64,000 nucleotides of DNA from an uncultured Nitrososphaerota archaeon (GCA_964518475.1 CAZFGR010000001.1:64001-128000); one strand, 5' to 3'; shown: positions 1 through 64,000, counted from the first letter of the stretch. The notes: generated by a model not told the origin, from the letters alone. A program made the numbers and translations.

Positions 1-122
1 TATTCACCATTATATTATCTAAGAAAACAGGCAGTATCGTATACAAAATCGAATTCTACTATGTAACCTCCCTCTATGGTATTTTTCTCGCGATTTTTTG
101 GCTTTTTTATCCTCTAGTAGTC

Positions 123-398
123 ATGTTTCGTGAAATTCTAAAACCTACTCTAGAGCTAAATGTTGCTCGCCTAAAGAGAACCCTAACATTATCGCTCGTC
201 GCAAAGATTATCTTCCTATCCACATTAGTAACTCTCCTTTACACTAATCCATATGGCAAGATCTTAGCTAGTTACCCCGGACTAGGTATTTTCCTATACG
301 GATTATCAATCATACCGGTGCTTCTAGAACTTAGAAGAAGCCAAAAAATCAGGAAGATAACTTCATACTTAAAGAGAAATAAATCGTCTATTATGTAA
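123..398 (+). CDS. Small hypothetical membrane protein (2 TM)
   Basis: Two hydrophobic segments and a basic C-tail; 3 nt before the next ORF. Confidence 0.55.
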   Translation: MFREILKPTLELNVARLKRTLTLSLVAKIIFLSTLVTLLYTNPYGKILASYPGLGIFLYGLSIIPVLLELRRSQKIRKITSYLKRNKSSIM

Positions 399-401
399 TT
401 A

Positions 402-1112
402 GTGATAACCCACCCATCCCCATTATTCATGTTTTTAAAAAATCAGCGGATGGGGGATTTGGTGCAGAAGAATGTGGATCCTACTATGAATAGACTATAC
501 TTAAAAGTTGACGAAAGGGGACAGGTAAAATTACGTGTCGAGTCAATAATTGAGAATCTCAAAAAACTGAAACATGAAAAGTTACGGGAAAACGTCAATA
601 TTGTTATTCATTATGATCTCGATAAAGATAAGTGCTTACAAATATCCGTAATCGATGAGAAAATTCCTATACAATTAGCTTATGCACTCTTGGTTCTTAA
701 TCAATCCTTTTCAAAACAGCCCTCTATTCCTGAAATTCTTAACACCCTTAAAGGTGAGATTGAGAAACTAACGAGAGATCTATCTGAGACAGAGAAAACT
801 ATAGCTCAACTTGAAAATCGCCTTCTTGATGATTTTGAAAACATACCGTTCCTCCAAGCAATGTTGGATGAGCTTTTAGATATGTCTTATGAAATCGAAG
901 AAAGAAAGCGTGCTATAGAGATCGCATACAAGCTCTTAACTTTTCCAGAAACAGCTTATGATCATATACCAGCTAGAATTTTGAGAAGCGGCAAGAATGA
1001 AGAAGCGTTAATTATCCAAGAAAGAGAGATTATTTGGTTGCTTCCTTTTTCTGAATTAAGAAAAAAGTTGCATCTATTGAGTAAATCAGAGAATGAGGAA
1101 AAACCTTCTTAA
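402..1112 (+). CDS. Hypothetical coiled-coil protein
   Basis: 236-aa ORF with a heptad-rich central segment; no family recognised; start uncertain. Confidence 0.6.
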   Translation: MITHPSPLFMFLKNQRMGDLVQKNVDPTMNRLYLKVDERGQVKLRVESIIENLKKLKHEKLRENVNIVIHYDLDKDKCLQISVIDEKIPIQLAYALLVLNQSFSKQPSIPEILNTLKGEIEKLTRDLSETEKTIAQLENRLLDDFENIPFLQAMLDELLDMSYEIEERKRAIEIAYKLLTFPETAYDHIPARILRSGKNEEALIIQEREIIWLLPFSELRKKLHLLSKSENEEKPS

Positions 1113-1530
1113 ACTCGCTAGTAATCTTACTTAGAATCCCCTCGTTAATTTCTATAAAGTGCGATGGGCAATTACAATCTGTTGCTCCAAACTTTGGAAT
1201 AGAGACCTTACCTCCGAGACTTATTAAAAATTCTGCGAGTTCACATTCTAGTTTTCTATCGCTTATAACCAAGAAAATTTTCTGAATAGTCACATTTCTA
1301 TTCGTTGTTAAATAATCGATGTGCCATTTCACTGGTTTATTTCTCTTTATATGCCTAAGGATTCTGGCTCTAAGCCCTCCAGGGCCAAGAGCCGATCCCA
1401 CATATGCGTAGAGTCCTGGATTTATAGAAAAATCTCCAAGCTTACCTATCTTTACTCTCATACGTACTGGGATACTTAGTACTAATATGTAAGCACCCTT
1501 AAGGTCTGGTATACCCAAAAATTTATCCAT
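1030..1530 (-). CDS. GIY-YIG (DUF123/Uri-like) endonuclease family protein
   Basis: GAYILV...GLYAYVGSA...RILRH...WHIDYL...ECELA...FGATDCNCPSH motifs. Confidence 0.9.
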   Translation of the reverse strand: MDKFLGIPDLKGAYILVLSIPVRMRVKIGKLGDFSINPGLYAYVGSALGPGGLRARILRHIKRNKPVKWHIDYLTTNRNVTIQKIFLVISDRKLECELAEFLISLGGKVSIPKFGATDCNCPSHFIEINEGILSKITSEFKKVFPHSLIYSIDATFFLIQKKEATK

Positions 1531-1600
1531 AGTTAATCACTTGCAATATTTTCAGGTTTACATGAAAAATCTGGAGTCCTTGTAAAAAATGTGAGAACTG

Positions 1601-2482
1601 ATGGAAATAAGAATATTGGGCGCGGATTCCCTTGGAGTACGAAGCATGGCTACTTATATCAAGACAATAGATGCTAAAATACTAATAGATCCTGGAGCTA
1701 ATTTAGCTCCAAAGAGGTTTGGCCTTCCTCCCCACCCAGTTGAAATCGAGAAGTTAAAGGAGGTTTGGAAAGAAATAACGAGATATGCCGAGAAAGCCGA
1801 TATTCTCATAATTACTCATTATCATTTTGATCATTATAATCCAGAACACAATATAGAGATCTATGAGAGCAAAATCGTCTTTCTGAAACATCCCACAATG
1901 AAGATAAATGAGAGTCAAATGAGGAGAGCGAGTGCATTTATAAATAAGATCAAAGATCTTGCAGAGATCATAGAATTCGCTGATAATAGGGAATTTTTCT
2001 TCAATGAAACACGTATATTATTCTCAGCGCCAGTTCCCCATGGTATCGATACTAAACTCGGTTATGTGTTAGAAATAGTTATCGAAGATGAAAGAGGCGA
2101 AAAGTTCCTTTTTACAAGCGATACTCAAGGGTTCCCCACAGATAAGCACAGAGAATTTGTTCTGAAAACGAGACCTCACATCATATTCGCTGATGGCCCA
2201 CCTACCTATCTTTTAGGCTCCAGATACGAGAAGACACAACTAAAACAAGCACTGGAGGGATTCCTAGAAATACTCACTAGATATCCTGTGAAAAAATTGA
2301 TAATAGATCATCATTTTCTACGCGACCTCAACTGGTACGAGTATCTGGTAAGAGAAGAAGGCTTTCAAAAATATTTTGCAGAAAAAGTAATAACTACAGC
2401 GGCAGAGTTCTCTAAACAAAAACCTAACCTATTAGAAGCTCGCAGAAAAATCCTCTGGCAAGAAAAATCAGCTCAAAAATAA
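1601..2482 (+). CDS. MBL-fold metallo-hydrolase (UPF0282 family)
   Basis: ADSLGVRSMAT, IDPG, THYHFDH and DHHFLRD motifs. Confidence 0.9.
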   Translation: MEIRILGADSLGVRSMATYIKTIDAKILIDPGANLAPKRFGLPPHPVEIEKLKEVWKEITRYAEKADILIITHYHFDHYNPEHNIEIYESKIVFLKHPTMKINESQMRRASAFINKIKDLAEIIEFADNREFFFNETRILFSAPVPHGIDTKLGYVLEIVIEDERGEKFLFTSDTQGFPTDKHREFVLKTRPHIIFADGPPTYLLGSRYEKTQLKQALEGFLEILTRYPVKKLIIDHHFLRDLNWYEYLVREEGFQKYFAEKVITTAAEFSKQKPNLLEARRKILWQEKSAQK

Positions 2483-2557
2483 CTAAAAAATTAATATTCG
2501 TTTTTTCATTTATGTTATGAGTCACCCTTCTCAAGAATTTTTATTCAGGGATAAATA

Positions 2558-2974
2558 ATGGCAAAGCACATTTTTGTGGATTCTGTACGGTGCTCTGGTT
2601 GCAAAATCTGCGAACAGGTATGTGCTAAGACTCATTTTAATGTATTGAATGTATCAAAATCTGCAATAAGAATACACACAGAGTTTACCCAAGACAAAAT
2701 GAGGCATACGCATAACGTCTGCCAACAATGTGGTCCTTCAGCACCCTGTATCCGTGCATGTCCGGAAAATGCCTTATTCTGGGATGAAGAAAAGAATCGC
2801 TTGGCTATAGATCTTAACAAATGCGTTGGTCATTTCAATTGTGTAGCCGCTTGTCCTTACAATGCAATATACAGGCACCCAGCTCTTAAGCATCCGATAT
2901 TCTGCGATTTGTGCGATGGTGATCCTCAATGCGTAAAGTGGTGTCCGATGGGGGCTATTAGGCTTGTTGGTTGA
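2558..2974 (+). CDS. 4Fe-4S dicluster electron-transfer subunit of aldehyde oxidoreductase
   Basis: Four Cys clusters (CxxCxxCxxxC type); directly upstream of the AOR gene. Confidence 0.9.
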   Translation: MAKHIFVDSVRCSGCKICEQVCAKTHFNVLNVSKSAIRIHTEFTQDKMRHTHNVCQQCGPSAPCIRACPENALFWDEEKNRLAIDLNKCVGHFNCVAACPYNAIYRHPALKHPIFCDLCDGDPQCVKWCPMGAIRLVG

Positions 2975-2977
2975 GAG

Positions 2978-4861
2978 GTGATGATTATGGAGTTTAAGGG
3001 TGGGTGGATAGGTAAAATCTTGAGAGTCGACCTTTCTAAGGAAAGCGTGAAAGAAGAGGATCTTTCTAAGGAACTAGCTCTTGAGTGGATAGGTGGTCGT
3101 GGATTCGCTATAAAAATATTATGGGACGAATTAGAGCCGGGGATAGATCCATTATCTCCAGAGAATAAAGTTGTAATAGCTACTGGACCATTGACGGGTA
3201 CTATAACACCTAGTAGCGGAAAACTGGTTGTAGCTACAAAATCCCCCCTCACGGGCGGTTATGGAGATGGGAACATCGGGACTCATTTTGCACATATGTT
3301 AAAGATGTCTGGATATGATGCTTTGGTACTCGAAGGAAGAGCGAAGAAACCCGTATATGTCTACATAACTCCTAATGGCGTCGAGATTAAAGACGCGTCT
3401 CATCTCTGGGGTAAAAGCGCTATTGAAACAGAAATTACTCTACGAAAAGATCATGGAAAAGACGTGGGCGTTATCAGCATCGGCCCAGCAGCCGAAAATT
3501 TGGTAAAGTTTTCAGTTGTTATCTCCGAGTACGGCCGTGCAGGTGGAAGACCTGGAATCGGTACTGTCCTAGGATCTAAGAAAGTAAAGGCTCTTGTAGC
3601 CGAGGGATGGAACGATATCCCAGTAGCAGATATAGAAAAAGCCTTTAATCTAGCCTGGGAAGCTCGTATGAAACTACTAACTCATCCAGGGTATAGGAAA
3701 TGGATTAATCAGGGAACCATGATGACAATAGAGTGGTCTCAAGAAGCTAGTGTATTACCAACATACAACTTCAGCGAGGGAGTCTTTGACGATTACGCAA
3801 ATATTGGCGGAGAAATAATGGAGAAAGAATATAAGTTATTAAGAAAGGGCTGTTTCTCATGTCCAATGCCCTGTGGTAACTTATCAATAGCTAAACTCGG
3901 TAAGTTCATGAAGACATGGGCCGAGCTAGATTATGAAAACGTAGCAATGCTAGGTTCTAACATCGGTATTGACGACATGAATATTGTTATTAAGCTCAAT
4001 AGACTAGCTGATGAGTGGGGCGTAGACACGATATCTCTTGGGAACGCTATTGGATTCGCCATAGAGTTATATCAAAAAGGCATTATTTCCCAGAAGCAGA
4101 CTGGTGGATTAGAACTTAAATGGGGCGACGAAGAAGTTATCATTAGCCTTGCTGAGAAGATCGTGAAAAAGGAAGACATCGGAAAAATACTCGCTGAAGG
4201 AGTAAAAGCCGCCGCTGAAAAAATAGGTAAAGAAGCTCCTAAGTACGCTATTCATGTAAAGGGCTTAGAAGTTTCTGCTTATGATTGCCACGCAGCACCT
4301 GGAATGGCACTATCCTATGGGACTTCTCCAATAGGCGCGCATCACAAGGATGCTTGGGTTATTTCTTGGGAGGTCAAAATCGGTAGAGATAAGATAGATA
4401 AGAGCAAAGTCGATAAGGTTATAGAGTTCCAGCGTATTAGAGGCGGTCTATTTGAGATCTTGACGGTTTGTAGATTACCTTGGATCGAATTAGCATTAGA
4501 TCTAGATTACTATCCAAAGCTATTTAACGCAATAACCGGCCTAGATTATACCCTAGAAAACTTCTTCTTCATAGCAGATAAGATATATAACTTGATACGA
4601 GCATTCTGGATACGCGAATACGGAGAGTGGAAACGCGAATACGACTATCCACCGAGGAAATGGTTTGAGATACCTCTTTCAAAAGGTCCTCTCGCTGGTT
4701 CAAAGCTAAAGAAGGAAGCCTATGACAAGTTACTTGACTGGTACTATGAAGAAAGAGGGTGGGACAAAAACGGAATACCAAGAAAAAGCACGCTAGAGAA
4801 ATTCGGTCTATCATATGTGATATCTACTCTGGAGGAAAGAGGCGTTACACTTTCTGAATAA
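2978..4861 (+). CDS. Tungsten-dependent aldehyde:ferredoxin oxidoreductase family protein
   Basis: KSPLTG, GRAGGRPGIG, GSKKVKA, CxxCxxxC, GVDTIS and YYEERGW motifs. Confidence 0.95.
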   Translation: MMIMEFKGGWIGKILRVDLSKESVKEEDLSKELALEWIGGRGFAIKILWDELEPGIDPLSPENKVVIATGPLTGTITPSSGKLVVATKSPLTGGYGDGNIGTHFAHMLKMSGYDALVLEGRAKKPVYVYITPNGVEIKDASHLWGKSAIETEITLRKDHGKDVGVISIGPAAENLVKFSVVISEYGRAGGRPGIGTVLGSKKVKALVAEGWNDIPVADIEKAFNLAWEARMKLLTHPGYRKWINQGTMMTIEWSQEASVLPTYNFSEGVFDDYANIGGEIMEKEYKLLRKGCFSCPMPCGNLSIAKLGKFMKTWAELDYENVAMLGSNIGIDDMNIVIKLNRLADEWGVDTISLGNAIGFAIELYQKGIISQKQTGGLELKWGDEEVIISLAEKIVKKEDIGKILAEGVKAAAEKIGKEAPKYAIHVKGLEVSAYDCHAAPGMALSYGTSPIGAHHKDAWVISWEVKIGRDKIDKSKVDKVIEFQRIRGGLFEILTVCRLPWIELALDLDYYPKLFNAITGLDYTLENFFFIADKIYNLIRAFWIREYGEWKREYDYPPRKWFEIPLSKGPLAGSKLKKEAYDKLLDWYYEERGWDKNGIPRKSTLEKFGLSYVISTLEERGVTLSE

Positions 4862-4939
4862 ATGATAAAAAGAGAAAGCCTCCTCTTGCCTCCTTTTTAA
4901 AAACTTTTTCTTTCAGAGAGAACCTCCCCGTACGCTTAC

Positions 4940-5224
4940 TTAGCCGCCGCTTAGGAACGGCATTATTGAAACAATATCACCATTCTTTAACTTAGTCCCA
5001 AGATCGTTAACTGATTGACCATTAATAAGAACTATTATGTTTTCGCTAAGGGTTTTTCTCTGACTTGATTCGAAAAGTACTTTCTCTAGTTTTTCACCAT
5101 ATTTCTCCACTAACACATTTAATAGGTCTCTAATCGTTGCATCGTCTGGTAATGATATCTCCTCTTCTTTTACTTCATTAGTTAACTGTCTAAGATACGC
5201 GAAATACCTAACCTTTACCTGCAA
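4940..5224 (-). CDS. MoaD/ThiS (SAMP-like) sulfur carrier
   Basis: VKVRYFA...LINGQ...LKNGDIVSIMPFLSGG with C-terminal GG. Confidence 0.92.
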   Translation of the reverse strand: MQVKVRYFAYLRQLTNEVKEEEISLPDDATIRDLLNVLVEKYGEKLEKVLFESSQRKTLSENIIVLINGQSVNDLGTKLKNGDIVSIMPFLSGG

Positions 5225-5269
5225 GCTTTCTCCCTCTCATTAAATTAGTCGTTTATCCTCATGTATTCG

Positions 5270-5872
5270 TTATGTACTTTTGGTCTTGTTGATATACTCT
5301 ATTATTTCCTCGTACTTATTACGGGATATTATTCCCTTCTGCATCAAGATTTCAAATAACTCCTTAGCTGTTAATAAAGAAAACAAATTCACCCCTATTC
5401 TTCTCAGTCTTTCTTTTGCTCCCTGTTCCCTATCGATTACCACAATAGCGTTTTCTATGGTTCCCCCATTGTCTCTTACGACATTCACAGCCCTCTCTAA
5501 GGACTGGCCAGTTGTAGCTACATCATCAACCAACAGGACTTTCCTATCAACGACGAACCCCTCCAACAGTTTTCCTGTACCATGTTTTTTCTCTTCCTTC
5601 CGTACATATGCCATCGGAATATTCGCTATACATGAAATATAGGAAGCTAATGGTATACCGCCAGTAGCAATACCCACCACTACCTCAAAGACGGTTCTCT
5701 TCTTTGCTTCCGTCAGAATCAATCCTGCAATGTCTTTTAATATTTTAGGATACCCTATCAGCTCGCGCAAATCGATATAAAAAGGGCTTCTAATTCCAGA
5801 CGATAATATAAAGTCTCCGATCTTAACCATGCCGAGGTTATATAGCTTTACTGCTAAATCTTCTAGATTCAA
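5270..5872 (-). CDS. pyrE: Orotate phosphoribosyltransferase
   Basis: GDFILSSG..SPFYIDLR, YVRKEEKKHG and VLLVDDVATTG motifs. Confidence 0.96.
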   Translation of the reverse strand: MNLEDLAVKLYNLGMVKIGDFILSSGIRSPFYIDLRELIGYPKILKDIAGLILTEAKKRTVFEVVVGIATGGIPLASYISCIANIPMAYVRKEEKKHGTGKLLEGFVVDRKVLLVDDVATTGQSLERAVNVVRDNGGTIENAIVVIDREQGAKERLRRIGVNLFSLLTAKELFEILMQKGIISRNKYEEIIEYINKTKST

Positions 5873-6576
5873 TACTGATCCCTCATGCGTTCATTAATTA
5901 TTTCACTATGAACCTCGTTAATATGAGAGACGACCTTGAGGGGATCTTGAGCATTAACAATTAATCTCCCTATAATCTCAAAATCAGCTCCAGCTTTTAA
6001 AGCATCTCCTGGATTAGCTCCTTGAGCACCTACCCCCGGAGAGATTATTACCATCTCTTTATTCCCGAGAATTTTTCTCGCATCTCTTATGTATTGCGGC
6101 ATCGTAGCTGGGAGCACAATACCATAGAAATCAAGATCCTTAGCGATATCTAAAAGTTTCTTAAATGATTTATTAAGCATTTCTTCTGCTCCTGGATGAG
6201 ACATAGCGGCTACCATAAATAATTTCATATCAAGCTCCTTAGAGCTTTCTACAAGAACATCCAGCGCGTTTTTTACTCCAACAAACCCATGAACTATCGC
6301 AGCATCAAAATTCATTTCATTGAGTTTTTCTAAAGTCATAACCATTACGTGCCCAACATCCGCCATTTTAGTGTCGGCTATAAAAAAGAAATCTTCAGCA
6401 AAATTCTTCAAGAAATCTCTAGTCTGTGCTGATCCTTTCGTTAAAATATAGGGAAGCCCTATCTTTATCCCAGCTATTCTTCCCCGCAACTTGTCCGCTA
6501 ATGCGACGCAGTCAATTAGCGGATTATCTAGGGCAAGTATTATTCTACTACCGCCCATATCTAGAGATTTTCCCAT
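5869..6576 (-). CDS. pyrF: Orotidine-5'-phosphate decarboxylase
   Basis: ILALD, KIG, DTKMADV, MSHPGA, SPGVGAQG and IIGR motifs; overlaps pyrE. Confidence 0.96.
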   Translation of the reverse strand: MGKSLDMGGSRIILALDNPLIDCVALADKLRGRIAGIKIGLPYILTKGSAQTRDFLKNFAEDFFFIADTKMADVGHVMVMTLEKLNEMNFDAAIVHGFVGVKNALDVLVESSKELDMKLFMVAAMSHPGAEEMLNKSFKKLLDIAKDLDFYGIVLPATMPQYIRDARKILGNKEMVIISPGVGAQGANPGDALKAGADFEIIGRLIVNAQDPLKVVSHINEVHSEIINERMRDQY

Positions 6577-6669
6577 AAAAACCTCCTCAAAAGCAGTAAT
6601 GTCTCATTACAAACCGAGATCCCAGGAATTATTAATTTATTTCTCTACTTAGACTATTTTAACAACAAG

Positions 6670-7686
6670 GTGAATAACATGACTATTGATGAAAATGCAT
6701 TAAGGATAATAGAGGACACAAGCAAGAGAATATCACAGATGATCGTAAGAGGCGCTACAAACATTGCTATCGAAGCTATGAAGAGTCTAGAGAGTTTTAT
6801 TAGGAACGTCCGAGACAACGCGCTGGAACTAAGTTTCTATAAAGCAGTAGAGATATTATTCAAGAGCAGACCGACAGAACCCGCAATGCAAAATGGCATT
6901 ATTTATGTCCTCGCAACATTTGAGAAAGAGAAACAGGAAACAAACTCTATATCTGAGTTAAAAAATGCCCTTATCACAGCGACACGAGAATATATAAGCC
7001 TACTTAAAACAGCTATTAATAAAATAATTGAGATTGGGTGGAGACGCGTTCCAGAAAACGGTATTGTTATGACTCATTGCCACTCATCAACTGTTGTCTC
7101 GATCCTGCAAAAAGCAAAAGATGCTGGTAAGAAATTCATTATTATTAGTTCGGAAACGAGACCCCTTTACCAAGGTCGAAAAACCTCCAAAGAACTAGGG
7201 AGCTATGGAATAAAAGTCTACCATATCGTTGACAGTGCAATGCGATGGGCCGCTAGAAAATTTAAACCTGATATGGCATTGATTGGTGCTGATGCCGTTA
7301 CTAGTACTGGCGTTGTTATAAATAAGATAGGCAGTAAACTTTTAGCACTAGTAGCCGCCGAATTCGATTTTCCCCTTTACGTCGCTACAACACTCCTAAA
7401 ACTCGATCCTAAGACTTTATTGGGTGGTTATACTCCGATAGAAATTAGAGATCCAAGAGAGGTGTGGGAAAACCCTCCCAGAAATATTGAAGTTTTAAAT
7501 CCAGCATTTGAGACAATCGATCCCAGATATATAGACGGAATAATAACTGAAGCGGGAATAATTCCCCCAGAGATCTTTCAGTTAAAATTTGAAAGCACAT
7601 ATCCTAGGATATGGAATATAATCTCCAGTGAACAGGTAAGAAAACTATTTTTTTTTAAAAACTGTTTGGGAGAGAGATTCAAATGA
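6670..7686 (+). CDS. Ribose-1,5-bisphosphate isomerase / eIF2B-like family protein
   Basis: VRGA, SRPTEP, MTHCHSS, ETRP, GADAV, NKIGS and NPAFE motifs. Confidence 0.88.
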   Translation: MNNMTIDENALRIIEDTSKRISQMIVRGATNIAIEAMKSLESFIRNVRDNALELSFYKAVEILFKSRPTEPAMQNGIIYVLATFEKEKQETNSISELKNALITATREYISLLKTAINKIIEIGWRRVPENGIVMTHCHSSTVVSILQKAKDAGKKFIIISSETRPLYQGRKTSKELGSYGIKVYHIVDSAMRWAARKFKPDMALIGADAVTSTGVVINKIGSKLLALVAAEFDFPLYVATTLLKLDPKTLLGGYTPIEIRDPREVWENPPRNIEVLNPAFETIDPRYIDGIITEAGIIPPEIFQLKFESTYPRIWNIISSEQVRKLFFFKNCLGERFK

Positions 7687-8783
7687 TTCCTCCCGATTTA
7701 AGAGTAAAAATAACAAGAACGGGTGCAGAAATAGAGGCTCCGCTCCCTAAGGAGGAAATTTTGAATATTATCACGTCTCAGACGATCTCACAATTTAGAA
7801 AAAAATTCCGTAGAGCATTAGTTGAGTTCTATGGAAAAAACATCTTAGCGGGTGTTAGATTCATTAAAAATCTATTCGAAAGCTTGACAAGAGCAAAAAT
7901 TCCAGACAGTATTGATGATCTCTACGCAATTATTGAAGAGACTGAAAAAACTCGCCCCGATATATTCATACACATTAATGAAAAAAAGATTACATTCGCC
8001 TCAAAAATCATTAAGACTAGTGAGAAAGAATTAGAAGACTTCTTTACAATAATCTGTACCCTAAAGAGACCCGCTCGAGGAAGCGTATATAAATTCTTTA
8101 TTAGAAAAAACCTCAGACCAATAATTAATTTCTTGGAAAAAAATCAAGAAAAACTCAATGGACTACATGAACTTCTCCTCCATGAATCAATGCTAAGAAT
8201 AGCACAGGAAACACTTAGTAAGAACATACAAGCAGAAATGTTCAGATTTCTCCCAAGAGAACAGTCGGTAATAATCAACATTAGGAAAACTCCATTGAAA
8301 TTAATAGAGATCTTCTCTCCAATAGAAGGAGATCTTCCTCCATATCCTATTATAGAAATCCTTCCCCAAATTAATGAAAAAGTCTCGGAACTTATAATTT
8401 CCTACTCAACAACAAGCGTAATGAATTATGTCACCACCTTTCTAGAAGAATATCTCAAATCCGTTGAGCCGGGAAACATTAGCCTTCATATGCTAGAAAA
8501 ATCGGATAGATTGCTTCTATCAATGATAGATAATGTATCCGTAGCCCATTTCGAAATTCTGCGCCAGGAAAACATACTAAACTCATCGCATACCCTACCT
8601 TCAAAGATTCTTGATGTAGCAATGGCTGTTCTTCGCGAGAAAATTTATACAAAAATAATTATTAGCAAAAACATCCAGTTACAGCTTCACGCATATCCTC
8701 AGACAAAATTCATTACACTAGATGAGAATTGGTCGGAATTTATTAAAGAGGAGATAAAATCGTTAAAAACGAAAATCGGTTGA
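7683..8783 (+). CDS. Hypothetical protein
   Basis: 366-aa ORF with 4-nt overlaps to both neighbours; no family recognised. Confidence 0.75.
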   Translation: MIPPDLRVKITRTGAEIEAPLPKEEILNIITSQTISQFRKKFRRALVEFYGKNILAGVRFIKNLFESLTRAKIPDSIDDLYAIIEETEKTRPDIFIHINEKKITFASKIIKTSEKELEDFFTIICTLKRPARGSVYKFFIRKNLRPIINFLEKNQEKLNGLHELLLHESMLRIAQETLSKNIQAEMFRFLPREQSVIINIRKTPLKLIEIFSPIEGDLPPYPIIEILPQINEKVSELIISYSTTSVMNYVTTFLEEYLKSVEPGNISLHMLEKSDRLLLSMIDNVSVAHFEILRQENILNSSHTLPSKILDVAMAVLREKIYTKIIISKNIQLQLHAYPQTKFITLDENWSEFIKEEIKSLKTKIG

Positions 8784-9793
8784 TAATCATGAAAAACCCT
8801 AGTAAGTGTTTTCTATGCCCCCATGAGTGTGAGGACGTTAGCGATCTAGTTAATGGTCTTTGTTACATAATAGGCCGAGAGAAAACAAGAGGAATAAACA
8901 CCGTCTCTGCCGAAATTGTAAACGTTGAATCAGCTGGTTTTTTTCATTTTTTTCCCGGACATGAAGCTGTGAAGATTGCTCTCCCCGGATGCAACTTGCG
9001 ATGTCTCTTCTGTGATTACTTGGGTGGAGAGAAAAATTGGATCGTTATCTCAGAACTTGAGAAAAAACTTTCTCTTTTGCTTGAAAAGAGTTCTCCACTG
9101 ATATTATTTCTGGATTGCAGTTTCTCTATACTTCCTCCAGAACCATTGACGAGGATTATAAAATGGAAGAAAGTGTATAGGGGCGATGTCTGGATAATCC
9201 ACGCAACAAACGGTTTTGTTGACGAGAATCACTTTAAGAGCATTATTGAGCATCTGGACGCTCTCCTCGTAAAATTTTTTGGATTCTCGGATGAAGCTTA
9301 CGGGAGGCTCACGATTACGCCACGGGCTTGGAAGTATGCACAAAAAATTGTTGAGAGAGTACTTGAGAGAGGTCCTCTACTTGAACTATCATATACTATT
9401 GTCCCTGGCTTTAATGAAAAAGACTACAAGGAGTTCTTAAACTGGTTATCGTCGCTTAGACAATTTGATATACCACTTCATATTAGACGATTTTATCCAA
9501 AACATTTGTTAAAGAATAAAGCACCTACACGAACCAAGATTCTCATGGACGCTTTTAAGGAAGCCAAAAAGATGGGTTTTAATTACGTCTATATCGACGA
9601 TATATACGAAGGCGTACCCAGAAATACTTATTGTCCTAATGACAGAACCCTCTTAATACGGAGAGTAGGATATTTCGTAGAGAACACAGGAATCATCGAA
9701 TCAAAATGTAAAAAGTGTGGAAAAAGAATTAATGTTTTTGGAAAAATAAAGGAAACGGACATAAGAAGCATATTAAAACTTCCAGGAGAATGA
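8780..9793 (+). CDS. Radical SAM protein, AmmeMemoRadiSam/PFL-activase-like (divergent)
   Basis: N-terminal CxxCPxxC, GCNLRCLFC, TNG, RFYP and C-terminal TYCP...CKKCG. Confidence 0.82.
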   Translation: MIIMKNPSKCFLCPHECEDVSDLVNGLCYIIGREKTRGINTVSAEIVNVESAGFFHFFPGHEAVKIALPGCNLRCLFCDYLGGEKNWIVISELEKKLSLLLEKSSPLILFLDCSFSILPPEPLTRIIKWKKVYRGDVWIIHATNGFVDENHFKSIIEHLDALLVKFFGFSDEAYGRLTITPRAWKYAQKIVERVLERGPLLELSYTIVPGFNEKDYKEFLNWLSSLRQFDIPLHIRRFYPKHLLKNKAPTRTKILMDAFKEAKKMGFNYVYIDDIYEGVPRNTYCPNDRTLLIRRVGYFVENTGIIESKCKKCGKRINVFGKIKETDIRSILKLPGE

Positions 9794-10413
9794 TTCTAAT
9801 GAGTGACAATAGAAATGATAGCACTCTCATCAATATAAAGGAAGCAATTAACGATCACGTTGTTATCAGATTTGATAAACATCTAAGACAAACCATAATT
9901 AAGCTAGAACTACACTTGATGAGATTACCTAATAACTATTTCTTAACAATCTTTAAGCATTGCCTAGATATATGGATTCGCCGCCCTCTCCCTCTGTTTA
10001 ACATAAAGGCAGGTCCAAGTGATAGAAACTGGTCTTTGAGAATAAGAGAGGAAAAGCGGGTCTTTCGGATACTTAAAAAGCATAACCCGTTCAGCAATAT
10101 TATCTCTTACCAATTATTAGAAAATGCTGATTCGAAGGGGAAGAAATGGATCCTCATTTACTTAGATACATTAACTTATCAGCCTAAACACGTCGAAATA
10201 ACGATTCCTAATAATTATCCTCGAACACCCCCGGTAGTACACAGCCATGAGATAAAAAAGTTAGATCAGTGCCTCAACAAAGCGGATGAAAATATAGCGT
10301 CCCTATGGAGGAAAGATGGTAGATACGGTATTCCTCATTTTTTGGCATACTTTTTTTCTCCTTTGCTATATATGACCGCTTCTATTTTAAAAATAAGAAA
10401 AATATTCCAATAA
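9790..10413 (+). CDS. UFC1-like (UFM1-conjugating E2-fold) protein
   Basis: LPLFNIKAGPSDRNWSLRIREE, GKKW, ITIPNNYPRTPP, QCL, LW..GRYGIPHFLA are colinear with recalled UFC1 motifs. Confidence 0.72.
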   Translation: MILMSDNRNDSTLINIKEAINDHVVIRFDKHLRQTIIKLELHLMRLPNNYFLTIFKHCLDIWIRRPLPLFNIKAGPSDRNWSLRIREEKRVFRILKKHNPFSNIISYQLLENADSKGKKWILIYLDTLTYQPKHVEITIPNNYPRTPPVVHSHEIKKLDQCLNKADENIASLWRKDGRYGIPHFLAYFFSPLLYMTASILKIRKIFQ

Positions 10414-10578
10414 GTTTTTAAAAAAATATACAAGCGATATAGTTATTATTACCGTTTTTATAGTCCATATAATACTGGTTTGCTATTGAATATACCTATG
10501 TATACTCATGGAAGTTTTATATATACAGAAAAACTGACTAGTTGTAGTAGACTATAAACCTTCTCAACAGGGTTTAAA

Positions 10579-11646
10579 ATGTCCATGAGAACTCTCTTAA
10601 AACTGGGAAAATCAAGCTTGGTAGTTGTTTTGCCAAAAGACTGGCTTAATGAAATGGGACTCAAAAACGGGGATAAAGTACTAGTAAAACAGGAAGACGA
10701 TGGAAGCCTAAAAATAATCCCTGCGAATATTTCTATTAGCGGTTCATCAAATAGCACACGATTGGTTGTTAACGTTGATAAATGCAAGGATATAGGTCTC
10801 GTAACTAGACTCTTAATTGCTAATTATTTAATAGGGAACGATTCTATAATCATACACGCACGACGCGGAGGCATACCTCCAAACGTTTTAAAGGAAGTAA
10901 GAGATATCATCTCTAAGCTCCGCGGTTTCGAAATAATAGAGCAAAAACCCAATAGGCTTCTCTTACAATGCGTTACGGATGCAACGAGCTTTTCTATAGA
11001 TAACCTAATTGGACGAATGCTTTCCCTACTTCTATCAATGATTGATTATTTGAGACGAGGTCTTTCTGAGCAGAAAAGAGATTATTTCCAAGAAGCCATA
11101 TTCATAGAGGAAGAAATCGACAGAATATATTGGTTCGGTGTCCGTCAATTAATAATGGTTCAGAAAAATAGAGCACTAGCCAAACTCGTTGGTCTAGAAT
11201 CCACGCTACACATAGTAGGTAATAGAGCAATACTGAAATCGCTTGAATTGGCTGGAGATTACGTAGAAGAGATGGCCAGAGACCTTTCTAAACTTGATCT
11301 AGAGAAATTATCCCATCTCTCAGGAATAATAGGTAAAATATGCGACTTGATAAATGTAATAGAAGACATTATAAGCGATGCCGTCCGTACATATAATGGC
11401 CTCGATATATTCCTTGCAAACGCTGTACTAGAAAAGATTAGGGAGATCACTGAAACAGCTCACTCACTAAGCGAGGAAATCATGAATAGGTGCAGAGATG
11501 TAAAGACAGGCGTTATTCTGGTCAAGCTACTCACTAGATTATCTGACATGGCTAAAAGCATAGGCACTGTATGTGAAATTATTCTAAATAGAGCAATGGA
11601 AAACCCAAGCAAGGGTCTACAAAACTGCATCTACAGAGAACTATGA
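10579..11646 (+). CDS. AbrB/MazE-PhoU family regulator
   Basis: KLGKSSLVVVLPKDW N-terminal AbrB domain; EEEIDRIY and LELAGDY PhoU motifs. Confidence 0.9.
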   Translation: MSMRTLLKLGKSSLVVVLPKDWLNEMGLKNGDKVLVKQEDDGSLKIIPANISISGSSNSTRLVVNVDKCKDIGLVTRLLIANYLIGNDSIIIHARRGGIPPNVLKEVRDIISKLRGFEIIEQKPNRLLLQCVTDATSFSIDNLIGRMLSLLLSMIDYLRRGLSEQKRDYFQEAIFIEEEIDRIYWFGVRQLIMVQKNRALAKLVGLESTLHIVGNRAILKSLELAGDYVEEMARDLSKLDLEKLSHLSGIIGKICDLINVIEDIISDAVRTYNGLDIFLANAVLEKIREITETAHSLSEEIMNRCRDVKTGVILVKLLTRLSDMAKSIGTVCEIILNRAMENPSKGLQNCIYREL

Positions 11647-11834
11647 AACTATCTTTCCTTTCCTCATATCATAGCATTTCCTAAGCGACGACAGTCGAGG
11701 CCAAAAGTAATTTTATAAACCTTGCCATACATATCTGACTATACAGGATATATACATTATTAAAAAAATAATACAACGTGCAGAAGTTAAATATAGCAAC
11801 TTATCTCTGAGCTCTCCAATAGAGGTCTAAAAAA

Positions 11835-12875
11835 ATGCTAAGAAGAAAACTTGTCAAGCTTGGAAAATCCAGTCTCGTAGTCTCACTACCAAAAGAATGG
11901 ATAAATAACCTGAATCTTAACGCTGGAGATGAAGTCTCGATAACTTATTCTGAAGACGGATCCTTGATTATAACGCCAGCAAAATTCGCCATGCGTAAGA
12001 GGATATTGCCTCTTCTAATCGATATTACTAATTGTGATGAACCGCACCTAATTGAACGATTGATCATAGCAGCTTACGTTGTTGGAAAAGATCCTATTAT
12101 TATTAAATCCGAGAGAGGGCTTTCTTCATCTCAGTTACGAGAAATAAGAACAGTGATCAATAATATTAGGGGCTTAGAAATCGTGAAAGAAGACGAGAAA
12201 AACATTGTTCTCAGATCCTTCCTAGATCCTACGAAGTATCCTCTGACGGGACTCATCAAAAGGATAATTAACCTAGTTCAAGCAATGCTTGAGTTCTTAA
12301 TCGAAGCTTTGAGGAGAAAAAATAAGAGCTATTTAGAAGAGCTTTTATATATTGAAGAAGAAGTTGATAGACTTTACTTCTCTACCCTGAGACAGATATT
12401 CTTAGCCGCTAAAATCAGAGAAATAGCCGAATCTATTGGAATAAAACGAAATATAGAGATTATGAGCTTGAAAACAATTATCAAAGTTTTCGAGCTTCTT
12501 GCTGATGATTTAGCAAAAATAGCACGTTCAGCATTAAATCTAATAGAGAGCGGGGAGAATATTCTAGAAACTAATATGCATGAATTCATTAACTTTCTAG
12601 CAGATATCTCATCCCTATTCAACTTCGTTTCTAAAATGATTCTCTACAACAACGCTAGCTTAACCAATGAACTCCTCAACAAACTAGAAGATTTGCTGAA
12701 AGAGTATAGTGCACTGGATACACTATTCGCTACAAAAATAAAAAACGAAAAAGTTCTGAAATGGCTTAAGGAAGCTCTCTGGGGATTAATGATATTTACC
12801 GATATGTTAAGAATAATCGCAGAGATCTCGATTAACATTATAATTGATCGTGCTGAAAATAAATTTGAGTGTTAG
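11835..12875 (+). CDS. AbrB/MazE-PhoU family regulator (tandem paralog)
   Basis: RKLVKLGKSSLVVSLPKEW, EEEVDRLY and FELLADD motifs. Confidence 0.9.
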   Translation: MLRRKLVKLGKSSLVVSLPKEWINNLNLNAGDEVSITYSEDGSLIITPAKFAMRKRILPLLIDITNCDEPHLIERLIIAAYVVGKDPIIIKSERGLSSSQLREIRTVINNIRGLEIVKEDEKNIVLRSFLDPTKYPLTGLIKRIINLVQAMLEFLIEALRRKNKSYLEELLYIEEEVDRLYFSTLRQIFLAAKIREIAESIGIKRNIEIMSLKTIIKVFELLADDLAKIARSALNLIESGENILETNMHEFINFLADISSLFNFVSKMILYNNASLTNELLNKLEDLLKEYSALDTLFATKIKNEKVLKWLKEALWGLMIFTDMLRIIAEISINIIIDRAENKFEC

Positions 12876-12931
12876 TTAATTACCCTAAGTTCCAAAGTAC
12901 AAGTAATTCACTTAGACTGGGGACTCAAACG

Positions 12932-13714
12932 ATGCCCATAATTCTCCACACAATATTCATTCAACGATCTGATGGTTCGCCTGTAGTAGTATGCGGGAAA
13001 ACGACCAGAGACCCAACAATGCTCGCTGCCTTAGTAACAGCACTTAAGGAACTTAGCGAAGAACTGTCTCTTAACAATGCGCGACAAGCTAATAGGGCTA
13101 ATATCACATTCCATAACTTCGGGGACTACTTTCTCGCCATGATTAACAGAGGAGACTTGATAGCTGCGATAGTAACGGACACAACAGAGATCCAAGTGAT
13201 CGGAGAGATAATCTCCCTACTCTCGAGACTTTTTAGAGAATTCGAAGATAGTATATGGGACAGACTTGATGAGAAAAAACGAGAAATTGGACTTGTACCA
13301 AATGAGTATTACCGAGAGTATATTCAGGGGATCCTTGATCTCATAACCCGGGATACGAATTGGCGAGGAAAAGTCTTTATATCCCCCTTCTTCATAGCAA
13401 GCGATGCTGGCTTAATAGCCATAGATCATCTACTACTAGAATTAATCCAACGCTTAAATAAGGTACTTGGTCCAAAACTAGCCTTCAAATTCCTGAAAAA
13501 TTTATCAATAAAGCTAGGAATTACCGATCTATTGCTAATTAAGTATGGGAAGGAGAAGAAAAATATTGAACACACTATTTCTATTCAGGAATATTCAGAA
13601 GAAGTTGAAGAACTTCTCCAAAAGTTAGCAACCTACTACCTAAAAATCATAAAACAGATACAAAAAGCACTCCACATAAGAGGTTTAGAATTTTTAGCTG
13701 TAATCCAGTTATAG
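12932..13714 (+). CDS. Longin/roadblock-like domain protein
   Basis: beta-beta-alpha-beta-beta-beta-alpha pattern (LHTIFIQRSDGSPV...DPTMLAALVTALKELSEEL...LIAAIVTD); probable start ATG 12932. Confidence 0.6.
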   Translation: MPIILHTIFIQRSDGSPVVVCGKTTRDPTMLAALVTALKELSEELSLNNARQANRANITFHNFGDYFLAMINRGDLIAAIVTDTTEIQVIGEIISLLSRLFREFEDSIWDRLDEKKREIGLVPNEYYREYIQGILDLITRDTNWRGKVFISPFFIASDAGLIAIDHLLLELIQRLNKVLGPKLAFKFLKNLSIKLGITDLLLIKYGKEKKNIEHTISIQEYSEEVEELLQKLATYYLKIIKQIQKALHIRGLEFLAVIQL

Positions 13715-13718
13715 AAGG

Positions 13719-14093
13719 GTGCTTATTATGGAAGAAACTCAGGCAATCCGCGATTTCTTACTAATCATCAAGCAGATCCTCGAGTTTATTGGTCGTTACC
13801 CATTAATATTTACCTTTATTACCCTAGCTCTCGTATTGGTTCTCATTGTTGTTATAGTTGCCAGTGCTTTTAAGATCGGTATAAGAGGCGGAGCCCTACC
13901 ACGAATTCTAGCATATTCAATAATATTCTTTATTTTAGAAACGCTGATTGTGTTAGTCTTTACATTTAGTAAGAACATTGAAACACAGTACTTGCTGAGA
14001 GGCGGATTGCAGGCGATGACGATCTTGTCTTTTACGTTCATGCTTGCAATTCTACTGGAGCTATGGAAAGTCTATAAAATATTAACGCGGTAA
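13719..14093 (+). CDS. Hypothetical membrane protein (3 TM)
   Basis: Three hydrophobic helices; operonic spacing. Confidence 0.75.
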   Translation: MLIMEETQAIRDFLLIIKQILEFIGRYPLIFTFITLALVLVLIVVIVASAFKIGIRGGALPRILAYSIIFFILETLIVLVFTFSKNIETQYLLRGGLQAMTILSFTFMLAILLELWKVYKILTR

Positions 14094-14094
14094 G

Positions 14095-14664
14095 GTGTTA
14101 GCGATAGTTGTTGTATTTGATTTAGAAGGAGTTCTGATCGATAATCACAAGAGACTAAGGCACGCTCTCAGAAAACTAAGCGTTAACTCGATTAATGATA
14201 TTCCGATGAGTAAGAAGACCTTATTCTGGAAAATATATTTCGATCCAAACCTAGCAGAGAGACTTGATAGCGTGAATTTGGACGCATTAAAAATCTTGCT
14301 TAAGAAAAAGGCGGAGGGATATAAAATAGCCATTATATCGGGTGCACCAAAAGAAATAGTTAACATAGGTTTAAGAAAACTTCGAGAAATAGCTGAAAAA
14401 GAAAACCATAAACTTGGGATAGACTACGTTTTCTGGCGTCCTCCGGGGGATAAACGAAAAGCGAGTGCATTTAAGCTTGATGTTGCAAAGCGCTTGAAAA
14501 CTTTATTTCGAGAAGAAATTGTTGAAATTCATGACGATGATTATAACGTTATCGAAAGCTTTAGAAAAATTGGTGTTAAGACTTATTATTGGAGGAACTT
14601 AAAACTGGTTAATGATGAATCCCTCGTGGACCGAAAAGAGCATGAAGACCGCGACCTACGCTGA
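14095..14664 (+). CDS. HAD-superfamily hydrolase
   Basis: VVFDLEGVL (motif I), IISG, K and HDDD (motif IV). Confidence 0.8.
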   Translation: MLAIVVVFDLEGVLIDNHKRLRHALRKLSVNSINDIPMSKKTLFWKIYFDPNLAERLDSVNLDALKILLKKKAEGYKIAIISGAPKEIVNIGLRKLREIAEKENHKLGIDYVFWRPPGDKRKASAFKLDVAKRLKTLFREEIVEIHDDDYNVIESFRKIGVKTYYWRNLKLVNDESLVDRKEHEDRDLR

Positions 14665-14665
14665 C

Positions 14666-15226
14666 TTATCTTCTCCACCTCTTACTTACTTCTTCAGCCC
14701 TAACAATAGATATTGCAGCAATGTCTCCAAGAATATTTATTATCACCACGTATTCTGGATTCTCCAAATCTACTGGATAAAAAATAGGTTCAGCAACCTT
14801 CTTAATAAACTCCATTCTGTTAATCCTGTACCCTCGCGTCTTCAACGTTATTCTCCACTTACCCCGTATCCTATGTTTCAGCTTCTCAAGAGCCTTCTTG
14901 ACGCATTCTGCGTCCGTAGGTACTATCGCGTCTAGAATAAGTATTCGTCTAATATATCTAATCCGTCCCTGCTTCTGTCTTTCTTGAAAAAGCTCAATAA
15001 ACTTTCTTCTTAGTTCCTCCTTCGTTTCCTCATCTAATTGTTTAATGATTTTACGCAGATCCAGTAATATAAGTCCTTTAAAACCCCCCGGCCTCAACTG
15101 AGCCTCAACATTTTTTAAAAATGGATACTCCCGCGCAAGTTCATATATTATGTTCTGTAACTCCATCTTCGCCTCAAAACTCCGCTCACGAGGCACTAAT
15201 TCGTAGCTAGCGAGTATACCCTCCAA
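14666..15226 (-). CDS. THUMP-domain RNA-binding protein (Tan1-like)
   Basis: GFKGLILL...WRITLKTRG...VDLENPEYVVIINILGD. Confidence 0.85.
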   Translation of the reverse strand: MEGILASYELVPRERSFEAKMELQNIIYELAREYPFLKNVEAQLRPGGFKGLILLDLRKIIKQLDEETKEELRRKFIELFQERQKQGRIRYIRRILILDAIVPTDAECVKKALEKLKHRIRGKWRITLKTRGYRINRMEFIKKVAEPIFYPVDLENPEYVVIINILGDIAAISIVRAEEVSKRWRR

Positions 15227-15235
15227 TTCTATCCC

Positions 15236-16006
15236 TCAACCCCGAAGCCCGAGATAGTCCAAGAAATCTAGAGCATTTTGAACCATTCTCACATTATTGA
15301 ACATGAAATACACTTTTTCAACTCCCTTGTCTTGCAAAAGTCTTATTAGTTTTCTGAGCTCCTCGAAATCCTCTCTTGAATATTCATACCTATAGTTTAG
15401 ATATGGTTTTCCATGAAGTCTAAAATAAACTATATCCTTCACAACCACCTGTTCGTGGAAAAATGGATCAACAATATGGATTAGCGAAGGATTCTCCTCA
15501 AAAATTTCTTGAAGAACCCCTTTGTTCTCTTCTTTTAACCAGTCCCCCCTTGGCTCCCATCCTATAAACGAGTTCACTCCTTCGCTTCCTAATAATTGTG
15601 AGAAATAGCTGAAAAATTCTCGAGCAGCGTCTATATTATCTTTTGTAGGTTTAAAACTAGCAGGAGTTTGAACGACTATCACGGGTGATTTAAGTATCTT
15701 CGCGAATTCAGCCATTATTTGCATCCATTCTCGCGTCAAAGCATTTACCTGTAGATTCCCGACTAATTTTTTCTGATCATCTGTTAGTTTCCCTCTAAAA
15801 CGCCTCCAAGTGGGACTTTTCGCACCATGAGTTAATCCTTGAAATACCTTGAAGCAGAATTCAAAATCTTGAGGAGCTTCTTTACGCCATTTTTCAACTG
15901 TCCTCTTCTGGGGAATATTATAAAATGTTTGCTGAACCTCTACAACGTTGAAAAGGTTATACATCTTCTTGGTAAAGGAACATACACCGACCCTTACAAG
16001 CACCAT
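15236..16006 (-). CDS. DUF72 family protein
   Basis: VEVQQTFY, F.FCFKVFQGLTH, QTPASF, WEPRG, YFRLHG and MFNN motifs. Confidence 0.93.
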   Translation of the reverse strand: MVLVRVGVCSFTKKMYNLFNVVEVQQTFYNIPQKRTVEKWRKEAPQDFEFCFKVFQGLTHGAKSPTWRRFRGKLTDDQKKLVGNLQVNALTREWMQIMAEFAKILKSPVIVVQTPASFKPTKDNIDAAREFFSYFSQLLGSEGVNSFIGWEPRGDWLKEENKGVLQEIFEENPSLIHIVDPFFHEQVVVKDIVYFRLHGKPYLNYRYEYSREDFEELRKLIRLLQDKGVEKVYFMFNNVRMVQNALDFLDYLGLRG

Positions 16007-16085
16007 AAATAATCACGCCTCGAAAACATAGTTTATCAGTTAGGATAAATAAGCTATACCATGTATTTAATAGTAGGAATAGAGG

Positions 16086-16688
16086 GTGCATCCGAAGATG
16101 CCACGAAACAGCAAGATGATCTCCTTGAGCAAGTTTCTATCCCTTCTCCTTAGACATAGACCGGATCTCCTTGACTTAAAAATGCGGAAAGATGGTTTTG
16201 TACGTGTTGAGGAACTACTAAGAAAAGTAAGGAAACGGCCAGGATTCGGTTGGGTGACTGAAGAGGACATAAAATTCCTTGTGAAGAATGACCCAAAACA
16301 ACGCTTTGAACTGAAATACGAGAACGGAGAATTATTTATTCGAGCAAGATACGGCCATAGTAAAGCTCTAAAGATAAATGTGCGATATAATCCTGTGAAA
16401 CTAGGAAAAATAAAATATCTCTATCATGGTACTAGAGCAGACGTACTGCCTTGGATTTTGAGAGAAGGATTAAAACCCATGGCTAGAAAATACGTACACC
16501 TCTCTCCCACACCCGCCGATGCCATGGAAGTAGCTAAGAGGAGAAAAGGTAAACCAGTTATCCTACAGATTGATGTGGAGGAATTCCTTAAAGATGGAGG
16601 AAAAATATGGAAAGCTACAGAAAAAGTCTATCTAGCTAAGGAAATCCCCCCAAAATATATCAAGATATACAAATACGGTTATGACTAA
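16086..16688 (+). CDS. kptA: RNA 2'-phosphotransferase (Tpt1/KptA)
   Basis: LSLLLRH, KQRF, IRARYGHS, LYHGT and RKYVHLS motifs. Confidence 0.95.
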   Translation: MHPKMPRNSKMISLSKFLSLLLRHRPDLLDLKMRKDGFVRVEELLRKVRKRPGFGWVTEEDIKFLVKNDPKQRFELKYENGELFIRARYGHSKALKINVRYNPVKLGKIKYLYHGTRADVLPWILREGLKPMARKYVHLSPTPADAMEVAKRRKGKPVILQIDVEEFLKDGGKIWKATEKVYLAKEIPPKYIKIYKYGYD

Positions 16689-16707
16689 TCACCAGATAGA
16701 ATAGTGA

Positions 16708-17397
16708 TTATTTTCGCCACAAAATATCGTATGATCCATCAGCCTTCCCCACAATTACTTCAGCTTCGCGCGAAAAAATCCCGTTCTCGATAACCCCTGG
16801 AATAGCATTTAATTCCTTTTCTAATCCTGCATTCACTAATTCTAATGGGATATCTATGTCCAGAAGTATATTCCCATTATCACTTATGCAAGGACCTACT
16901 TTACACTTACTTTCTCTAACCCTGACCTTGAATCCTCGCTCTTTCAGTTCTCTGACAACATAGCCTATAGCAAAAACGTGTACTTCAACTGGTATTGGAA
17001 AAGAGCGATCAATCTTTGTATCATCCACAATTATTACCAATCGCTTTGCTGCGTAGTTTATTATCTTCTCCCTAAAAAGCGCCCCACCACCGCCTTTTAC
17101 CAGTACTTTATTCTCCAATAGAACAGAGTCTGCTCCATCAATAGTGATATCTAATTGATCATACTCCACCAATGAAGCTATTCTCACATTATTTTTCGCC
17201 AATAGAAAATGTGTTTCGTAAGATGATGGAACAGCAACTATGTCCTTAAGATTTTCCTCCCTTATTTTTTGCCCTAACAATTCTATGAAATGTCTGACCG
17301 TGCTACCGCTTCCGACTCCTATAACCATACCATCTTCAATAAAATCGCAGGCAACCTTAGCAGCTATCCTTTTTCTCTCTTCAATCCCTACAAACAT
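16708..17397 (-). CDS. rpiA: Ribose-5-phosphate isomerase A
   Basis: GVGSGST, DGAD, KGGGGALFREK, SDNGN and GVIENGIF motifs. Confidence 0.96.
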   Translation of the reverse strand: MFVGIEERKRIAAKVACDFIEDGMVIGVGSGSTVRHFIELLGQKIREENLKDIVAVPSSYETHFLLAKNNVRIASLVEYDQLDITIDGADSVLLENKVLVKGGGGALFREKIINYAAKRLVIIVDDTKIDRSFPIPVEVHVFAIGYVVRELKERGFKVRVRESKCKVGPCISDNGNILLDIDIPLELVNAGLEKELNAIPGVIENGIFSREAEVIVGKADGSYDILWRK

Positions 17398-17472
17398 TAC
17401 TGATCACCAAAAATTTTACAACAATTATCATTTGGTTTATAATTCACTGTTGATAAGGAAGAGGGTAATAAA

Positions 17473-18180
17473 ATGTCGGACAAGGATCATGAGAGACGAA
17501 TGTTTGCCTCTATAGATTACAAGGGGAACTGGAATATAGGCGCATATGGTCTGGCCACTGATAAATTCGCTATCTTTGGAGAGGGATTTCGACCACAGAT
17601 TCTTAGACAAGCGAAAGAAGTTTTGAATGTGCCCCTTTATATCTTTAACGTGATGGATGAGCCGATTGTTGGGATCTTATTAGCAGCTAACTCACACGGC
17701 GTATTAGTACCCTTCCAGCTCAGTGATGAAGAAGTAAGTAAGCTTCGATCAATGCTTGATGTTCCAGTCGAAAAACTCTCCCTAAAAACATATGAAAACG
17801 CTTTAAGTAACTTGATACTTGTAAATGATAAAGCCGCGCTCATCCATGATGACATTCTCAGAAAAAACAAACACATCGCTAAAATTGTCGAGGATGTCCT
17901 AGATGTTGAACTTGTTGGTTACAAATTCTCCTTTGTAACGATCGGTTCTGTTGTAGGTGCTAATAATAGAGGTGCCCTAGCTCACCCGCTCATGCAAGAT
18001 GATGAATTAAATTTTATAAAGGAAACCCTAAAGGTACGCGTAGGAAAAGGCACAATTAATCTAGGTTCCCCATATATTGGAAGTGGCATGATCGTGAACT
18101 CCTACGGATTTTTAGTCGGAATCAAAACTACCGGTCTGGAAATACACAGAGCATACGAAATACTACTAAGAGAAGATTAG
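17473..18180 (+). CDS. eif6: Translation initiation / ribosome anti-association factor aIF6
   Basis: NIGAY, ANSHG, NLILVND, ANNRGALAHP, GTINLGSPYIGSG and TTGLEI repeats. Confidence 0.95.
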   Translation: MSDKDHERRMFASIDYKGNWNIGAYGLATDKFAIFGEGFRPQILRQAKEVLNVPLYIFNVMDEPIVGILLAANSHGVLVPFQLSDEEVSKLRSMLDVPVEKLSLKTYENALSNLILVNDKAALIHDDILRKNKHIAKIVEDVLDVELVGYKFSFVTIGSVVGANNRGALAHPLMQDDELNFIKETLKVRVGKGTINLGSPYIGSGMIVNSYGFLVGIKTTGLEIHRAYEILLRED

Positions 18181-18328
18181 AATACCACATATCCCCCACT
18201 TAATTTACCGCTTTTTATCTCCTAACACTCTACTAAGCGATACTTTTTTACTATTGAGCTATCCCGAAAATTTCTAGATTTCTCTTCGTAAAAGGAATTA
18301 ATGCAAGAAAATAGTAGTATACGAGAGC

Positions 18329-18377
18329 TCAGACGGGCTACAGCTCTTCATAGTTCCGCAACGCCAGGAATCATCAT
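18329..18377 (-). ncRNA. C/D-box guide sRNA
   Basis: Minus strand: C ATGATGA, guide TTCCTGGCGTTG, D' CGGA, C' ATGAAGA, guide GCTGTAGCCCGT, D CTGA; both guides 12 nt; intergenic. Confidence 0.9.
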
Positions 18378-18402
18378 CGCCAAAAACTCCTTCTAAGGAA
18401 TT

Positions 18403-19413
18403 ATGAATTATATTAATGTTATTTCAAAGTCTCTCTACCTAAAGCGGTGGTCAGCATTGCTGGATGAGATCTTAGAGCTTGATTTAAAAATATACAAATT
18501 TCAGCCAAAGAGGCTTCCAGTTATTTCGGGCTATGAAGCTATCAGAATCTTAGAACTAATTAATAATAAGAAGAAAAAAGCCGATAAGGTGGATATTAAT
18601 GTCGCTCTAGGACGATTCCCGGATATTCCCTCAGAGATTTCTGGGGATAATATTACATTTCAGTACCTTGGAAAAAACTACTACTTATCCATATCAGCAC
18701 TTGAGAGATTTAGTAAATGGCCTCACCGGATATTTGCCATAGAAGATGATCAAGAAAAACCCTTAATGAGTTACTCGAATAATCATTTTTACCAACTAAT
18801 CGCTTTAGGGCCTAGAGTATCACCAACAATAGAGATTAATGGTATAAGGATGCATAGAACAGAGGAAATAACACCCTTTTTAGATGCGAAACTAAAGGTA
18901 CTCCCGCTAAAAATATTTAAGGGTGCCAAAATTCTCGACATCTGCACTGGTCTTGGCTACACATCTATTTGGGTTAGTCGTTTAGGGGGAGATGTTCTAA
19001 CGATTGAGAAGGACCGTAACGTTTTAGAGCTAGCTGAGTATAATCCATGGTCCTACGAGCTTGAGAAGATACCGATTATCCTTGAAGATGCTTTAGTCGC
19101 TATTACTAAATTACCAACGAATTATTTTGATAGAATTATTAATGATCCTCCCAGATATTCCTTGGCAGGAGAACTATATTCTAGAGACTTTTTCCAAGAA
19201 ATTTTCAGAGTTTTGAAGCCTGGTGGTATGCTTTTCCAGTACACGGGTAATCCTCAGGAAAAATACCGTGGTAAAAAAATTGTGAAGGGAATTATGGAGA
19301 GACTGAGAAGTGTTGGCTTTCGTGTAAGACAGTATAAGAAGGCTCTAGGATTGCTTTGTATTAAGCCGAGACACACGTTTTCTGATAATTATGAAATCTT
19401 TCGAACCACATGA
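18403..19413 (+). CDS. Predicted archaeal SAM-dependent methyltransferase
   Basis: PTIEINGIRMH, LDICTGLGYT, NPWS and DPPRYSLAGELYS motifs; true start may be further downstream. Confidence 0.88.
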   Translation: MNYINVISKSLYLKRWSALLDEILELDLKIYKFQPKRLPVISGYEAIRILELINNKKKKADKVDINVALGRFPDIPSEISGDNITFQYLGKNYYLSISALERFSKWPHRIFAIEDDQEKPLMSYSNNHFYQLIALGPRVSPTIEINGIRMHRTEEITPFLDAKLKVLPLKIFKGAKILDICTGLGYTSIWVSRLGGDVLTIEKDRNVLELAEYNPWSYELEKIPIILEDALVAITKLPTNYFDRIINDPPRYSLAGELYSRDFFQEIFRVLKPGGMLFQYTGNPQEKYRGKKIVKGIMERLRSVGFRVRQYKKALGLLCIKPRHTFSDNYEIFRTT

Positions 19414-19893
19414 TGGACATTCTAGTAACACGGGATTAAAGACTTCTCCACAAATTTTGCATTTCTTGTACGCTCTAAGAACCACTTTGATTTTTCTATC
19501 AATAACAGACTCAAATTCTATACCGAGGTACGCGCAGAGATTCTGAATCCCGTAATCCTCAGTAAATACTATGACTTCATGACCTCTCCTGATCAAATCA
19601 AGTGCTGTCGCTATCACACTTATATCTGTTCTAGATAAATCATTAGATAGGCCTAACTGATTTGCTATTCTAACAACATCTTCAATAGATTTTTTGGCTG
19701 GTTCTATTACAGAGAAAGCTATTTTACCAGTTTCCAGAAGAAATTTGGTTTCAACATCCTTGATTTCTTTTAATACGATAGATGGGATTATGAATATGCA
19801 TTCTTGAAGTGGTTTACTGCTACGCAATATCCTAAGAATAGATGATGTATCCAGGACGCAGTATTTTCTAGAATCCTTAGGATATTCTCGCAT
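19345..19893 (-). CDS. nob1: Nob1-like PIN endonuclease with Zn ribbon
   Basis: VLDTSS, LSRTDISVIA, TEDYGIQN and CxxC...CPxCGS motifs. Confidence 0.88.
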   Translation of the reverse strand: MREYPKDSRKYCVLDTSSILRILRSSKPLQECIFIIPSIVLKEIKDVETKFLLETGKIAFSVIEPAKKSIEDVVRIANQLGLSNDLSRTDISVIATALDLIRRGHEVIVFTEDYGIQNLCAYLGIEFESVIDRKIKVVLRAYKKCKICGEVFNPVLLECPSCGSKDFIIIRKRVSRLNTKQS

Positions 19894-20125
19894 GAGCTTC
19901 AGCTTCCTTCTCTTTACTTTTAGTTAAGAAAATAGCGAATTCTGGACAGATATACTCACACATTCTGCATCCTAGGCATTTTTCTGGATGGGCGGGTGTG
20001 ACTGGGTGAAAGCCCATTAAATTTATCTTGTCGGGAGAGAGCTCAAGAACTTTTGGTGCACAAACATATATACAAAGACCACACCCCTTACAACGCTCCT
20101 CCAATACATTAATTCGCCACATCAC
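19877..20125 (-). CDS. 2[4Fe-4S] ferredoxin (oxoacid oxidoreductase delta-like)
   Basis: CKGCGLC...C and CLGCRMCEYICPEFAI. Confidence 0.9.
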   Translation of the reverse strand: MMWRINVLEERCKGCGLCIYVCAPKVLELSPDKINLMGFHPVTPAHPEKCLGCRMCEYICPEFAIFLTKSKEKEAEAHARIS

Positions 20126-20159
20126 TGAACACCGGCTAGATCTACATAACCCTTTATCG

Positions 20160-20954
20160 TCACTGACTACTTGTTTTAAGAAACTTTAGTAGTGAAGGTA
20201 GCATCTCTTTTTTAATTGCATTATATACTTCCGACCCAAATATAGCCTCAAAAAAGAAATCGGACTTATCCTTAGCCATTCTTATAAAATTAACAAAATT
20301 ATCCCTCTTCATCTCCATTGAGAGTTTGTTAAGAACTATTGCTATATGAGTCAATAAGGACCCCCCAAAATTCTCGGTACGAATCTTAGCTCCAACTTTC
20401 TTCAACTGAACTATTGTTTTATGTGTAGGGTAAACAATTTTCAGATTCTCTAATTTTGAAACTGCGGGAGTATCGATAGCTAGGATGCCGATCGTTCCCT
20501 TTGGAACATAATCCAGTAACTTAAGGAACTTCACCAATTTACTGTTAGCATAAATATAAAGGATGTCTGGTTGAGACTCTATGATTTCTAGTACCTCATC
20601 TGCTACACCAAAAATTTCAAAGTATTTTTTTATGTCATCAATGCTTAGAGAGTCTAGACATTCTCTATATGGGAAAACCAGATCTTCTTCGGTAAGAACT
20701 TGAAACGGGGTTAGGAAGTATATTTCAAAATCAATAACATCAATGCTCTTCAGAATTTTTATTGCCTCTAGTAAGCCCTTGTTTCTCCCAACAGAAAAAA
20801 CCCTAAGCGCCGTGCTTGGAGATATTTTATATTTGTTATACGTTTCTTCGATAAATTCTCGAAGACCACCAGCATCTATTATGTCCTTCACGCTTATTTT
20901 AGATTGGGGGAAGCAAACGTCTTTAATGAGCGCTACCAACCTTATTTCATCCAT
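20160..20954 (-). CDS. Hypothetical protein
   Basis: 264-aa ORF; only weak resemblance to DUF6884/YaaA-like folds. Confidence 0.65.
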   Translation of the reverse strand: MDEIRLVALIKDVCFPQSKISVKDIIDAGGLREFIEETYNKYKISPSTALRVFSVGRNKGLLEAIKILKSIDVIDFEIYFLTPFQVLTEEDLVFPYRECLDSLSIDDIKKYFEIFGVADEVLEIIESQPDILYIYANSKLVKFLKLLDYVPKGTIGILAIDTPAVSKLENLKIVYPTHKTIVQLKKVGAKIRTENFGGSLLTHIAIVLNKLSMEMKRDNFVNFIRMAKDKSDFFFEAIFGSEVYNAIKKEMLPSLLKFLKTSSQ

Positions 20955-21090
20955 TCTCTTTATGCCTCATTTACCCATCTGAAAACATTTAAACACTTTT
21001 TAACGATAAAGCTTCTTCTTAACAAATTCTTGTTCAAGATATTTAAGCTAAAATATCATCTAGATAGCTTTATTAAACGGTGAAAGAGGA

Positions 21091-22407
21091 ATGAATTATA
21101 CAAATATACTACAGAGCGACTACTTTATCATACTTGCAGGCTTTCTCGTAGGTGCTATAATCGGTTTAGAAAGGCAATTCTCGACTGAGAAAGAGTTCAG
21201 TTCAAACATCGGGGAAAGAATGCCCGGAATTCGCACCTTTGGCCTAATATCTTTACTAGGAGCTATTTCTGCCCTGTATTTTAGAAAATATCAGTTGAAA
21301 GAAATGTTGATTTTCAGTATCATTGTTACGGTTGTTTTAATTATTGTTTACTCAATCCTGAGAGCTATGTATTATACGAAGGATATTGGTATTACAACAG
21401 CAACAGCAATGTCCCTTGCCTTTATCTCTGGCACAATTATTGGGTTCGGCGACATCGTACTGGGAATAACTCTCTCAATATTCACAACGTTCATTCTAGC
21501 TATAAAACAGACATTATCAAATCTCATCCAAGGATTAGAATATAACGAGATAAAATCTGCTTTACAGATAGGCATTCTAGCTCTACTATTGTTCCCCTTA
21601 ATTCCAGATGTTTATGATCCAATATTTCATGTTATCAACCTTAGGATATTCTTCCTATTCCTAATCCTCGTACTCTTCATAAGCTTCATAGCCTACATAA
21701 TTTTACGCCGATTCGGACCAATGCAGGGTCTATTAACATTCACAGTAATGGGTGGTCTAATAAATTCTGAAGCTACAGCAATGAACCTAATAAGAATATT
21801 CGAAAGGGGGGCAAGGGAATATGCCTCTGATAAAATACACCAAGCGATCTCTACTGGTGTTTTATTAGTAAACATTTCAATGATTGTTAGAACCATCTTC
21901 TTAGTAAGCATACTTGCTTGGTGGGATGTGGAGTTTATAAAATATATTTCCCTCCTACTGGGACTACCAGCTCTCTTCGGGATTTTACTAGCATATTTAC
22001 GATTCCATGTAATCTCTGAAAGTAAAGTAGCCGAAATACAATTAGAGAGCCCTCTCTCATACAAAAAAGCTCTGAAATTTACATTAGCCTTTACAGTAAT
22101 CACGTTCCTCACAATACTAGTTGAGGAAATAATGCCTTTACATGGCTTATTACTGGGAAGTATAATTGGAGGATTCGTCAGTAACTCAGCCGTGATTTTA
22201 TCCGTAATATCTCTCTACGCTACTAAAAATACTCTCTCCTTTAAGGAGACTCTAGAGGCGATTTTAGCTAGTACAATATCTAGTATCCTTAACAAGGTAT
22301 ACTACGCGAAAGTAGCTGGAGCTAACGCTAGTGTTATCCTTAGAATACTCACGGATAATATCATCCTCGCACTCCTGATGTTAATACTATTCTTAATTAT
22401 GGTATAA
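21091..22407 (+). CDS. MgtC/SapB-DUF4010 membrane protein
   Basis: IGLERQ, GIRTFGLISLLG, IGITT and GGLINSEA motifs; about 12 TM helices. Confidence 0.9.
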   Translation: MNYTNILQSDYFIILAGFLVGAIIGLERQFSTEKEFSSNIGERMPGIRTFGLISLLGAISALYFRKYQLKEMLIFSIIVTVVLIIVYSILRAMYYTKDIGITTATAMSLAFISGTIIGFGDIVLGITLSIFTTFILAIKQTLSNLIQGLEYNEIKSALQIGILALLLFPLIPDVYDPIFHVINLRIFFLFLILVLFISFIAYIILRRFGPMQGLLTFTVMGGLINSEATAMNLIRIFERGAREYASDKIHQAISTGVLLVNISMIVRTIFLVSILAWWDVEFIKYISLLLGLPALFGILLAYLRFHVISESKVAEIQLESPLSYKKALKFTLAFTVITFLTILVEEIMPLHGLLLGSIIGGFVSNSAVILSVISLYATKNTLSFKETLEAILASTISSILNKVYYAKVAGANASVILRILTDNIILALLMLILFLIMV

Positions 22408-22437
22408 GGATCGCACAATTATTCGGAGGATACAGGC

Positions 22438-23226
22438 ATGGATCCAGAAAAACTCCTAGACATTCTCCTAGAGATCCTCCGTAGCATCGATTACAAGAGG
22501 ATTCTACAACAGAGAGGAATACGCGGATATAACCCATCTGGTGACGAATCATTCTTATTTGACGTCATCGTTGAAGAAAGAATTGCAAAAATGCTACGAA
22601 AAAAACAGTTTGAGGGAGAGATACGAGGTGAGGAGAAAGGGAACTATGGTGGAGATCCCTCCAAAGGCATCATAATCATCGACCCCGTCGATGGTTCCAC
22701 AAACGCTCACCAAGGCATACCATTCTACGCAACTCTCATAGCCTACGCAGAAAATGACCACCTAAACGATATCCAACTAGGCATCGCCTACGCACCCTCT
22801 CTAAGAAAAACTTACTGGGCGATAAGGGGCAAGGGAGCATACCTAATAAATGGAGAAAACGTAAGGAAACTAACAATTCCGCGAGAAAAAACGCTACCGA
22901 GACCCCTCATAGAAGTCACGTCAACATATACCCTAAAACATGCCGATAAAATCAATAAAATCGGGAAAATACGCCACTTTGGATCCATAGGCCTAGCAAC
23001 TTGCTTAGCAGCAGAAGGAAAACTAGCAGCCGTCATCGATATAGGGAGAAGAACAAGAATACCAGATATCGCGGCCCCAAGCCTAATAATACGAGAAGCA
23101 GGCGGCGACATCGTAATTGACACAAAAAGACCCTTAGAACCAACCACACGACTAAACTTCATCGCCGGCCACAAAGAATTCGTAGGGATACTAGCGAGAA
23201 CATTATGGTACAGAAGAAGGAAATAA
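22438..23226 (+). CDS. Inositol monophosphatase / FBPase family protein
   Basis: GEE, IIDPVDGSTNA, RHFGS and DIAAPSLIIREAGG motifs. Confidence 0.92.
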   Translation: MDPEKLLDILLEILRSIDYKRILQQRGIRGYNPSGDESFLFDVIVEERIAKMLRKKQFEGEIRGEEKGNYGGDPSKGIIIIDPVDGSTNAHQGIPFYATLIAYAENDHLNDIQLGIAYAPSLRKTYWAIRGKGAYLINGENVRKLTIPREKTLPRPLIEVTSTYTLKHADKINKIGKIRHFGSIGLATCLAAEGKLAAVIDIGRRTRIPDIAAPSLIIREAGGDIVIDTKRPLEPTTRLNFIAGHKEFVGILARTLWYRRRK

Positions 23227-23228
23227 GA

Positions 23229-23302
23229 TGGTGCGCCGGGCGGGACTCGAACCCGCGCCACCGGCTTGGCAGGCCGGCATCCTTCCGCTAGACTACCGGC
23301 GC
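23229..23302 (-). tRNA. tRNA-Gly(GCC), CCA encoded
   Basis: GCGCCGG/CCGGCGC acceptor stem, CCGGC-CTGCCAA-GCCGG anticodon arm, GGTTCGAGTCCC T-arm, ACCA end. Confidence 0.97.
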
Positions 23303-23647
23303 ATCCCAGACTCCTAATCCTCCATAGTCTTAGATATTACTAATTAGAGATCAATTATAAAACTTTCACTAATAGGGGAAGCTTGGAGGAGCACATCCTA
23401 TAGAAACTTCACCCATACCCATTTCCTGATAACTACCCTCCTGATTTCATCATTCATAACTTAGATTTTCTGGAAATTTCAGTAATATACTCCCTATTTC
23501 TGATCAGTGTAGAAGGTTAGCGTATAGTTAATTCTTGAAAAATCTTTTTATGAAATATAAAGCAATAGATAGTTCTTAAAGAGACTCTTGAATTGAGAAA
23601 ATCCATAATATTCTTACTTAGAAAAATTTGACGTAATATCATAGAGC

Positions 23648-23698
23648 ATGATGAAAACCCGGTCCTGGGATTTCAATGACCGGACGCAGCAGATCTGA
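23648..23698 (+). ncRNA. C/D-box guide sRNA (degenerate internal boxes)
   Basis: ATGATGA...CTGA spanning 51 nt; GC-rich island in an AT-rich spacer; D'/C' (GGGA / ATGACCG) weak. Confidence 0.65.
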
Positions 23699-23826
23699 GC
23701 AATTAGCATAAATAGTATTGTTTTATTCCCGATAGGCGTCTTAGTAACTAGTTAGCGCACCATAACATAAATAGTAAATATAATAAATGTTTTCGTCCGA
23801 AGCAATTAGTTACTAACGGAGAAGCA

Positions 23827-24501
23827 TTGGAGGGGTTGAGTTTGTCTATAAAGGAGAGAATGGAACTAAAGGGAACAACTACAGTGGGCTTAGTTTTCAA
23901 GGATGGAGTTGTAATTGCGGCAGATAAAAGAGCGAGCGCTGGAACTTTTATTGCTAGTAGGAGAGCACAGAAAATCTACGCGATAACTAATAAAATAGTA
24001 TTTACGACATCTGGTCTAGTAGCTGATGCTCAGATCTTGGTAAGATGGATTCAAAACCATATTCGTAGGTTAACAATAGAGAGGGAAAGAGAACCATTAG
24101 TACGCGAAGTTGCTAATTTAACATCAATTCTTATGCACAATTATTTCAAAAGTTTGCTGCCTTTTCAGGTACACTTCATAATAGGGGGATTAGATGTTCT
24201 TGGACCTCATATATTTTTCTTAGATCACTCTGGAGCTGTGCAAGAGGATAAATTCATGGCTACGGGTAGTGGATCCCCAATAGCTTTTGGTGTATTAGAA
24301 GCCTACTATAAGGATAGGATGGATCAAGAAGAAGCAATAATGCTTGCTCTTAGAGCACTGAGATCCGCAATAAGGAGAGACGCAGCAACTGGCGATGGAA
24401 TAGATCTTGCTGTTATTACAGAAAAAGGTATAAGATTTTTCAAGCCAGAAGAAATTGATGCGTATCTTGCTGATCTTAAAAAACTTCTTGAGGAAGGTTA
24501 G
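23827..24501 (+). CDS. psmB: Proteasome beta subunit
   Basis: Propeptide-KG|TTTVG, AADKRAS, GSGS and RDAATGDG motifs. Confidence 0.96.
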   Translation: MEGLSLSIKERMELKGTTTVGLVFKDGVVIAADKRASAGTFIASRRAQKIYAITNKIVFTTSGLVADAQILVRWIQNHIRRLTIEREREPLVREVANLTSILMHNYFKSLLPFQVHFIIGGLDVLGPHIFFLDHSGAVQEDKFMATGSGSPIAFGVLEAYYKDRMDQEEAIMLALRALRSAIRRDAATGDGIDLAVITEKGIRFFKPEEIDAYLADLKKLLEEG

Positions 24502-24558
24502 AAAGTCTCATTCCCACTTTTTTAAACTTTCAGAAAAATTTTCAGGGAGGCGTAAAGC

Positions 24559-26136
24559 GTGCAAACGGCGACCCTATCAATTCCTATGCGTAAAAGTGAA
24601 AAACCAAGGGTTCGGATTAGGGGCATCTACGCAACCGCGCTAACAAAGATTTTTCTCGATAATGGTTTTGAGATAATACAGCCAAGTGAAGTTGTTGCTA
24701 AAAGGTTTTCTCTATCAACGGTTCGTTATCTTTCTCCGCAAATTGACATTGTAGACAAGCCTGATAAACATGGTGTTATAATAGAGAGTTTATCAGAGAT
24801 GACTGACAGAGTGAGCAAAATACTTTTTGATGAATTATTGGATGTGATAGTTCATAAATCAAAAGTCCAGAAAGGAGCGGTTTACAAAGGGATAATCTAT
24901 AGACCTGCACCCTCTGGAGGATACATTGTAAAACTAACACCAAATCTTGATGGTTTGCTACCAGTTGAAGAAGCTACGAAACAATCATTAAAATTGGGGG
25001 ATACAGTATTAGTTGAGGTAAAAAATCCAAATTCGAACGGATTACCGATCGTGTCCATGAAAATAACTATCCCCGGCGACTTTGCTGTATTGATTCCAGA
25101 AGAATCAGTACGGGTTTCTCATAAAATTAAGGGAGGAGCTCGTTACAAATTACTGGAGCTTGGAAAAATCCTAAGACCAGATGGTTGGGGAATTGTATGG
25201 AGAACTGGTGCAGCGAATGCGGAACTAGAGGAGTTACAGGAAGAAATTAAGATCCTACATGAACAAGCAGAAAAATTACAAGAACTAGCAGAAAATTCTC
25301 CAGCGCTTGTGAAGTTGAGAAATGGATTCGACATAGTCACAGTGGAATTCCCATTTATGAGCAAGACTAAACTTGATGAGATACGTGCACAAGTATTCAA
25401 CACAGTTAAGTATCATCATCTGTTTAAGACATATGGTAACAATATTACGAGATTAGTAGATTTTGCAGAGAAGTATCTATCTCAACATATCTCAATAGAG
25501 AAGATAAATAATGCCCTAAGAGAGTATTTTACTAACGAAATTTTATTCTCAGAAGGTAGAGTAATAAAGATTCACCATATAAAGATCTATGGTCGGGAAG
25601 TAATACTAGGGCCCGCGAAGATAATAATGCGTAAGAATACTGATACTGAAAGAGTTGAGTACAGGCTACATAGGAGATTTATGCCTGGTGGGTATTACGA
25701 TGGTATAGGAGCTCCTAAAGAAGCTGGCGACTATGGAGTAACGATTGTTAGATTATTTGATGACAAGTTAATTACAGCCTACTTCTCCATAGAGAATGAT
25801 TTGAAAGGAATTTACATCAATATTAACACGCCAATAGAGCCCGGCAACGATGGCTTCCGATATATAGATCTCGAAATAGATGTGGTTCTTACGCAGGAGA
25901 ACCAAGTAATGATCCTAGATTCGCAAAAATTGGAAAGATACGTGAATGAGGGAATAATTTCGCAAAACTTGGCAGACTTCGCGAAGAAACGTGCGGAAGA
26001 ATATAAAGAGTGGCTAGAAAATAAGGGAGTGGAAGAGATTCTAGGAATATGTGACGAAGTTCGTAGAAAACTAGAAGAATCAATAGAAACAGATGAAAGC
26101 ACGGAAAGCCTAGAAGATCAACTAATGAGTGGTTAA
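24559..26136 (+). CDS. fau-1: Ribonuclease FAU-1 (S1 / RNase E-G-like / DUF402)
   Basis: VRIRGIYATALTK, GWGIVWRTGA, YININTPIE and YIDLEIDVV motifs. Confidence 0.9.
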   Translation: MQTATLSIPMRKSEKPRVRIRGIYATALTKIFLDNGFEIIQPSEVVAKRFSLSTVRYLSPQIDIVDKPDKHGVIIESLSEMTDRVSKILFDELLDVIVHKSKVQKGAVYKGIIYRPAPSGGYIVKLTPNLDGLLPVEEATKQSLKLGDTVLVEVKNPNSNGLPIVSMKITIPGDFAVLIPEESVRVSHKIKGGARYKLLELGKILRPDGWGIVWRTGAANAELEELQEEIKILHEQAEKLQELAENSPALVKLRNGFDIVTVEFPFMSKTKLDEIRAQVFNTVKYHHLFKTYGNNITRLVDFAEKYLSQHISIEKINNALREYFTNEILFSEGRVIKIHHIKIYGREVILGPAKIIMRKNTDTERVEYRLHRRFMPGGYYDGIGAPKEAGDYGVTIVRLFDDKLITAYFSIENDLKGIYININTPIEPGNDGFRYIDLEIDVVLTQENQVMILDSQKLERYVNEGIISQNLADFAKKRAEEYKEWLENKGVEEILGICDEVRRKLEESIETDESTESLEDQLMSG

Positions 26137-27458
26137 ATCGTAATTTTCTTTTTCTTTATTTTATCGAAAATAGCATTCACACGGTTTGTCCACTCAAAAA
26201 TTTTTTCTGGATTATGGGGGTAATTCAAATAAAGATCCTGAACAATTGCTGTGTACCGCGCTATATCTACCAAGCTCCAAAAAATTCTGGGTTTAAGAAT
26301 ATTTGTCAGTAATGCAAGACTAACGTGCAGTATAGTATTTAGATCAAAAGACATCCTTTCTGGGAGCGCTGAAGCGAATAAATACAAATTTTTGGGAGAG
26401 AACTTTTGCACAAAAATCCGTAGAGCATCTAACATAGCCAGCATCCAGCCACGATCTCTCATGAATCTAATGTTAAATTCCCATAAATCATTAGTAGACG
26501 GAGGATTATCAGAACTATTAAGAGTTTCTATCAAAACGTTACTGGCAACCTTAGCTACATATAGAGCTCCGTATATTCCGCCTTCGAAAACAGGGTTACC
26601 ATGAGAAGCTGCATCACCTAAAACCATAAATCCATTGAAAACACTGGAGGATAAAGGTCTACGAATCGGGAGCACTCCATATAATCTTCTTGCAGGTCTC
26701 TGTTTGATTCTTAGAATTCTCCGCAAATACACCAATCTATCACTTAATGACACACCATCTGGAAGAGGGGTCAAACCGAGACCAATAATAGTTTTTCTCT
26801 CTAATGGAGTTATCCAGCAGTATCCTCCGGGGGCTAAAGTATTCGAGAGGATTATTGTGGGTGTTTCAAAATCAGAGGTGTTTGGAATTTCATCTACTCC
26901 CCCAACAATTAGATCATTAAGGCTAATTTCTGTCTCCGGCAAGTATCCCGTTAGTCTTTTTCTGAGAGTTGCATTAAATCCTGTAGCATCAATGGTGACT
27001 AGGCCTCTTTGAACTTTCTCATCACTCAGCATAAATCCACTAACATAGGAATTCTCAAGGACAAGATTCTCAACCTTTTTACAAGTAAAAACGCCCACGC
27101 CGACTTCTTTTAATCGCTGAAGTATCTCTTGGCCGAGTTTTTCTCTATTTATGTGGACTAAATCGAGTCTAATGCGAGAAAGTTCGTTGAACCTCTCGTC
27201 AAAAATTGTTATGTGCTTAAAAGACTCATCCACGACATTTTCAACATCAATGTCCATTTCCTTCAAAAAGTCAATTACTTTCTGCGAAGATAAGCCTCCA
27301 CAAGCTTTATTACCCAGAAAATCTTGATTTTTCTTATACTCAAATAGAGCAACTCGAAAACTCTCTGAGGCTAACTTATAGGCGAGAAAACTCCCAGCAA
27401 AGCCTCCACCAGCAATTAGCACATCATAATCATAACTTTTCCTTAACATTAAGAACAC
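26133..27458 (-). CDS. Geranylgeranyl reductase family flavoprotein
   Basis: GGGFAG, KACGG, DATG, PGGYCWITP and GDAA...GGI motifs. Confidence 0.88.
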   Translation of the reverse strand: MFLMLRKSYDYDVLIAGGGFAGSFLAYKLASESFRVALFEYKKNQDFLGNKACGGLSSQKVIDFLKEMDIDVENVVDESFKHITIFDERFNELSRIRLDLVHINREKLGQEILQRLKEVGVGVFTCKKVENLVLENSYVSGFMLSDEKVQRGLVTIDATGFNATLRKRLTGYLPETEISLNDLIVGGVDEIPNTSDFETPTIILSNTLAPGGYCWITPLERKTIIGLGLTPLPDGVSLSDRLVYLRRILRIKQRPARRLYGVLPIRRPLSSSVFNGFMVLGDAASHGNPVFEGGIYGALYVAKVASNVLIETLNSSDNPPSTNDLWEFNIRFMRDRGWMLAMLDALRIFVQKFSPKNLYLFASALPERMSFDLNTILHVSLALLTNILKPRIFWSLVDIARYTAIVQDLYLNYPHNPEKIFEWTNRVNAIFDKIKKKKITI

Positions 27459-27655
27459 CAGTATTTCTCCAAAGCGAGAGAGTTGAAATTCCTTACCACG
27501 TATATTTCAATGATAGGAGCCCTAAATGCACGTCTTAGGAATGCTTAGGGATAATGCGAATAAACTTTAGATTATGTAGATTTTTGAGAGTCATACTTAA
27601 TTAGTCAGAGATGATACATTAAGTATAAATGAATGATTAGGCGCTGGGAATCTAT

Positions 27656-27714
27656 GCCGATGAAGAGAACAGGCCCCACCGAAAAATCATGAAGAGCCCT
27701 CGAAGGTCTGAGGC
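27656..27714 (+). ncRNA. C/D-box guide sRNA
   Basis: C ATGAAGA (27660), guide GAACAGGCCCCA, D' CCGA, C' ATGAAGA, guide GCCCTCGAAGGT, D CTGA; GCC/GGC terminal stem; TATA-like element at about 27620-27630. Confidence 0.88.
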
Positions 27715-27998
27715 TACTTCGCCTTCGCAGCAGCTTTTACTGTTTTCCACTCAGTGTATCCGCAACGACCACAACTCCATCGATCTGGGTGTTCTGCAAG
27801 GAAAACTCCAGGGCCGCACACTGGACAGAACTTTCGTAATCTAACTAGCTTTCCATTCTCTACTCGGTACAAGTGGGAAATCACAAATAGTTTCTTACCT
27901 TTTATCTCAGCATATGGCTTCTTCTTATGTTTTTTCTTCTTTCCAGCACGCTTTCTTATCCTTTGTTTCTTCTTAACTTTCTTACCCATTATATTCAC
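27714..27998 (-). CDS. rps27ae: 30S ribosomal protein S27ae (eS31) with long basic N-terminal extension
   Basis: [38 protein letters not shown]. Confidence 0.95.
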
Positions 27999-28302
27999 CC
28001 TCTTTTTCTTTTAAGATGCCATTCCTAATTAGTATATGCTTTGGCTCAATTTCCAACATTTTCTCCCGCGAATCGTAAACAAAAGCTTCCACAATTGACT
28101 CATTTACACCAAATGGTGTTTTAATATTTCGAATAACTACTAAGTCTTCTGGGATATTTAGTAATTTAGCAATAGTTTCCTTAACAATCTTCCTGGATGG
28201 TGTACCCTGAGCATCATGAACGACGCGAAAGCGATACTCTGTTCTGAATAGCAACTTATTCTCAAATTTAGAGAGCATTTCGACTTTTAAACTCATGACC
28301 AC
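27982..28302 (-). CDS. rps24e: 30S ribosomal protein S24e
   Basis: [19 protein letters not shown] and EPKHILIRN motifs. Confidence 0.95.
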
Positions 28303-28601
28303 AACCTCATTGAATTAATTGCGACGACTATAACTAACGCTTTCTAGCATTTTTGTTTTTAATATTAACTATTCCCTTAGCACTGCGGAAGGAGACAGCA
28401 TACCCCGTACTATTTCTGGGTAAGAGGTATAGGTTTCTAAGCGGATTTAGAGCTGATATAGCTGGGGAATTGATTATGATAGATGGAAATGATTTAAATA
28501 CCGCTAGGAGGGAGTTTAAAGGAGATAAAGATCCATCAAGGTTTTAAAGGTAACAATCTTAAAAGATATTACTATCCTTCACGAAATACGGGTGAGTAAA
28601 A

Positions 28602-29937
28602 ATGGCTAGAAAGAAACCACACATAAACTTAGTTATTATCGGGCACGTAGACCATGGAAAGAGCACCACCGTAGGACACTTCCTCTATCTAGTAGGCGCG
28701 ATTGATGATAGAGTAATTAAGAAGTACGAGGAAGAGGCAAAGCAAATCGGAAGAGAATCTTGGAAGTACGCCTGGGTGCTAGATAAACTCGCAGAAGAAA
28801 GAAAGAGAGGACTTACAATAGACCTAGGATACTTCAAATTCGAAACACCAAAGTACATGTTCACAATCATCGATGCCCCTGGACACAGAGACTTCATCAA
28901 GAACATGATTACTGGTGCAAGTCAAGCAGACGCGGCGATTCTAGTAGTTTCCGCTAAAAGAAACGAGTTTGAAGCTGGATATGCTCTAGGAGGACAGACA
29001 CGAGAGCACGCCATCTTAGCTAAGACACTAGGGATCGATCAAATGATTGTTCTCATTAACAAAATGGATGCCGTGAACTGGGACAAATCGGTCTATGAAG
29101 AAATAAAGAACGAAATGCTAAGATTCCTAACAGGCATCGGTTACAAGCCAGACCAAATAAAAGCCGTGATACCTGTAAGCGGACTACTAGGAGACAACCT
29201 GAAGGAGAAGTCTCCTAACATGCCTTGGTATGACGGACCTACACTATACGAAGCCCTCGACCTCCTTGAACCACCCAAACCAATGGTCGATAAGCCGTTC
29301 AGAATGCCCATCCAGAAAGTCTTCAAGATAAAGGGTGTTGGAACAGTAGTAACTGGAAGAGTCGAAACTGGAAAACTAAAGAAAGGAGACCAAGTAATAA
29401 TCCAGCCTCTAGGAAAGCAAACAATCGCACAATCCATCGAGATGCACCACGAACCCCTAGACGAAGCAGTACCAGGAGATAACGTAGGCGTAAACCTCAA
29501 AGGAATATCGGCCGACGAAGTCAAACGTGGTGACGTCATGGGTCATCCCGATAACCCACCAACAGTCGTTGGACCAGGATATGGTACATTCCTAGCTAGA
29601 GTATGGGTCATCTGGCACCCAACAAGCATAAGTGCTGGTTACACACCCGTAATGCATGCGCATACACTACAAGTAGCTACTAGGTTCGTACACTTACACG
29701 CAAAGTACGGACCAAAAGGCGAACTACTAGAAGAAAATCCAAGCTTTATAAAGAAAGGAGAATACGCCCTAGTAGAGCTCGAACCAATCAAACCATCAGT
29801 CATCGAGAAATTCAGCGAATTCCCACCATTAGGGCGCTTCGCTGTACGGGATACCGTGGGGGTTCACGCCCCCACGGCCCGAAATGGGACAGCTAGTGGC
29901 CGTAGGAGTCGTCCAGGAGATCAAGAAGGCGCAATAA
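28602..29937 (+). CDS. tuf: Elongation factor 1-alpha; join(28602..29852,29884..29937), 434 aa after splicing
   Basis: GHVDHGKST, RGLTID, DAPGHRDF and NKMD motifs; the conserved C-terminus MGQLVAVGVVQEIKKAQ* is in another frame after a 31-nt insert. Confidence 0.95.
29853..29883 (+). other. Bulge-helix-bulge (BHB) intron in EF-1alpha pre-mRNA
   Basis: CGGG/CCCG 4-bp central helix, 3-nt bulges AT^A and AA^A, 9-bp GC-rich intron stem; excision restores GRFAVRD-MGQ. Confidence 0.88.
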
Positions 29938-29970
29938 TCCCAGCGGAGCCAATAATTTCTCTTCCCAGAA

Positions 29971-30030
29971 TTTTACCAATTTTTTCTTTTCCCATTGCTA
30001 ATTCTCTCTAAACTTATTTTTGTTTTTTAT
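29971..30030 (+). terminator. Oligo-T terminator region after EF-1alpha
   Basis: T-tracts at 29971-29990 and about 30014-30030 between convergent genes. Confidence 0.5.
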
Positions 30031-30201
30031 GAAAATATTCTGTTGAAGAATTTTGCAAAGCAAAAAGATTAATGCCTATAAGGCTATTTTACTCACTCTC
30101 ACTTGTATAAAATTCCTAGTTTCGATATGAAAGAAAATGTCTTACTTAAGATGAGAGAGAACGTAACCAAGAGTTTTTAGAAAAGGATAAATTAAAGGTT
30201 T

Positions 30202-31008
30202 TTAGACCATTCCTTCTTCAGAGGTCCCCTCTGGTGCTTCTTCGGCTCCTACTTTGCTCCTCCATTCCGCTGCTTTCTTTTTGGCTTCTTCTAGTAGCGG
30301 GAGAATTTCCGGGTCATTAGCTGTCTTTATTACGAATGTTTCGCCCTTTTTTATATACCCTAGCTCTATTTCGTCAGGCTTTATATCTTCTGGGTTAGCT
30401 AGTAATACCGCCGTTAAACCTAGTATAATGGCTTCTTTGAGTTCTATATCCAATTTTCCGCCGTTCTGTTCTACGAATTCTCTAAGGAATTTCTCAGCTT
30501 TGTCTTTGTTGGCCCCGATAGCACCAGCGATCCACCTCATTAAGGCTCCTCCAGGATCTATGTATACCACTTTAGGTCCAGTAATGTCAACTCCTCCTAT
30601 TACTAATCCACAGCCGAAAGGTCGCGCGCCTCCAAATTGGGTATATTGGTGCATCATTTCAGCCACTTCTTGTCCAAGCAGCTCTATGTCGATAGGCTCT
30701 CCATAAACATATCGATATATCTGCGCACGCTCTCTCGCATAATTTATTAGCGCTCTCCCATCTGCTGAGTATCCAGAGAATACCGCACCTACGTGTTCAT
30801 CTATTTGGTAAATCTTCTTGTTTGGTAGAACTAGTACATCCATTTTCCTGCGTCCTAATAGTACAACTCCGTCACGAGCAACAACTCCTACTGAGATTGT
30901 GCCTCTTTGCATGGCTTTTCTAGCATATTCGACTTGTATTATTCTCCCATCTGGAGAGAAAAGAATTGTTGAGCGATCATAACCAGCAAACTGTTCTGGT
31001 CTCCACAC
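30202..31008 (-). CDS. psmA: Proteasome alpha subunit
   Basis: YDRSTILFSPDGRIIQVEYA, YTQFGGARPFG and DPGG motifs. Confidence 0.96.
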   Translation of the reverse strand: MWRPEQFAGYDRSTILFSPDGRIIQVEYARKAMQRGTISVGVVARDGVVLLGRRKMDVLVLPNKKIYQIDEHVGAVFSGYSADGRALINYARERAQIYRYVYGEPIDIELLGQEVAEMMHQYTQFGGARPFGCGLVIGGVDITGPKVVYIDPGGALMRWIAGAIGANKDKAEKFLREFVEQNGGKLDIELKEAIILGLTAVLLANPEDIKPDEIELGYIKKGETFVIKTANDPEILPLLEEAKKKAAEWRSKVGAEEAPEGTSEEGMV

Positions 31009-31104
31009 TTAAAAAACCTCCCTAGTCCATCATCATAAACTCCTATGGAATTAAGTGAGGATAAAAAACTATATAAAAACTCTACAATACTGAAGAGAAC
31101 ATCT

Positions 31105-32523
31105 TCATCGCGCTAGAGGACCGAGGAATACTCTCTTAAAGAACGGTGTCATTTCTTCTGCATACTTTGTAGCTATCTCCTCATACAAGCTCTTTAATAT
31201 ACTAACTGCTAGAAGTATTCCCGACCCAGATGCGTAGGCTCCTAGAACATCTGCGATACCAGCTACTAAACCTATCAAGACCCCAGATAATGATGCTGCC
31301 GTTCTAATGTAGGGGTCTAGATACCTAGCCATATGAGATTTCGTTCTTCTAACTCCAGGGATGCTCAGATTGGACGCTAATAATTGTTCAGCAATGCGAT
31401 CTGGACCTATTCCCGCTATTTCTACCCAAGTTATTGAGAAGAAATAACAAGAGATTGTCATTAGGATTATATATCCGATTGCTTGATAATAATGTTGCAC
31501 AGACCAAAGTAATCCTTGCGGCGGAACAGTAAAATACGCCAATCCACCAGTAGGGATTGGTCGTCCATTCTCAACTATCCAGCTACCAAGTAATGAAGCG
31601 AAGAAGTTGCCCTCGAATTTGCTCCATATTAACTGGGAAAAGAACATTATGTTAGCGAACAATGCTCCAGCTAAGATAACTGGCACATTAGATGAGTACA
31701 TAAACTTTATCGGATACCTAAACCTAAATCGGTATATACTGCTTTCAACAGGAATCTCAATCGTCATTGCCTCCAAATATATAATGATGATCGCAATACC
31801 GATAGTTGTCAACAATCCCACTAAATCTGGCGCATTATATCTTAGTATGATCTCTCTAAAGCTTCTGTCCTTATCTGTAAGAGTCTGTATTAGTGCAGGT
31901 ATTATACCATAGAAAAGATTGTCATCACTAATACTAACAGAGAACAAAGACCATGCTATTCTACCCGCAACCCCCGCTACTATGAATAATGAAATCCCCG
32001 AACCAAATCCCCAACCTTTCTGAACCATCTCATCAAGAAGAATAATTACAATACCAGCAAATAGTAGCTGGATGAAAACCAGTAATGCTTGACCAGGTTT
32101 CAGTGACCCGTAAGCTCCTCCTATAATGTATGCAGCACTTTCAAAAATAGTCATTATGACAGCCATTGCTTTATTGGCAGCATTAAACAATTGTCGCTCA
32201 GCGGGATCGGTTAGATCAACGTTTATCATCTTACTACCAACGAGAATTTCTAAGATTAAACCACCCGTTACTATGGGGCCTATTCCGAGTTCCGCTAATG
32301 TACCCCTTGTACTGGCTAATATCACCCTTAAAGTCCAGAAAATATCAACCCCCGCTTCTCGCTCTATACCATATAGCGGAACTGTACTCATTATCATGTA
32401 GATAACTACGGCGACAATTGTCCAGATGAGCTTTGTTCGGAATCCAGGATCTCTCTCCGGCTTTTTAACAGAGGGAACGATACGCGCAAGAGGAGCTACT
32501 GTTCTAAGAAAAAGTGAAGGCAT
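31105..32523 (-). CDS. secY: Preprotein translocase SecY (Sec61 alpha)
   Basis: GTLAELGIGPIVT, LLDEMVQKGWGFGSGISLFI, YPIKFMYSSNVPVI and GSGILLAV motifs. Confidence 0.97.
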   Translation of the reverse strand: MPSLFLRTVAPLARIVPSVKKPERDPGFRTKLIWTIVAVVIYMIMSTVPLYGIEREAGVDIFWTLRVILASTRGTLAELGIGPIVTGGLILEILVGSKMINVDLTDPAERQLFNAANKAMAVIMTIFESAAYIIGGAYGSLKPGQALLVFIQLLFAGIVIILLDEMVQKGWGFGSGISLFIVAGVAGRIAWSLFSVSISDDNLFYGIIPALIQTLTDKDRSFREIILRYNAPDLVGLLTTIGIAIIIIYLEAMTIEIPVESSIYRFRFRYPIKFMYSSNVPVILAGALFANIMFFSQLIWSKFEGNFFASLLGSWIVENGRPIPTGGLAYFTVPPQGLLWSVQHYYQAIGYIILMTISCYFFSITWVEIAGIGPDRIAEQLLASNLSIPGVRRTKSHMARYLDPYIRTAASLSGVLIGLVAGIADVLGAYASGSGILLAVSILKSLYEEIATKYAEEMTPFFKRVFLGPLAR

Positions 32524-32562
32524 AAAACCCCCTTCTTGCCAGTATTTCTAATTACTTAAATA

Positions 32563-33027
32563 TTACTGGTTAGGAATTAATACTTCGCCGCCCGCGGCCT
32601 CAATTTTCTCTCTGGCTCTTTCAGTTAAAGCAATCTTGTCATCTAAGATCAATTTTACTGGATCTTTGACGGCGCCTCCCCCGAGGACCTTTGTTACACC
32701 CATACCTCTAAGATCGACTACTATTTTTCCGTTTTCATTCTCGCTACGTATTCTACCACTTTTTGCCAATTCTATAAGCCTACCTATATTTATAGCACGC
32801 TCTATCCTAAAGGGTCCATGAGGAGTAAAACCTCTGGATCCGTATTCGTAACCTTCCTTTAGAAGCCCAGGTTTCTTATGGTCCTTAATACCTGCCTTCC
32901 CTTTTCCTCCTCGTTGTCCCTTGCCTCTATGTCCGCCGCTAACCTGTCCATAACCAGCGTAGCGTTTTCCCCTTAACTTCTTCGTTTTTTTCTCCTTTCT
33001 CTTAAGTCGTATCTTAGCCATTTTCAA
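32563..33027 (-). CDS. rpl15: 50S ribosomal protein L15 (uL15)
   Basis: RGKGQRGGKGKAG, GSRGF, KVLGGG and AREKIEAAGGEV; upstream of secY. Confidence 0.95.
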   Translation of the reverse strand: MKMAKIRLKRKEKKTKKLRGKRYAGYGQVSGGHRGKGQRGGKGKAGIKDHKKPGLLKEGYEYGSRGFTPHGPFRIERAINIGRLIELAKSGRIRSENENGKIVVDLRGMGVTKVLGGGAVKDPVKLILDDKIALTERAREKIEAAGGEVLIPNQ

Positions 33028-33146
33028 GCACCACCAGCTAGAGCGTTAATAACCATTCAACATACCTTTTATCACTAGTGTTTTCCATTCTTAAATTATT
33101 CAGCCGTATTTTGCGAAGTGAACTATATTTAGGAAGATGATTCAAT

Positions 33147-33584
33147 ATGAAAGAGCAACGCTCTCCTTACTTAGCTGTTGACGCTGTAGTCCTGAGCTCT
33201 GACTGCAAAAAAATTCTTTTAATAAAACGCCGTAATGAACCCTACAAGGATCATTATGCTCTCCCAGGTGGTTTCGTAGAGTGGGGAGAAACAACAGAAG
33301 ACGCTTGTAAAAGGGAGGTTCTGGAAGAAACTTCCTTAAGTGTGGAAATTATTGATCTCGTGGGCGTTTTTTCGCGACCAGATAGGGATCCTCGCGGACA
33401 CGTTGTGTCTATAGCATATCTTTGTAAAGCAAAGAGTTATAATGCTGAAGCATATAGTGATGCAAAAGAGACTCTCTGGGTACCAATACATGAAATTCTT
33501 GAAGGAAAAATAAGATTAGCATTTGATCACTTCGACATAATAAAAGAAGCTCTTAAAAAACTCAGAGAAAAGGAGGTGTGTTAG
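33147..33584 (+). CDS. NUDIX hydrolase (ADP-ribose pyrophosphatase-like)
   Basis: Nudix box GGFVEWGETTEDACKREVLEET; RDPRGH; LAFDH. Confidence 0.93.
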   Translation: MKEQRSPYLAVDAVVLSSDCKKILLIKRRNEPYKDHYALPGGFVEWGETTEDACKREVLEETSLSVEIIDLVGVFSRPDRDPRGHVVSIAYLCKAKSYNAEAYSDAKETLWVPIHEILEGKIRLAFDHFDIIKEALKKLREKEVC

Positions 33585-33796
33585 AATTGACTAATGCAGA
33601 AGAGATATACCCAATAGTAAAGAGTCCACTTCTAAGAAAGAAGCGAAAAGGAAAAGGTTTTTCGCTCAAGGAATTAGCTACTGTTGGTTTAACTATCGAA
33701 GAAGCTCGAAAACTGAGTATTCCAGTAGATAAAAGGAGAAAATCTACTCACGAAGAAAACATAAGGATATTGAAGGAAATATTGAAAAAAGTGTAA
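33578..33796 (+). CDS. rpl13e: 50S ribosomal protein L13e
   Basis: RKGKGFSLKEL...IPVDKRRKS.HEENI. Confidence 0.9.
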   Translation: MLELTNAEEIYPIVKSPLLRKKRKGKGFSLKELATVGLTIEEARKLSIPVDKRRKSTHEENIRILKEILKKV

Positions 33797-33842
33797 AAAT
33801 TGGGGAGTTATAATTTTTATCTAAAATTATCTATATTGTGTG

Positions 33843-33864
33843 GAAAAAATTTCCAAATTTTTTC
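33843..33864. promoter_or_regulatory. Perfect inverted repeat, putative operator
   Basis: GAAAAAATTT-CC-AAATTTTTTC between an AT-rich promoter-like tract and ATG 33878. Confidence 0.45.
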
Positions 33865-33877
33865 GCGGTGTAAAAAT

Positions 33878-34177
33878 ATGCCGGGAAAAGAAGAAATAAA
33901 GAAACATTTTAGGGAGGGATTACTTAAACCTGGAATAATTATAGCAACTCCCGATTATTTATACGGGTTATATGAGATAGGTCCTAATAAATGGCGCCAA
34001 GTCAGCTATACTTTTTCTGATAAGGACTTATCAGTTGAGGATATCGATACACGAAAAGCTCTTCTATATCTTATCGAGGAAGTAAGTAAGAGTCTCGTAA
34101 CACTCAATAAAGGAGAGTGGAAAGTAATACTTTCCGAAGCAGAACTTGATGAGATAATCGATAAATACGTTACATAA
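33878..34177 (+). CDS. Hypothetical protein
   Basis: Probable start ATG 33878 with GGTG SD-like motif; 99 aa. Confidence 0.7.
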   Translation: MPGKEEIKKHFREGLLKPGIIIATPDYLYGLYEIGPNKWRQVSYTFSDKDLSVEDIDTRKALLYLIEEVSKSLVTLNKGEWKVILSEAELDEIIDKYVT

Positions 34178-34189
34178 TATTGGCACTCT

Positions 34190-34729
34190 TTAGAGTCCTA
34201 ATTCTTCATAAACTCTTTTGACTTCTTTTATTACTTCCTTAAAGTCCGGTAATTCTTCTTGTCTCTTAAGCTCTGCACCACATACGGGGCATGTAAAGTT
34301 CGTTTTTTCGGCTTCCTCTCCTAAAACTTTGTGCCCACATTCTTGGCAAACATAGATTTCCTCTCGTTCTAACAGCTCGGCTAATCGGGATAGGTTATAA
34401 ATTGCTTGTTTCAGCCTATTTTTGAATGCTCTATAGATTATTAGGGGGTCAGTACTCCAATAATTTAGAGTCCAACCAGTTTCAGGATCTCTTTCTTTTA
34501 TTGAGAAAATCAAGCCCTCACTCTTGAACGTAGCAATAATATTTCTAACATCAGTTAATGGTAACCCTGTTATTTTTGCAATTTCCTCTTCTGTCAGATT
34601 TCCATTGCTTAGCAAAGCAGCAGCTATTTGAAGACCACTTTCTCCTCCTAACTTTTGCGCAAGAAAAAGAAACATTATTCTTATCTTGTTCAATTCGATT
34701 TCACTAAAGCTAGAAGCCAAGTTATACAC
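34190..34729 (-). CDS. tfe: Transcription factor E, alpha subunit
   Basis: wHTH (TEEEIAKITG...VR...RDPETGW..NYW) followed by a Zn ribbon (CQECG...FTCPVCG). Confidence 0.9.
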   Translation of the reverse strand: MYNLASSFSEIELNKIRIMFLFLAQKLGGESGLQIAAALLSNGNLTEEEIAKITGLPLTDVRNIIATFKSEGLIFSIKERDPETGWTLNYWSTDPLIIYRAFKNRLKQAIYNLSRLAELLEREEIYVCQECGHKVLGEEAEKTNFTCPVCGAELKRQEELPDFKEVIKEVKRVYEELGL

Positions 34730-34800
34730 CGTGATCCATAAGGTGGTTGATAAGAAAAATTACTGTACTGAATAAACACACTTTTGTTAAGGTTAACTTT

Positions 34801-36063
34801 TTAAGGCTTCTGTAAAAGAGATGCAAAGAACCCTATATCGTCATGAATATCTGGATAAGTCCTTAATGCCTTATCTCCGCCAGGAATCTCTTTTAATCCC
34901 CGTCCACCCCATCTAAAGTCCCCTTTAATTGGTTCTAAATTCCATGTTTCTATTAGATATTTCGTAATAAATTCACCTTCTGCAGGGTCGAGACTCGGCA
35001 CCATATAAAGGATTCTTCCCCCTTTTCTAACTGCTGGGACTATTTTGTCTAAGAGTAACTTAGCAAGTCTTGAGAGCCTTATAATATCCTCTTCTTTTAG
35101 AAAAGCTGTTATCCGAGGTCTTAAGCCTATTTTAGAATTACGAGGCGATACAATTACCGTGTCAAACGCTTCATTTTCTAGCTTTAAGTATTTATACTCC
35201 ACAACATGCCATTTGATTCTTTTTTCAAATGATTCTAATCTCATCTTTTTTAGCGCTTCCCTTATTCTCAAATCTTCAAGTTCGGTTTTACTAACTACTG
35301 TAATGTCTGCTCTTCCGTGAGTTAACTGAATAATATAGGCTAGATCTTCAGCGGAAGGAGATACACAAAGGATTTTCTCGTCCTCGCTTGGGTTAAGCCA
35401 CTTTAATGCTTGTGTAGAAGCCATGCTGGCTATGTAAGCGTCCCCAATCATAAAGGGTCGCAGAGTTTTTAAGTTAGGAATTCTGTAGATACTTTCTTTT
35501 ACTTCAACTACTATTCCTTTTAGATTCTTTTCCGTATGAGATACTTTCGAGATACCGTAAGCGATTACCTCACCAAATCTGGTCACTACGTTTACCTCAT
35601 CTCCAATCTCAACACCCTCACCTACTCGCAAGACGCCTGGTGCGTATAGATTTGCCCCAAGTAGTATCCCTTCAGCACTTTTATCTTTCACAACCACCTC
35701 TTTTTCGACTTTTTTTACTTCAAAGGGTCCTTCTACGCGTATGAACAGCACATCACGAAATACTCTTGATGGATAGATGTTCACTCCAGCTGATCTTAAT
35801 TCCTCGACGATTCTATCCGGATCAGCTCTTAACGTATTAACACGAATAGCCAAGTTTTTGGGGGGTGTACGTAGCGCCTTGATAATTCTTATTGCTCTGA
35901 AGATTCCATAATATACTGAGAGACGAAGAATTACATCTTCAGAATAATGGAATTGTCTCCTTAGGTTTACTAGTTCCTTACTTATGGGACCTCCTACTAG
36001 ATTTTTAGCATTCATCACAACTCCCTCAGAGCTCTTTATTGCACGTATGTAGCTACGCTTCAA
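34801..36063 (-). CDS. NSUN6/RsmB-like PUA-domain m5C methyltransferase homolog, catalytic motifs degenerate
   Basis: IRVNTLR, PUA domain (GANLYAPGV) and PDIHDDIGFF present; motif IV and VI cysteines absent. Confidence 0.85.
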   Translation of the reverse strand: MKRSYIRAIKSSEGVVMNAKNLVGGPISKELVNLRRQFHYSEDVILRLSVYYGIFRAIRIIKALRTPPKNLAIRVNTLRADPDRIVEELRSAGVNIYPSRVFRDVLFIRVEGPFEVKKVEKEVVVKDKSAEGILLGANLYAPGVLRVGEGVEIGDEVNVVTRFGEVIAYGISKVSHTEKNLKGIVVEVKESIYRIPNLKTLRPFMIGDAYIASMASTQALKWLNPSEDEKILCVSPSAEDLAYIIQLTHGRADITVVSKTELEDLRIREALKKMRLESFEKRIKWHVVEYKYLKLENEAFDTVIVSPRNSKIGLRPRITAFLKEEDIIRLSRLAKLLLDKIVPAVRKGGRILYMVPSLDPAEGEFITKYLIETWNLEPIKGDFRWGGRGLKEIPGGDKALRTYPDIHDDIGFFASLLQKP

Positions 36064-36203
36064 TGATATTATCAGTCATAATTCATCCGATCTTTCTCGG
36101 GGTTATTATCTCGTGAATAAATACTCTAGACCCATAAATAAATATTTGAGACTAAAAATGGCAAAAGGATTTGAAATAACCACTATACTTTGGGTGTGAT
36201 TAA

Positions 36204-37415
36204 ATGAATAAAAAGATGATTAAGGCTTCTGAGCGTGCACTTAGGATATCGTATGCAATTAGAGAACTCGTGAGTCTTGCTGAAAAAGTTAAACGAGAGA
36301 GTGGGGAGGAAATATTATACCTAAATATAGGAGACCCATTAAAATATGATTTCGATATACCAGAGCACTTAAAGGATGCTATTTGTGAAGCTATTAAAGA
36401 GGGTTATAACTTCTATGCTCATAGCCTAGGTCTTCCCGAACTAAGAAACGCTATTGTTGAAAGAGAGAAGAGAGATAATGGAGTTAGTATCTCTCCCGAT
36501 GACGTTCTGGTAACAAATGGTACTGCAGAAGCGATAATGGCTGTTTTTGCTGCTCTACGTCCTGGCGACGAGGTATTAGTTCCTAGCCCAACATATCCCC
36601 CATACATTTCTGCAGCTGAGTTTTTCGAGATCAGACCCGTTGAATATAGAACAATAGAGGAGGAGGGATGGGTACCAGATATCGACGACATCCGACGAAA
36701 AATCTCTGATAAGACTAGAGCAATTGTTATAATTAATCCTAATAATCCCACTGGTGCTTTGTATTCTTCAAAACAAGTAAGAGAAATAATCGATATCGCT
36801 GGAGAATATTCTCTCTTCGTAATTTCTGATGAAATCTATGATCGCATCGTATTTGAGGGAGAAAAAGCCCCTAATGCTGCAAAATTAGCTAACGATGTCC
36901 CAACCCTTGTTTTCTATGGACTGAGTAAAGTATACCTAGCTACGGGTTGGCGAGTAGGATATGTCTATAAATGGGATCCAGAGGGAGCGCTTTCGGAAAT
37001 TTGGCAAGCTATGATGAAATACTTGCTTGTTAGAATTTCTGGATTTACCCCCGCACAACGAGCCGCAATCGCCGCTTTGCTAGGTCCGCAGGATCATATT
37101 AAGGTTCTAGTTAATAAACTAAGAGAGAAAAGAGACTACTCGCATAAGCGATTAAATGAAATAGATGGAATTTCTGCTCAGTTGCCAAGGGGAGCCTTCT
37201 ACATATTCCCTAAGATAGATATACCAGCCTACAAGAACAGGGACAAAGATTTTGTAATTGATTTGCTCAAAGAGGAAAAAGTTCTAGTGGTGCATGGTTC
37301 TGGTTTTGGTAGTTACGGAGTCAATCACTTTAGAATGGTATTCCTACCCCCCATTAACATGTTAGAAGAGGCTATCAATAGGATTGAAAGATTTGTAAAA
37401 AAGAAAATCGCATAG
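36204..37415 (+). CDS. PLP-dependent aminotransferase class I/II (alanine aminotransferase-like)
   Basis: YAIRE, LNIGDP, INPNNPTG, SDEIYD, GLSKVYLATGWRVG and HGSGFG motifs. Confidence 0.93.
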   Translation: MNKKMIKASERALRISYAIRELVSLAEKVKRESGEEILYLNIGDPLKYDFDIPEHLKDAICEAIKEGYNFYAHSLGLPELRNAIVEREKRDNGVSISPDDVLVTNGTAEAIMAVFAALRPGDEVLVPSPTYPPYISAAEFFEIRPVEYRTIEEEGWVPDIDDIRRKISDKTRAIVIINPNNPTGALYSSKQVREIIDIAGEYSLFVISDEIYDRIVFEGEKAPNAAKLANDVPTLVFYGLSKVYLATGWRVGYVYKWDPEGALSEIWQAMMKYLLVRISGFTPAQRAAIAALLGPQDHIKVLVNKLREKRDYSHKRLNEIDGISAQLPRGAFYIFPKIDIPAYKNRDKDFVIDLLKEEKVLVVHGSGFGSYGVNHFRMVFLPPINMLEEAINRIERFVKKKIA

Positions 37416-37428
37416 AAATAAAAAATGC

Positions 37429-40224
37429 TTATTTCTTTTCTCTTTTCCTCAATAAGTATCGTTTAGGTATTTTTCCTCCGAAATATATCCATACAAATAC
37501 GTATAGAATCGATAAACCAACTATAAGAGAACCCATAAGAATAGATCCGTAAGCTTCAAAGAACCTTGCAAGCACGCCTTTTCTTTCCTTAACACTAAGG
37601 CTTAGACTACCTAATAGGAATTTATCGCTAGCCCTGTATATTGTTATGTTATATTCACCCTGTTCCTTTGGAATGAAGGAGAATCGATATACCCCCACCC
37701 CTACCTCGTATAGTCCGATTTTTTCAGTGATTTCTCCCTTAGATACGTTAGCAACAATAACCAGATCACTTAAGGGCTTCTTAGTAATGTTGCAAACAAC
37801 TATAAGATCAATTGTTACTTCTTCTTCAACGTAGGCTACTGGAGGCTTTATGATATTCTCTAATTCTGGGTAGCCAATTACATTAACTCTAAGTCTATTC
37901 TTGCCATCGATTAATCTTATAATTGTCCTAGAATTGTTATGGGGTAGGAATATCTCAAACTCCAAGGAGACATTTCCTGCTGGGATATTAGGATTCACTG
38001 TGAAATTAGCTAAATATATTTTTTGGGACTCATTGTAGACTAATTTGACGATATCCCAAGTCATATTAGAGAACTCGCCAGTTCCTAGAACTTTTAAGTT
38101 AATTGATGCGTTTTCTATCCTTGCTCCGCTATTATTTGCTAATAATTCTGCATATAAGATTATTTGTTCGCCCAGTACAAACTCTAGTCCTTTAGCTTGA
38201 TCTGCAAGCCTTATCGCTAAGTCATTCAGTGTTATATTAAGTTGGAAGAGTTGATACTGTTGGGCAAAGTTTTCTTGCCATACTATTCTCAGCTCTGCAA
38301 TGAAGGTTTCACTAGGAGGTAATCTTGCTGGCAATGAATCATTAATTACTAGGAGGCCTCTATCTACCCATGAGCCTTTAATTTTTATCCATGTTCCCTC
38401 TTCATACTCTAATTCCAGCGATACATTAGATCTGGAGGGGATCTCCATTCCTGAAGAATTATACCGTAAAGAGATGTTAAATTGTAGCGGGCTCCCTAGG
38501 CTGTACTCTTCCTTAAGACCCTCATAGCTAATTAATATTGAATCGTTTATCAGAATGTTTCTTCGGGCAAATGTGTGATTGGAGCCGTGAGAATCATTTA
38601 CCCTGAACTCAATTCTATAATACCCAAGAGGCGCTGTGGGCGAAACGTTCCATTTGATCTCAACGGTCTTGTTTATTAAATCAGTATATGTAAGGACTTC
38701 CTCTTCTGAGTAATGAATTGATATGCTTACTCTTCCTTCTTGAGGAAAACTTCCATTAGCATATGTGACGTTGGTGCGAATTAGTACACTTTCTCCCGGA
38801 TGAGCAGTCTTGCTTACCAGTATTTCTAGTTGATAACCTACTCTAAACGATGCATGATACATAAAAGCTCTTTTAGCGAATAGCGGAAATGCTTGAGATA
38901 GTTCTATGGACAGCGTAAAGTTTCCGAAACCAAGAATATTCGGAACAAATGTAACAAAATACTCAGAGACATTATCAAATATTAGATATCCTTTTTCTCC
39001 TACTGGTTGAAGACTATATCTTAATTCAAAATTGTCGAGATCATTATTAATGAATAGAGCCTTGACTCGGACTTCGATCAATTCTGGATAATCGATGGCG
39101 ATTTGCTCCCCCGGAGACACTTCATGTTCAAATTTTAGATAGTTCTCATAAATACCTGTTACTAAATAAGTTAAGATAGCCCCAAAAGCTTGGAAAATAT
39201 TTTCCCCATTGGAATCTAGAGGCGATTTCTTAATGCCTCCTACAGCACTTTGGCTCTCATTGACGAAAATTATTATCTTTTCATAAAGTGACGAGTTTTC
39301 ATAACCCAGCGCGTATAGTAGGTCAGTAGCTAATCCAGTTTCAAAGACTGACGGTTCTTTTTCACCGAAACCAACCCAAAAGTTATTGCTTCCCCAGTGA
39401 GCCCATTTCTTGAGAATTGTAGTAATTATCTTTTCTTTCTCCTTCTCTACAAACTGTTCATCAATAACACTTAATACCCTTATCGCAAAGAAAGTCTCTA
39501 CCAAGTTACTTACAGCGGTGGAGTTGTCCTCGAAGACCCCATCCGAATAATACTTCTCCATAATCTCTGCAAGTCGGGTAAAGTTTGCTTTTTGCGACTT
39601 CAGTAGTTGCAATGCGAGAACTCCTAGAACTGTCGTGTATAGATCGGGAGAAGAATTATTCTCAGCAATGCCAGTGTCGGTTACGTGACTCAATAAGTAC
39701 TGCTCAGTCCTTGTTTTATTGAAACTATCAAAGTCTACCATTGTCAAATTCATTACCATTAATGCGTACGCCGTGGCTTTAATGCTCACATTCCCTCCTA
39801 TCCAATCTCTAAAGCCACCTATATCTTCTGCGTAAAGGAGCTTAAGAAAATTCGATAAATCCTCACCAGTGACATCTTCAATCTTGCCTACAAGATACAG
39901 CGCCATTATTCCATAGAACGTAGCGTTAATGTATGCATCATCATATTTTCTTAGAGGAAAGGCTCCATAGTCTGTCCTTAGAGATTCGATGTAATCAATT
40001 AATTTTTCTATATCAAGATCACTTGATTCATTAGTTTGCATCATCGTGTAGAATGGAGAAGAATGATAGTTTCTTAGCACATTTTTGTTGTGAATTCTCA
40101 CTTCTACATTTTTCTCGAAGCTCTTCTTAATGATATTCGATTGCATAGCCACTGTTGCCATAGGCACTATTAATAATAGCCATAACACAGTGACAGCCCA
40201 AGCTTTTCTCATGATCAACACCAT
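37429..40224 (-). CDS. Large membrane-anchored surface glycoprotein (prenyltransferase-like alpha/alpha repeats plus beta-sandwich domains)
   Basis: Signal peptide; GGF/GxF...T..A helical repeats; beta-rich C-terminal half; many N-x-S/T sequons; one C-terminal TM with a basic tail. Confidence 0.75.
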   Translation of the reverse strand: MVLIMRKAWAVTVLWLLLIVPMATVAMQSNIIKKSFEKNVEVRIHNKNVLRNYHSSPFYTMMQTNESSDLDIEKLIDYIESLRTDYGAFPLRKYDDAYINATFYGIMALYLVGKIEDVTGEDLSNFLKLLYAEDIGGFRDWIGGNVSIKATAYALMVMNLTMVDFDSFNKTRTEQYLLSHVTDTGIAENNSSPDLYTTVLGVLALQLLKSQKANFTRLAEIMEKYYSDGVFEDNSTAVSNLVETFFAIRVLSVIDEQFVEKEKEKIITTILKKWAHWGSNNFWVGFGEKEPSVFETGLATDLLYALGYENSSLYEKIIIFVNESQSAVGGIKKSPLDSNGENIFQAFGAILTYLVTGIYENYLKFEHEVSPGEQIAIDYPELIEVRVKALFINNDLDNFELRYSLQPVGEKGYLIFDNVSEYFVTFVPNILGFGNFTLSIELSQAFPLFAKRAFMYHASFRVGYQLEILVSKTAHPGESVLIRTNVTYANGSFPQEGRVSISIHYSEEEVLTYTDLINKTVEIKWNVSPTAPLGYYRIEFRVNDSHGSNHTFARRNILINDSILISYEGLKEEYSLGSPLQFNISLRYNSSGMEIPSRSNVSLELEYEEGTWIKIKGSWVDRGLLVINDSLPARLPPSETFIAELRIVWQENFAQQYQLFQLNITLNDLAIRLADQAKGLEFVLGEQIILYAELLANNSGARIENASINLKVLGTGEFSNMTWDIVKLVYNESQKIYLANFTVNPNIPAGNVSLEFEIFLPHNNSRTIIRLIDGKNRLRVNVIGYPELENIIKPPVAYVEEEVTIDLIVVCNITKKPLSDLVIVANVSKGEITEKIGLYEVGVGVYRFSFIPKEQGEYNITIYRASDKFLLGSLSLSVKERKGVLARFFEAYGSILMGSLIVGLSILYVFVWIYFGGKIPKRYLLRKREKK

Positions 40225-40235
40225 TTTCTTCTTGA

Positions 40236-42602
<2,367 letters not shown>

Positions 42603-42604
42603 AG

Positions 42605-44749
42605 ATGGGAAAACTTATGACAAAGGGAGAATTGAACAAGATGATAGAAGAAATTGCAAAAAGATTTGGGATAATTGGTAGAAGACAGGAACTTGAGGAA
42701 ATTCTCTTAGCTAAGGAGATCGGAAGACCTGTACTAATTGAGGGACCCGTAGGAGTCGGAAAAACGACACTAGCTAAAGCAGTAGCCTCTTATTTTCAAC
42801 AAAAATTTATCCGCGTAGATGGGGATGAACGCTTTGATGAATACAAATTAGTTGGTTACTTTGAGCCTCAACTGGTTCTTAAAAAGGGATGGAACTGGGA
42901 TTCATTTGTCCCCGGACCTCTAACAAAAGCTATGCTTGAAGGAGGAGTACTTTTTATCAATGAAATAAATAGGTTAAATGAGAGTGCACAAAACGTTCTA
43001 ATACCAGCTCTAGATGAAGGCATAATTGAGATACCTAAGCTTGGAGAGATTCAAGCACAAGATGGCTTCTGGGTAGTAGCAACATTGAATCCAGAAGAAT
43101 ATGTGGGAGTAACTCCCATTGGAGAGGCTCTGAGGGATCGATTTATATGGATAAAGCTAGATTATCAAAGCGAAGAAGAGGAAGTTGAGATTGCTTGCCT
43201 TAGAGCTAAGGTTCCGAAGAACATTGCTCAATTAGCTGTTACCGTAACACGAGCTACTCGGCGACACCCCGATATTCGAAGAGGAGCTTCTGTACGGGGA
43301 GCAATAGATTTAGCAAAGCTAATTTATATAGCGACTCCAAATAATTTGACATTGGATAAACTTAAGAGATTAGCAATCATAGCTTTAGGAACAAAAATAG
43401 AGATTACAGAGGGATCTGAGCGAACAGTTGAAGAAATAATCAGCGAGATTGTCGAGGAAATTTACCAAAAAAACAACTTTTTTCGTGAAAAACAAGTAAT
43501 AAAGAGGAATGAGCTAAATATTAAAAAAGCCTCTAACACGATTTCTTCTGCTACTTCTATTGACCAGCCATCTTTTCGAGATGACCTAGAGAATACAAAT
43601 TCTCATAATTATCAGCCTAACATTGACAATGACTCTTTTGAAGAATCCAGAACCGAATCCTCTACAAACACAACTGTTTTCCTTAGTTACGCAACTCCCT
43701 CAGGATCTTTTCTTCTTCTACGCGGAACGTTAGGACATTATGGTACCCAGCTAATCAGGGCTATCAAAGAGGGTCTCGATATAAGAAATATCATCTCTAG
43801 AATAGACTATCCTCTACCAACTGACCTTTTGGAAATGCTTACGAAAGAAGCTATAAAGTATAGAAATTTTTTGGCTTTAGCATCATTAGCTCAAATAAAT
43901 CCATACATTGTAGCTAAGGTACTTGAAGAAAGTCTCTCAAAAATCGACCAGACAGATGATATAAACTTGGTTCATACTTATTATCTTACGAAGGATTTAC
44001 TAAGCGAGAAAAAAAGGCGAATTTTTGCCAGATTGGCAAAGCATATTATTATTCGTAAAGCTCTCAGAATTGCTGGTAAGCGTCCAATAAGGAGCGGCTC
44101 TATAAGGAAGAAGACTTTTTACAGGCCCAGTTTAGATTTTGATTTAGAGACAACATTTGATATAGCTCTCGACAAAATTCTCTTCGAAAATATTACACGT
44201 TGGGATTTAATAGGAATCGAAAGGCGCGAAAAAAGAACCTCTGGTGTAATAGTTCTCGATATTAGCGGTAGCATGTATGGGGAAAAAAACGTATTAGCTT
44301 GCCTTATCTCCGCACTAACCATATCTTCCCTATCTACTGATGATGAAGTAGCGTTAATAGCATTTAGTGATCAGCCCTACGTGATAAAATCCGTGAGGGA
44401 TAAAGGAGATCTATCCAAAATTCTTGACACAATTTTTGATCTTAAACCGCTGGGATTTACTAATATTTCTGCAGCTTTGAGAGAGGCTGCAAAAGAGCTT
44501 AAAAAAGCTCGTCTAAAAACACGTAAGTGGGTAATTCTCATTACTGATGGCGAATATAACAGAGGTGGTCATCCGTTAAAATGGGCCTCTCTTCTACCCC
44601 GTTTACATGTAATTCAACTTGGAGGCGGAACTCGGGGAACGATCGTTTGCAAAGAACTTAGCAAAGGGCGAGGGAAATACATTAGGGTAAATGATATTAA
44701 TTCATTGCTTGAACGCGTTAGATATCTGTTAAAGCACCCCGACAAGTGA
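42605..44749 (+). CDS. MoxR-type AAA ATPase fused to a VWA domain
   Basis: GPVGVGKT, NEINR and ALRDRF; S/T/N-rich linker; MIDAS DISGSM...TNI...ITDG. Confidence 0.9.
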   Translation: MGKLMTKGELNKMIEEIAKRFGIIGRRQELEEILLAKEIGRPVLIEGPVGVGKTTLAKAVASYFQQKFIRVDGDERFDEYKLVGYFEPQLVLKKGWNWDSFVPGPLTKAMLEGGVLFINEINRLNESAQNVLIPALDEGIIEIPKLGEIQAQDGFWVVATLNPEEYVGVTPIGEALRDRFIWIKLDYQSEEEEVEIACLRAKVPKNIAQLAVTVTRATRRHPDIRRGASVRGAIDLAKLIYIATPNNLTLDKLKRLAIIALGTKIEITEGSERTVEEIISEIVEEIYQKNNFFREKQVIKRNELNIKKASNTISSATSIDQPSFRDDLENTNSHNYQPNIDNDSFEESRTESSTNTTVFLSYATPSGSFLLLRGTLGHYGTQLIRAIKEGLDIRNIISRIDYPLPTDLLEMLTKEAIKYRNFLALASLAQINPYIVAKVLEESLSKIDQTDDINLVHTYYLTKDLLSEKKRRIFARLAKHIIIRKALRIAGKRPIRSGSIRKKTFYRPSLDFDLETTFDIALDKILFENITRWDLIGIERREKRTSGVIVLDISGSMYGEKNVLACLISALTISSLSTDDEVALIAFSDQPYVIKSVRDKGDLSKILDTIFDLKPLGFTNISAALREAAKELKKARLKTRKWVILITDGEYNRGGHPLKWASLLPRLHVIQLGGGTRGTIVCKELSKGRGKYIRVNDINSLLERVRYLLKHPDK

Positions 44750-44817
44750 AGTAATTATTCATCCAGCCTTCTTCTCGATAAGTTTTTGAAAATCCTTGAC
44801 GCTGTATATGAGGGTAT

Positions 44818-45228
44818 CTAGAAATATTTCTTCAGAAACTCATTCCATTCTTTGACCCTAACAAATGGTGGATTCGTAACACCTTCTTCAAAAGCCTTAG
44901 TGAATTTCTTCTTTAATTCCTCGATTTTTCTTCTTAATCTATTTATAGCTCTGCGAACGGCATCCAGAGGATCTCCTTGCTTTGTTCTGACGATAAACTC
45001 TATTCTATCAAACAATGGGTGCTCTATTTTGTATGCCGCAAAATCCACATCTTCGTCCGCTAGTAATTCCACTCTTAACGCATTAAAAAGTGTGTGAGTC
45101 TCACCATATACTTTGAAGCGGAGTACTGTGGGCCCATACTCTAATATTTCTATACGCATTTTTTGGGATCGAGGCTTCCACCATGGAGTAGAGCCGTAGT
45201 ACTTTATAAGATCCGTCAAGGTGCCCAC
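44818..45228 (-). CDS. rpoL: RNA polymerase subunit Rpo11 (L)
   Basis: GETHTLFNALR...VDFAAYKIEHPL. Confidence 0.93.
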   Translation of the reverse strand: MGTLTDLIKYYGSTPWWKPRSQKMRIEILEYGPTVLRFKVYGETHTLFNALRVELLADEDVDFAAYKIEHPLFDRIEFIVRTKQGDPLDAVRRAINRLRRKIEELKKKFTKAFEEGVTNPPFVRVKEWNEFLKKYF

Positions 45229-45332
45229 CTTCTATGTTACCTAACGTACGATATTGAAATATCCTAAGTCTCATGATATATATCTCTTATCATCCATACA
45301 TAATATAGATACTCTCTATTAGGGTGATTTAA

Positions 45333-45983
45333 CTGGGGTTAGCTGAAATACGGAAAAGATTAGAGACCACGGGCCTAAAAGAAAAGAAGAAATACAAAAA
45401 AATGATCTCTGATTTTGAAAATGTGATAAAGAAGCTAGAGGAAGTTATAAAAGCCATAGAAGATTTCGAGAAAAAATGGGGAAAAACTGTTGAATTTAAG
45501 GAATTTGATCTCCACCAAATAGTGGTTCCTCTGAAAAAGCGACCAAGTCTTCTTGATAGAATAACTGGCAAATATTATTCGGATCTCGCTCTTGAAATTC
45601 TGAGTGTTGCCGATAACGATAAACTATCGCTCATAAGTGTAGGAGATTTAATTATGAGGGTGAAGAAATCGATTCCGTATGCCAATACAGATGACGTCCT
45701 GAAAGCGCTTGATATATTAAAGAGGAAGGGATTAGTTACCGACTTATTCCGGGAAGGTGGTGTATTGTATGTGGAATTTCCCACAATTTATGAGGATATA
45801 AGAAGACTTATCCAATTATTCAAGCAAGAGAGAAAAGAGTATATTACCTTGGAAGAAGCTGCCGAGAAACTTGATTGGAGTTTAGTGAAGGCATATAGAG
45901 TATTAGAGAGAATGGTAGAGCTTGGAATATTAGTTCGAGAGAATTTTCCTAGGAGATATTGGTTGATAAAGAAGACAAGATAA
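45333..45983 (+). CDS. ESCRT-II Vps22/Vps36 (EAP30-domain) like protein
   Basis: YYSDLALEIL...LISVGDL...DDVLKALDIL tandem winged helices; probable CTG start at 45333 behind a GGTGA SD (ORF track starts at 45402). Confidence 0.72.
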   Translation: MGLAEIRKRLETTGLKEKKKYKKMISDFENVIKKLEEVIKAIEDFEKKWGKTVEFKEFDLHQIVVPLKKRPSLLDRITGKYYSDLALEILSVADNDKLSLISVGDLIMRVKKSIPYANTDDVLKALDILKRKGLVTDLFREGGVLYVEFPTIYEDIRRLIQLFKQERKEYITLEEAAEKLDWSLVKAYRVLERMVELGILVRENFPRRYWLIKKTR

Positions 45984-46062
45984 GTATTATTTTCACTAGA
46001 GAATGCTTATTTGGATGATTGAAAAAGTAGGGAATGAACAACATTAGATACTTCGTTCTGAA

Positions 46063-46162
46063 TGGCGGGCCCGGCGGGATTTGAACCCGCGACCTACGGC
46101 TCTCCGCGTGGGATAACTCGACTCCGCAGGCCGTCGCTCTATCCAGGCTGAGCTACGGGCCC
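46063..46162 (-). tRNA. tRNA-Arg(GCG) with 22-nt intron at 37/38 (46102-46123), CCA encoded
   Basis: GGGCCCG/CGGGCCC acceptor stem, ACGGC-CTGCGG[intron]A-GCCGT, GGTTCAAATCCC; the intron 3' end GCGG pairs with CTGC to form the BHB. Confidence 0.95.
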
Positions 46163-46263
46163 AATATCTGTATATCTGTTATGATGTTTCGAATATTTCT
46201 TACATCTGAGTAGATTATTTTAAACTTAACCGATGCTTTTTCCGAAGTAAGTTTTATTTTTAA

Positions 46264-46315
46264 TCAGAGAGGGACCATTTCTTCATCTGTTTTCCGTGGT
46301 ACTTCCGCTCATCAT
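46264..46315 (-). ncRNA. C/D-box guide sRNA
   Basis: Minus strand: C ATGATGA, guide GCGGAAGTACCA, D' CGGA, C' ATGAAGA, guide AATGGTCCCTCT, D CTGA. Confidence 0.9.
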
Positions 46316-46464
46316 CTAGAATTTATTTTTATTTCCACAATATCTAGTGAAACTGTATATTAAACATATGGTTATTGCTCGTGGTATTCATTGTCAAAGA
46401 GATGCATTAATTTGCGAGAGAGACATTATTGTGCAAGTACCACAGCCTATAACTGGTATGTTAG

Positions 46465-49029
46465 GTGGATTCCTTGGATATCAGGTGCCCTAAATGTGGT
46501 AGTCACTTAAAAATCTTGGAAATCATGAGAGAAAACTTGGAGAACGTGAAAGTTACTCTTATTTGCGAGAGTTGCAAGACGTATTATGAAATAAAAGTGA
46601 AAATTAGTGATTCTCAGAATGTATTACCTTTAATGAAGATTGAGGAAGAGGAGCTTGAGGATATCTTAAATAAGAGAATTTCGCTAAATGACCTTCCTCG
46701 AGATACGCCCTTGCCATTGAAACATATAGTTGGTATGAAAACTCGTTCTTTTGTCCCGATTTATCTAAATAAGTTATTTAGTACGCCCCCCTTAAAAGGT
46801 CATGAAATAACTCCTAACTACCTTTCGGAATTAGGAATTGAAGAACCATATGCTAGCAAGTTAGTCCAATTATGGAAAAGAAGAGGAATAGAGAGACTGT
46901 ATAAATTCCAAGAGAAAGCTTTTAAAGAAATCCTCTCCGGCAAAAACACTGTTATAATAGCTCCAACAGGCATGGGAAAAACAGAGGCTTTTGCTATTCC
47001 AGCGTTTATGCGTGTAGTTAGTCTCAAGAAAGAATCATTATCTAGCGGCCCATTTCTTCTAATAATCTACCCCACCAAGGCGCTTGCAAGAGATCAACTG
47101 GTCAAATTATTTGAGTATGCTGCGATTTTCAATTTACGTGTTGCAGTGCTTGATGGTGATACACCTCTTAATGAAAGAAAGAAAATACTTGCAAATCCAC
47201 CAGATGTTCTATTAACAAATTTTGATATGATACATTATCACTTAGCAAGGAGAACACCTTACGGCTATCTATTTCGAAGAAGCAGGATTGTTATTATAGA
47301 TGAGTTGCATGAATATTATGGAGCCTTTGGCACTCATGTTCATTATATCTTAAAACGTCTGAGAAGACTTGTGGAAAAAGAATATGGGAAAATTCAAATT
47401 ATAATGTCCTCAGCTACGATCGAGAATCCAAAAGAATTCTGCTCTTTACTTATAGGGGACGACATAACTATTGTTTCAGAGAAAGGCAGGAGAACTCCTT
47501 TATTTGTTCTATTTATCTATTCCTTGGATCAAGTCTATCGTGTAGCAGCTGAGATACTTTCAGAAATCATTCGATTAAGGATAAAATCGCTGGTCTTTTT
47601 CAATACTCGGAGAAGTGCCGAATTAGCTCTTTACACACTTAATAAAATGTCTAGACAAAAAACTATCATTCGGGGTAAGTACGACTTGCATAGAGCTGGA
47701 TTATCAAGAAGTATTCGTATTCGAATTGAAAATGAATTCAGAGAGGGAAAGAAATTAGCTTTAATAGCAACTCCTACGTTAGAATTGGGAATAGATATTG
47801 GTGATCTAGATCTAGTACTATCAGAGATAACCCCTGTAAACAACTTTATACAAAGATCTGGAAGATCGGGGAGACGAGGAAATCCAGGGGCTGCTGCTTT
47901 GCTTCTGAGAAATGACGATCCAATAAGCGAGTATTATGCTAGGTGCCCCCAAGATTATTTTGAGGATATCTCTCTTAGATATATTGAACCTAAAAACCCG
48001 TATATAGCTGGGAAGCATATTTACTTAGCAGCGTACGAAGAACCCCTAACAAAAGAAGAAATTGAAAAATATTCTATTCCTCAAGACATTTTGCAACAAC
48101 TCTTGAAAGATGGAGCATTGATAGAAATCAACAATACATACTTTGCTAATGGCGCTGTATTTAACAAATACTTCACGAGAAACATACGGGGATCCGATAA
48201 AATTGTTCGCGTGATTCATAAGGAGAAGACGATTGATGAAAGAGAAGCCTTAATAGCTATTCGTGAGCTTCATCCAGGAGCTATTTACGTATGCAGGGGG
48301 AGAAAATACATAGTTAAATCACTAGACTTGGAAACTCTTAGAGCTGAAGTAGAAGAGGCTGGTCCAGAGTATGAAGATCTATACACTCGTCCCTTATATA
48401 TGTACAGTGCAATACCTCTAGGAGATTTCAAAACCAGAGAAACGCTAGGAACAATAATTTATCATGGAAGATTAAAAGTAACAGCTATCGTTGATGGTTA
48501 CTTAGTGTTTCGCGAGGGGCAGAGAACACCCATTGCCGAATATCCATTAGAAACTCCCATTAGATATGAGTATGAAACATATGGCCTTGTCTTTCGGGCC
48601 CCCAGACTTCCCTATACTGATAGGGAATTACTTGATGGAAGTTATCATGCTCTCGAACATATCTTGATAGAGGGAACTAACGTCGTCACCGGGGGAGGTT
48701 CGGAGGATTTAGGTGGGATCTCATTCGGATCTACTGGAGTTATAGTTATTTACGAAGCAACATTAGGTGGCAATGGTATATCTAGACTTTTATTTGATAG
48801 ATTCGAAAAAGCTGTAGAAAAAGCCTACAAAATCCTTAAACACTGCCGATGCCCCCCAAACATCATATGCAATAAGTGCGTTTACTCCTATAGGTGTGGT
48901 AACAACAACCGCCCCCTCTACCAACCTGGCGCGCTTCTTGCATTAGAGAAAATGCTACGCAAAGAAAAAGTTGAGGATGCCGACAAAGCGTTAGAGATTC
49001 TGCTCGCAATAGAAAAAGGTATTGTATAA
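46465..49029 (+). CDS. DEAD/DEAH helicase with DUF1998 (Hrq1/MrfA/SftH-like)
   Basis: APTGMGKT, DELH, SAT, LELGIDIG, QRSGRSGR and C-terminal Cys cluster; extra N-terminal Zn ribbon. Confidence 0.92.
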   Translation: MDSLDIRCPKCGSHLKILEIMRENLENVKVTLICESCKTYYEIKVKISDSQNVLPLMKIEEEELEDILNKRISLNDLPRDTPLPLKHIVGMKTRSFVPIYLNKLFSTPPLKGHEITPNYLSELGIEEPYASKLVQLWKRRGIERLYKFQEKAFKEILSGKNTVIIAPTGMGKTEAFAIPAFMRVVSLKKESLSSGPFLLIIYPTKALARDQLVKLFEYAAIFNLRVAVLDGDTPLNERKKILANPPDVLLTNFDMIHYHLARRTPYGYLFRRSRIVIIDELHEYYGAFGTHVHYILKRLRRLVEKEYGKIQIIMSSATIENPKEFCSLLIGDDITIVSEKGRRTPLFVLFIYSLDQVYRVAAEILSEIIRLRIKSLVFFNTRRSAELALYTLNKMSRQKTIIRGKYDLHRAGLSRSIRIRIENEFREGKKLALIATPTLELGIDIGDLDLVLSEITPVNNFIQRSGRSGRRGNPGAAALLLRNDDPISEYYARCPQDYFEDISLRYIEPKNPYIAGKHIYLAAYEEPLTKEEIEKYSIPQDILQQLLKDGALIEINNTYFANGAVFNKYFTRNIRGSDKIVRVIHKEKTIDEREALIAIRELHPGAIYVCRGRKYIVKSLDLETLRAEVEEAGPEYEDLYTRPLYMYSAIPLGDFKTRETLGTIIYHGRLKVTAIVDGYLVFREGQRTPIAEYPLETPIRYEYETYGLVFRAPRLPYTDRELLDGSYHALEHILIEGTNVVTGGGSEDLGGISFGSTGVIVIYEATLGGNGISRLLFDRFEKAVEKAYKILKHCRCPPNIICNKCVYSYRCGNNNRPLYQPGALLALEKMLRKEKVEDADKALEILLAIEKGIV

Positions 49030-49070
49030 AGACGATCAATAATTTTAAAAAACAAGCATGTCTGAAACTT

Positions 49071-49472
49071 ATGGGTTCAAGTCTAGAAATAATTCCAGAA
49101 GGTGAGATTGTGAGCAGAGTGAGACCTAAAGTAATCAAGGATACTGCAAAGAGAATTGTAGTTAATTATTGGGATGTTGTTAGAGATATTTGGGAAAAAT
49201 CCGAGGAACTATCTGCTGATCCGAAATTAGCTGCTAACTATAGATTCCAGATGTATAAAAAGCTTGTAGAATTGACTACGGATATAAAAAGCAAAAGCGT
49301 GAGAAATCGCGTAGCGGGTTATATCATTACTCTCGTTAAACAAATACTATACCTAGGGCGATTCACAATAGAAGAGCTGGCTACGAAGTATAAGCTAAAA
49401 GAAGCAAAATTCGCCCAAATGGAGAGTATAGGAGAAGAGCTCGAGGAAGAGGAAAGCGGCAAAGAGGAATAA
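49071..49472 (+). CDS. rps17e: 30S ribosomal protein S17e
   Basis: SRVRPKVIKDTAK...SKSVRNRVAGYI; likely start GTG 49110. Confidence 0.88.
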   Translation: MGSSLEIIPEGEIVSRVRPKVIKDTAKRIVVNYWDVVRDIWEKSEELSADPKLAANYRFQMYKKLVELTTDIKSKSVRNRVAGYIITLVKQILYLGRFTIEELATKYKLKEAKFAQMESIGEELEEEESGKEE

Positions 49473-49613
49473 TCTTATTTTTAAAACCAATCTGCCATGA
49501 ATTGACCGTCCCAAAGAGCTACTAAAAAACGTTAACGTATCAGCTAATGTCGCGAAACTATGATATAGGTTTTTGAAAGCTGTATATGACCAATATTTCA
49601 CGAGGAAAAAATC

Positions 49614-49766
49614 TTAGCTGACTTTTTCTAATAATTCCCTTACTCTCTTTAGCTCTAATAACACCATATAGAGGATTGTAAGGTTTGCGACTAGCAACAC
49701 TACCACTAGGAGAAAAAATACCAAAAAACCTTGAAGAATTCCTAATTGAGCAAGATTCGTCTGCAT
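49614..49766 (-). CDS. Small single-TM protein (50 aa, not in the ORF track)
   Basis: MQTNLAQLGILQGFLVFFLLVVVLLVANLTILYMVLLELKRVRELLEKVS*; GGGGGT SD; 2 nt after the ArsR stop. Confidence 0.7.
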   Translation of the reverse strand: MQTNLAQLGILQGFLVFFLLVVVLLVANLTILYMVLLELKRVRELLEKVS

Positions 49767-49768
49767 TT

Positions 49769-50089
49769 TTACCCCCTACTTTCTAGCTTGACATCTAATT
49801 CAGGAAGAAGTATTTTCAGCATATATTTTTTTGCTCTCACAAATCTCTTTACGTAAGGTGGTTCATCGGAGTGTTTAATATACATCTCTACAAGTCCGAC
49901 TTTATTCAGTTTACTCAGATGCATATATAGGAGAGGTCTAGAAATATTCAATTCCCTTGCTAATTCGGATATGTACTTATCACCCATTGATAGAATTTTC
50001 AAAATCCGTACACGAATTGGATGAGATAAAGCTTCAAAAAATTTTGATAATTCGTCCTCGCTCTCGTACATTCTACTCCTCTTTTCCAC
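49769..50089 (-). CDS. ArsR-family transcriptional regulator
   Basis: FEALSHPIRVRIL...YISELARELNISRPLLYMHLSKL..GLV. Confidence 0.92.
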   Translation of the reverse strand: MEKRSRMYESEDELSKFFEALSHPIRVRILKILSMGDKYISELARELNISRPLLYMHLSKLNKVGLVEMYIKHSDEPPYVKRFVRAKKYMLKILLPELDVKLESRG

Positions 50090-50630
50090 CAGGTTTTTCC
50101 GTTCTTATAGGAGACAGATGATTTATATCAACTTCGACTAAGAGCGCACCGCCTCCCATTAAGTCGACCCATGCCTTCTTTTTACCAACAGATACGACTC
50201 TAGCTTTCTGACCTTTGAAGGGACCATCGATTATTTCGACAATCATTCCTTGCTCTATTTTCACCTCCTCTTTCTCAGCAACTGCTCTCTCATATTTCAC
50301 TTCGAATCCTTCGAGATATTGTTCAATATCTTCAAAACTTAGTTCATCTGGGAGAGCTGCTGCATAGCGGAAATTTTTAACCGCTCGTACCACAGAATCA
50401 TAGTTATCCGCTTCCACAATAACTACTCCAGTACCGCTTCCTATTGTGAAAGCCGAATATATTGGGAGCTTTAGAAGTTCCGTTCGCCACTTTATTAAAA
50501 ATATAAGTTGTAATTCTCTACCCGCTGGAACTTTTACAGCAAAAAATTTTCGATCGCTTTTTTCCTCAACTTTAATTTCTCTTTCCCTATACTCAGTATA
50601 GCTGTCTTCCATTATAAACACCCAGTTCAA
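50073..50630 (-). CDS. spt5: Transcription elongation factor Spt5 (NusG)
   Basis: NGN domain (FAVKVPAGRE...VIVEA) and KOW (VEIIDGPFKGQKARV); downstream of secE. Confidence 0.9.
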   Translation of the reverse strand: MNWVFIMEDSYTEYREREIKVEEKSDRKFFAVKVPAGRELQLIFLIKWRTELLKLPIYSAFTIGSGTGVVIVEADNYDSVVRAVKNFRYAAALPDELSFEDIEQYLEGFEVKYERAVAEKEEVKIEQGMIVEIIDGPFKGQKARVVSVGKKKAWVDLMGGGALLVEVDINHLSPIRTEKPGGKEE

Positions 50631-50653
50631 CTTGAGAAAATGAGATAAAAATT

Positions 50654-50833
50654 CTACATTCCTAATAGGGCGTTAAAGATGAGCCGTATTACGACATCAA
50701 TTATACCTATTGACAATATCGTAACGAAAATTATCTTAGATATCTGGTAGATTTCTTTGCGTGATGGTTTAGTAGCATACCTTAATAATCTCCGAGAGTT
50801 AACGAGATATTCTTCTATTTTACGTCCACTCAT
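50654..50833 (-). CDS. secE: Protein translocase SecE / Sec61 gamma (not in the ORF track)
   Basis: MSGRKIEEYLVNSRRLLRYATKPSRKEIYQISKIIFVTILSIGII...; 59 aa; conserved secE-spt5 synteny. Confidence 0.92.
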   Translation of the reverse strand: MSGRKIEEYLVNSRRLLRYATKPSRKEIYQISKIIFVTILSIGIIDVVIRLIFNALLGM

Positions 50834-51088
50834 GAGACGTCACCAATAATTTCATCATGTAATTGTAACAAAAAAGCTTTTGGGGAATTTCTATCAATGA
50901 TAACCGTATTTATGTCTTTGTTTTTCAGTCTACTCTTTGCTTCAGTCAAAAACATATTAACATACTATGAAAAGTTAGTCTTTTTAGTTAATTTTGCTGA
51001 GTAATTAATGATTATTGTGTTGTAAGGGAGGTTAAGAAGGAAGAATTGAGGAAATTCAAGAATATTGATATTTTAATTCTAGGTATGT

Positions 51089-51553
51089 TTAGGATAGAGC
51101 TGGAAAAACTCTTAATTCCACTTCGCCTTTCTCAGAATCTAGTATTTTATACAAAACTCTCACTCTGACTCTTCTCGGAGGATTCTTTGCCCCTCTTGAC
51201 CATATAAGTTCGTTTAGCTCGGGTGAGATCCAAACAAACGGTTTCTTGATTCGAATTTTTTCGCCACTCTTAGGATCCTCTATATTCTTTACGTACTTAG
51301 TGACTAACTCCCGTAATACCTTAACAGCTTTCTTTGCCCGTTTCCACTTAGGTGCTGATAATATCCGTGGATAAAGACGTATAGTTAATAATCGCTCCCC
51401 GTCCCCCTCTGTTTTTTCCTCAATGATTTTTAGAGACTTTCCCGGCCCCCTCTTTTTGATTCTACGTTCTTCTTCGACTTTTTCCTCAGTTTCCTCTTCT
51501 ACCGCTTCCTCAATACTCACTTCTTGTTTTTCTTCGTTGTTTTCTTCACTCAA
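51089..51553 (-). CDS. rpl31e: 50S ribosomal protein L31e with acidic N-terminal extension
   Basis: PKWKRAKKAV...LNELIWSRGAKNPPRRVRVRV. Confidence 0.93.
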   Translation of the reverse strand: MSEENNEEKQEVSIEEAVEEETEEKVEEERRIKKRGPGKSLKIIEEKTEGDGERLLTIRLYPRILSAPKWKRAKKAVKVLRELVTKYVKNIEDPKSGEKIRIKKPFVWISPELNELIWSRGAKNPPRRVRVRVLYKILDSEKGEVELRVFPALS

Positions 51554-51567
51554 CGCTAAATTCCCTC

Positions 51568-51723
51568 CTATACTTTTAACTTATTCCTTCTCCAATGTCT
51601 TCTTTTTGGCGAGGTCATGACCCTTCTATTAGTTTTGATCCTGACAAAGACTGGAGGCAGCCTATTTTGTTTATTAGCTTTCGCTAATCTTAACTTTTTA
51701 GCAAGAGGCTTATACCTTGCCAT
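51568..51723 (-). CDS. rpl39e: 50S ribosomal protein L39e (not in the ORF track)
   Basis: [51 protein letters not shown], 51 aa. Confidence 0.96.
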
Positions 51724-52101
51724 TTATAACCCTCCCTTGCGTTTAAAAGTAATAGCCCCCTCTCTCCTTCTACTTGTTAATTTTTTTAAAAATTCTTTCA
51801 GTTGATCATCCGTAATAGGTTCGGTTATCCTACCACTTCTTGCTAATAAGATTAACTGATCCTCTATTATTCGGGCAAATTCGGGTCGAGCCAGTTTAAT
51901 CCTTGCCAATCTCTCTCTAGCTTCATCAGTGAGAATAGATCTTAGGATAGTCTCCCTGGCCATCTCTTCTTGAGCAGCCCTTTCACGTTCCTCTTCCTGC
52001 CTCCTCAAAAGTTTTTCCAATTCTGCCCTTCTCTTAGCTAGTAATGCGTTGAGTTCCTCCTCCTCGTCTACGAACTCATTCCCATAACTCAAGCCTAACA
52101 C
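51724..52101 (-). CDS. PDCD5/TFAR19-like DNA-binding protein
   Basis: ILRSILTDEARERLARIKLARPEFA..IEDQLI.LA..G...ITDDQLK. Confidence 0.93.
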   Translation of the reverse strand: MLGLSYGNEFVDEEEELNALLAKRRAELEKLLRRQEEERERAAQEEMARETILRSILTDEARERLARIKLARPEFARIIEDQLILLARSGRITEPITDDQLKEFLKKLTSRRREGAITFKRKGGL

Positions 52102-52220
52102 CTCAAACTAAATTAATTGAAAGTAAAAACTAATATGAATAGTTGGTGCTACTCATATACCGTTATGTGATCAACTCATTGATAGCAAAAAATCTGGGCT
52201 TAGTAAGTAAGAATAGTAGC

Positions 52221-52649
52221 TTAAATAATGTTTAGTTCTTTTCCCACTTCAGTAGCAACTTCGTTTAATAATTTCTGCCCTTTTGAGGACACTTTTCTAC
52301 CTTCCACTGTTTTTACAACCAATCCTGCTGCTTCAAGTTGTTGTAGACACGTTCTTATTATTTTAGCCCCAGCCTTTACTTTACGTTCTGGTCTCGATCC
52401 TCTATTCTTCCGTCTCCCATAATGCTTCCTTAGATACCCCACACCTATAGGACCCCTCATATAAACCTGATATAATAGACTAGCAGCACGCAGGTACCAC
52501 CAGTCCGGTTGAATGGGGGGTCTTTCTCTATGAGGACCGGTTTTGATAAATCTCGCCCACTCTGGCATTTTAATTTGAGGAATTTCTTTTAGTCTTTCAG
52601 CTAATTTCTTAATAAGTGCGCTTGGCGGGACATCATACGGTATCAACAT
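52221..52649 (-). CDS. rps19e: 30S ribosomal protein S19e
   Basis: PEWARFIKTG..RERPP..DWWYLRAAS...LQQLEAAGLV. Confidence 0.97.
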   Translation of the reverse strand: MLIPYDVPPSALIKKLAERLKEIPQIKMPEWARFIKTGPHRERPPIQPDWWYLRAASLLYQVYMRGPIGVGYLRKHYGRRKNRGSRPERKVKAGAKIIRTCLQQLEAAGLVVKTVEGRKVSSKGQKLLNEVATEVGKELNII

Positions 52650-52667
52650 CCCAGCTCACCAGGCATT

Positions 52668-52970
52668 TTATACTTTGACTATTTCGAATTTTTTCATTCT
52701 CCTTAATCCAACATGCCTTGATTTACCACATACGCTGCACGTGAGAACTAAATCTATTTTCCTAGTTGTCTTCGTATGCAGTTTCCATTGTGATATAGGT
52801 CTTTTACTATATCTACCATGGTTTCCGTGCCCCTTAGATCTCCTTTCAGCTCTTCTCTGTCCCTTAGATAAAGCTCTACGCACCTTCTTAACAACTTCCA
52901 CCTTAACTTTATGCTCAGTATATGTATTACAGCGTGGACAATACTTTCTAATCTTCTCTGGAAACTTCAT
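52668..52970 (-). CDS. rpl44e: 50S ribosomal protein L44e (eL42)
   Basis: YCPRCNTYTEHKV...KTTRKIDLVLTCSVCGK. Confidence 0.95.
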   Translation of the reverse strand: MKFPEKIRKYCPRCNTYTEHKVKVEVVKKVRRALSKGQRRAERRSKGHGNHGRYSKRPISQWKLHTKTTRKIDLVLTCSVCGKSRHVGLRRMKKFEIVKV

Positions 52971-53024
52971 GGCTCGCCACCATAGTTACATACATTATGT
53001 GAAAACTACTCGTGCGTAATGTTT

Positions 53025-53699
53025 TTAAAAATATATTCTTACACCAAAATCCTTACCTATCCATTTAGCCTTACCGTCTTTAACGAGTATATCTAAGGTT
53101 TTGAGGATAATTTCTCTTGGCAGATCTGGAAATAATTGTGATAGAACACTCATTCTTACGATTTCTAGCCCTATATTTATAGCTTCTTCGTAAATAATTT
53201 GTGCCAATTTTCTTGGTGCCAACCATAGGATTACTATATGTTCTTCATCCAAAAATTTCGCAATTCCTTTCTGCACCAATAGGTTAACGGCAACCTTTAT
53301 ATCTTCTAGCCCTAATCCTCTGCCTTCTTTATCCTTGAAGGGAAAAGTATTGAGTAGATCTAGGAGAGAGAAAAGAAACCTCCCATTTTTTCTTGCATAA
53401 GTTATGATAATGTCGGCCCATTTAGTATACCAGGCTTTTAAAAATTTTTCATGCGGCTTTATTCTGAACCATGCTTCGTAAACTATCGAAGGATAATTCA
53501 CATTTTTCGACAAATTTTCTAGCCTTTCTCTCATCCTTTTCATGAATTCCTTCTCCAGAATTCGTGCAACAGGCGTGACTAATGCTTTTTCCCCGCTTTC
53601 TTCCTTCTCAAACGTCGTTTTGATAGCTTCTATGTCCTGATCTTCTTTTTCTTTAATCACTTTTAGCTCTTCCTCTTTTTCAGCTTGCTTTTCACTCAT
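53025..53699 (-). CDS. vps25: ESCRT-II Vps25-like protein
   Basis: WYTKWADIIITYAR...FPF...LVQKGIAKFLD...ILW..P..LAQIIYE, plus a second winged helix; adjacent to Vps4. Confidence 0.78.
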   Translation of the reverse strand: MSEKQAEKEEELKVIKEKEDQDIEAIKTTFEKEESGEKALVTPVARILEKEFMKRMRERLENLSKNVNYPSIVYEAWFRIKPHEKFLKAWYTKWADIIITYARKNGRFLFSLLDLLNTFPFKDKEGRGLGLEDIKVAVNLLVQKGIAKFLDEEHIVILWLAPRKLAQIIYEEAINIGLEIVRMSVLSQLFPDLPREIILKTLDILVKDGKAKWIGKDFGVRIYF

Positions 53700-53727
53700 T
53701 TCAATTACCTAATTACTCATTACGAGC

Positions 53728-54879
53728 CTACTCTGATGCATATTTACGAGCCCATTCAACGTATTTTCTTATTTCCTCTTTAGTAATACTGGACCTCACT
53801 TTACGTAAGGCTCTGAGAAAGTCCTCCATATTTACTGGCCTTGGCTTAGCATCTTTTTTGGATAATAATCCTTTTTCGGCTAATTCTCTAATGGGATACA
53901 TTATGGCTTCTCTCACTACCAGAGCAATATCGTGCCCAGTATATCCCTCAGTCAACTCGGCCAATTTATCAAGATCCACGTCACCCGCTATTTCTACGCC
54001 TTTAAGATGTATCCTAAAGATCTCTTTCCTAGCCCCGAAGTCAGGGAGGGGTACATATATTCTTTTCTCAAATCTTCTTCTAAATGCTGGATCAATTGCC
54101 TCGGGTACGTTTGTAGCTCCTATAACTACTATTCGCTCATCTGGAGAAGATAATAATCCGTCCATTTCTGTGAGAAAAATAGTTTTTACTCTATGGATAG
54201 CATCATTATCATCCGATTTCCTCACACTAGCTATTGCATCAACTTCGTCGATAAAAATTATAGCTGGCTGGTTTTTCCGCGCTAAATTAAAAATGCTTTT
54301 TACGATTTTCTCTGATTCTCCTAACCACTTTGACAGAATAAGAGCAGCATCAACATTTAAAAATGTAGCATCCACATTACTGGCAACAGCTTTGGCTAAT
54401 AGTGTTTTTCCACAGCCCGGAGGGCCAAATAATAATATACCTTTCCAAGGTCTACGCGATCCCCGAAACAAATCAGGTCTTTGCAAAGGCCAGACGATTG
54501 CCTCCATTAATGCTCTTTTAGCATTTTCTAAGTCAGCTATATCTTCCCAGCGCACTTTCGGTTTCTCAATAATTACTGCTTCTCTAGCAACTTTTTCGAA
54601 TTCACTCTCTTCTTTCCCACTGCTATAACTTCTCTTGCTTTTAGCCTCTCCAAGTAATTTTTGAATTCGCGCAGAATATTGTCTAAGTCTTTTTTCGTAG
54701 ATTTTCTTAATACGCTCCCTAGACTCCAATTTTACTAATTTTTTCAGTGTTGTAATTGCTTTATAGTAATATATTATAGCTAGTCGGGGATTCCCTTTTT
54801 CATCTGCTTCAATAGCTTTCTTAGCATAACTGGCCGCTACCTCTCGTAGCAATTCTAGGTCATACTCCATATTAGACAA
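53728..54879 (-). CDS. vps4: Vps4 AAA ATPase (MIT + AAA)
   Basis: MIT (AKKAIEAD..G...AI.YY.KAI..L), [26 protein letters not shown] and RRRFEKRIYVPLP. Confidence 0.92.
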   Translation of the reverse strand: MSNMEYDLELLREVAASYAKKAIEADEKGNPRLAIIYYYKAITTLKKLVKLESRERIKKIYEKRLRQYSARIQKLLGEAKSKRSYSSGKEESEFEKVAREAVIIEKPKVRWEDIADLENAKRALMEAIVWPLQRPDLFRGSRRPWKGILLFGPPGCGKTLLAKAVASNVDATFLNVDAALILSKWLGESEKIVKSIFNLARKNQPAIIFIDEVDAIASVRKSDDNDAIHRVKTIFLTEMDGLLSSPDERIVVIGATNVPEAIDPAFRRRFEKRIYVPLPDFGARKEIFRIHLKGVEIAGDVDLDKLAELTEGYTGHDIALVVREAIMYPIRELAEKGLLSKKDAKPRPVNMEDFLRALRKVRSSITKEEIRKYVEWARKYASE

Positions 54880-55045
54880 CCATCCCCTTCAATGCACTTT
54901 ATACTACTACTTCAAACAATATATTTAATAGAATTTGACTGACTATAGTTATTGGGCATCATAAGATACAAATAACAAAAAATCACTAAATAGTCCGAAT
55001 AATATATCTTAAGTATTCTGAACATAATGACTAGAAAGAGAATGA

Positions 55046-56749
55046 GTGTATAAAGAGTTGTCTCCCTTTAGTTTAACTCTCAGAAATCTGGGTGATTCCG
55101 TGTCAATAAGTAGTCTTAAGGATTATGAGAAGATTCTTCAAATTTTCGTTGAAACTCTTAAAGAGCTTAAAAGTCCAATGGAACGTCGTTTACTTACTCT
55201 CAATATCGCTGAACATGTGCCCGAGATCAAATGGTGGGGCATCTCCGTTTTAGCTGACAGAATTTTTGAGGACTTATTAAAAGAAAAACAAGATGCAATA
55301 ACTCTCGCAATAGCCGCTAAAATAATCGTTAAGGAATATCCCGAGAAATCTTTAATGTATGCTCGTAGGGTACTCTCTGAGTTAGAAAATCTTAGTGAAT
55401 GGGAATATGATCGTGCCCTCTCCTTAATATATGTAGCTCTCGCACTTGAACAATTAAATGAGCACGAAATGGCGTTTTCAGCGCTTAGAGATGCTCTTAA
55501 ATGGGCCAGGAAAATACCTGATAGATCTGATCGCTCTATAATTCTTAGCAAGCTCATACCTATGATTTATAGATCTGGCCAAAGATCACTGGCATTAACA
55601 CTTATTGATGAAGTTGTTTATACTCCCAAAAAAGTTGATGCAGTGCTAGGAATTATAAGACACTTAACAATAAGTGACGAGAATATATTAGAGCATCTCC
55701 TTAGGAAAATTCCTTCCGATGAACAACCAATAGCATTAGCGACTTGGGCGGACACTATATCTCCTAGCAATCCAAGCAAAGTTTTGGAAATATGTAATAG
55801 AGCTTTAGGCGAGTTGGAGGAAAGAGGAGAAAAAGAAAGCCTGCGTGCTGCAACAGTTTATTTACGATGCTTCTCGGCGTTGATAAGAATTAAAAATAAC
55901 CCTCTCATAAGCAATAAAGCACTTGAGATCTACTCCTCGTTACGCAATACTTTGATTAAAAAAATAGAAGAGCGCCCTTACCTTAATCTATTCCTGGAAC
56001 TTATCGAAATTCTCACACGGGAGAAGTACATTGAAAGAGTACGTGAAATACTGAGCCGTCTTAAAATATTAGCGAAGAGAAAAACTCCTCCCGATAATCT
56101 CTTTATCTTAAACAAAATAGCCTATATCTATGCTAAAATAAATGATTTCAGTCAAGCAGCCGAGAACCTCACTAAAGTCTTGGGGATTAGCCGAACATTA
56201 GAAAAACTCTTAGCCGTCCCAGCAATGATTGACTCGGCCATCACAGCAACAGCTATTATGAATGAATTTCCAGCTACTATTCCAAGAGAACTCGTTTTAG
56301 AATATGCTGATATGATTCGCCCCGCGGAGTACTTCGAACTAAAAATTCATTTATCGCGAGAAAACTTCGAGTTCCTTAAAACGTTATATCCGGGTCAAAC
56401 GCTTAGTGAGGCTATTAATTCAATAATCCTGAAAGGTAGAATTCTTGAGAGCATGAGATTGGATGAGAATATTAAAAAGTTGGTTCAAAAACTTGTAGAT
56501 CTGGGTGAATACACGATTCTCCACTATTTATTAAAGTATATCTATTCGGTAGGTATACCAGAATCTGAGAGACAAACACTTCTTAACCTCTTAGGAAGAA
56601 CTGTCGAAATGCTTACACTTAATCAAATAGATGAAGCAAAATCATATATTGAGTTGATATTGTCGAGACTCGAAAGAAATGGTATTCCATTGATACCTAT
56701 TCTCTACCAATACTTCAGCGAATACGTAATAGCTCTTCTCCTGAGATAG
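55046..56749 (+). CDS. Alpha-helical repeat (TPR-like) hypothetical protein
   Basis: All-helical amphipathic repeats (ALSLIYVALAL..., LNKIAYIYAKINDFSQAAENL). Confidence 0.7.
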   Translation: MYKELSPFSLTLRNLGDSVSISSLKDYEKILQIFVETLKELKSPMERRLLTLNIAEHVPEIKWWGISVLADRIFEDLLKEKQDAITLAIAAKIIVKEYPEKSLMYARRVLSELENLSEWEYDRALSLIYVALALEQLNEHEMAFSALRDALKWARKIPDRSDRSIILSKLIPMIYRSGQRSLALTLIDEVVYTPKKVDAVLGIIRHLTISDENILEHLLRKIPSDEQPIALATWADTISPSNPSKVLEICNRALGELEERGEKESLRAATVYLRCFSALIRIKNNPLISNKALEIYSSLRNTLIKKIEERPYLNLFLELIEILTREKYIERVREILSRLKILAKRKTPPDNLFILNKIAYIYAKINDFSQAAENLTKVLGISRTLEKLLAVPAMIDSAITATAIMNEFPATIPRELVLEYADMIRPAEYFELKIHLSRENFEFLKTLYPGQTLSEAINSIILKGRILESMRLDENIKKLVQKLVDLGEYTILHYLLKYIYSVGIPESERQTLLNLLGRTVEMLTLNQIDEAKSYIELILSRLERNGIPLIPILYQYFSEYVIALLLR

Positions 56750-56754
56750 AAATT

Positions 56755-57645
56755 CTACGTATTAGCATAATCAACCATTTCTGTATTCACACCTTGTTCT
56801 TTCAAAATTTTCTTTACGATTTCTCTCAAATCGCTGAAGGGTATCCTATACTTCTTGTTAAAGTATTTTAGTATTCTTAAGATGTCTTTAGACAGATACT
56901 CTGTAGCTTCAGGTCTAGTCGAAACTATATACTGAGGAAAATCGATAAGATATACCTCTCCGTTCTCTGTAACAAGTATGTTGAATTCGCTAAGATCTGC
57001 GTGAACAATACCTGCTTTAAAAGCCTTAATTATTTCTCTAATAATTTTTTCGAAAATTTCTAAAGGCTCTAATAACTTTGTCTTTACCAGTTCAACGCCA
57101 TCAATATAATCCATCACAATTACATGTCGACTCCGGGCAATTGGTCGAGGAACATGAACGCCCGAGTTGTAAAGAATTTTTAATGCGTGAAACTCCCGTC
57201 TAGCGCTTCTAAAAGCTAATTGGAACCACGAATATACTCGATTTGGCACATAATAGTATCTGTACCATCTGATTCTTCTAAAGCTCTCTCGACTAATTCT
57301 GTATAGTTTCAAAATACGCGGTTCACTATTAAAGTAAGCAATCCATATGTCTCCTTCTTTTCCCATGCCGATTTTTGGTCCTACTTTTGTAATGACTCCA
57401 TACATGCTTAGGGATCGCAAAGCTATTGCATCAAGTCCTTTATATGTAAGACTATATCCAACATACTCTTCTTGTTTCTTCTTAACTAATTTATACTTCA
57501 GGAGAAAATCCATTATCTGTTCTAACTTATTAGGTTTTACTCGCACTTTTTTAGCTATATATTGTAGTGGTACGTACTCGAACCGCCTTAGGGATTTTTC
57601 TAGAACCAATAGAATTTCGTAGTGTAGTGTGCTTAGATGCTTCAT
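56755..57645 (-). CDS. rio2: RIO2 serine/threonine kinase
   Basis: N-terminal wHTH (FEYVP...GYSLTYKGLD), IGMGKEGDI, VHADLSEFNIL and IDFPQ motifs. Confidence 0.95.
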   Translation of the reverse strand: MKHLSTLHYEILLVLEKSLRRFEYVPLQYIAKKVRVKPNKLEQIMDFLLKYKLVKKKQEEYVGYSLTYKGLDAIALRSLSMYGVITKVGPKIGMGKEGDIWIAYFNSEPRILKLYRISRESFRRIRWYRYYYVPNRVYSWFQLAFRSARREFHALKILYNSGVHVPRPIARSRHVIVMDYIDGVELVKTKLLEPLEIFEKIIREIIKAFKAGIVHADLSEFNILVTENGEVYLIDFPQYIVSTRPEATEYLSKDILRILKYFNKKYRIPFSDLREIVKKILKEQGVNTEMVDYANT

Positions 57646-57678
57646 TATGTCTACTACTTCTAGTAAGCTAATTTCATC

Positions 57679-58347
57679 TCACCTCTTCAATTTTTCACCA
57701 CATTCAGAATGTAAATAGCATCGAAGTATCCTTCTCGGTGTGCTAAAGATTACCTCGATAACTTCTTCATTTCTTTTAATGCCTTGCCCACATTCTAGAC
57801 AATATCCACTTCTGCTTAACTTTTTTTCTTCAAAAGCTAGGCGTACGAACCGCCATTCTCTTTTCCATACATTGAAACTCGTCTTAACGAGACTTTTTCT
57901 TTCCTCTAGATCAAGGCCCACCCACTTTAAAAGTTCGATCACATAGTCTCTATAGTGTATTAATCTCTTAACTAGTAGTCTAGGAACTCCTATTTCAATT
58001 AAGTGAAAATCAAAGCGAGCCTCTACTAGATCTTGTAATCTTGACTCTATTTTCGTCGGCATCCATCTCCAACCGTTTTCTTCGAAAAAAGCAAAAACGG
58101 GCTCGAAAAAAGTTCCTCGACAGATTTTTATGAGATCATCTTCTGGTTTGAACTTTAGCTCTTTAAGAAGACTCGCAACTGATTTTACCAATTCTTCCTG
58201 AAGAATTGACTTATCAGCTCCTTCTTTGAAAAAATCTATTGGAATAATTCTAGCGCTAAATTTGTTTCCTCTCAAACCCCCTATTACAACGCCTCCTACG
58301 GGACATCCCACCCCTGCATCATCGATTTCAACGATCATATTATACAA
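57679..58347 (-). CDS. RNase HII-like fold protein with C-terminal Zn finger
   Basis: VEIDDAGVGCPVGGVVIG resembles IDEAGRG; CLECG...HSEC tail. Confidence 0.6.
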   Translation of the reverse strand: MYNMIVEIDDAGVGCPVGGVVIGGLRGNKFSARIIPIDFFKEGADKSILQEELVKSVASLLKELKFKPEDDLIKICRGTFFEPVFAFFEENGWRWMPTKIESRLQDLVEARFDFHLIEIGVPRLLVKRLIHYRDYVIELLKWVGLDLEERKSLVKTSFNVWKREWRFVRLAFEEKKLSRSGYCLECGQGIKRNEEVIEVIFSTPRRILRCYLHSECGEKLKR

Positions 58348-58438
58348 CTCCCAGACACTACTCCTTTATAATGTATTTGGTGCTAATTTGATTACCATTT
58401 ATAAAGAGTTAAAGATCTAAAGATCCTGGTGCAATATT

Positions 58439-59023
58439 ATGGAAGTTGATGAAAAAGTAGAAGAAAAGGAGTTAGAGAAAGAAGTCGAGTTTATTAAGAA
58501 AATTTTCTCAGAAGAATTTGTGGAAAGTGAGGAGAGGAAAAAACCACACGAAAAAATCTCCGCAGAGAAAATTCGGATAGAGACTGATATTTCTCAGGTA
58601 CTTATGGAAGTTCGGGAAAACCTTTCTCATATCTCAGAAGAAATCGAGAAACTCCGAAACGATTTTGACTTACTACTCAATTCAGTTAATGAAATAAAAG
58701 GCATTCTTTTACTATCTGCGCGACCACCAGAGAAATTCCCGAGAAAAGGTATTGGAAATGTATTCAGTAGACCGAGTAGCGAAAACATTGACGAAGTATT
58801 AAGAGAAATTGAAAAAACAGTGTTTTCACCCGTTGATAAACTGATTGTACAGGCAATTAAAGTAGAAGGATTAAAGATTTGGCTTGAGGAATTATTTGAT
58901 GAGATAGAGAAGGGTCATTTAGAAATCCCTGAAGATAGGGTATCAGAGGCTAAAAAACTTTACAAACTTCTTTTGCAAGCATCTAGGAATCTACGTGACC
59001 AGATATTACTCTCTGCTAGATAG
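58439..59023 (+). CDS. Hypothetical acidic coiled-coil protein
   Basis: E/K-rich with a heptad segment; no family recognised. Confidence 0.7.
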   Translation: MEVDEKVEEKELEKEVEFIKKIFSEEFVESEERKKPHEKISAEKIRIETDISQVLMEVRENLSHISEEIEKLRNDFDLLLNSVNEIKGILLLSARPPEKFPRKGIGNVFSRPSSENIDEVLREIEKTVFSPVDKLIVQAIKVEGLKIWLEELFDEIEKGHLEIPEDRVSEAKKLYKLLLQASRNLRDQILLSAR

Positions 59024-59939
59024 TGAATACTCGCGCCCCCCATTTCCTAATAATTTCACTCACAATAGTCTCTTCCGTTTTAATGATAACTGGTAAAGAG
59101 GATAATTTATAAAACATCTTCTTTCCCACACGTTCTCCATGTATTAATCCTAGTTCTTCGAGTTCTTTTAGATGTCGCGATATCGTAGCGGGGGATTTAT
59201 TGATGATGTCTGAGATTAATTTTGCGAAAAGTCCATTATCATAAATTGTTAAAAGCCACAAAATTCTGAGTTTTGTTCCCTTGAGCTTCTTAATCATGTT
59301 AACGACGTCTAATCCTAATTCTTCTGGGGAGCGTATTTGCAGAAGAAGAGATAATAGCGGATTCTGAACTACACGAGACACTTTTCCGAATCTCCTCGAG
59401 ACAATTTCCCTAACATCTTTTTCGCTCGGATATGTCATAACTATTATCTGCCACGCATTATCTTCTTCGAAGAGCCCTCTTTCAAGCCCTTCTAATACTA
59501 AATAAGGTCGAAGCTCGATACATATTGATTTGTTCTTAGGAAACTTCTCAAGTGCTTTCATAACGTCCTCTATCGATGTCCAACCAGAATCTAGAATAAA
59601 GAAGCAACTAGCGGAAGAATTGATATCCTTATCTAAGCTTTCTAATAGTTGCACGTTAACATATTTTTTCAAAATGTTGTAAACGTACCTTATTGTTGTT
59701 GTTTTACCTACTCCTCTTGGCCCCGTTAAAATTATTCTCATCTTTTCCTCTAATCTACAGACCGCTGCTAGAATTTTTGCAAGCGTTCTAACTGAGTGTG
59801 TCTCGATAAAAAATTGCTTAAAATCTTCATCAGACACAAGTTCAATCTTCTCTGGCTTTAAAATAGCCATGAGGTACTGCCGTATCTTGTCCCTTTCATG
59901 TTCTCCTAGGATTTTTAAAATTTCCTGCTCTATACTCAA
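59016..59939 (-). CDS. P-loop ATPase fused to ArsR-type wHTH
   Basis: ILTGPRGVGKTT Walker A; SPATISRHLKELEELGLI...GKKMFY. Confidence 0.8.
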   Translation of the reverse strand: MSIEQEILKILGEHERDKIRQYLMAILKPEKIELVSDEDFKQFFIETHSVRTLAKILAAVCRLEEKMRIILTGPRGVGKTTTIRYVYNILKKYVNVQLLESLDKDINSSASCFFILDSGWTSIEDVMKALEKFPKNKSICIELRPYLVLEGLERGLFEEDNAWQIIVMTYPSEKDVREIVSRRFGKVSRVVQNPLLSLLLQIRSPEELGLDVVNMIKKLKGTKLRILWLLTIYDNGLFAKLISDIINKSPATISRHLKELEELGLIHGERVGKKMFYKLSSLPVIIKTEETIVSEIIRKWGARVFTI

Positions 59940-60199
59940 AATTATCCCGCGTGCACAATTCCTAGTTGAGATTGTTGAGATTTATGATAATGATTGCAAC
60001 TATATTTATATTTTTAGATCGAGGGTAATACGTTAAGAAGAAGAGCTGTTTAGTTAGAATAATTGCTTAAGTGTGATTTAATACCAATATAGATGAAGAA
60101 AACACCATTTTCGGGAAATAAAATAGCTCTCTACCTACTACTAGTTATGTAGGGTTAACCGAGGCTATTCTTAATTATAATTGATTGAAAATCACAAAA

Positions 60200-60439
60200 T
60201 CAGCTAGTCTTATCGTTCAGCTCAGCGAGCTTCTTTGATATTTGTAAAATTCTTTCCTTTATTTCTTCAATATCTTCAATAAGCATAGCCGTTGTTTCCC
60301 TCGACACCCGTCTCAGATCCTCTATATCGTGTTTTAGTGCATTAATTTGATCCAATAATTTATCCAAAAAGATAATTGCTTTTCGAGCTTTATTAAGAAT
60401 CTCTTGGTCGACGTCAGTTGATCCTTCCACGGAAAGCAC
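60200..60439 (-). CDS. Small coiled-coil hypothetical protein
   Basis: 79 aa with heptad pattern and protein-like composition. Confidence 0.55.
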   Translation of the reverse strand: MLSVEGSTDVDQEILNKARKAIIFLDKLLDQINALKHDIEDLRRVSRETTAMLIEDIEEIKERILQISKKLAELNDKTS

Positions 60440-60655
60440 CTATCCCTTGGGATTCGTTATAATTTCTTAAAATTATCGTCTGATTCCTTAACAATACCAG
60501 CTAAGGAAGAATATTACTTTTAACCCATTACATATTATCGTAAGTTTGACTATTTCAACATTCTGACTATGTGTATTACAACAATATTTCTTGCATTTTA
60601 AACATTCTTTACCAAAAACGTATTTCTGGATTATGAAGAATACGGTGAGTTCACA

Positions 60656-61264
60656 TTGGGTTTTCTTCGCAGACTTCTGGGTAGGGTAAACAAAAGAAGT
60701 ATTCGACTTGGAATATTTGGAGAAGTAGGAGCTGGCAAAACTACTCTCGCCAACTATATAACTAAGAAGCATTTGGGCAAAGAAGTAGGTTCAGTTACTG
60801 GAATTCCGCATGAAACTCGTCGAGTAAATACTATAGAGAATCTTATTCTCCGAATAGATGGTAAGGAATTGAACTTTACGATTATAGATACGCCTGGTTT
60901 ATCCACTTACATTGACTATCGTGAGTTTCTAAAACACGGTTTAAGCGAAGAAGAGGCTATTGAGAGAGCTAAGGAGGCTACAAAAGGAGTTATCGAAGCT
61001 ATAAAGGAACTAGATAATGTCGATGCAGCAATTATAGTTATTGATTCTACACGATTACCTTTTAATCAAGTGAATATGATGCTTATAGGAACGCTGGAAC
61101 TGAAGAAGATTCCATTTGTAATTGCAGCGAATAAGATCGATAAACCAGAGTCTAGGCCAGAATTAGTGAAAGAAACTTTCCAAAAAAAGGTAGTAGTTCC
61201 AATATCCGCTCTCACCGGTCAAAATGTTGAACAACTATTAGAAAAATTAACAAAACAAATTTAA
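60656..61264 (+). CDS. Archaeal Era-like small GTPase (OapA-like)
   Basis: GEVGAGKTT, IPHETR, DTPG, EATKGVIEAI, NKID and SAL motifs. Confidence 0.9.
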   Translation: MGFLRRLLGRVNKRSIRLGIFGEVGAGKTTLANYITKKHLGKEVGSVTGIPHETRRVNTIENLILRIDGKELNFTIIDTPGLSTYIDYREFLKHGLSEEEAIERAKEATKGVIEAIKELDNVDAAIIVIDSTRLPFNQVNMMLIGTLELKKIPFVIAANKIDKPESRPELVKETFQKKVVVPISALTGQNVEQLLEKLTKQI

Positions 61265-61277
61265 CAGAGGCGTCACT

Positions 61278-61610
61278 ATGCGCATCGGCATTGAATATTT
61301 CTCTATTGACTTCTTTAGAAAGCTGCTTAATAAAGGGTATTTTCACCAAATAGTTAGAAAGTTTCGATCTGGTTACGTAATTATAGTGGAGGGGTCACTT
61401 TCACCGCTGGAGAAATCAAACATACTTAAAGAGATAATGAAGGTGATTGATACTGAATTCTATGGTATCGAATTCTTCGAAGTTACGGCTCCTGGAAGGA
61501 TACGAAGGAAAAAAATGGTTACAATTATTACACCAAAGCTTCGCATGATGAATTTTGAAGTCACAAGGCATCTTGGCGACTACGAAATTTTGTTTCACTT
61601 AAGATCCTAG
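61278..61610 (+). CDS. DUF2073 (OapB-like) protein
   Basis: VIIVEGSLSPLEKSNIL..IM..ID.EFYGIE...VTIITP; follows the GTPase. Confidence 0.75.
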   Translation: MRIGIEYFSIDFFRKLLNKGYFHQIVRKFRSGYVIIVEGSLSPLEKSNILKEIMKVIDTEFYGIEFFEVTAPGRIRRKKMVTIITPKLRMMNFEVTRHLGDYEILFHLRS

Positions 61611-61617
61611 GTTTTAA

Positions 61618-64000
61618 TCATTGCATTACTCTTTCTAACTTTGTTAAAATTGTCGAAGCATCGATTTCCGATGATGCTATGAGACCAAATTTTATAATCC
61701 GGCCCTTAGCTCCTATCTTTTCGATAATTTCTTTCAATTTTTCTAGGAAGTTCTTTGACCCAGCCGCAACTATTGTTGTCTTGCCTCCTACTGTACTAGC
61801 CAGTATGATGTCTCTATGTAAATTGTTTAAACGTTTTAGCACTTCTATCATTAGGTTATGAGGGAAATCAATACGAACTAACAATACGTCTCCGGGAAGC
61901 TTCTTACCCTCCTTTTCAATAATCGTTTCTAGATGATTTAATATTAAGTTCGAGAGCTTCGTAATATGTTCTTGTTGATCTTTCCATTCTTCAAAGAAAC
62001 GTTTAACGGTCTTCGGCAAGTCTCCCGGCACTACTTTGAGAATTTCGCATGATTCCTTTAAGTATTTCTCTTGTTCCTTAATATATTCGTAAGCTCTTTC
62101 ACCAGCTACGAAGATTAATCTTACAACCCCGTCATGGATTCTTCGGGTACCTATTATTTTTATAAACCCAATTTCGCCAGTAGATCGTACATGTGTACCT
62201 CCGCAAGCCTCAACTTCCCAATCCTTTACAGACACTATTCTAAGATATTTTCCAGGAACCGCCCCTCCTTGATAAATCCTCACTCCATATTTCTTTTCAG
62301 CCGTTGTTCTATCAAGTATTTCGATTTTGACTGGTCTGTTCTCCATAACAATCTTATTAGCTAATTCCTCAATCCTGTTTATTTCTTCTTCAGTGAGATT
62401 CTTATGATGTGATATATCAAGTCGCGCGTACTTCTCCGATTTTTCAGCACCAACCTGCCAAACATGAGGCCCCAAAACGTATCGAGCTGCGGCATTAACT
62501 ATGTGTGTAGCTGTATGATGTTTCATGTGTAACCAGCGACGTCTCCAATTTATTTTACCGTGAATTGTTTTTCCTACTAATTCTCTTTCGACCGGAGAAT
62601 CAACAACATGAACGATAACGTTTCCTATTTTCCTGACGTCTACTACCTTAAGTATTTTTCCATCGATAATTATTTCTCCAGTATCCTCTAACTGGCCTCC
62701 ACCTCTTGGATAAAAAGCAGTCTGATCTAGAACTACGTAGTGATTCTTAACAAAGACTATCTTAGCATCAAACTCTTTCATATACTGATCTTCGTAGTAA
62801 AGAGGCTTTGTCGAAGGAAGTCCCTCCAATACTTTTCCTAGACTTCGTCTAATGGTTTCTTCTAGATCTTCTTTTCTTTCTTCTCCACTTTTTGCTTGTT
62901 TTTCTAATCGTATTAAGTCAAAGAAGTTAGGTGGTATCTCTACCTTTACTCCTTGCTTCTTTGCTATCTCTTCCACACTAGATGGGGGTAATCCATGGTT
63001 TATGTAAAGATCTCGTAGTATCTCATAGCGGATAACTTTTAGTTTCTTCTTTTTTATTAGTCTTAACAATTCAGCGATACCTTTCTCGAGCGATGATTTG
63101 TAACGCTGTAGTTCTACTTTCCAAACATCTACAACTACGTCCCGTCCTTCTTCTATTCTCGGAAAACTCTCCGAGAAATAATCTATCTGTTTATGGAGTA
63201 GTTCTTCCCAATCTATTTGGAAATTCATATTCTCCGCTAACGAAACCGCTCTTCTCAGTATCATTCTTAGGTTATATGCGCCTCCCACGTTTGATGGTAT
63301 ACCTCCGTCTGGAATCGCGAAAACTAGAGTTTTTGTGTGATCGAGTATAGCATATACTGCTTCGATGGGTGCTAGTTTATCCTCTAATTCCTTAAGGGAG
63401 AATCCTAGAAGACTTGCTATCTTTTCTCTTGATTTCTTGAACCTTTCTGGGGATTTCGTATCCAGTATACCCGATAGTTTCGCGTATTTCACCAATAGTT
63501 CTTTATCAATTTCTAATCCTATTTGGTTTTTCAACCATTCAAACACGGGTCCAAAAGTAGCTTCATAAATCGTGGGTGTTCTTTGCCTAAACCAAGCGAT
63601 TCTCTCTAGTCCCCACCCAACATCAAGAACTTTTAATTTGAGTGGTGCCCATCTACTATCAATGAATTCATACTGCATAAATACTCCATTAACTATTTCT
63701 AATCCATAAGCAAAAGTTTCAATAGAAGGACCAAAGTTTCCTCCTCCGCTCCATACATCTTCCTTATAGGTGAGTTCCTCTGACGGTATTTCAAGGACTT
63801 TTGTCATGAATTCAAAGTTGTATCGAAGATACTCGTCTTTCCAGTAGATCCATGATTTCTCTGAGTTGAAAGCGTGTTGACCTCCCATCGTAAAACTCGT
63901 GAGATGTCTTCCCGTTTTACCAATGTTATCTATATCGCTAAACTCACCTCCAAACCTAAGACATGGCTGAGGAATAACTAGAGGATTTGCTGGGGGATCC
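61618..64000 (-). CDS. alaS: Alanine--tRNA ligase (5' end beyond the window)
   Basis: Frame stays open to the edge (PANPLVIPQPCLRF...GRHLTSFTMGGQHAFN); WSGGGNFGP, DHTKT, HHTATH and EACGGTH motifs. Confidence 0.96.
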   Translation of the reverse strand, partial: DPPANPLVIPQPCLRFGGEFSDIDNIGKTGRHLTSFTMGGQHAFNSEKSWIYWKDEYLRYNFEFMTKVLEIPSEELTYKEDVWSGGGNFGPSIETFAYGLEIVNGVFMQYEFIDSRWAPLKLKVLDVGWGLERIAWFRQRTPTIYEATFGPVFEWLKNQIGLEIDKELLVKYAKLSGILDTKSPERFKKSREKIASLLGFSLKELEDKLAPIEAVYAILDHTKTLVFAIPDGGIPSNVGGAYNLRMILRRAVSLAENMNFQIDWEELLHKQIDYFSESFPRIEEGRDVVVDVWKVELQRYKSSLEKGIAELLRLIKKKKLKVIRYEILRDLYINHGLPPSSVEEIAKKQGVKVEIPPNFFDLIRLEKQAKSGEERKEDLEETIRRSLGKVLEGLPSTKPLYYEDQYMKEFDAKIVFVKNHYVVLDQTAFYPRGGGQLEDTGEIIIDGKILKVVDVRKIGNVIVHVVDSPVERELVGKTIHGKINWRRRWLHMKHHTATHIVNAAARYVLGPHVWQVGAEKSEKYARLDISHHKNLTEEEINRIEELANKIVMENRPVKIEILDRTTAEKKYGVRIYQGGAVPGKYLRIVSVKDWEVEACGGTHVRSTGEIGFIKIIGTRRIHDGVVRLIFVAGERAYEYIKEQEKYLKESCEILKVVPGDLPKTVKRFFEEWKDQQEHITKLSNLILNHLETIIEKEGKKLPGDVLLVRIDFPHNLMIEVLKRLNNLHRDIILASTVGGKTTIVAAGSKNFLEKLKEIIEKIGAKGRIIKFGLIASSEIDASTILTKLERVMQ

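What the first reader, a model, noticed from the sequence alone, without database searches (positions are those of the whole stretch)
29841..29937. tRNA-type bulge-helix-bulge intron inside the EF-1alpha coding sequence
Seen: the ORF leaves homology right after GRFAVRD, while the conserved end MGQLVAVGVVQEIKKAQ* begins 31 nt later in another frame. The DNA reads CGGG-ATA-CCGTGGGGG-TTCACG-CCCCCACGG-CCCG-AAA-TGGGACAGC. This gives a 4-bp central helix (29847-50 with 29878-81), two 3-nt bulges on opposite strands, a 9-bp intron stem, and an imperfect exon-exon helix (GCTGT/ACAGC). Established: the archaeal splicing endonuclease EndA cuts each bulge after its second nucleotide. Applying that rule removes exactly 29853-29883 and joins GAT|ATG, giving RDMG in frame and a 434-aa protein. 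BHB introns are well known in tRNA and rRNA; the mRNA case I know is crenarchaeal cbf5. I do not know of one in EF-1alpha or in an archaeon with Asgard-type gene content. Inference: synthesis of an essential, abundant translation factor depends on EndA plus ligase, a possible prokaryotic parallel to non-spliceosomal HAC1/XBP1 splicing.
Basis: partly seen in the sequence, partly recalled or inferred. Interest (0 to 1): 0.95.

Follow-up and report, generated by a model that had tools for sequence, protein, structure and literature searches.

The report
tRNA-type intron splitting EF-1alpha gene
The only gene for the essential translation factor EF-1alpha in this Njordarchaeales (Asgard) archaeon is split by a 31-base intron of the kind normally found in tRNAs, so the correct protein can very probably be made only after the tRNA-splicing enzymes cut and rejoin its mRNA, which has been reported for almost no other archaeal protein gene.

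Summary
EF-1alpha (28602-29852) loses homology after GRFAVRD. A 31-nt insert (29853-29883) follows, and the conserved last 17 codons resume at 29884 in another frame.

[quoted passage not shown] Cutting after the second base of each bulge gives ...RD|MG... and a 434-aa protein.

- **Real in DNA:** independent contigs from other studies span the insert without gaps.
- **Single copy:** no second EF-1alpha gene was found in the genome.
- **Conserved structure:** four haplotypes of this intron keep every pair, with two compensatory changes. The loop and the middle base of the second bulge vary.
- **More forms:** close relatives carry an unrelated 46-nt BHB intron at the same site, a 49-nt one 6 nt upstream, or none. 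Another Asgard family has 30-nt BHB introns elsewhere in EF-1alpha.
- **Machinery:** the genome encodes an (alpha-beta)2 EndA with the broad-specificity loop, and RtcB. It also carries BHB introns in uS12 and uL2.

No RNA data exist, so splicing itself is inferred.

This is a new member of the cbf5-type archaeal mRNA introns. The scan had already noted this stretch, and the uS12 and uL2 introns elsewhere in this genome.

The parts
28602..29852 (+). EF-1alpha exon 1 (417 codons, ends ...GRFAVRD)
   Evidence: Translation. Pfam GTP_EFTU, GTP_EFTU_D2 and GTP_EFTU_D3/GTP-eEF1A_C. It is the only EF-1alpha in the genome.
29853..29883 (+). 31-nt BHB intron (74% GC in a 38% GC genome); removing it joins GAT|ATG
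   Evidence: The same site and length occur in G002, G001 and ERZ584659. The insert is present in independent DNA contigs.
29884..29937 (+). EF-1alpha exon 2 (MGQLVAVGVVQEIKKAQ plus stop)
   Evidence: It aligns with the C-termini of intronless relatives. Codon differences are 8 synonymous to 2 non-synonymous against G001, and 2 to 0 against G002.
29847..29850 (+). 5' strand of the 4-bp central helix (CGGG; the Arg codon CGG plus the G of GAT)
   Evidence: Pairs with 29878-29881. It is invariant in all six site-A carriers. CGG is used once among 16 Arg codons of exon 1. Intronless congeners have AGA or CGC here.
29851..29853 (+). 5' bulge AUA; predicted cut after 29852
   Evidence: Unpaired in the minimum-energy fold. 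Invariant in carriers.
29854..29877 (+). Intron hairpin h': 10-bp stem (29854-63 with 29868-77) and loop 29864-67
   Evidence: All 40 cells of this stem are paired across four haplotypes, with two compensatory G-C to A-U changes and two one-sided changes.
29878..29881 (+). 3' strand of the central helix (CCCG)
   Evidence: It is also kept in the unrelated 46-nt intron.
29882..29884 (+). 3' bulge AAA (ANA in relatives); predicted cut after 29883
   Evidence: The middle base is A, U or G in different haplotypes.
29845..29846 (+). Short outer helix h (U29845-G29886 and A29846-U29885), the only invariant exon-exon pairs
Evidence: helix 1.

Best explanation
A genuine archaeal bulge-helix-bulge (BHB) intron of 31 nt interrupts the single EF-1alpha gene of this Njordarchaeales archaeon, 17 codons before its end.

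In the transcript the intron forms a GC-rich hairpin. The hairpin stacks on a 4-bp helix made of exon bases CGGG and intron bases CCCG, and the helix is flanked by two 3-nt bulges.

Inferred steps:
1. The (alpha-beta)2 splicing endonuclease EndA cuts after the second base of each bulge, after 29852 and after 29883. This leaves a 2',3'-cyclic phosphate and a 5'-OH.
2. RtcB joins the exons and probably circularises the 31-nt intron.
3. The spliced mRNA encodes a normal 434-aa EF-1alpha (...GRFAVRD|MGQLVAVGVVQEIKKAQ).

Unspliced mRNA would give a 469-aa protein. In it the last beta-strand of domain 3 is replaced by 52 unrelated residues.

What is shown: the anatomy, presence in DNA, single-copy status, conservation and covariation, the frame-specific constraint on exon 2, and the presence of the enzymes. 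What is inferred: the cleavage, the ligation and their efficiency.
For: 1. **Anatomy.** The unconstrained fold gives the canonical helix-bulge-helix geometry. Its strand order (helix, then bulge, then h' on the 5' strand) matches the canonical 37/38 intron of the tRNA-Arg gene in this window.

2. **Frame.** The cut rule joins GAT|ATG and restores the conserved C-terminus.

3. **DNA reality.** Contigs from two other studies span the insert without gaps.

4. **Single copy.** Only one EF-1alpha was found in the 91%-complete genome. The next hit is 30% identical.

5. **Conservation.**
   - G000 and G002 are only 52% identical at third codon positions of exon 1.
   - The same pair is identical at 30 of 31 intron bases and 52 of 54 exon-2 bases.
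   - In 60-nt windows the gene scores 0.72-0.88 identity, and the window holding the intron scores 0.98.

6. **Covariation.**
   - Across four haplotypes 64 of 64 cells are paired.
   - Two pairs change on both sides (G-C to A-U) and two change on one side.
   - Sliding the 3' partners by 1-3 columns leaves only 38-50% paired.

7. **Independent instances that obey the same rule.**
   - A 46-nt intron at the same site has an unrelated 16-bp stem but the same CGGG/CCCG helix and AUA/AGA bulges. It occurs in six contigs from several samples.
   - A 49-nt intron lies 6 nt upstream, with helix CGCC/GGCG and bulges AUA/AGA.
   - 30-nt introns with in-frame stops lie at DFI|KNMITG and DKY|YYT in another Asgard family. 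Their stems covary, CGCUG/CAGCG against UGCAGC/GUUGCA.

8. **Exon-intron coupling.** Carriers use the rare Arg codon CGG that forms the central helix. Intronless congeners use AGA or CGC.

9. **Exon 2 is constrained in the spliced frame**.

10. **Machinery.**
    - The EndA alpha subunit is most similar to the A. pernix alpha subunit. It keeps Tyr/His/Lys, and has lysines at the positions of K44 and R46 of the Crenarchaea-specific loop (PMC3241643).
    - A second paralogue lacks the catalytic residues, as a beta subunit does.
    - RtcB scores 500 bits.
    - Asgard EndA is reported as (alpha-beta)2 with this loop (PMC5829648).

11. **Same genome.** The 33-nt uS12 intron and the 47-nt uL2 intron were verified here by translation.
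Against: There is no RNA, RT-PCR or peptide evidence.

The exon-exon helix that should hold the two exons together after cleavage is only 2 bp, far weaker than in a tRNA. How the ends are kept together for ligation is therefore open.

Archaeal transcription and translation are coupled, so ribosomes could reach the intron before EndA does.

This particular intron has no stop codon in the incoming frame, so on this locus alone a recoding event cannot be formally excluded.

The covariation rests on only four haplotypes, and 32 of 500 shuffles reach the observed values.
Confidence: 0.87

Rival explanations
1. Translational recoding. The ribosome either bypasses the 31 nt (a hop, as in T4 gene 60) or reads through the insert and shifts +1. 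No RNA cutting is involved.
For: A strong hairpin sits right after the take-off codon, and the incoming frame has no stop inside this intron. This formally permits a read-through plus +1 shift.
Against: A hop needs matching take-off and landing codons. The take-off codon is GAU. The triplet before AUG is GAA (own genome and G002), GAU (G001) or GAG (ERZ584659 and the 46-nt form). At site B it is AUA against AGA.

The analogous inserts in uS12 and in the other Asgard EF-1alpha genes carry in-frame stops.

Recoding does not explain the invariant 4-bp helix plus two 3-nt bulges, the covarying stems, or the dependence on the CGG codon.

A 10-residue insertion would disrupt the last beta-strand region of domain 3.
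Confidence: 0.04
2. The gene is a decaying or inactivated copy. The working EF-1alpha lies in the unassembled 9% of the genome.
For: The genome is a 91%-complete metagenome-assembled genome in 121 contigs.
Against: No second copy was found in G000, G001 or G002.

The interruption is kept in at least four diverged lineages with 81-94% amino-acid identity. Exon 1 is otherwise intact, and exon 2 is under purifying selection in the shifted frame.

The insert is more conserved than synonymous sites.
Confidence: 0.03
3. The insert is a sequencing or assembly artefact.
For: The insert is a GC-rich hairpin in metagenome-assembled DNA. De Bruijn contigs break nearby, at 29886-29893.
Against: Contigs from other studies cover the insert with no gaps. 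The same insert, with substitutions, appears in separate assemblies from JGI, ENA, NCBI and Logan. All three members of its protein cluster are the 469-aa read-through form.
Confidence: 0.01
4. It is a real BHB intron, but splicing is partial or regulated. EndA/RtcB activity would then gate how much functional EF-1alpha is made, or an alternative C-terminal form would have a role.
For: The outer helix is weak. The same genome places such introns in uS12 and uL2 as well, all core translation genes.
Against: The read-through tails differ in length and sequence between lineages (469, 461, 467 and 476 aa), so the unspliced product is not conserved. Close relatives manage without the intron. That fits a tolerated selfish or neutral insert better than a regulator.
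Confidence: 0.15

Closest known systems
cbf5 pre-mRNA BHB intron of Crenarchaeota (Desulfurococcales and Sulfolobales; Watanabe 2002, Yoshinari 2006, Yokobori 2009, PMC2738675)
   Same: It is a short BHB intron inside a protein-coding gene. It is removed by the tRNA splicing endonuclease and is associated with the hetero-oligomeric (alpha-beta)2 EndA. Its distribution is patchy, with gain and loss among close relatives.
   Different: The host gene here is EF-1alpha, an abundant core translation factor. The lineage is Asgard (Njordarchaeales). Several unrelated intron forms occupy one site, with a second site 6 nt away. Splicing is not yet shown experimentally. The cbf5 homologue of this genome has an unbroken 340-aa frame.
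BHB intron in the 5' UTR of HVO_1309 mRNA, Haloferax volcanii (Schwarz 2020, PMC7714728)
   Same: It is an mRNA substrate of EndA with a BHB motif. The paper states that, apart from this case, cbf5 is the only reported BHB intron in an archaeal mRNA.
   Different: That intron lies in the untranslated leader, so the protein sequence does not depend on its removal. Here the reading frame does.
Canonical and non-canonical archaeal tRNA and rRNA BHB introns (hBHBh', HBh')
   Same: The 4-bp helix and two 3-nt bulges are the same, as are the cut positions and the enzymes. The tRNA-Arg(GCG) gene in this window has a 22-nt intron at 37/38 with bulges GGA and AGA.
   Different: There is no tRNA body to hold the exons together, and the outer helix is only 2 bp. 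The product is a coding sequence.
HAC1/XBP1 unconventional mRNA splicing in eukaryotes
   Same: It is non-spliceosomal, protein-only splicing of an mRNA. It changes the C-terminal reading frame, and the exons are sealed by the tRNA ligase (RtcB in metazoa).
   Different: The cut is made by Ire1 at two stem-loops, not by a Sen/EndA enzyme at a BHB motif. It is stress-regulated. The resemblance is functional, not one of homology.
Translational bypassing (T4 gene 60; mitochondrial byp elements)
   Same: A short non-coding gap with a hairpin lies inside a coding sequence and must be skipped to make the protein.
   Different: Bypassing needs matched take-off and landing codons and no BHB geometry. 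The codons do not match here.

Membership tests
Archaeal BHB intron (EndA substrate) | [quoted passage not shown] | tested here: met
   CGGG/CCCG with bulges AUA and AAA appear in the unconstrained fold. The helix and bulge lengths are invariant in all carriers.
Archaeal BHB intron (EndA substrate) | Flanking helices: h' (intron side) and h (exon side) for the strict hBHBh' form | tested here: inconclusive
The motif is best described as relaxed (HBh'-like).
Archaeal BHB intron (EndA substrate) | Cuts after the second base of each bulge give a functional joined product | tested here: met
   The rule joins GAT|ATG and gives a 434-aa EF-1alpha with the conserved C-terminus. It also works for the 46-nt, 49-nt and 30-nt introns.
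Archaeal BHB intron (EndA substrate) | The host encodes a splicing endonuclease able to take relaxed motifs outside tRNA ((alpha-beta)2 or epsilon2 type with the specificity loop) | tested here: met
   The alpha subunit scores 103.7 bits to PF01974. Its best solved relative is A. pernix alpha (3p1z_B), with Tyr/His/Lys present and lysines at the positions of K44 and R46 of the loop. The beta paralogue lacks the catalytic residues.
Archaeal BHB intron (EndA substrate) | The host encodes the RNA ligase RtcB | tested here: met
   A PF01139 match of 500.6 bits lies at G000:C5:1-1212.
Archaeal BHB intron (EndA substrate) | Cleavage and exon ligation observed in RNA (spliced junction, circular intron) or in vitro | not testable with these tools
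   No RNA run holding this stretch was listed. Among 5.8 billion predicted proteins, no spliced-type 434-aa protein at 90% identity or more was found.
cbf5-type pre-mRNA intron (protein-coding BHB intron) | The intron lies inside the coding sequence of a single-copy gene, so the correct protein needs splicing | tested here: met
   The intron is 31 nt (3n+1) and lies 17 codons before the stop. There is only one EF-1alpha in the genome.
Programmed translational bypass (gene 60 type) | Identical take-off and landing codons flank the gap | tested here: not met
   The take-off codon is GAU. The triplet before AUG is GAA, GAU or GAG in different haplotypes. At site B it is AUA against AGA.

The most novel reading that the evidence does not exclude
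BHB micro-introns may be an actively turning-over, possibly mobile, class of mRNA introns in Asgard archaea that lands repeatedly in highly expressed translation genes.

The evidence that permits this reading:
- Within one 90%-identity EF-1alpha cluster there is a 46-nt intron at the RD|MG site, a 49-nt intron 6 nt upstream, and an intronless allele.
- A related clade has an unrelated 31-nt intron at the same RD|MG site.
- Another Asgard family has 30-nt introns at two further EF-1alpha positions, in 5 of 79 genomes.
- This genome also has such introns in uS12 and uL2.

This would imply a mechanism of intron gain. Candidates are reverse EndA/RtcB splicing into BHB-competent sites followed by reverse transcription, or recombination with co-conversion of the flanks. 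It would also mean a routine layer of protein-only mRNA splicing in the closest prokaryotic relatives of eukaryotes.
Probability: 0.45. Interest if true: 0.92.

Novelty: new member of a known kind. Interest (0 to 1): 0.8.

Why it matters
Archaeal protein genes are treated as intron-free. A 2020 paper on the splicing endonuclease states that cbf5 is the only coding-region BHB intron reported, alongside one 5'-UTR case in Haloferax (PMC7714728).

Here the most abundant translation factor of an Asgard archaeon depends on the tRNA-splicing enzymes. Relatives show several independent intron forms and positions in the same gene.

Three consequences follow:
1. **Annotation.** Public records carry these genes as 461-476-aa proteins with nonsense tails. 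Marker-gene alignments and phylogenies of Asgard EF-1alpha and ribosomal proteins therefore contain unrecognised errors.
2. **A testable system.** It offers a way to study how exons are held together and ligated without a tRNA body, and how splicing competes with coupled translation.
3. **Intron gain and loss.** The polymorphism among close relatives makes intron gain and loss in the archaeal relatives of eukaryotes directly testable.

Tried and rejected
- **RNA evidence.** No RNA holder was listed for the stretch, so expression and splicing could not be examined.
- **Spliced-form protein.** The search of 5.8 billion predicted proteins for a spliced-type 434-aa protein close to this one found only read-through forms.
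- **Mirror-topology control.** My first genome-wide control, which counted the mirror-image topology, was invalid. The reverse complement of a BHB motif is its mirror, so the counts must be equal.
- **Other BHB candidates in this genome.** ORF-restoration screening gave 436 weak hits. Eight were inspected:
  - Six look like gene boundaries or intergenic hairpins: C6:73090-73206, C46:6277-6367, C3:25832-25938, C6:8457-8543, C16:3484-3590 and C29:12385-12501.
  - C1:226558-226604 showed no evidence of an intron.
  - C3:80405-80442 looks like a tRNA.
  - A further hit, window 19824-19891(-), joins what look like two separate genes and is not an intron.
- **G003.** Its EF-1alpha leaves homology near the same place.
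  - I tested a trans-splicing or split-gene idea and found neither exon 2 nor a complementary BHB half in its 66%-complete genome.
  - A close relative at 88% nucleotide identity is intact and intronless, and the sequences part 2 nt after the intron site.
  - I therefore treat it as a rearrangement or chimera.
- **Low-scoring EF-1alpha matches in other Asgard families.** These are an in-frame insertion of about 40 aa (G098, G106) or contig breaks (G135, G052), not introns.
- **Rfam.** No family matches 29600-30100.
- **Dispersed copies.** There is no second copy of the intron sequence in the genome.

Full report
**Observation**

The window is G000:C1:64001-128000 of a 2.33-Mb, 91%-complete metagenome-assembled genome. 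Its nearest named relatives are Candidatus Njordarchaeota/Njordarchaeales MAGs.

An ORF starting at 28602 encodes EF-1alpha. It matches Pfam GTP_EFTU, GTP_EFTU_D2 and the C-terminal domain models up to about position 90 of 101-106, and ends that homology at GRFAVRD (29852). The frame then runs on for 52 unrelated codons. The conserved end MGQLVAVGVVQEIKKAQ* is encoded at 29884-29937 in a different frame.

An unconstrained RNA fold of 29836-29898 gives these elements (-32.7 kcal/mol, z = -3.8):
- a 4-bp helix, CGGG 29847-50 with CCCG 29878-81;
- an unpaired AUA;
- a 10-bp stem with a 4-nt loop;
- an unpaired stretch containing AAA.

On each strand the order is helix, then bulge. That is the order in a canonical archaeal 37/38 tRNA intron, including the 22-nt intron of the tRNA-Arg(GCG) gene at 46063-46162(-) in this window. 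Cutting after the second base of each bulge removes 29853-29883 and joins GAT|ATG. The result is 417 + 17 = 434 residues.

**Artefact or pseudogene?**

- Contigs from other studies span the insert without gaps. X2 record 8 covers 29475-29893 with no differences. X4 record 15 covers 29767-29915 with five substitutions.
- The genome has one EF-1alpha. The next-best hit is 30% identical.
- All three members of its 90% protein cluster are the 469-aa read-through ORF. NCBI names one of them EF-1 subunit alpha, so the intron is unrecognised in public annotation.

**Comparative evidence at this site (site A, RD|MG)**

Among seven genomes of the same genus, G000, G002 and G001 carry a 31-nt insert at exactly this position. 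G004, G005 and G006 do not, and neither does any of the 33 more distant relatives whose locus I read. A fourth haplotype comes from ENA sample ERZ584659.

Aligned, the four haplotypes behave as follows:
- They keep all 16 pairs in all 64 cells.
- Two stem pairs change on both sides (G-C to A-U) and two change on one side.
- The loop differs freely.
- The middle base of the 3' bulge is A, U or G.
- Sliding the 3' partners by 1-3 columns drops pairing to 38-50%.

G000 and G002 are only 52% identical at third codon positions of exon 1. Yet they are identical at 30 of 31 intron bases and 52 of 54 exon-2 bases. The 60-nt window that holds the intron is the most conserved of the gene, at 0.98 against 0.72-0.88.

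Exon 2 differs from G001 by 8 synonymous and 2 non-synonymous codons, so it is translated in the frame reached only after a 3n+1 deletion.

The Arg codon that forms the central helix is CGG in all carriers. It is the only CGG among the 16 Arg codons of exon 1, of which 11 are AGA. Intronless congeners use AGA or CGC. Only A29846-U29885 and U29845-G29886 are.

**Other introns that obey the same rule**

- *46-nt intron at site A.* The protein cluster of a sister lineage holds 476-aa ORFs. Their DNA (six contigs from JGI, ENA and Logan) has a 46-nt intron at site A with an unrelated 16-bp stem, the same CGGG/CCCG helix, and AUA/AGA bulges. Removal gives GRFAIRD|MAQLVAVGVIKEIKKSS*.
- *49-nt intron at site B.* The same 90% cluster holds 463-aa ORFs with a 49-nt intron 6 nt upstream, with helix CGCC/GGCG and bulges AUA/AGA. 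Removal gives GRFAI|RDMGQLVAVGVV.
- *Intronless allele.* The cluster also holds a 432-aa intronless member.
- *Tree.* On an EF-1alpha tree the site-A carriers are not monophyletic. The pattern therefore needs several gains, several losses, or both.
- *Another Asgard family.* I searched 400 genomes of the phylum with an intronless EF-1alpha and then 86 genomes of one other family. Five genomes have about 30 extra in-frame bases containing a stop. The three I inspected are 30-nt BHB introns at DFI|KNMITG (G369 and G339, with stems CGCUG/CAGCG against UGCAGC/GUUGCA) and at DKY|YYTIID (G388). Each restores a universally conserved motif exactly.

**The same genome**

A scan for hairpin-type BHB motifs ranks three sites at the top: the tuf site, C1:172381-172417(+) and C1:205522-205572(-). 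Translating across the predicted joints restores the C-termini of uS12 (...GRSMGD|IPGVKFRVVKV...) and uL2. This confirms two leads from earlier notes of this scan.

The tuf intron has no second copy in the genome. It is 74% GC in a 38% GC genome.

**Machinery**

- Two PF01974 genes are present.
- One is a 215-aa protein most similar to the catalytic alpha subunit of the A. pernix (alpha-beta)2 enzyme. It has the Tyr/His/Lys triad, and lysines at the positions of K44 and R46 of the Crenarchaea-specific loop that confers broad substrate range (PMC3241643).
- The other is a 203-aa protein that lacks those residues, as a structural beta subunit does.
- This agrees with the published view that Asgard archaea have (alpha-beta)2 EndA with this loop (PMC5829648).
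- RtcB is present at 500 bits.

**Mechanism and rivals**

The best explanation is EndA cleavage at both bulges followed by RtcB ligation (confidence 0.87).

- *Translational bypassing* fails its defining test, because take-off and landing triplets do not match. It also cannot explain the stop-containing inserts.
- *A pseudogene* is contradicted by single-copy status and by frame-specific constraint.
- *An assembly artefact* is contradicted by the independent contigs.
- *Regulated or partial splicing* is possible but has no support. The read-through tails are not conserved, and close relatives lack the intron.

Open points are the very short exon-exon helix and the race with coupled translation.

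**Comparison with what is known**

The closest known case is the cbf5 pre-mRNA intron of Crenarchaeota, which is likewise linked to hetero-oligomeric EndA and shows gain and loss. Schwarz et al. 2020 state that cbf5 is the only BHB intron reported in an archaeal coding mRNA, and add a 5'-UTR case in Haloferax.

Full-text searches for BHB, Asgard, protein-coding or pre-mRNA introns, and EF-1alpha found no report of this intron. A 2026 preprint on Asgard tRNA introns does not treat mRNAs.

I file this as a new member of a known kind. It has high interest because of the host gene, the lineage and the evidence for rapid turnover. An earlier first-stage reading of this scan had already noted this same stretch, and other notes cover the uS12 and uL2 introns and a permuted 5S rRNA in the same genome.

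Noticed in passing
L008 (G003:C39) about 1842-1900; identical in L085: The EF-1alpha of congener G003 shares sequence up to AGAGATAT, 2 nt past the intron site. It then continues with unrelated DNA and ends ...GRFAIRDICKIFPRIFC*. Exon 2 was not found in the 66%-complete genome. A relative at 88% nucleotide identity (L194-L197) is intact and intronless. This is probably a rearrangement or an assembly chimera.
   Followed up: partly
window 46063-46162 (-): A tRNA-Arg(GCG) gene of 100 nt has a canonical 22-nt BHB intron at 37/38 (bulges GGA and AGA) and an encoded 3' CCA.
   Followed up: partly
G000:C1:172381-172417 (+) and G000:C1:205522-205572 (-), outside the window: A 33-nt BHB intron with an in-frame TGA lies in uS12, and a 47-nt BHB intron lies in uL2. 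Both restore conserved C-terminal motifs when the same cut rule is applied.
   Followed up: yes
window 29821-29937 compared with L007 (G002): The intron and exon 2 are 96-98% identical between G000 and G002, while the rest of the gene is about 80% identical (52% at third positions). This could reflect structural constraint, or a recent exchange of the intron together with its flanks.
   Followed up: partly
window 19824-19891 (-): A 64-nt BHB-like hairpin (helix GCGA/UUGC, 12-bp stem) lies between a ferredoxin-like ORF and a downstream ORF. Removing it fuses the two frames, but they look like separate genes. It is probably an intergenic hairpin.
   Followed up: partly
G000:C10:80-114 (-), C61:299-333 (+), C27:12470-12506 (+): Three similar BHB-like hairpins (GCGG-uga-UCCUAGCC...GGCUAGGA-CCGC-gau) sit near contig ends. 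They may be tRNA introns or rRNA processing stems.
   Followed up: no
L170 (G153:C32) codon 177 of EF-1alpha: A single in-frame TGA with no extra length (EITG*LKQVGY) occurs in an otherwise intact EF-1alpha of another Asgard genome. It could be a sequencing error, recoding or a pseudogene.
   Followed up: no
L180/L181/L175 (G098:C1:2796946-2799860) and the G106 equivalents: One Asgard family has an EF-1alpha with an in-frame insertion of about 40 aa between residues about 204 and 209. A second EF-1alpha-like paralogue (38-41% identity) lies directly downstream.
   Followed up: no
G329:C197:5996-6328 and G322:C45:20290-20577: Two more genomes of the other Asgard family have an in-frame TGA, and in G329 about 30 extra bases, in the G-domain region of EF-1alpha. 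They are likely further BHB introns but were not inspected.
   Followed up: no
L205 (G000:C11:12928-13266): The cbf5/TruB-type gene of this genome lies in an unbroken 340-aa frame. The classical host of archaeal mRNA introns therefore appears to be uninterrupted here.
   Followed up: partly
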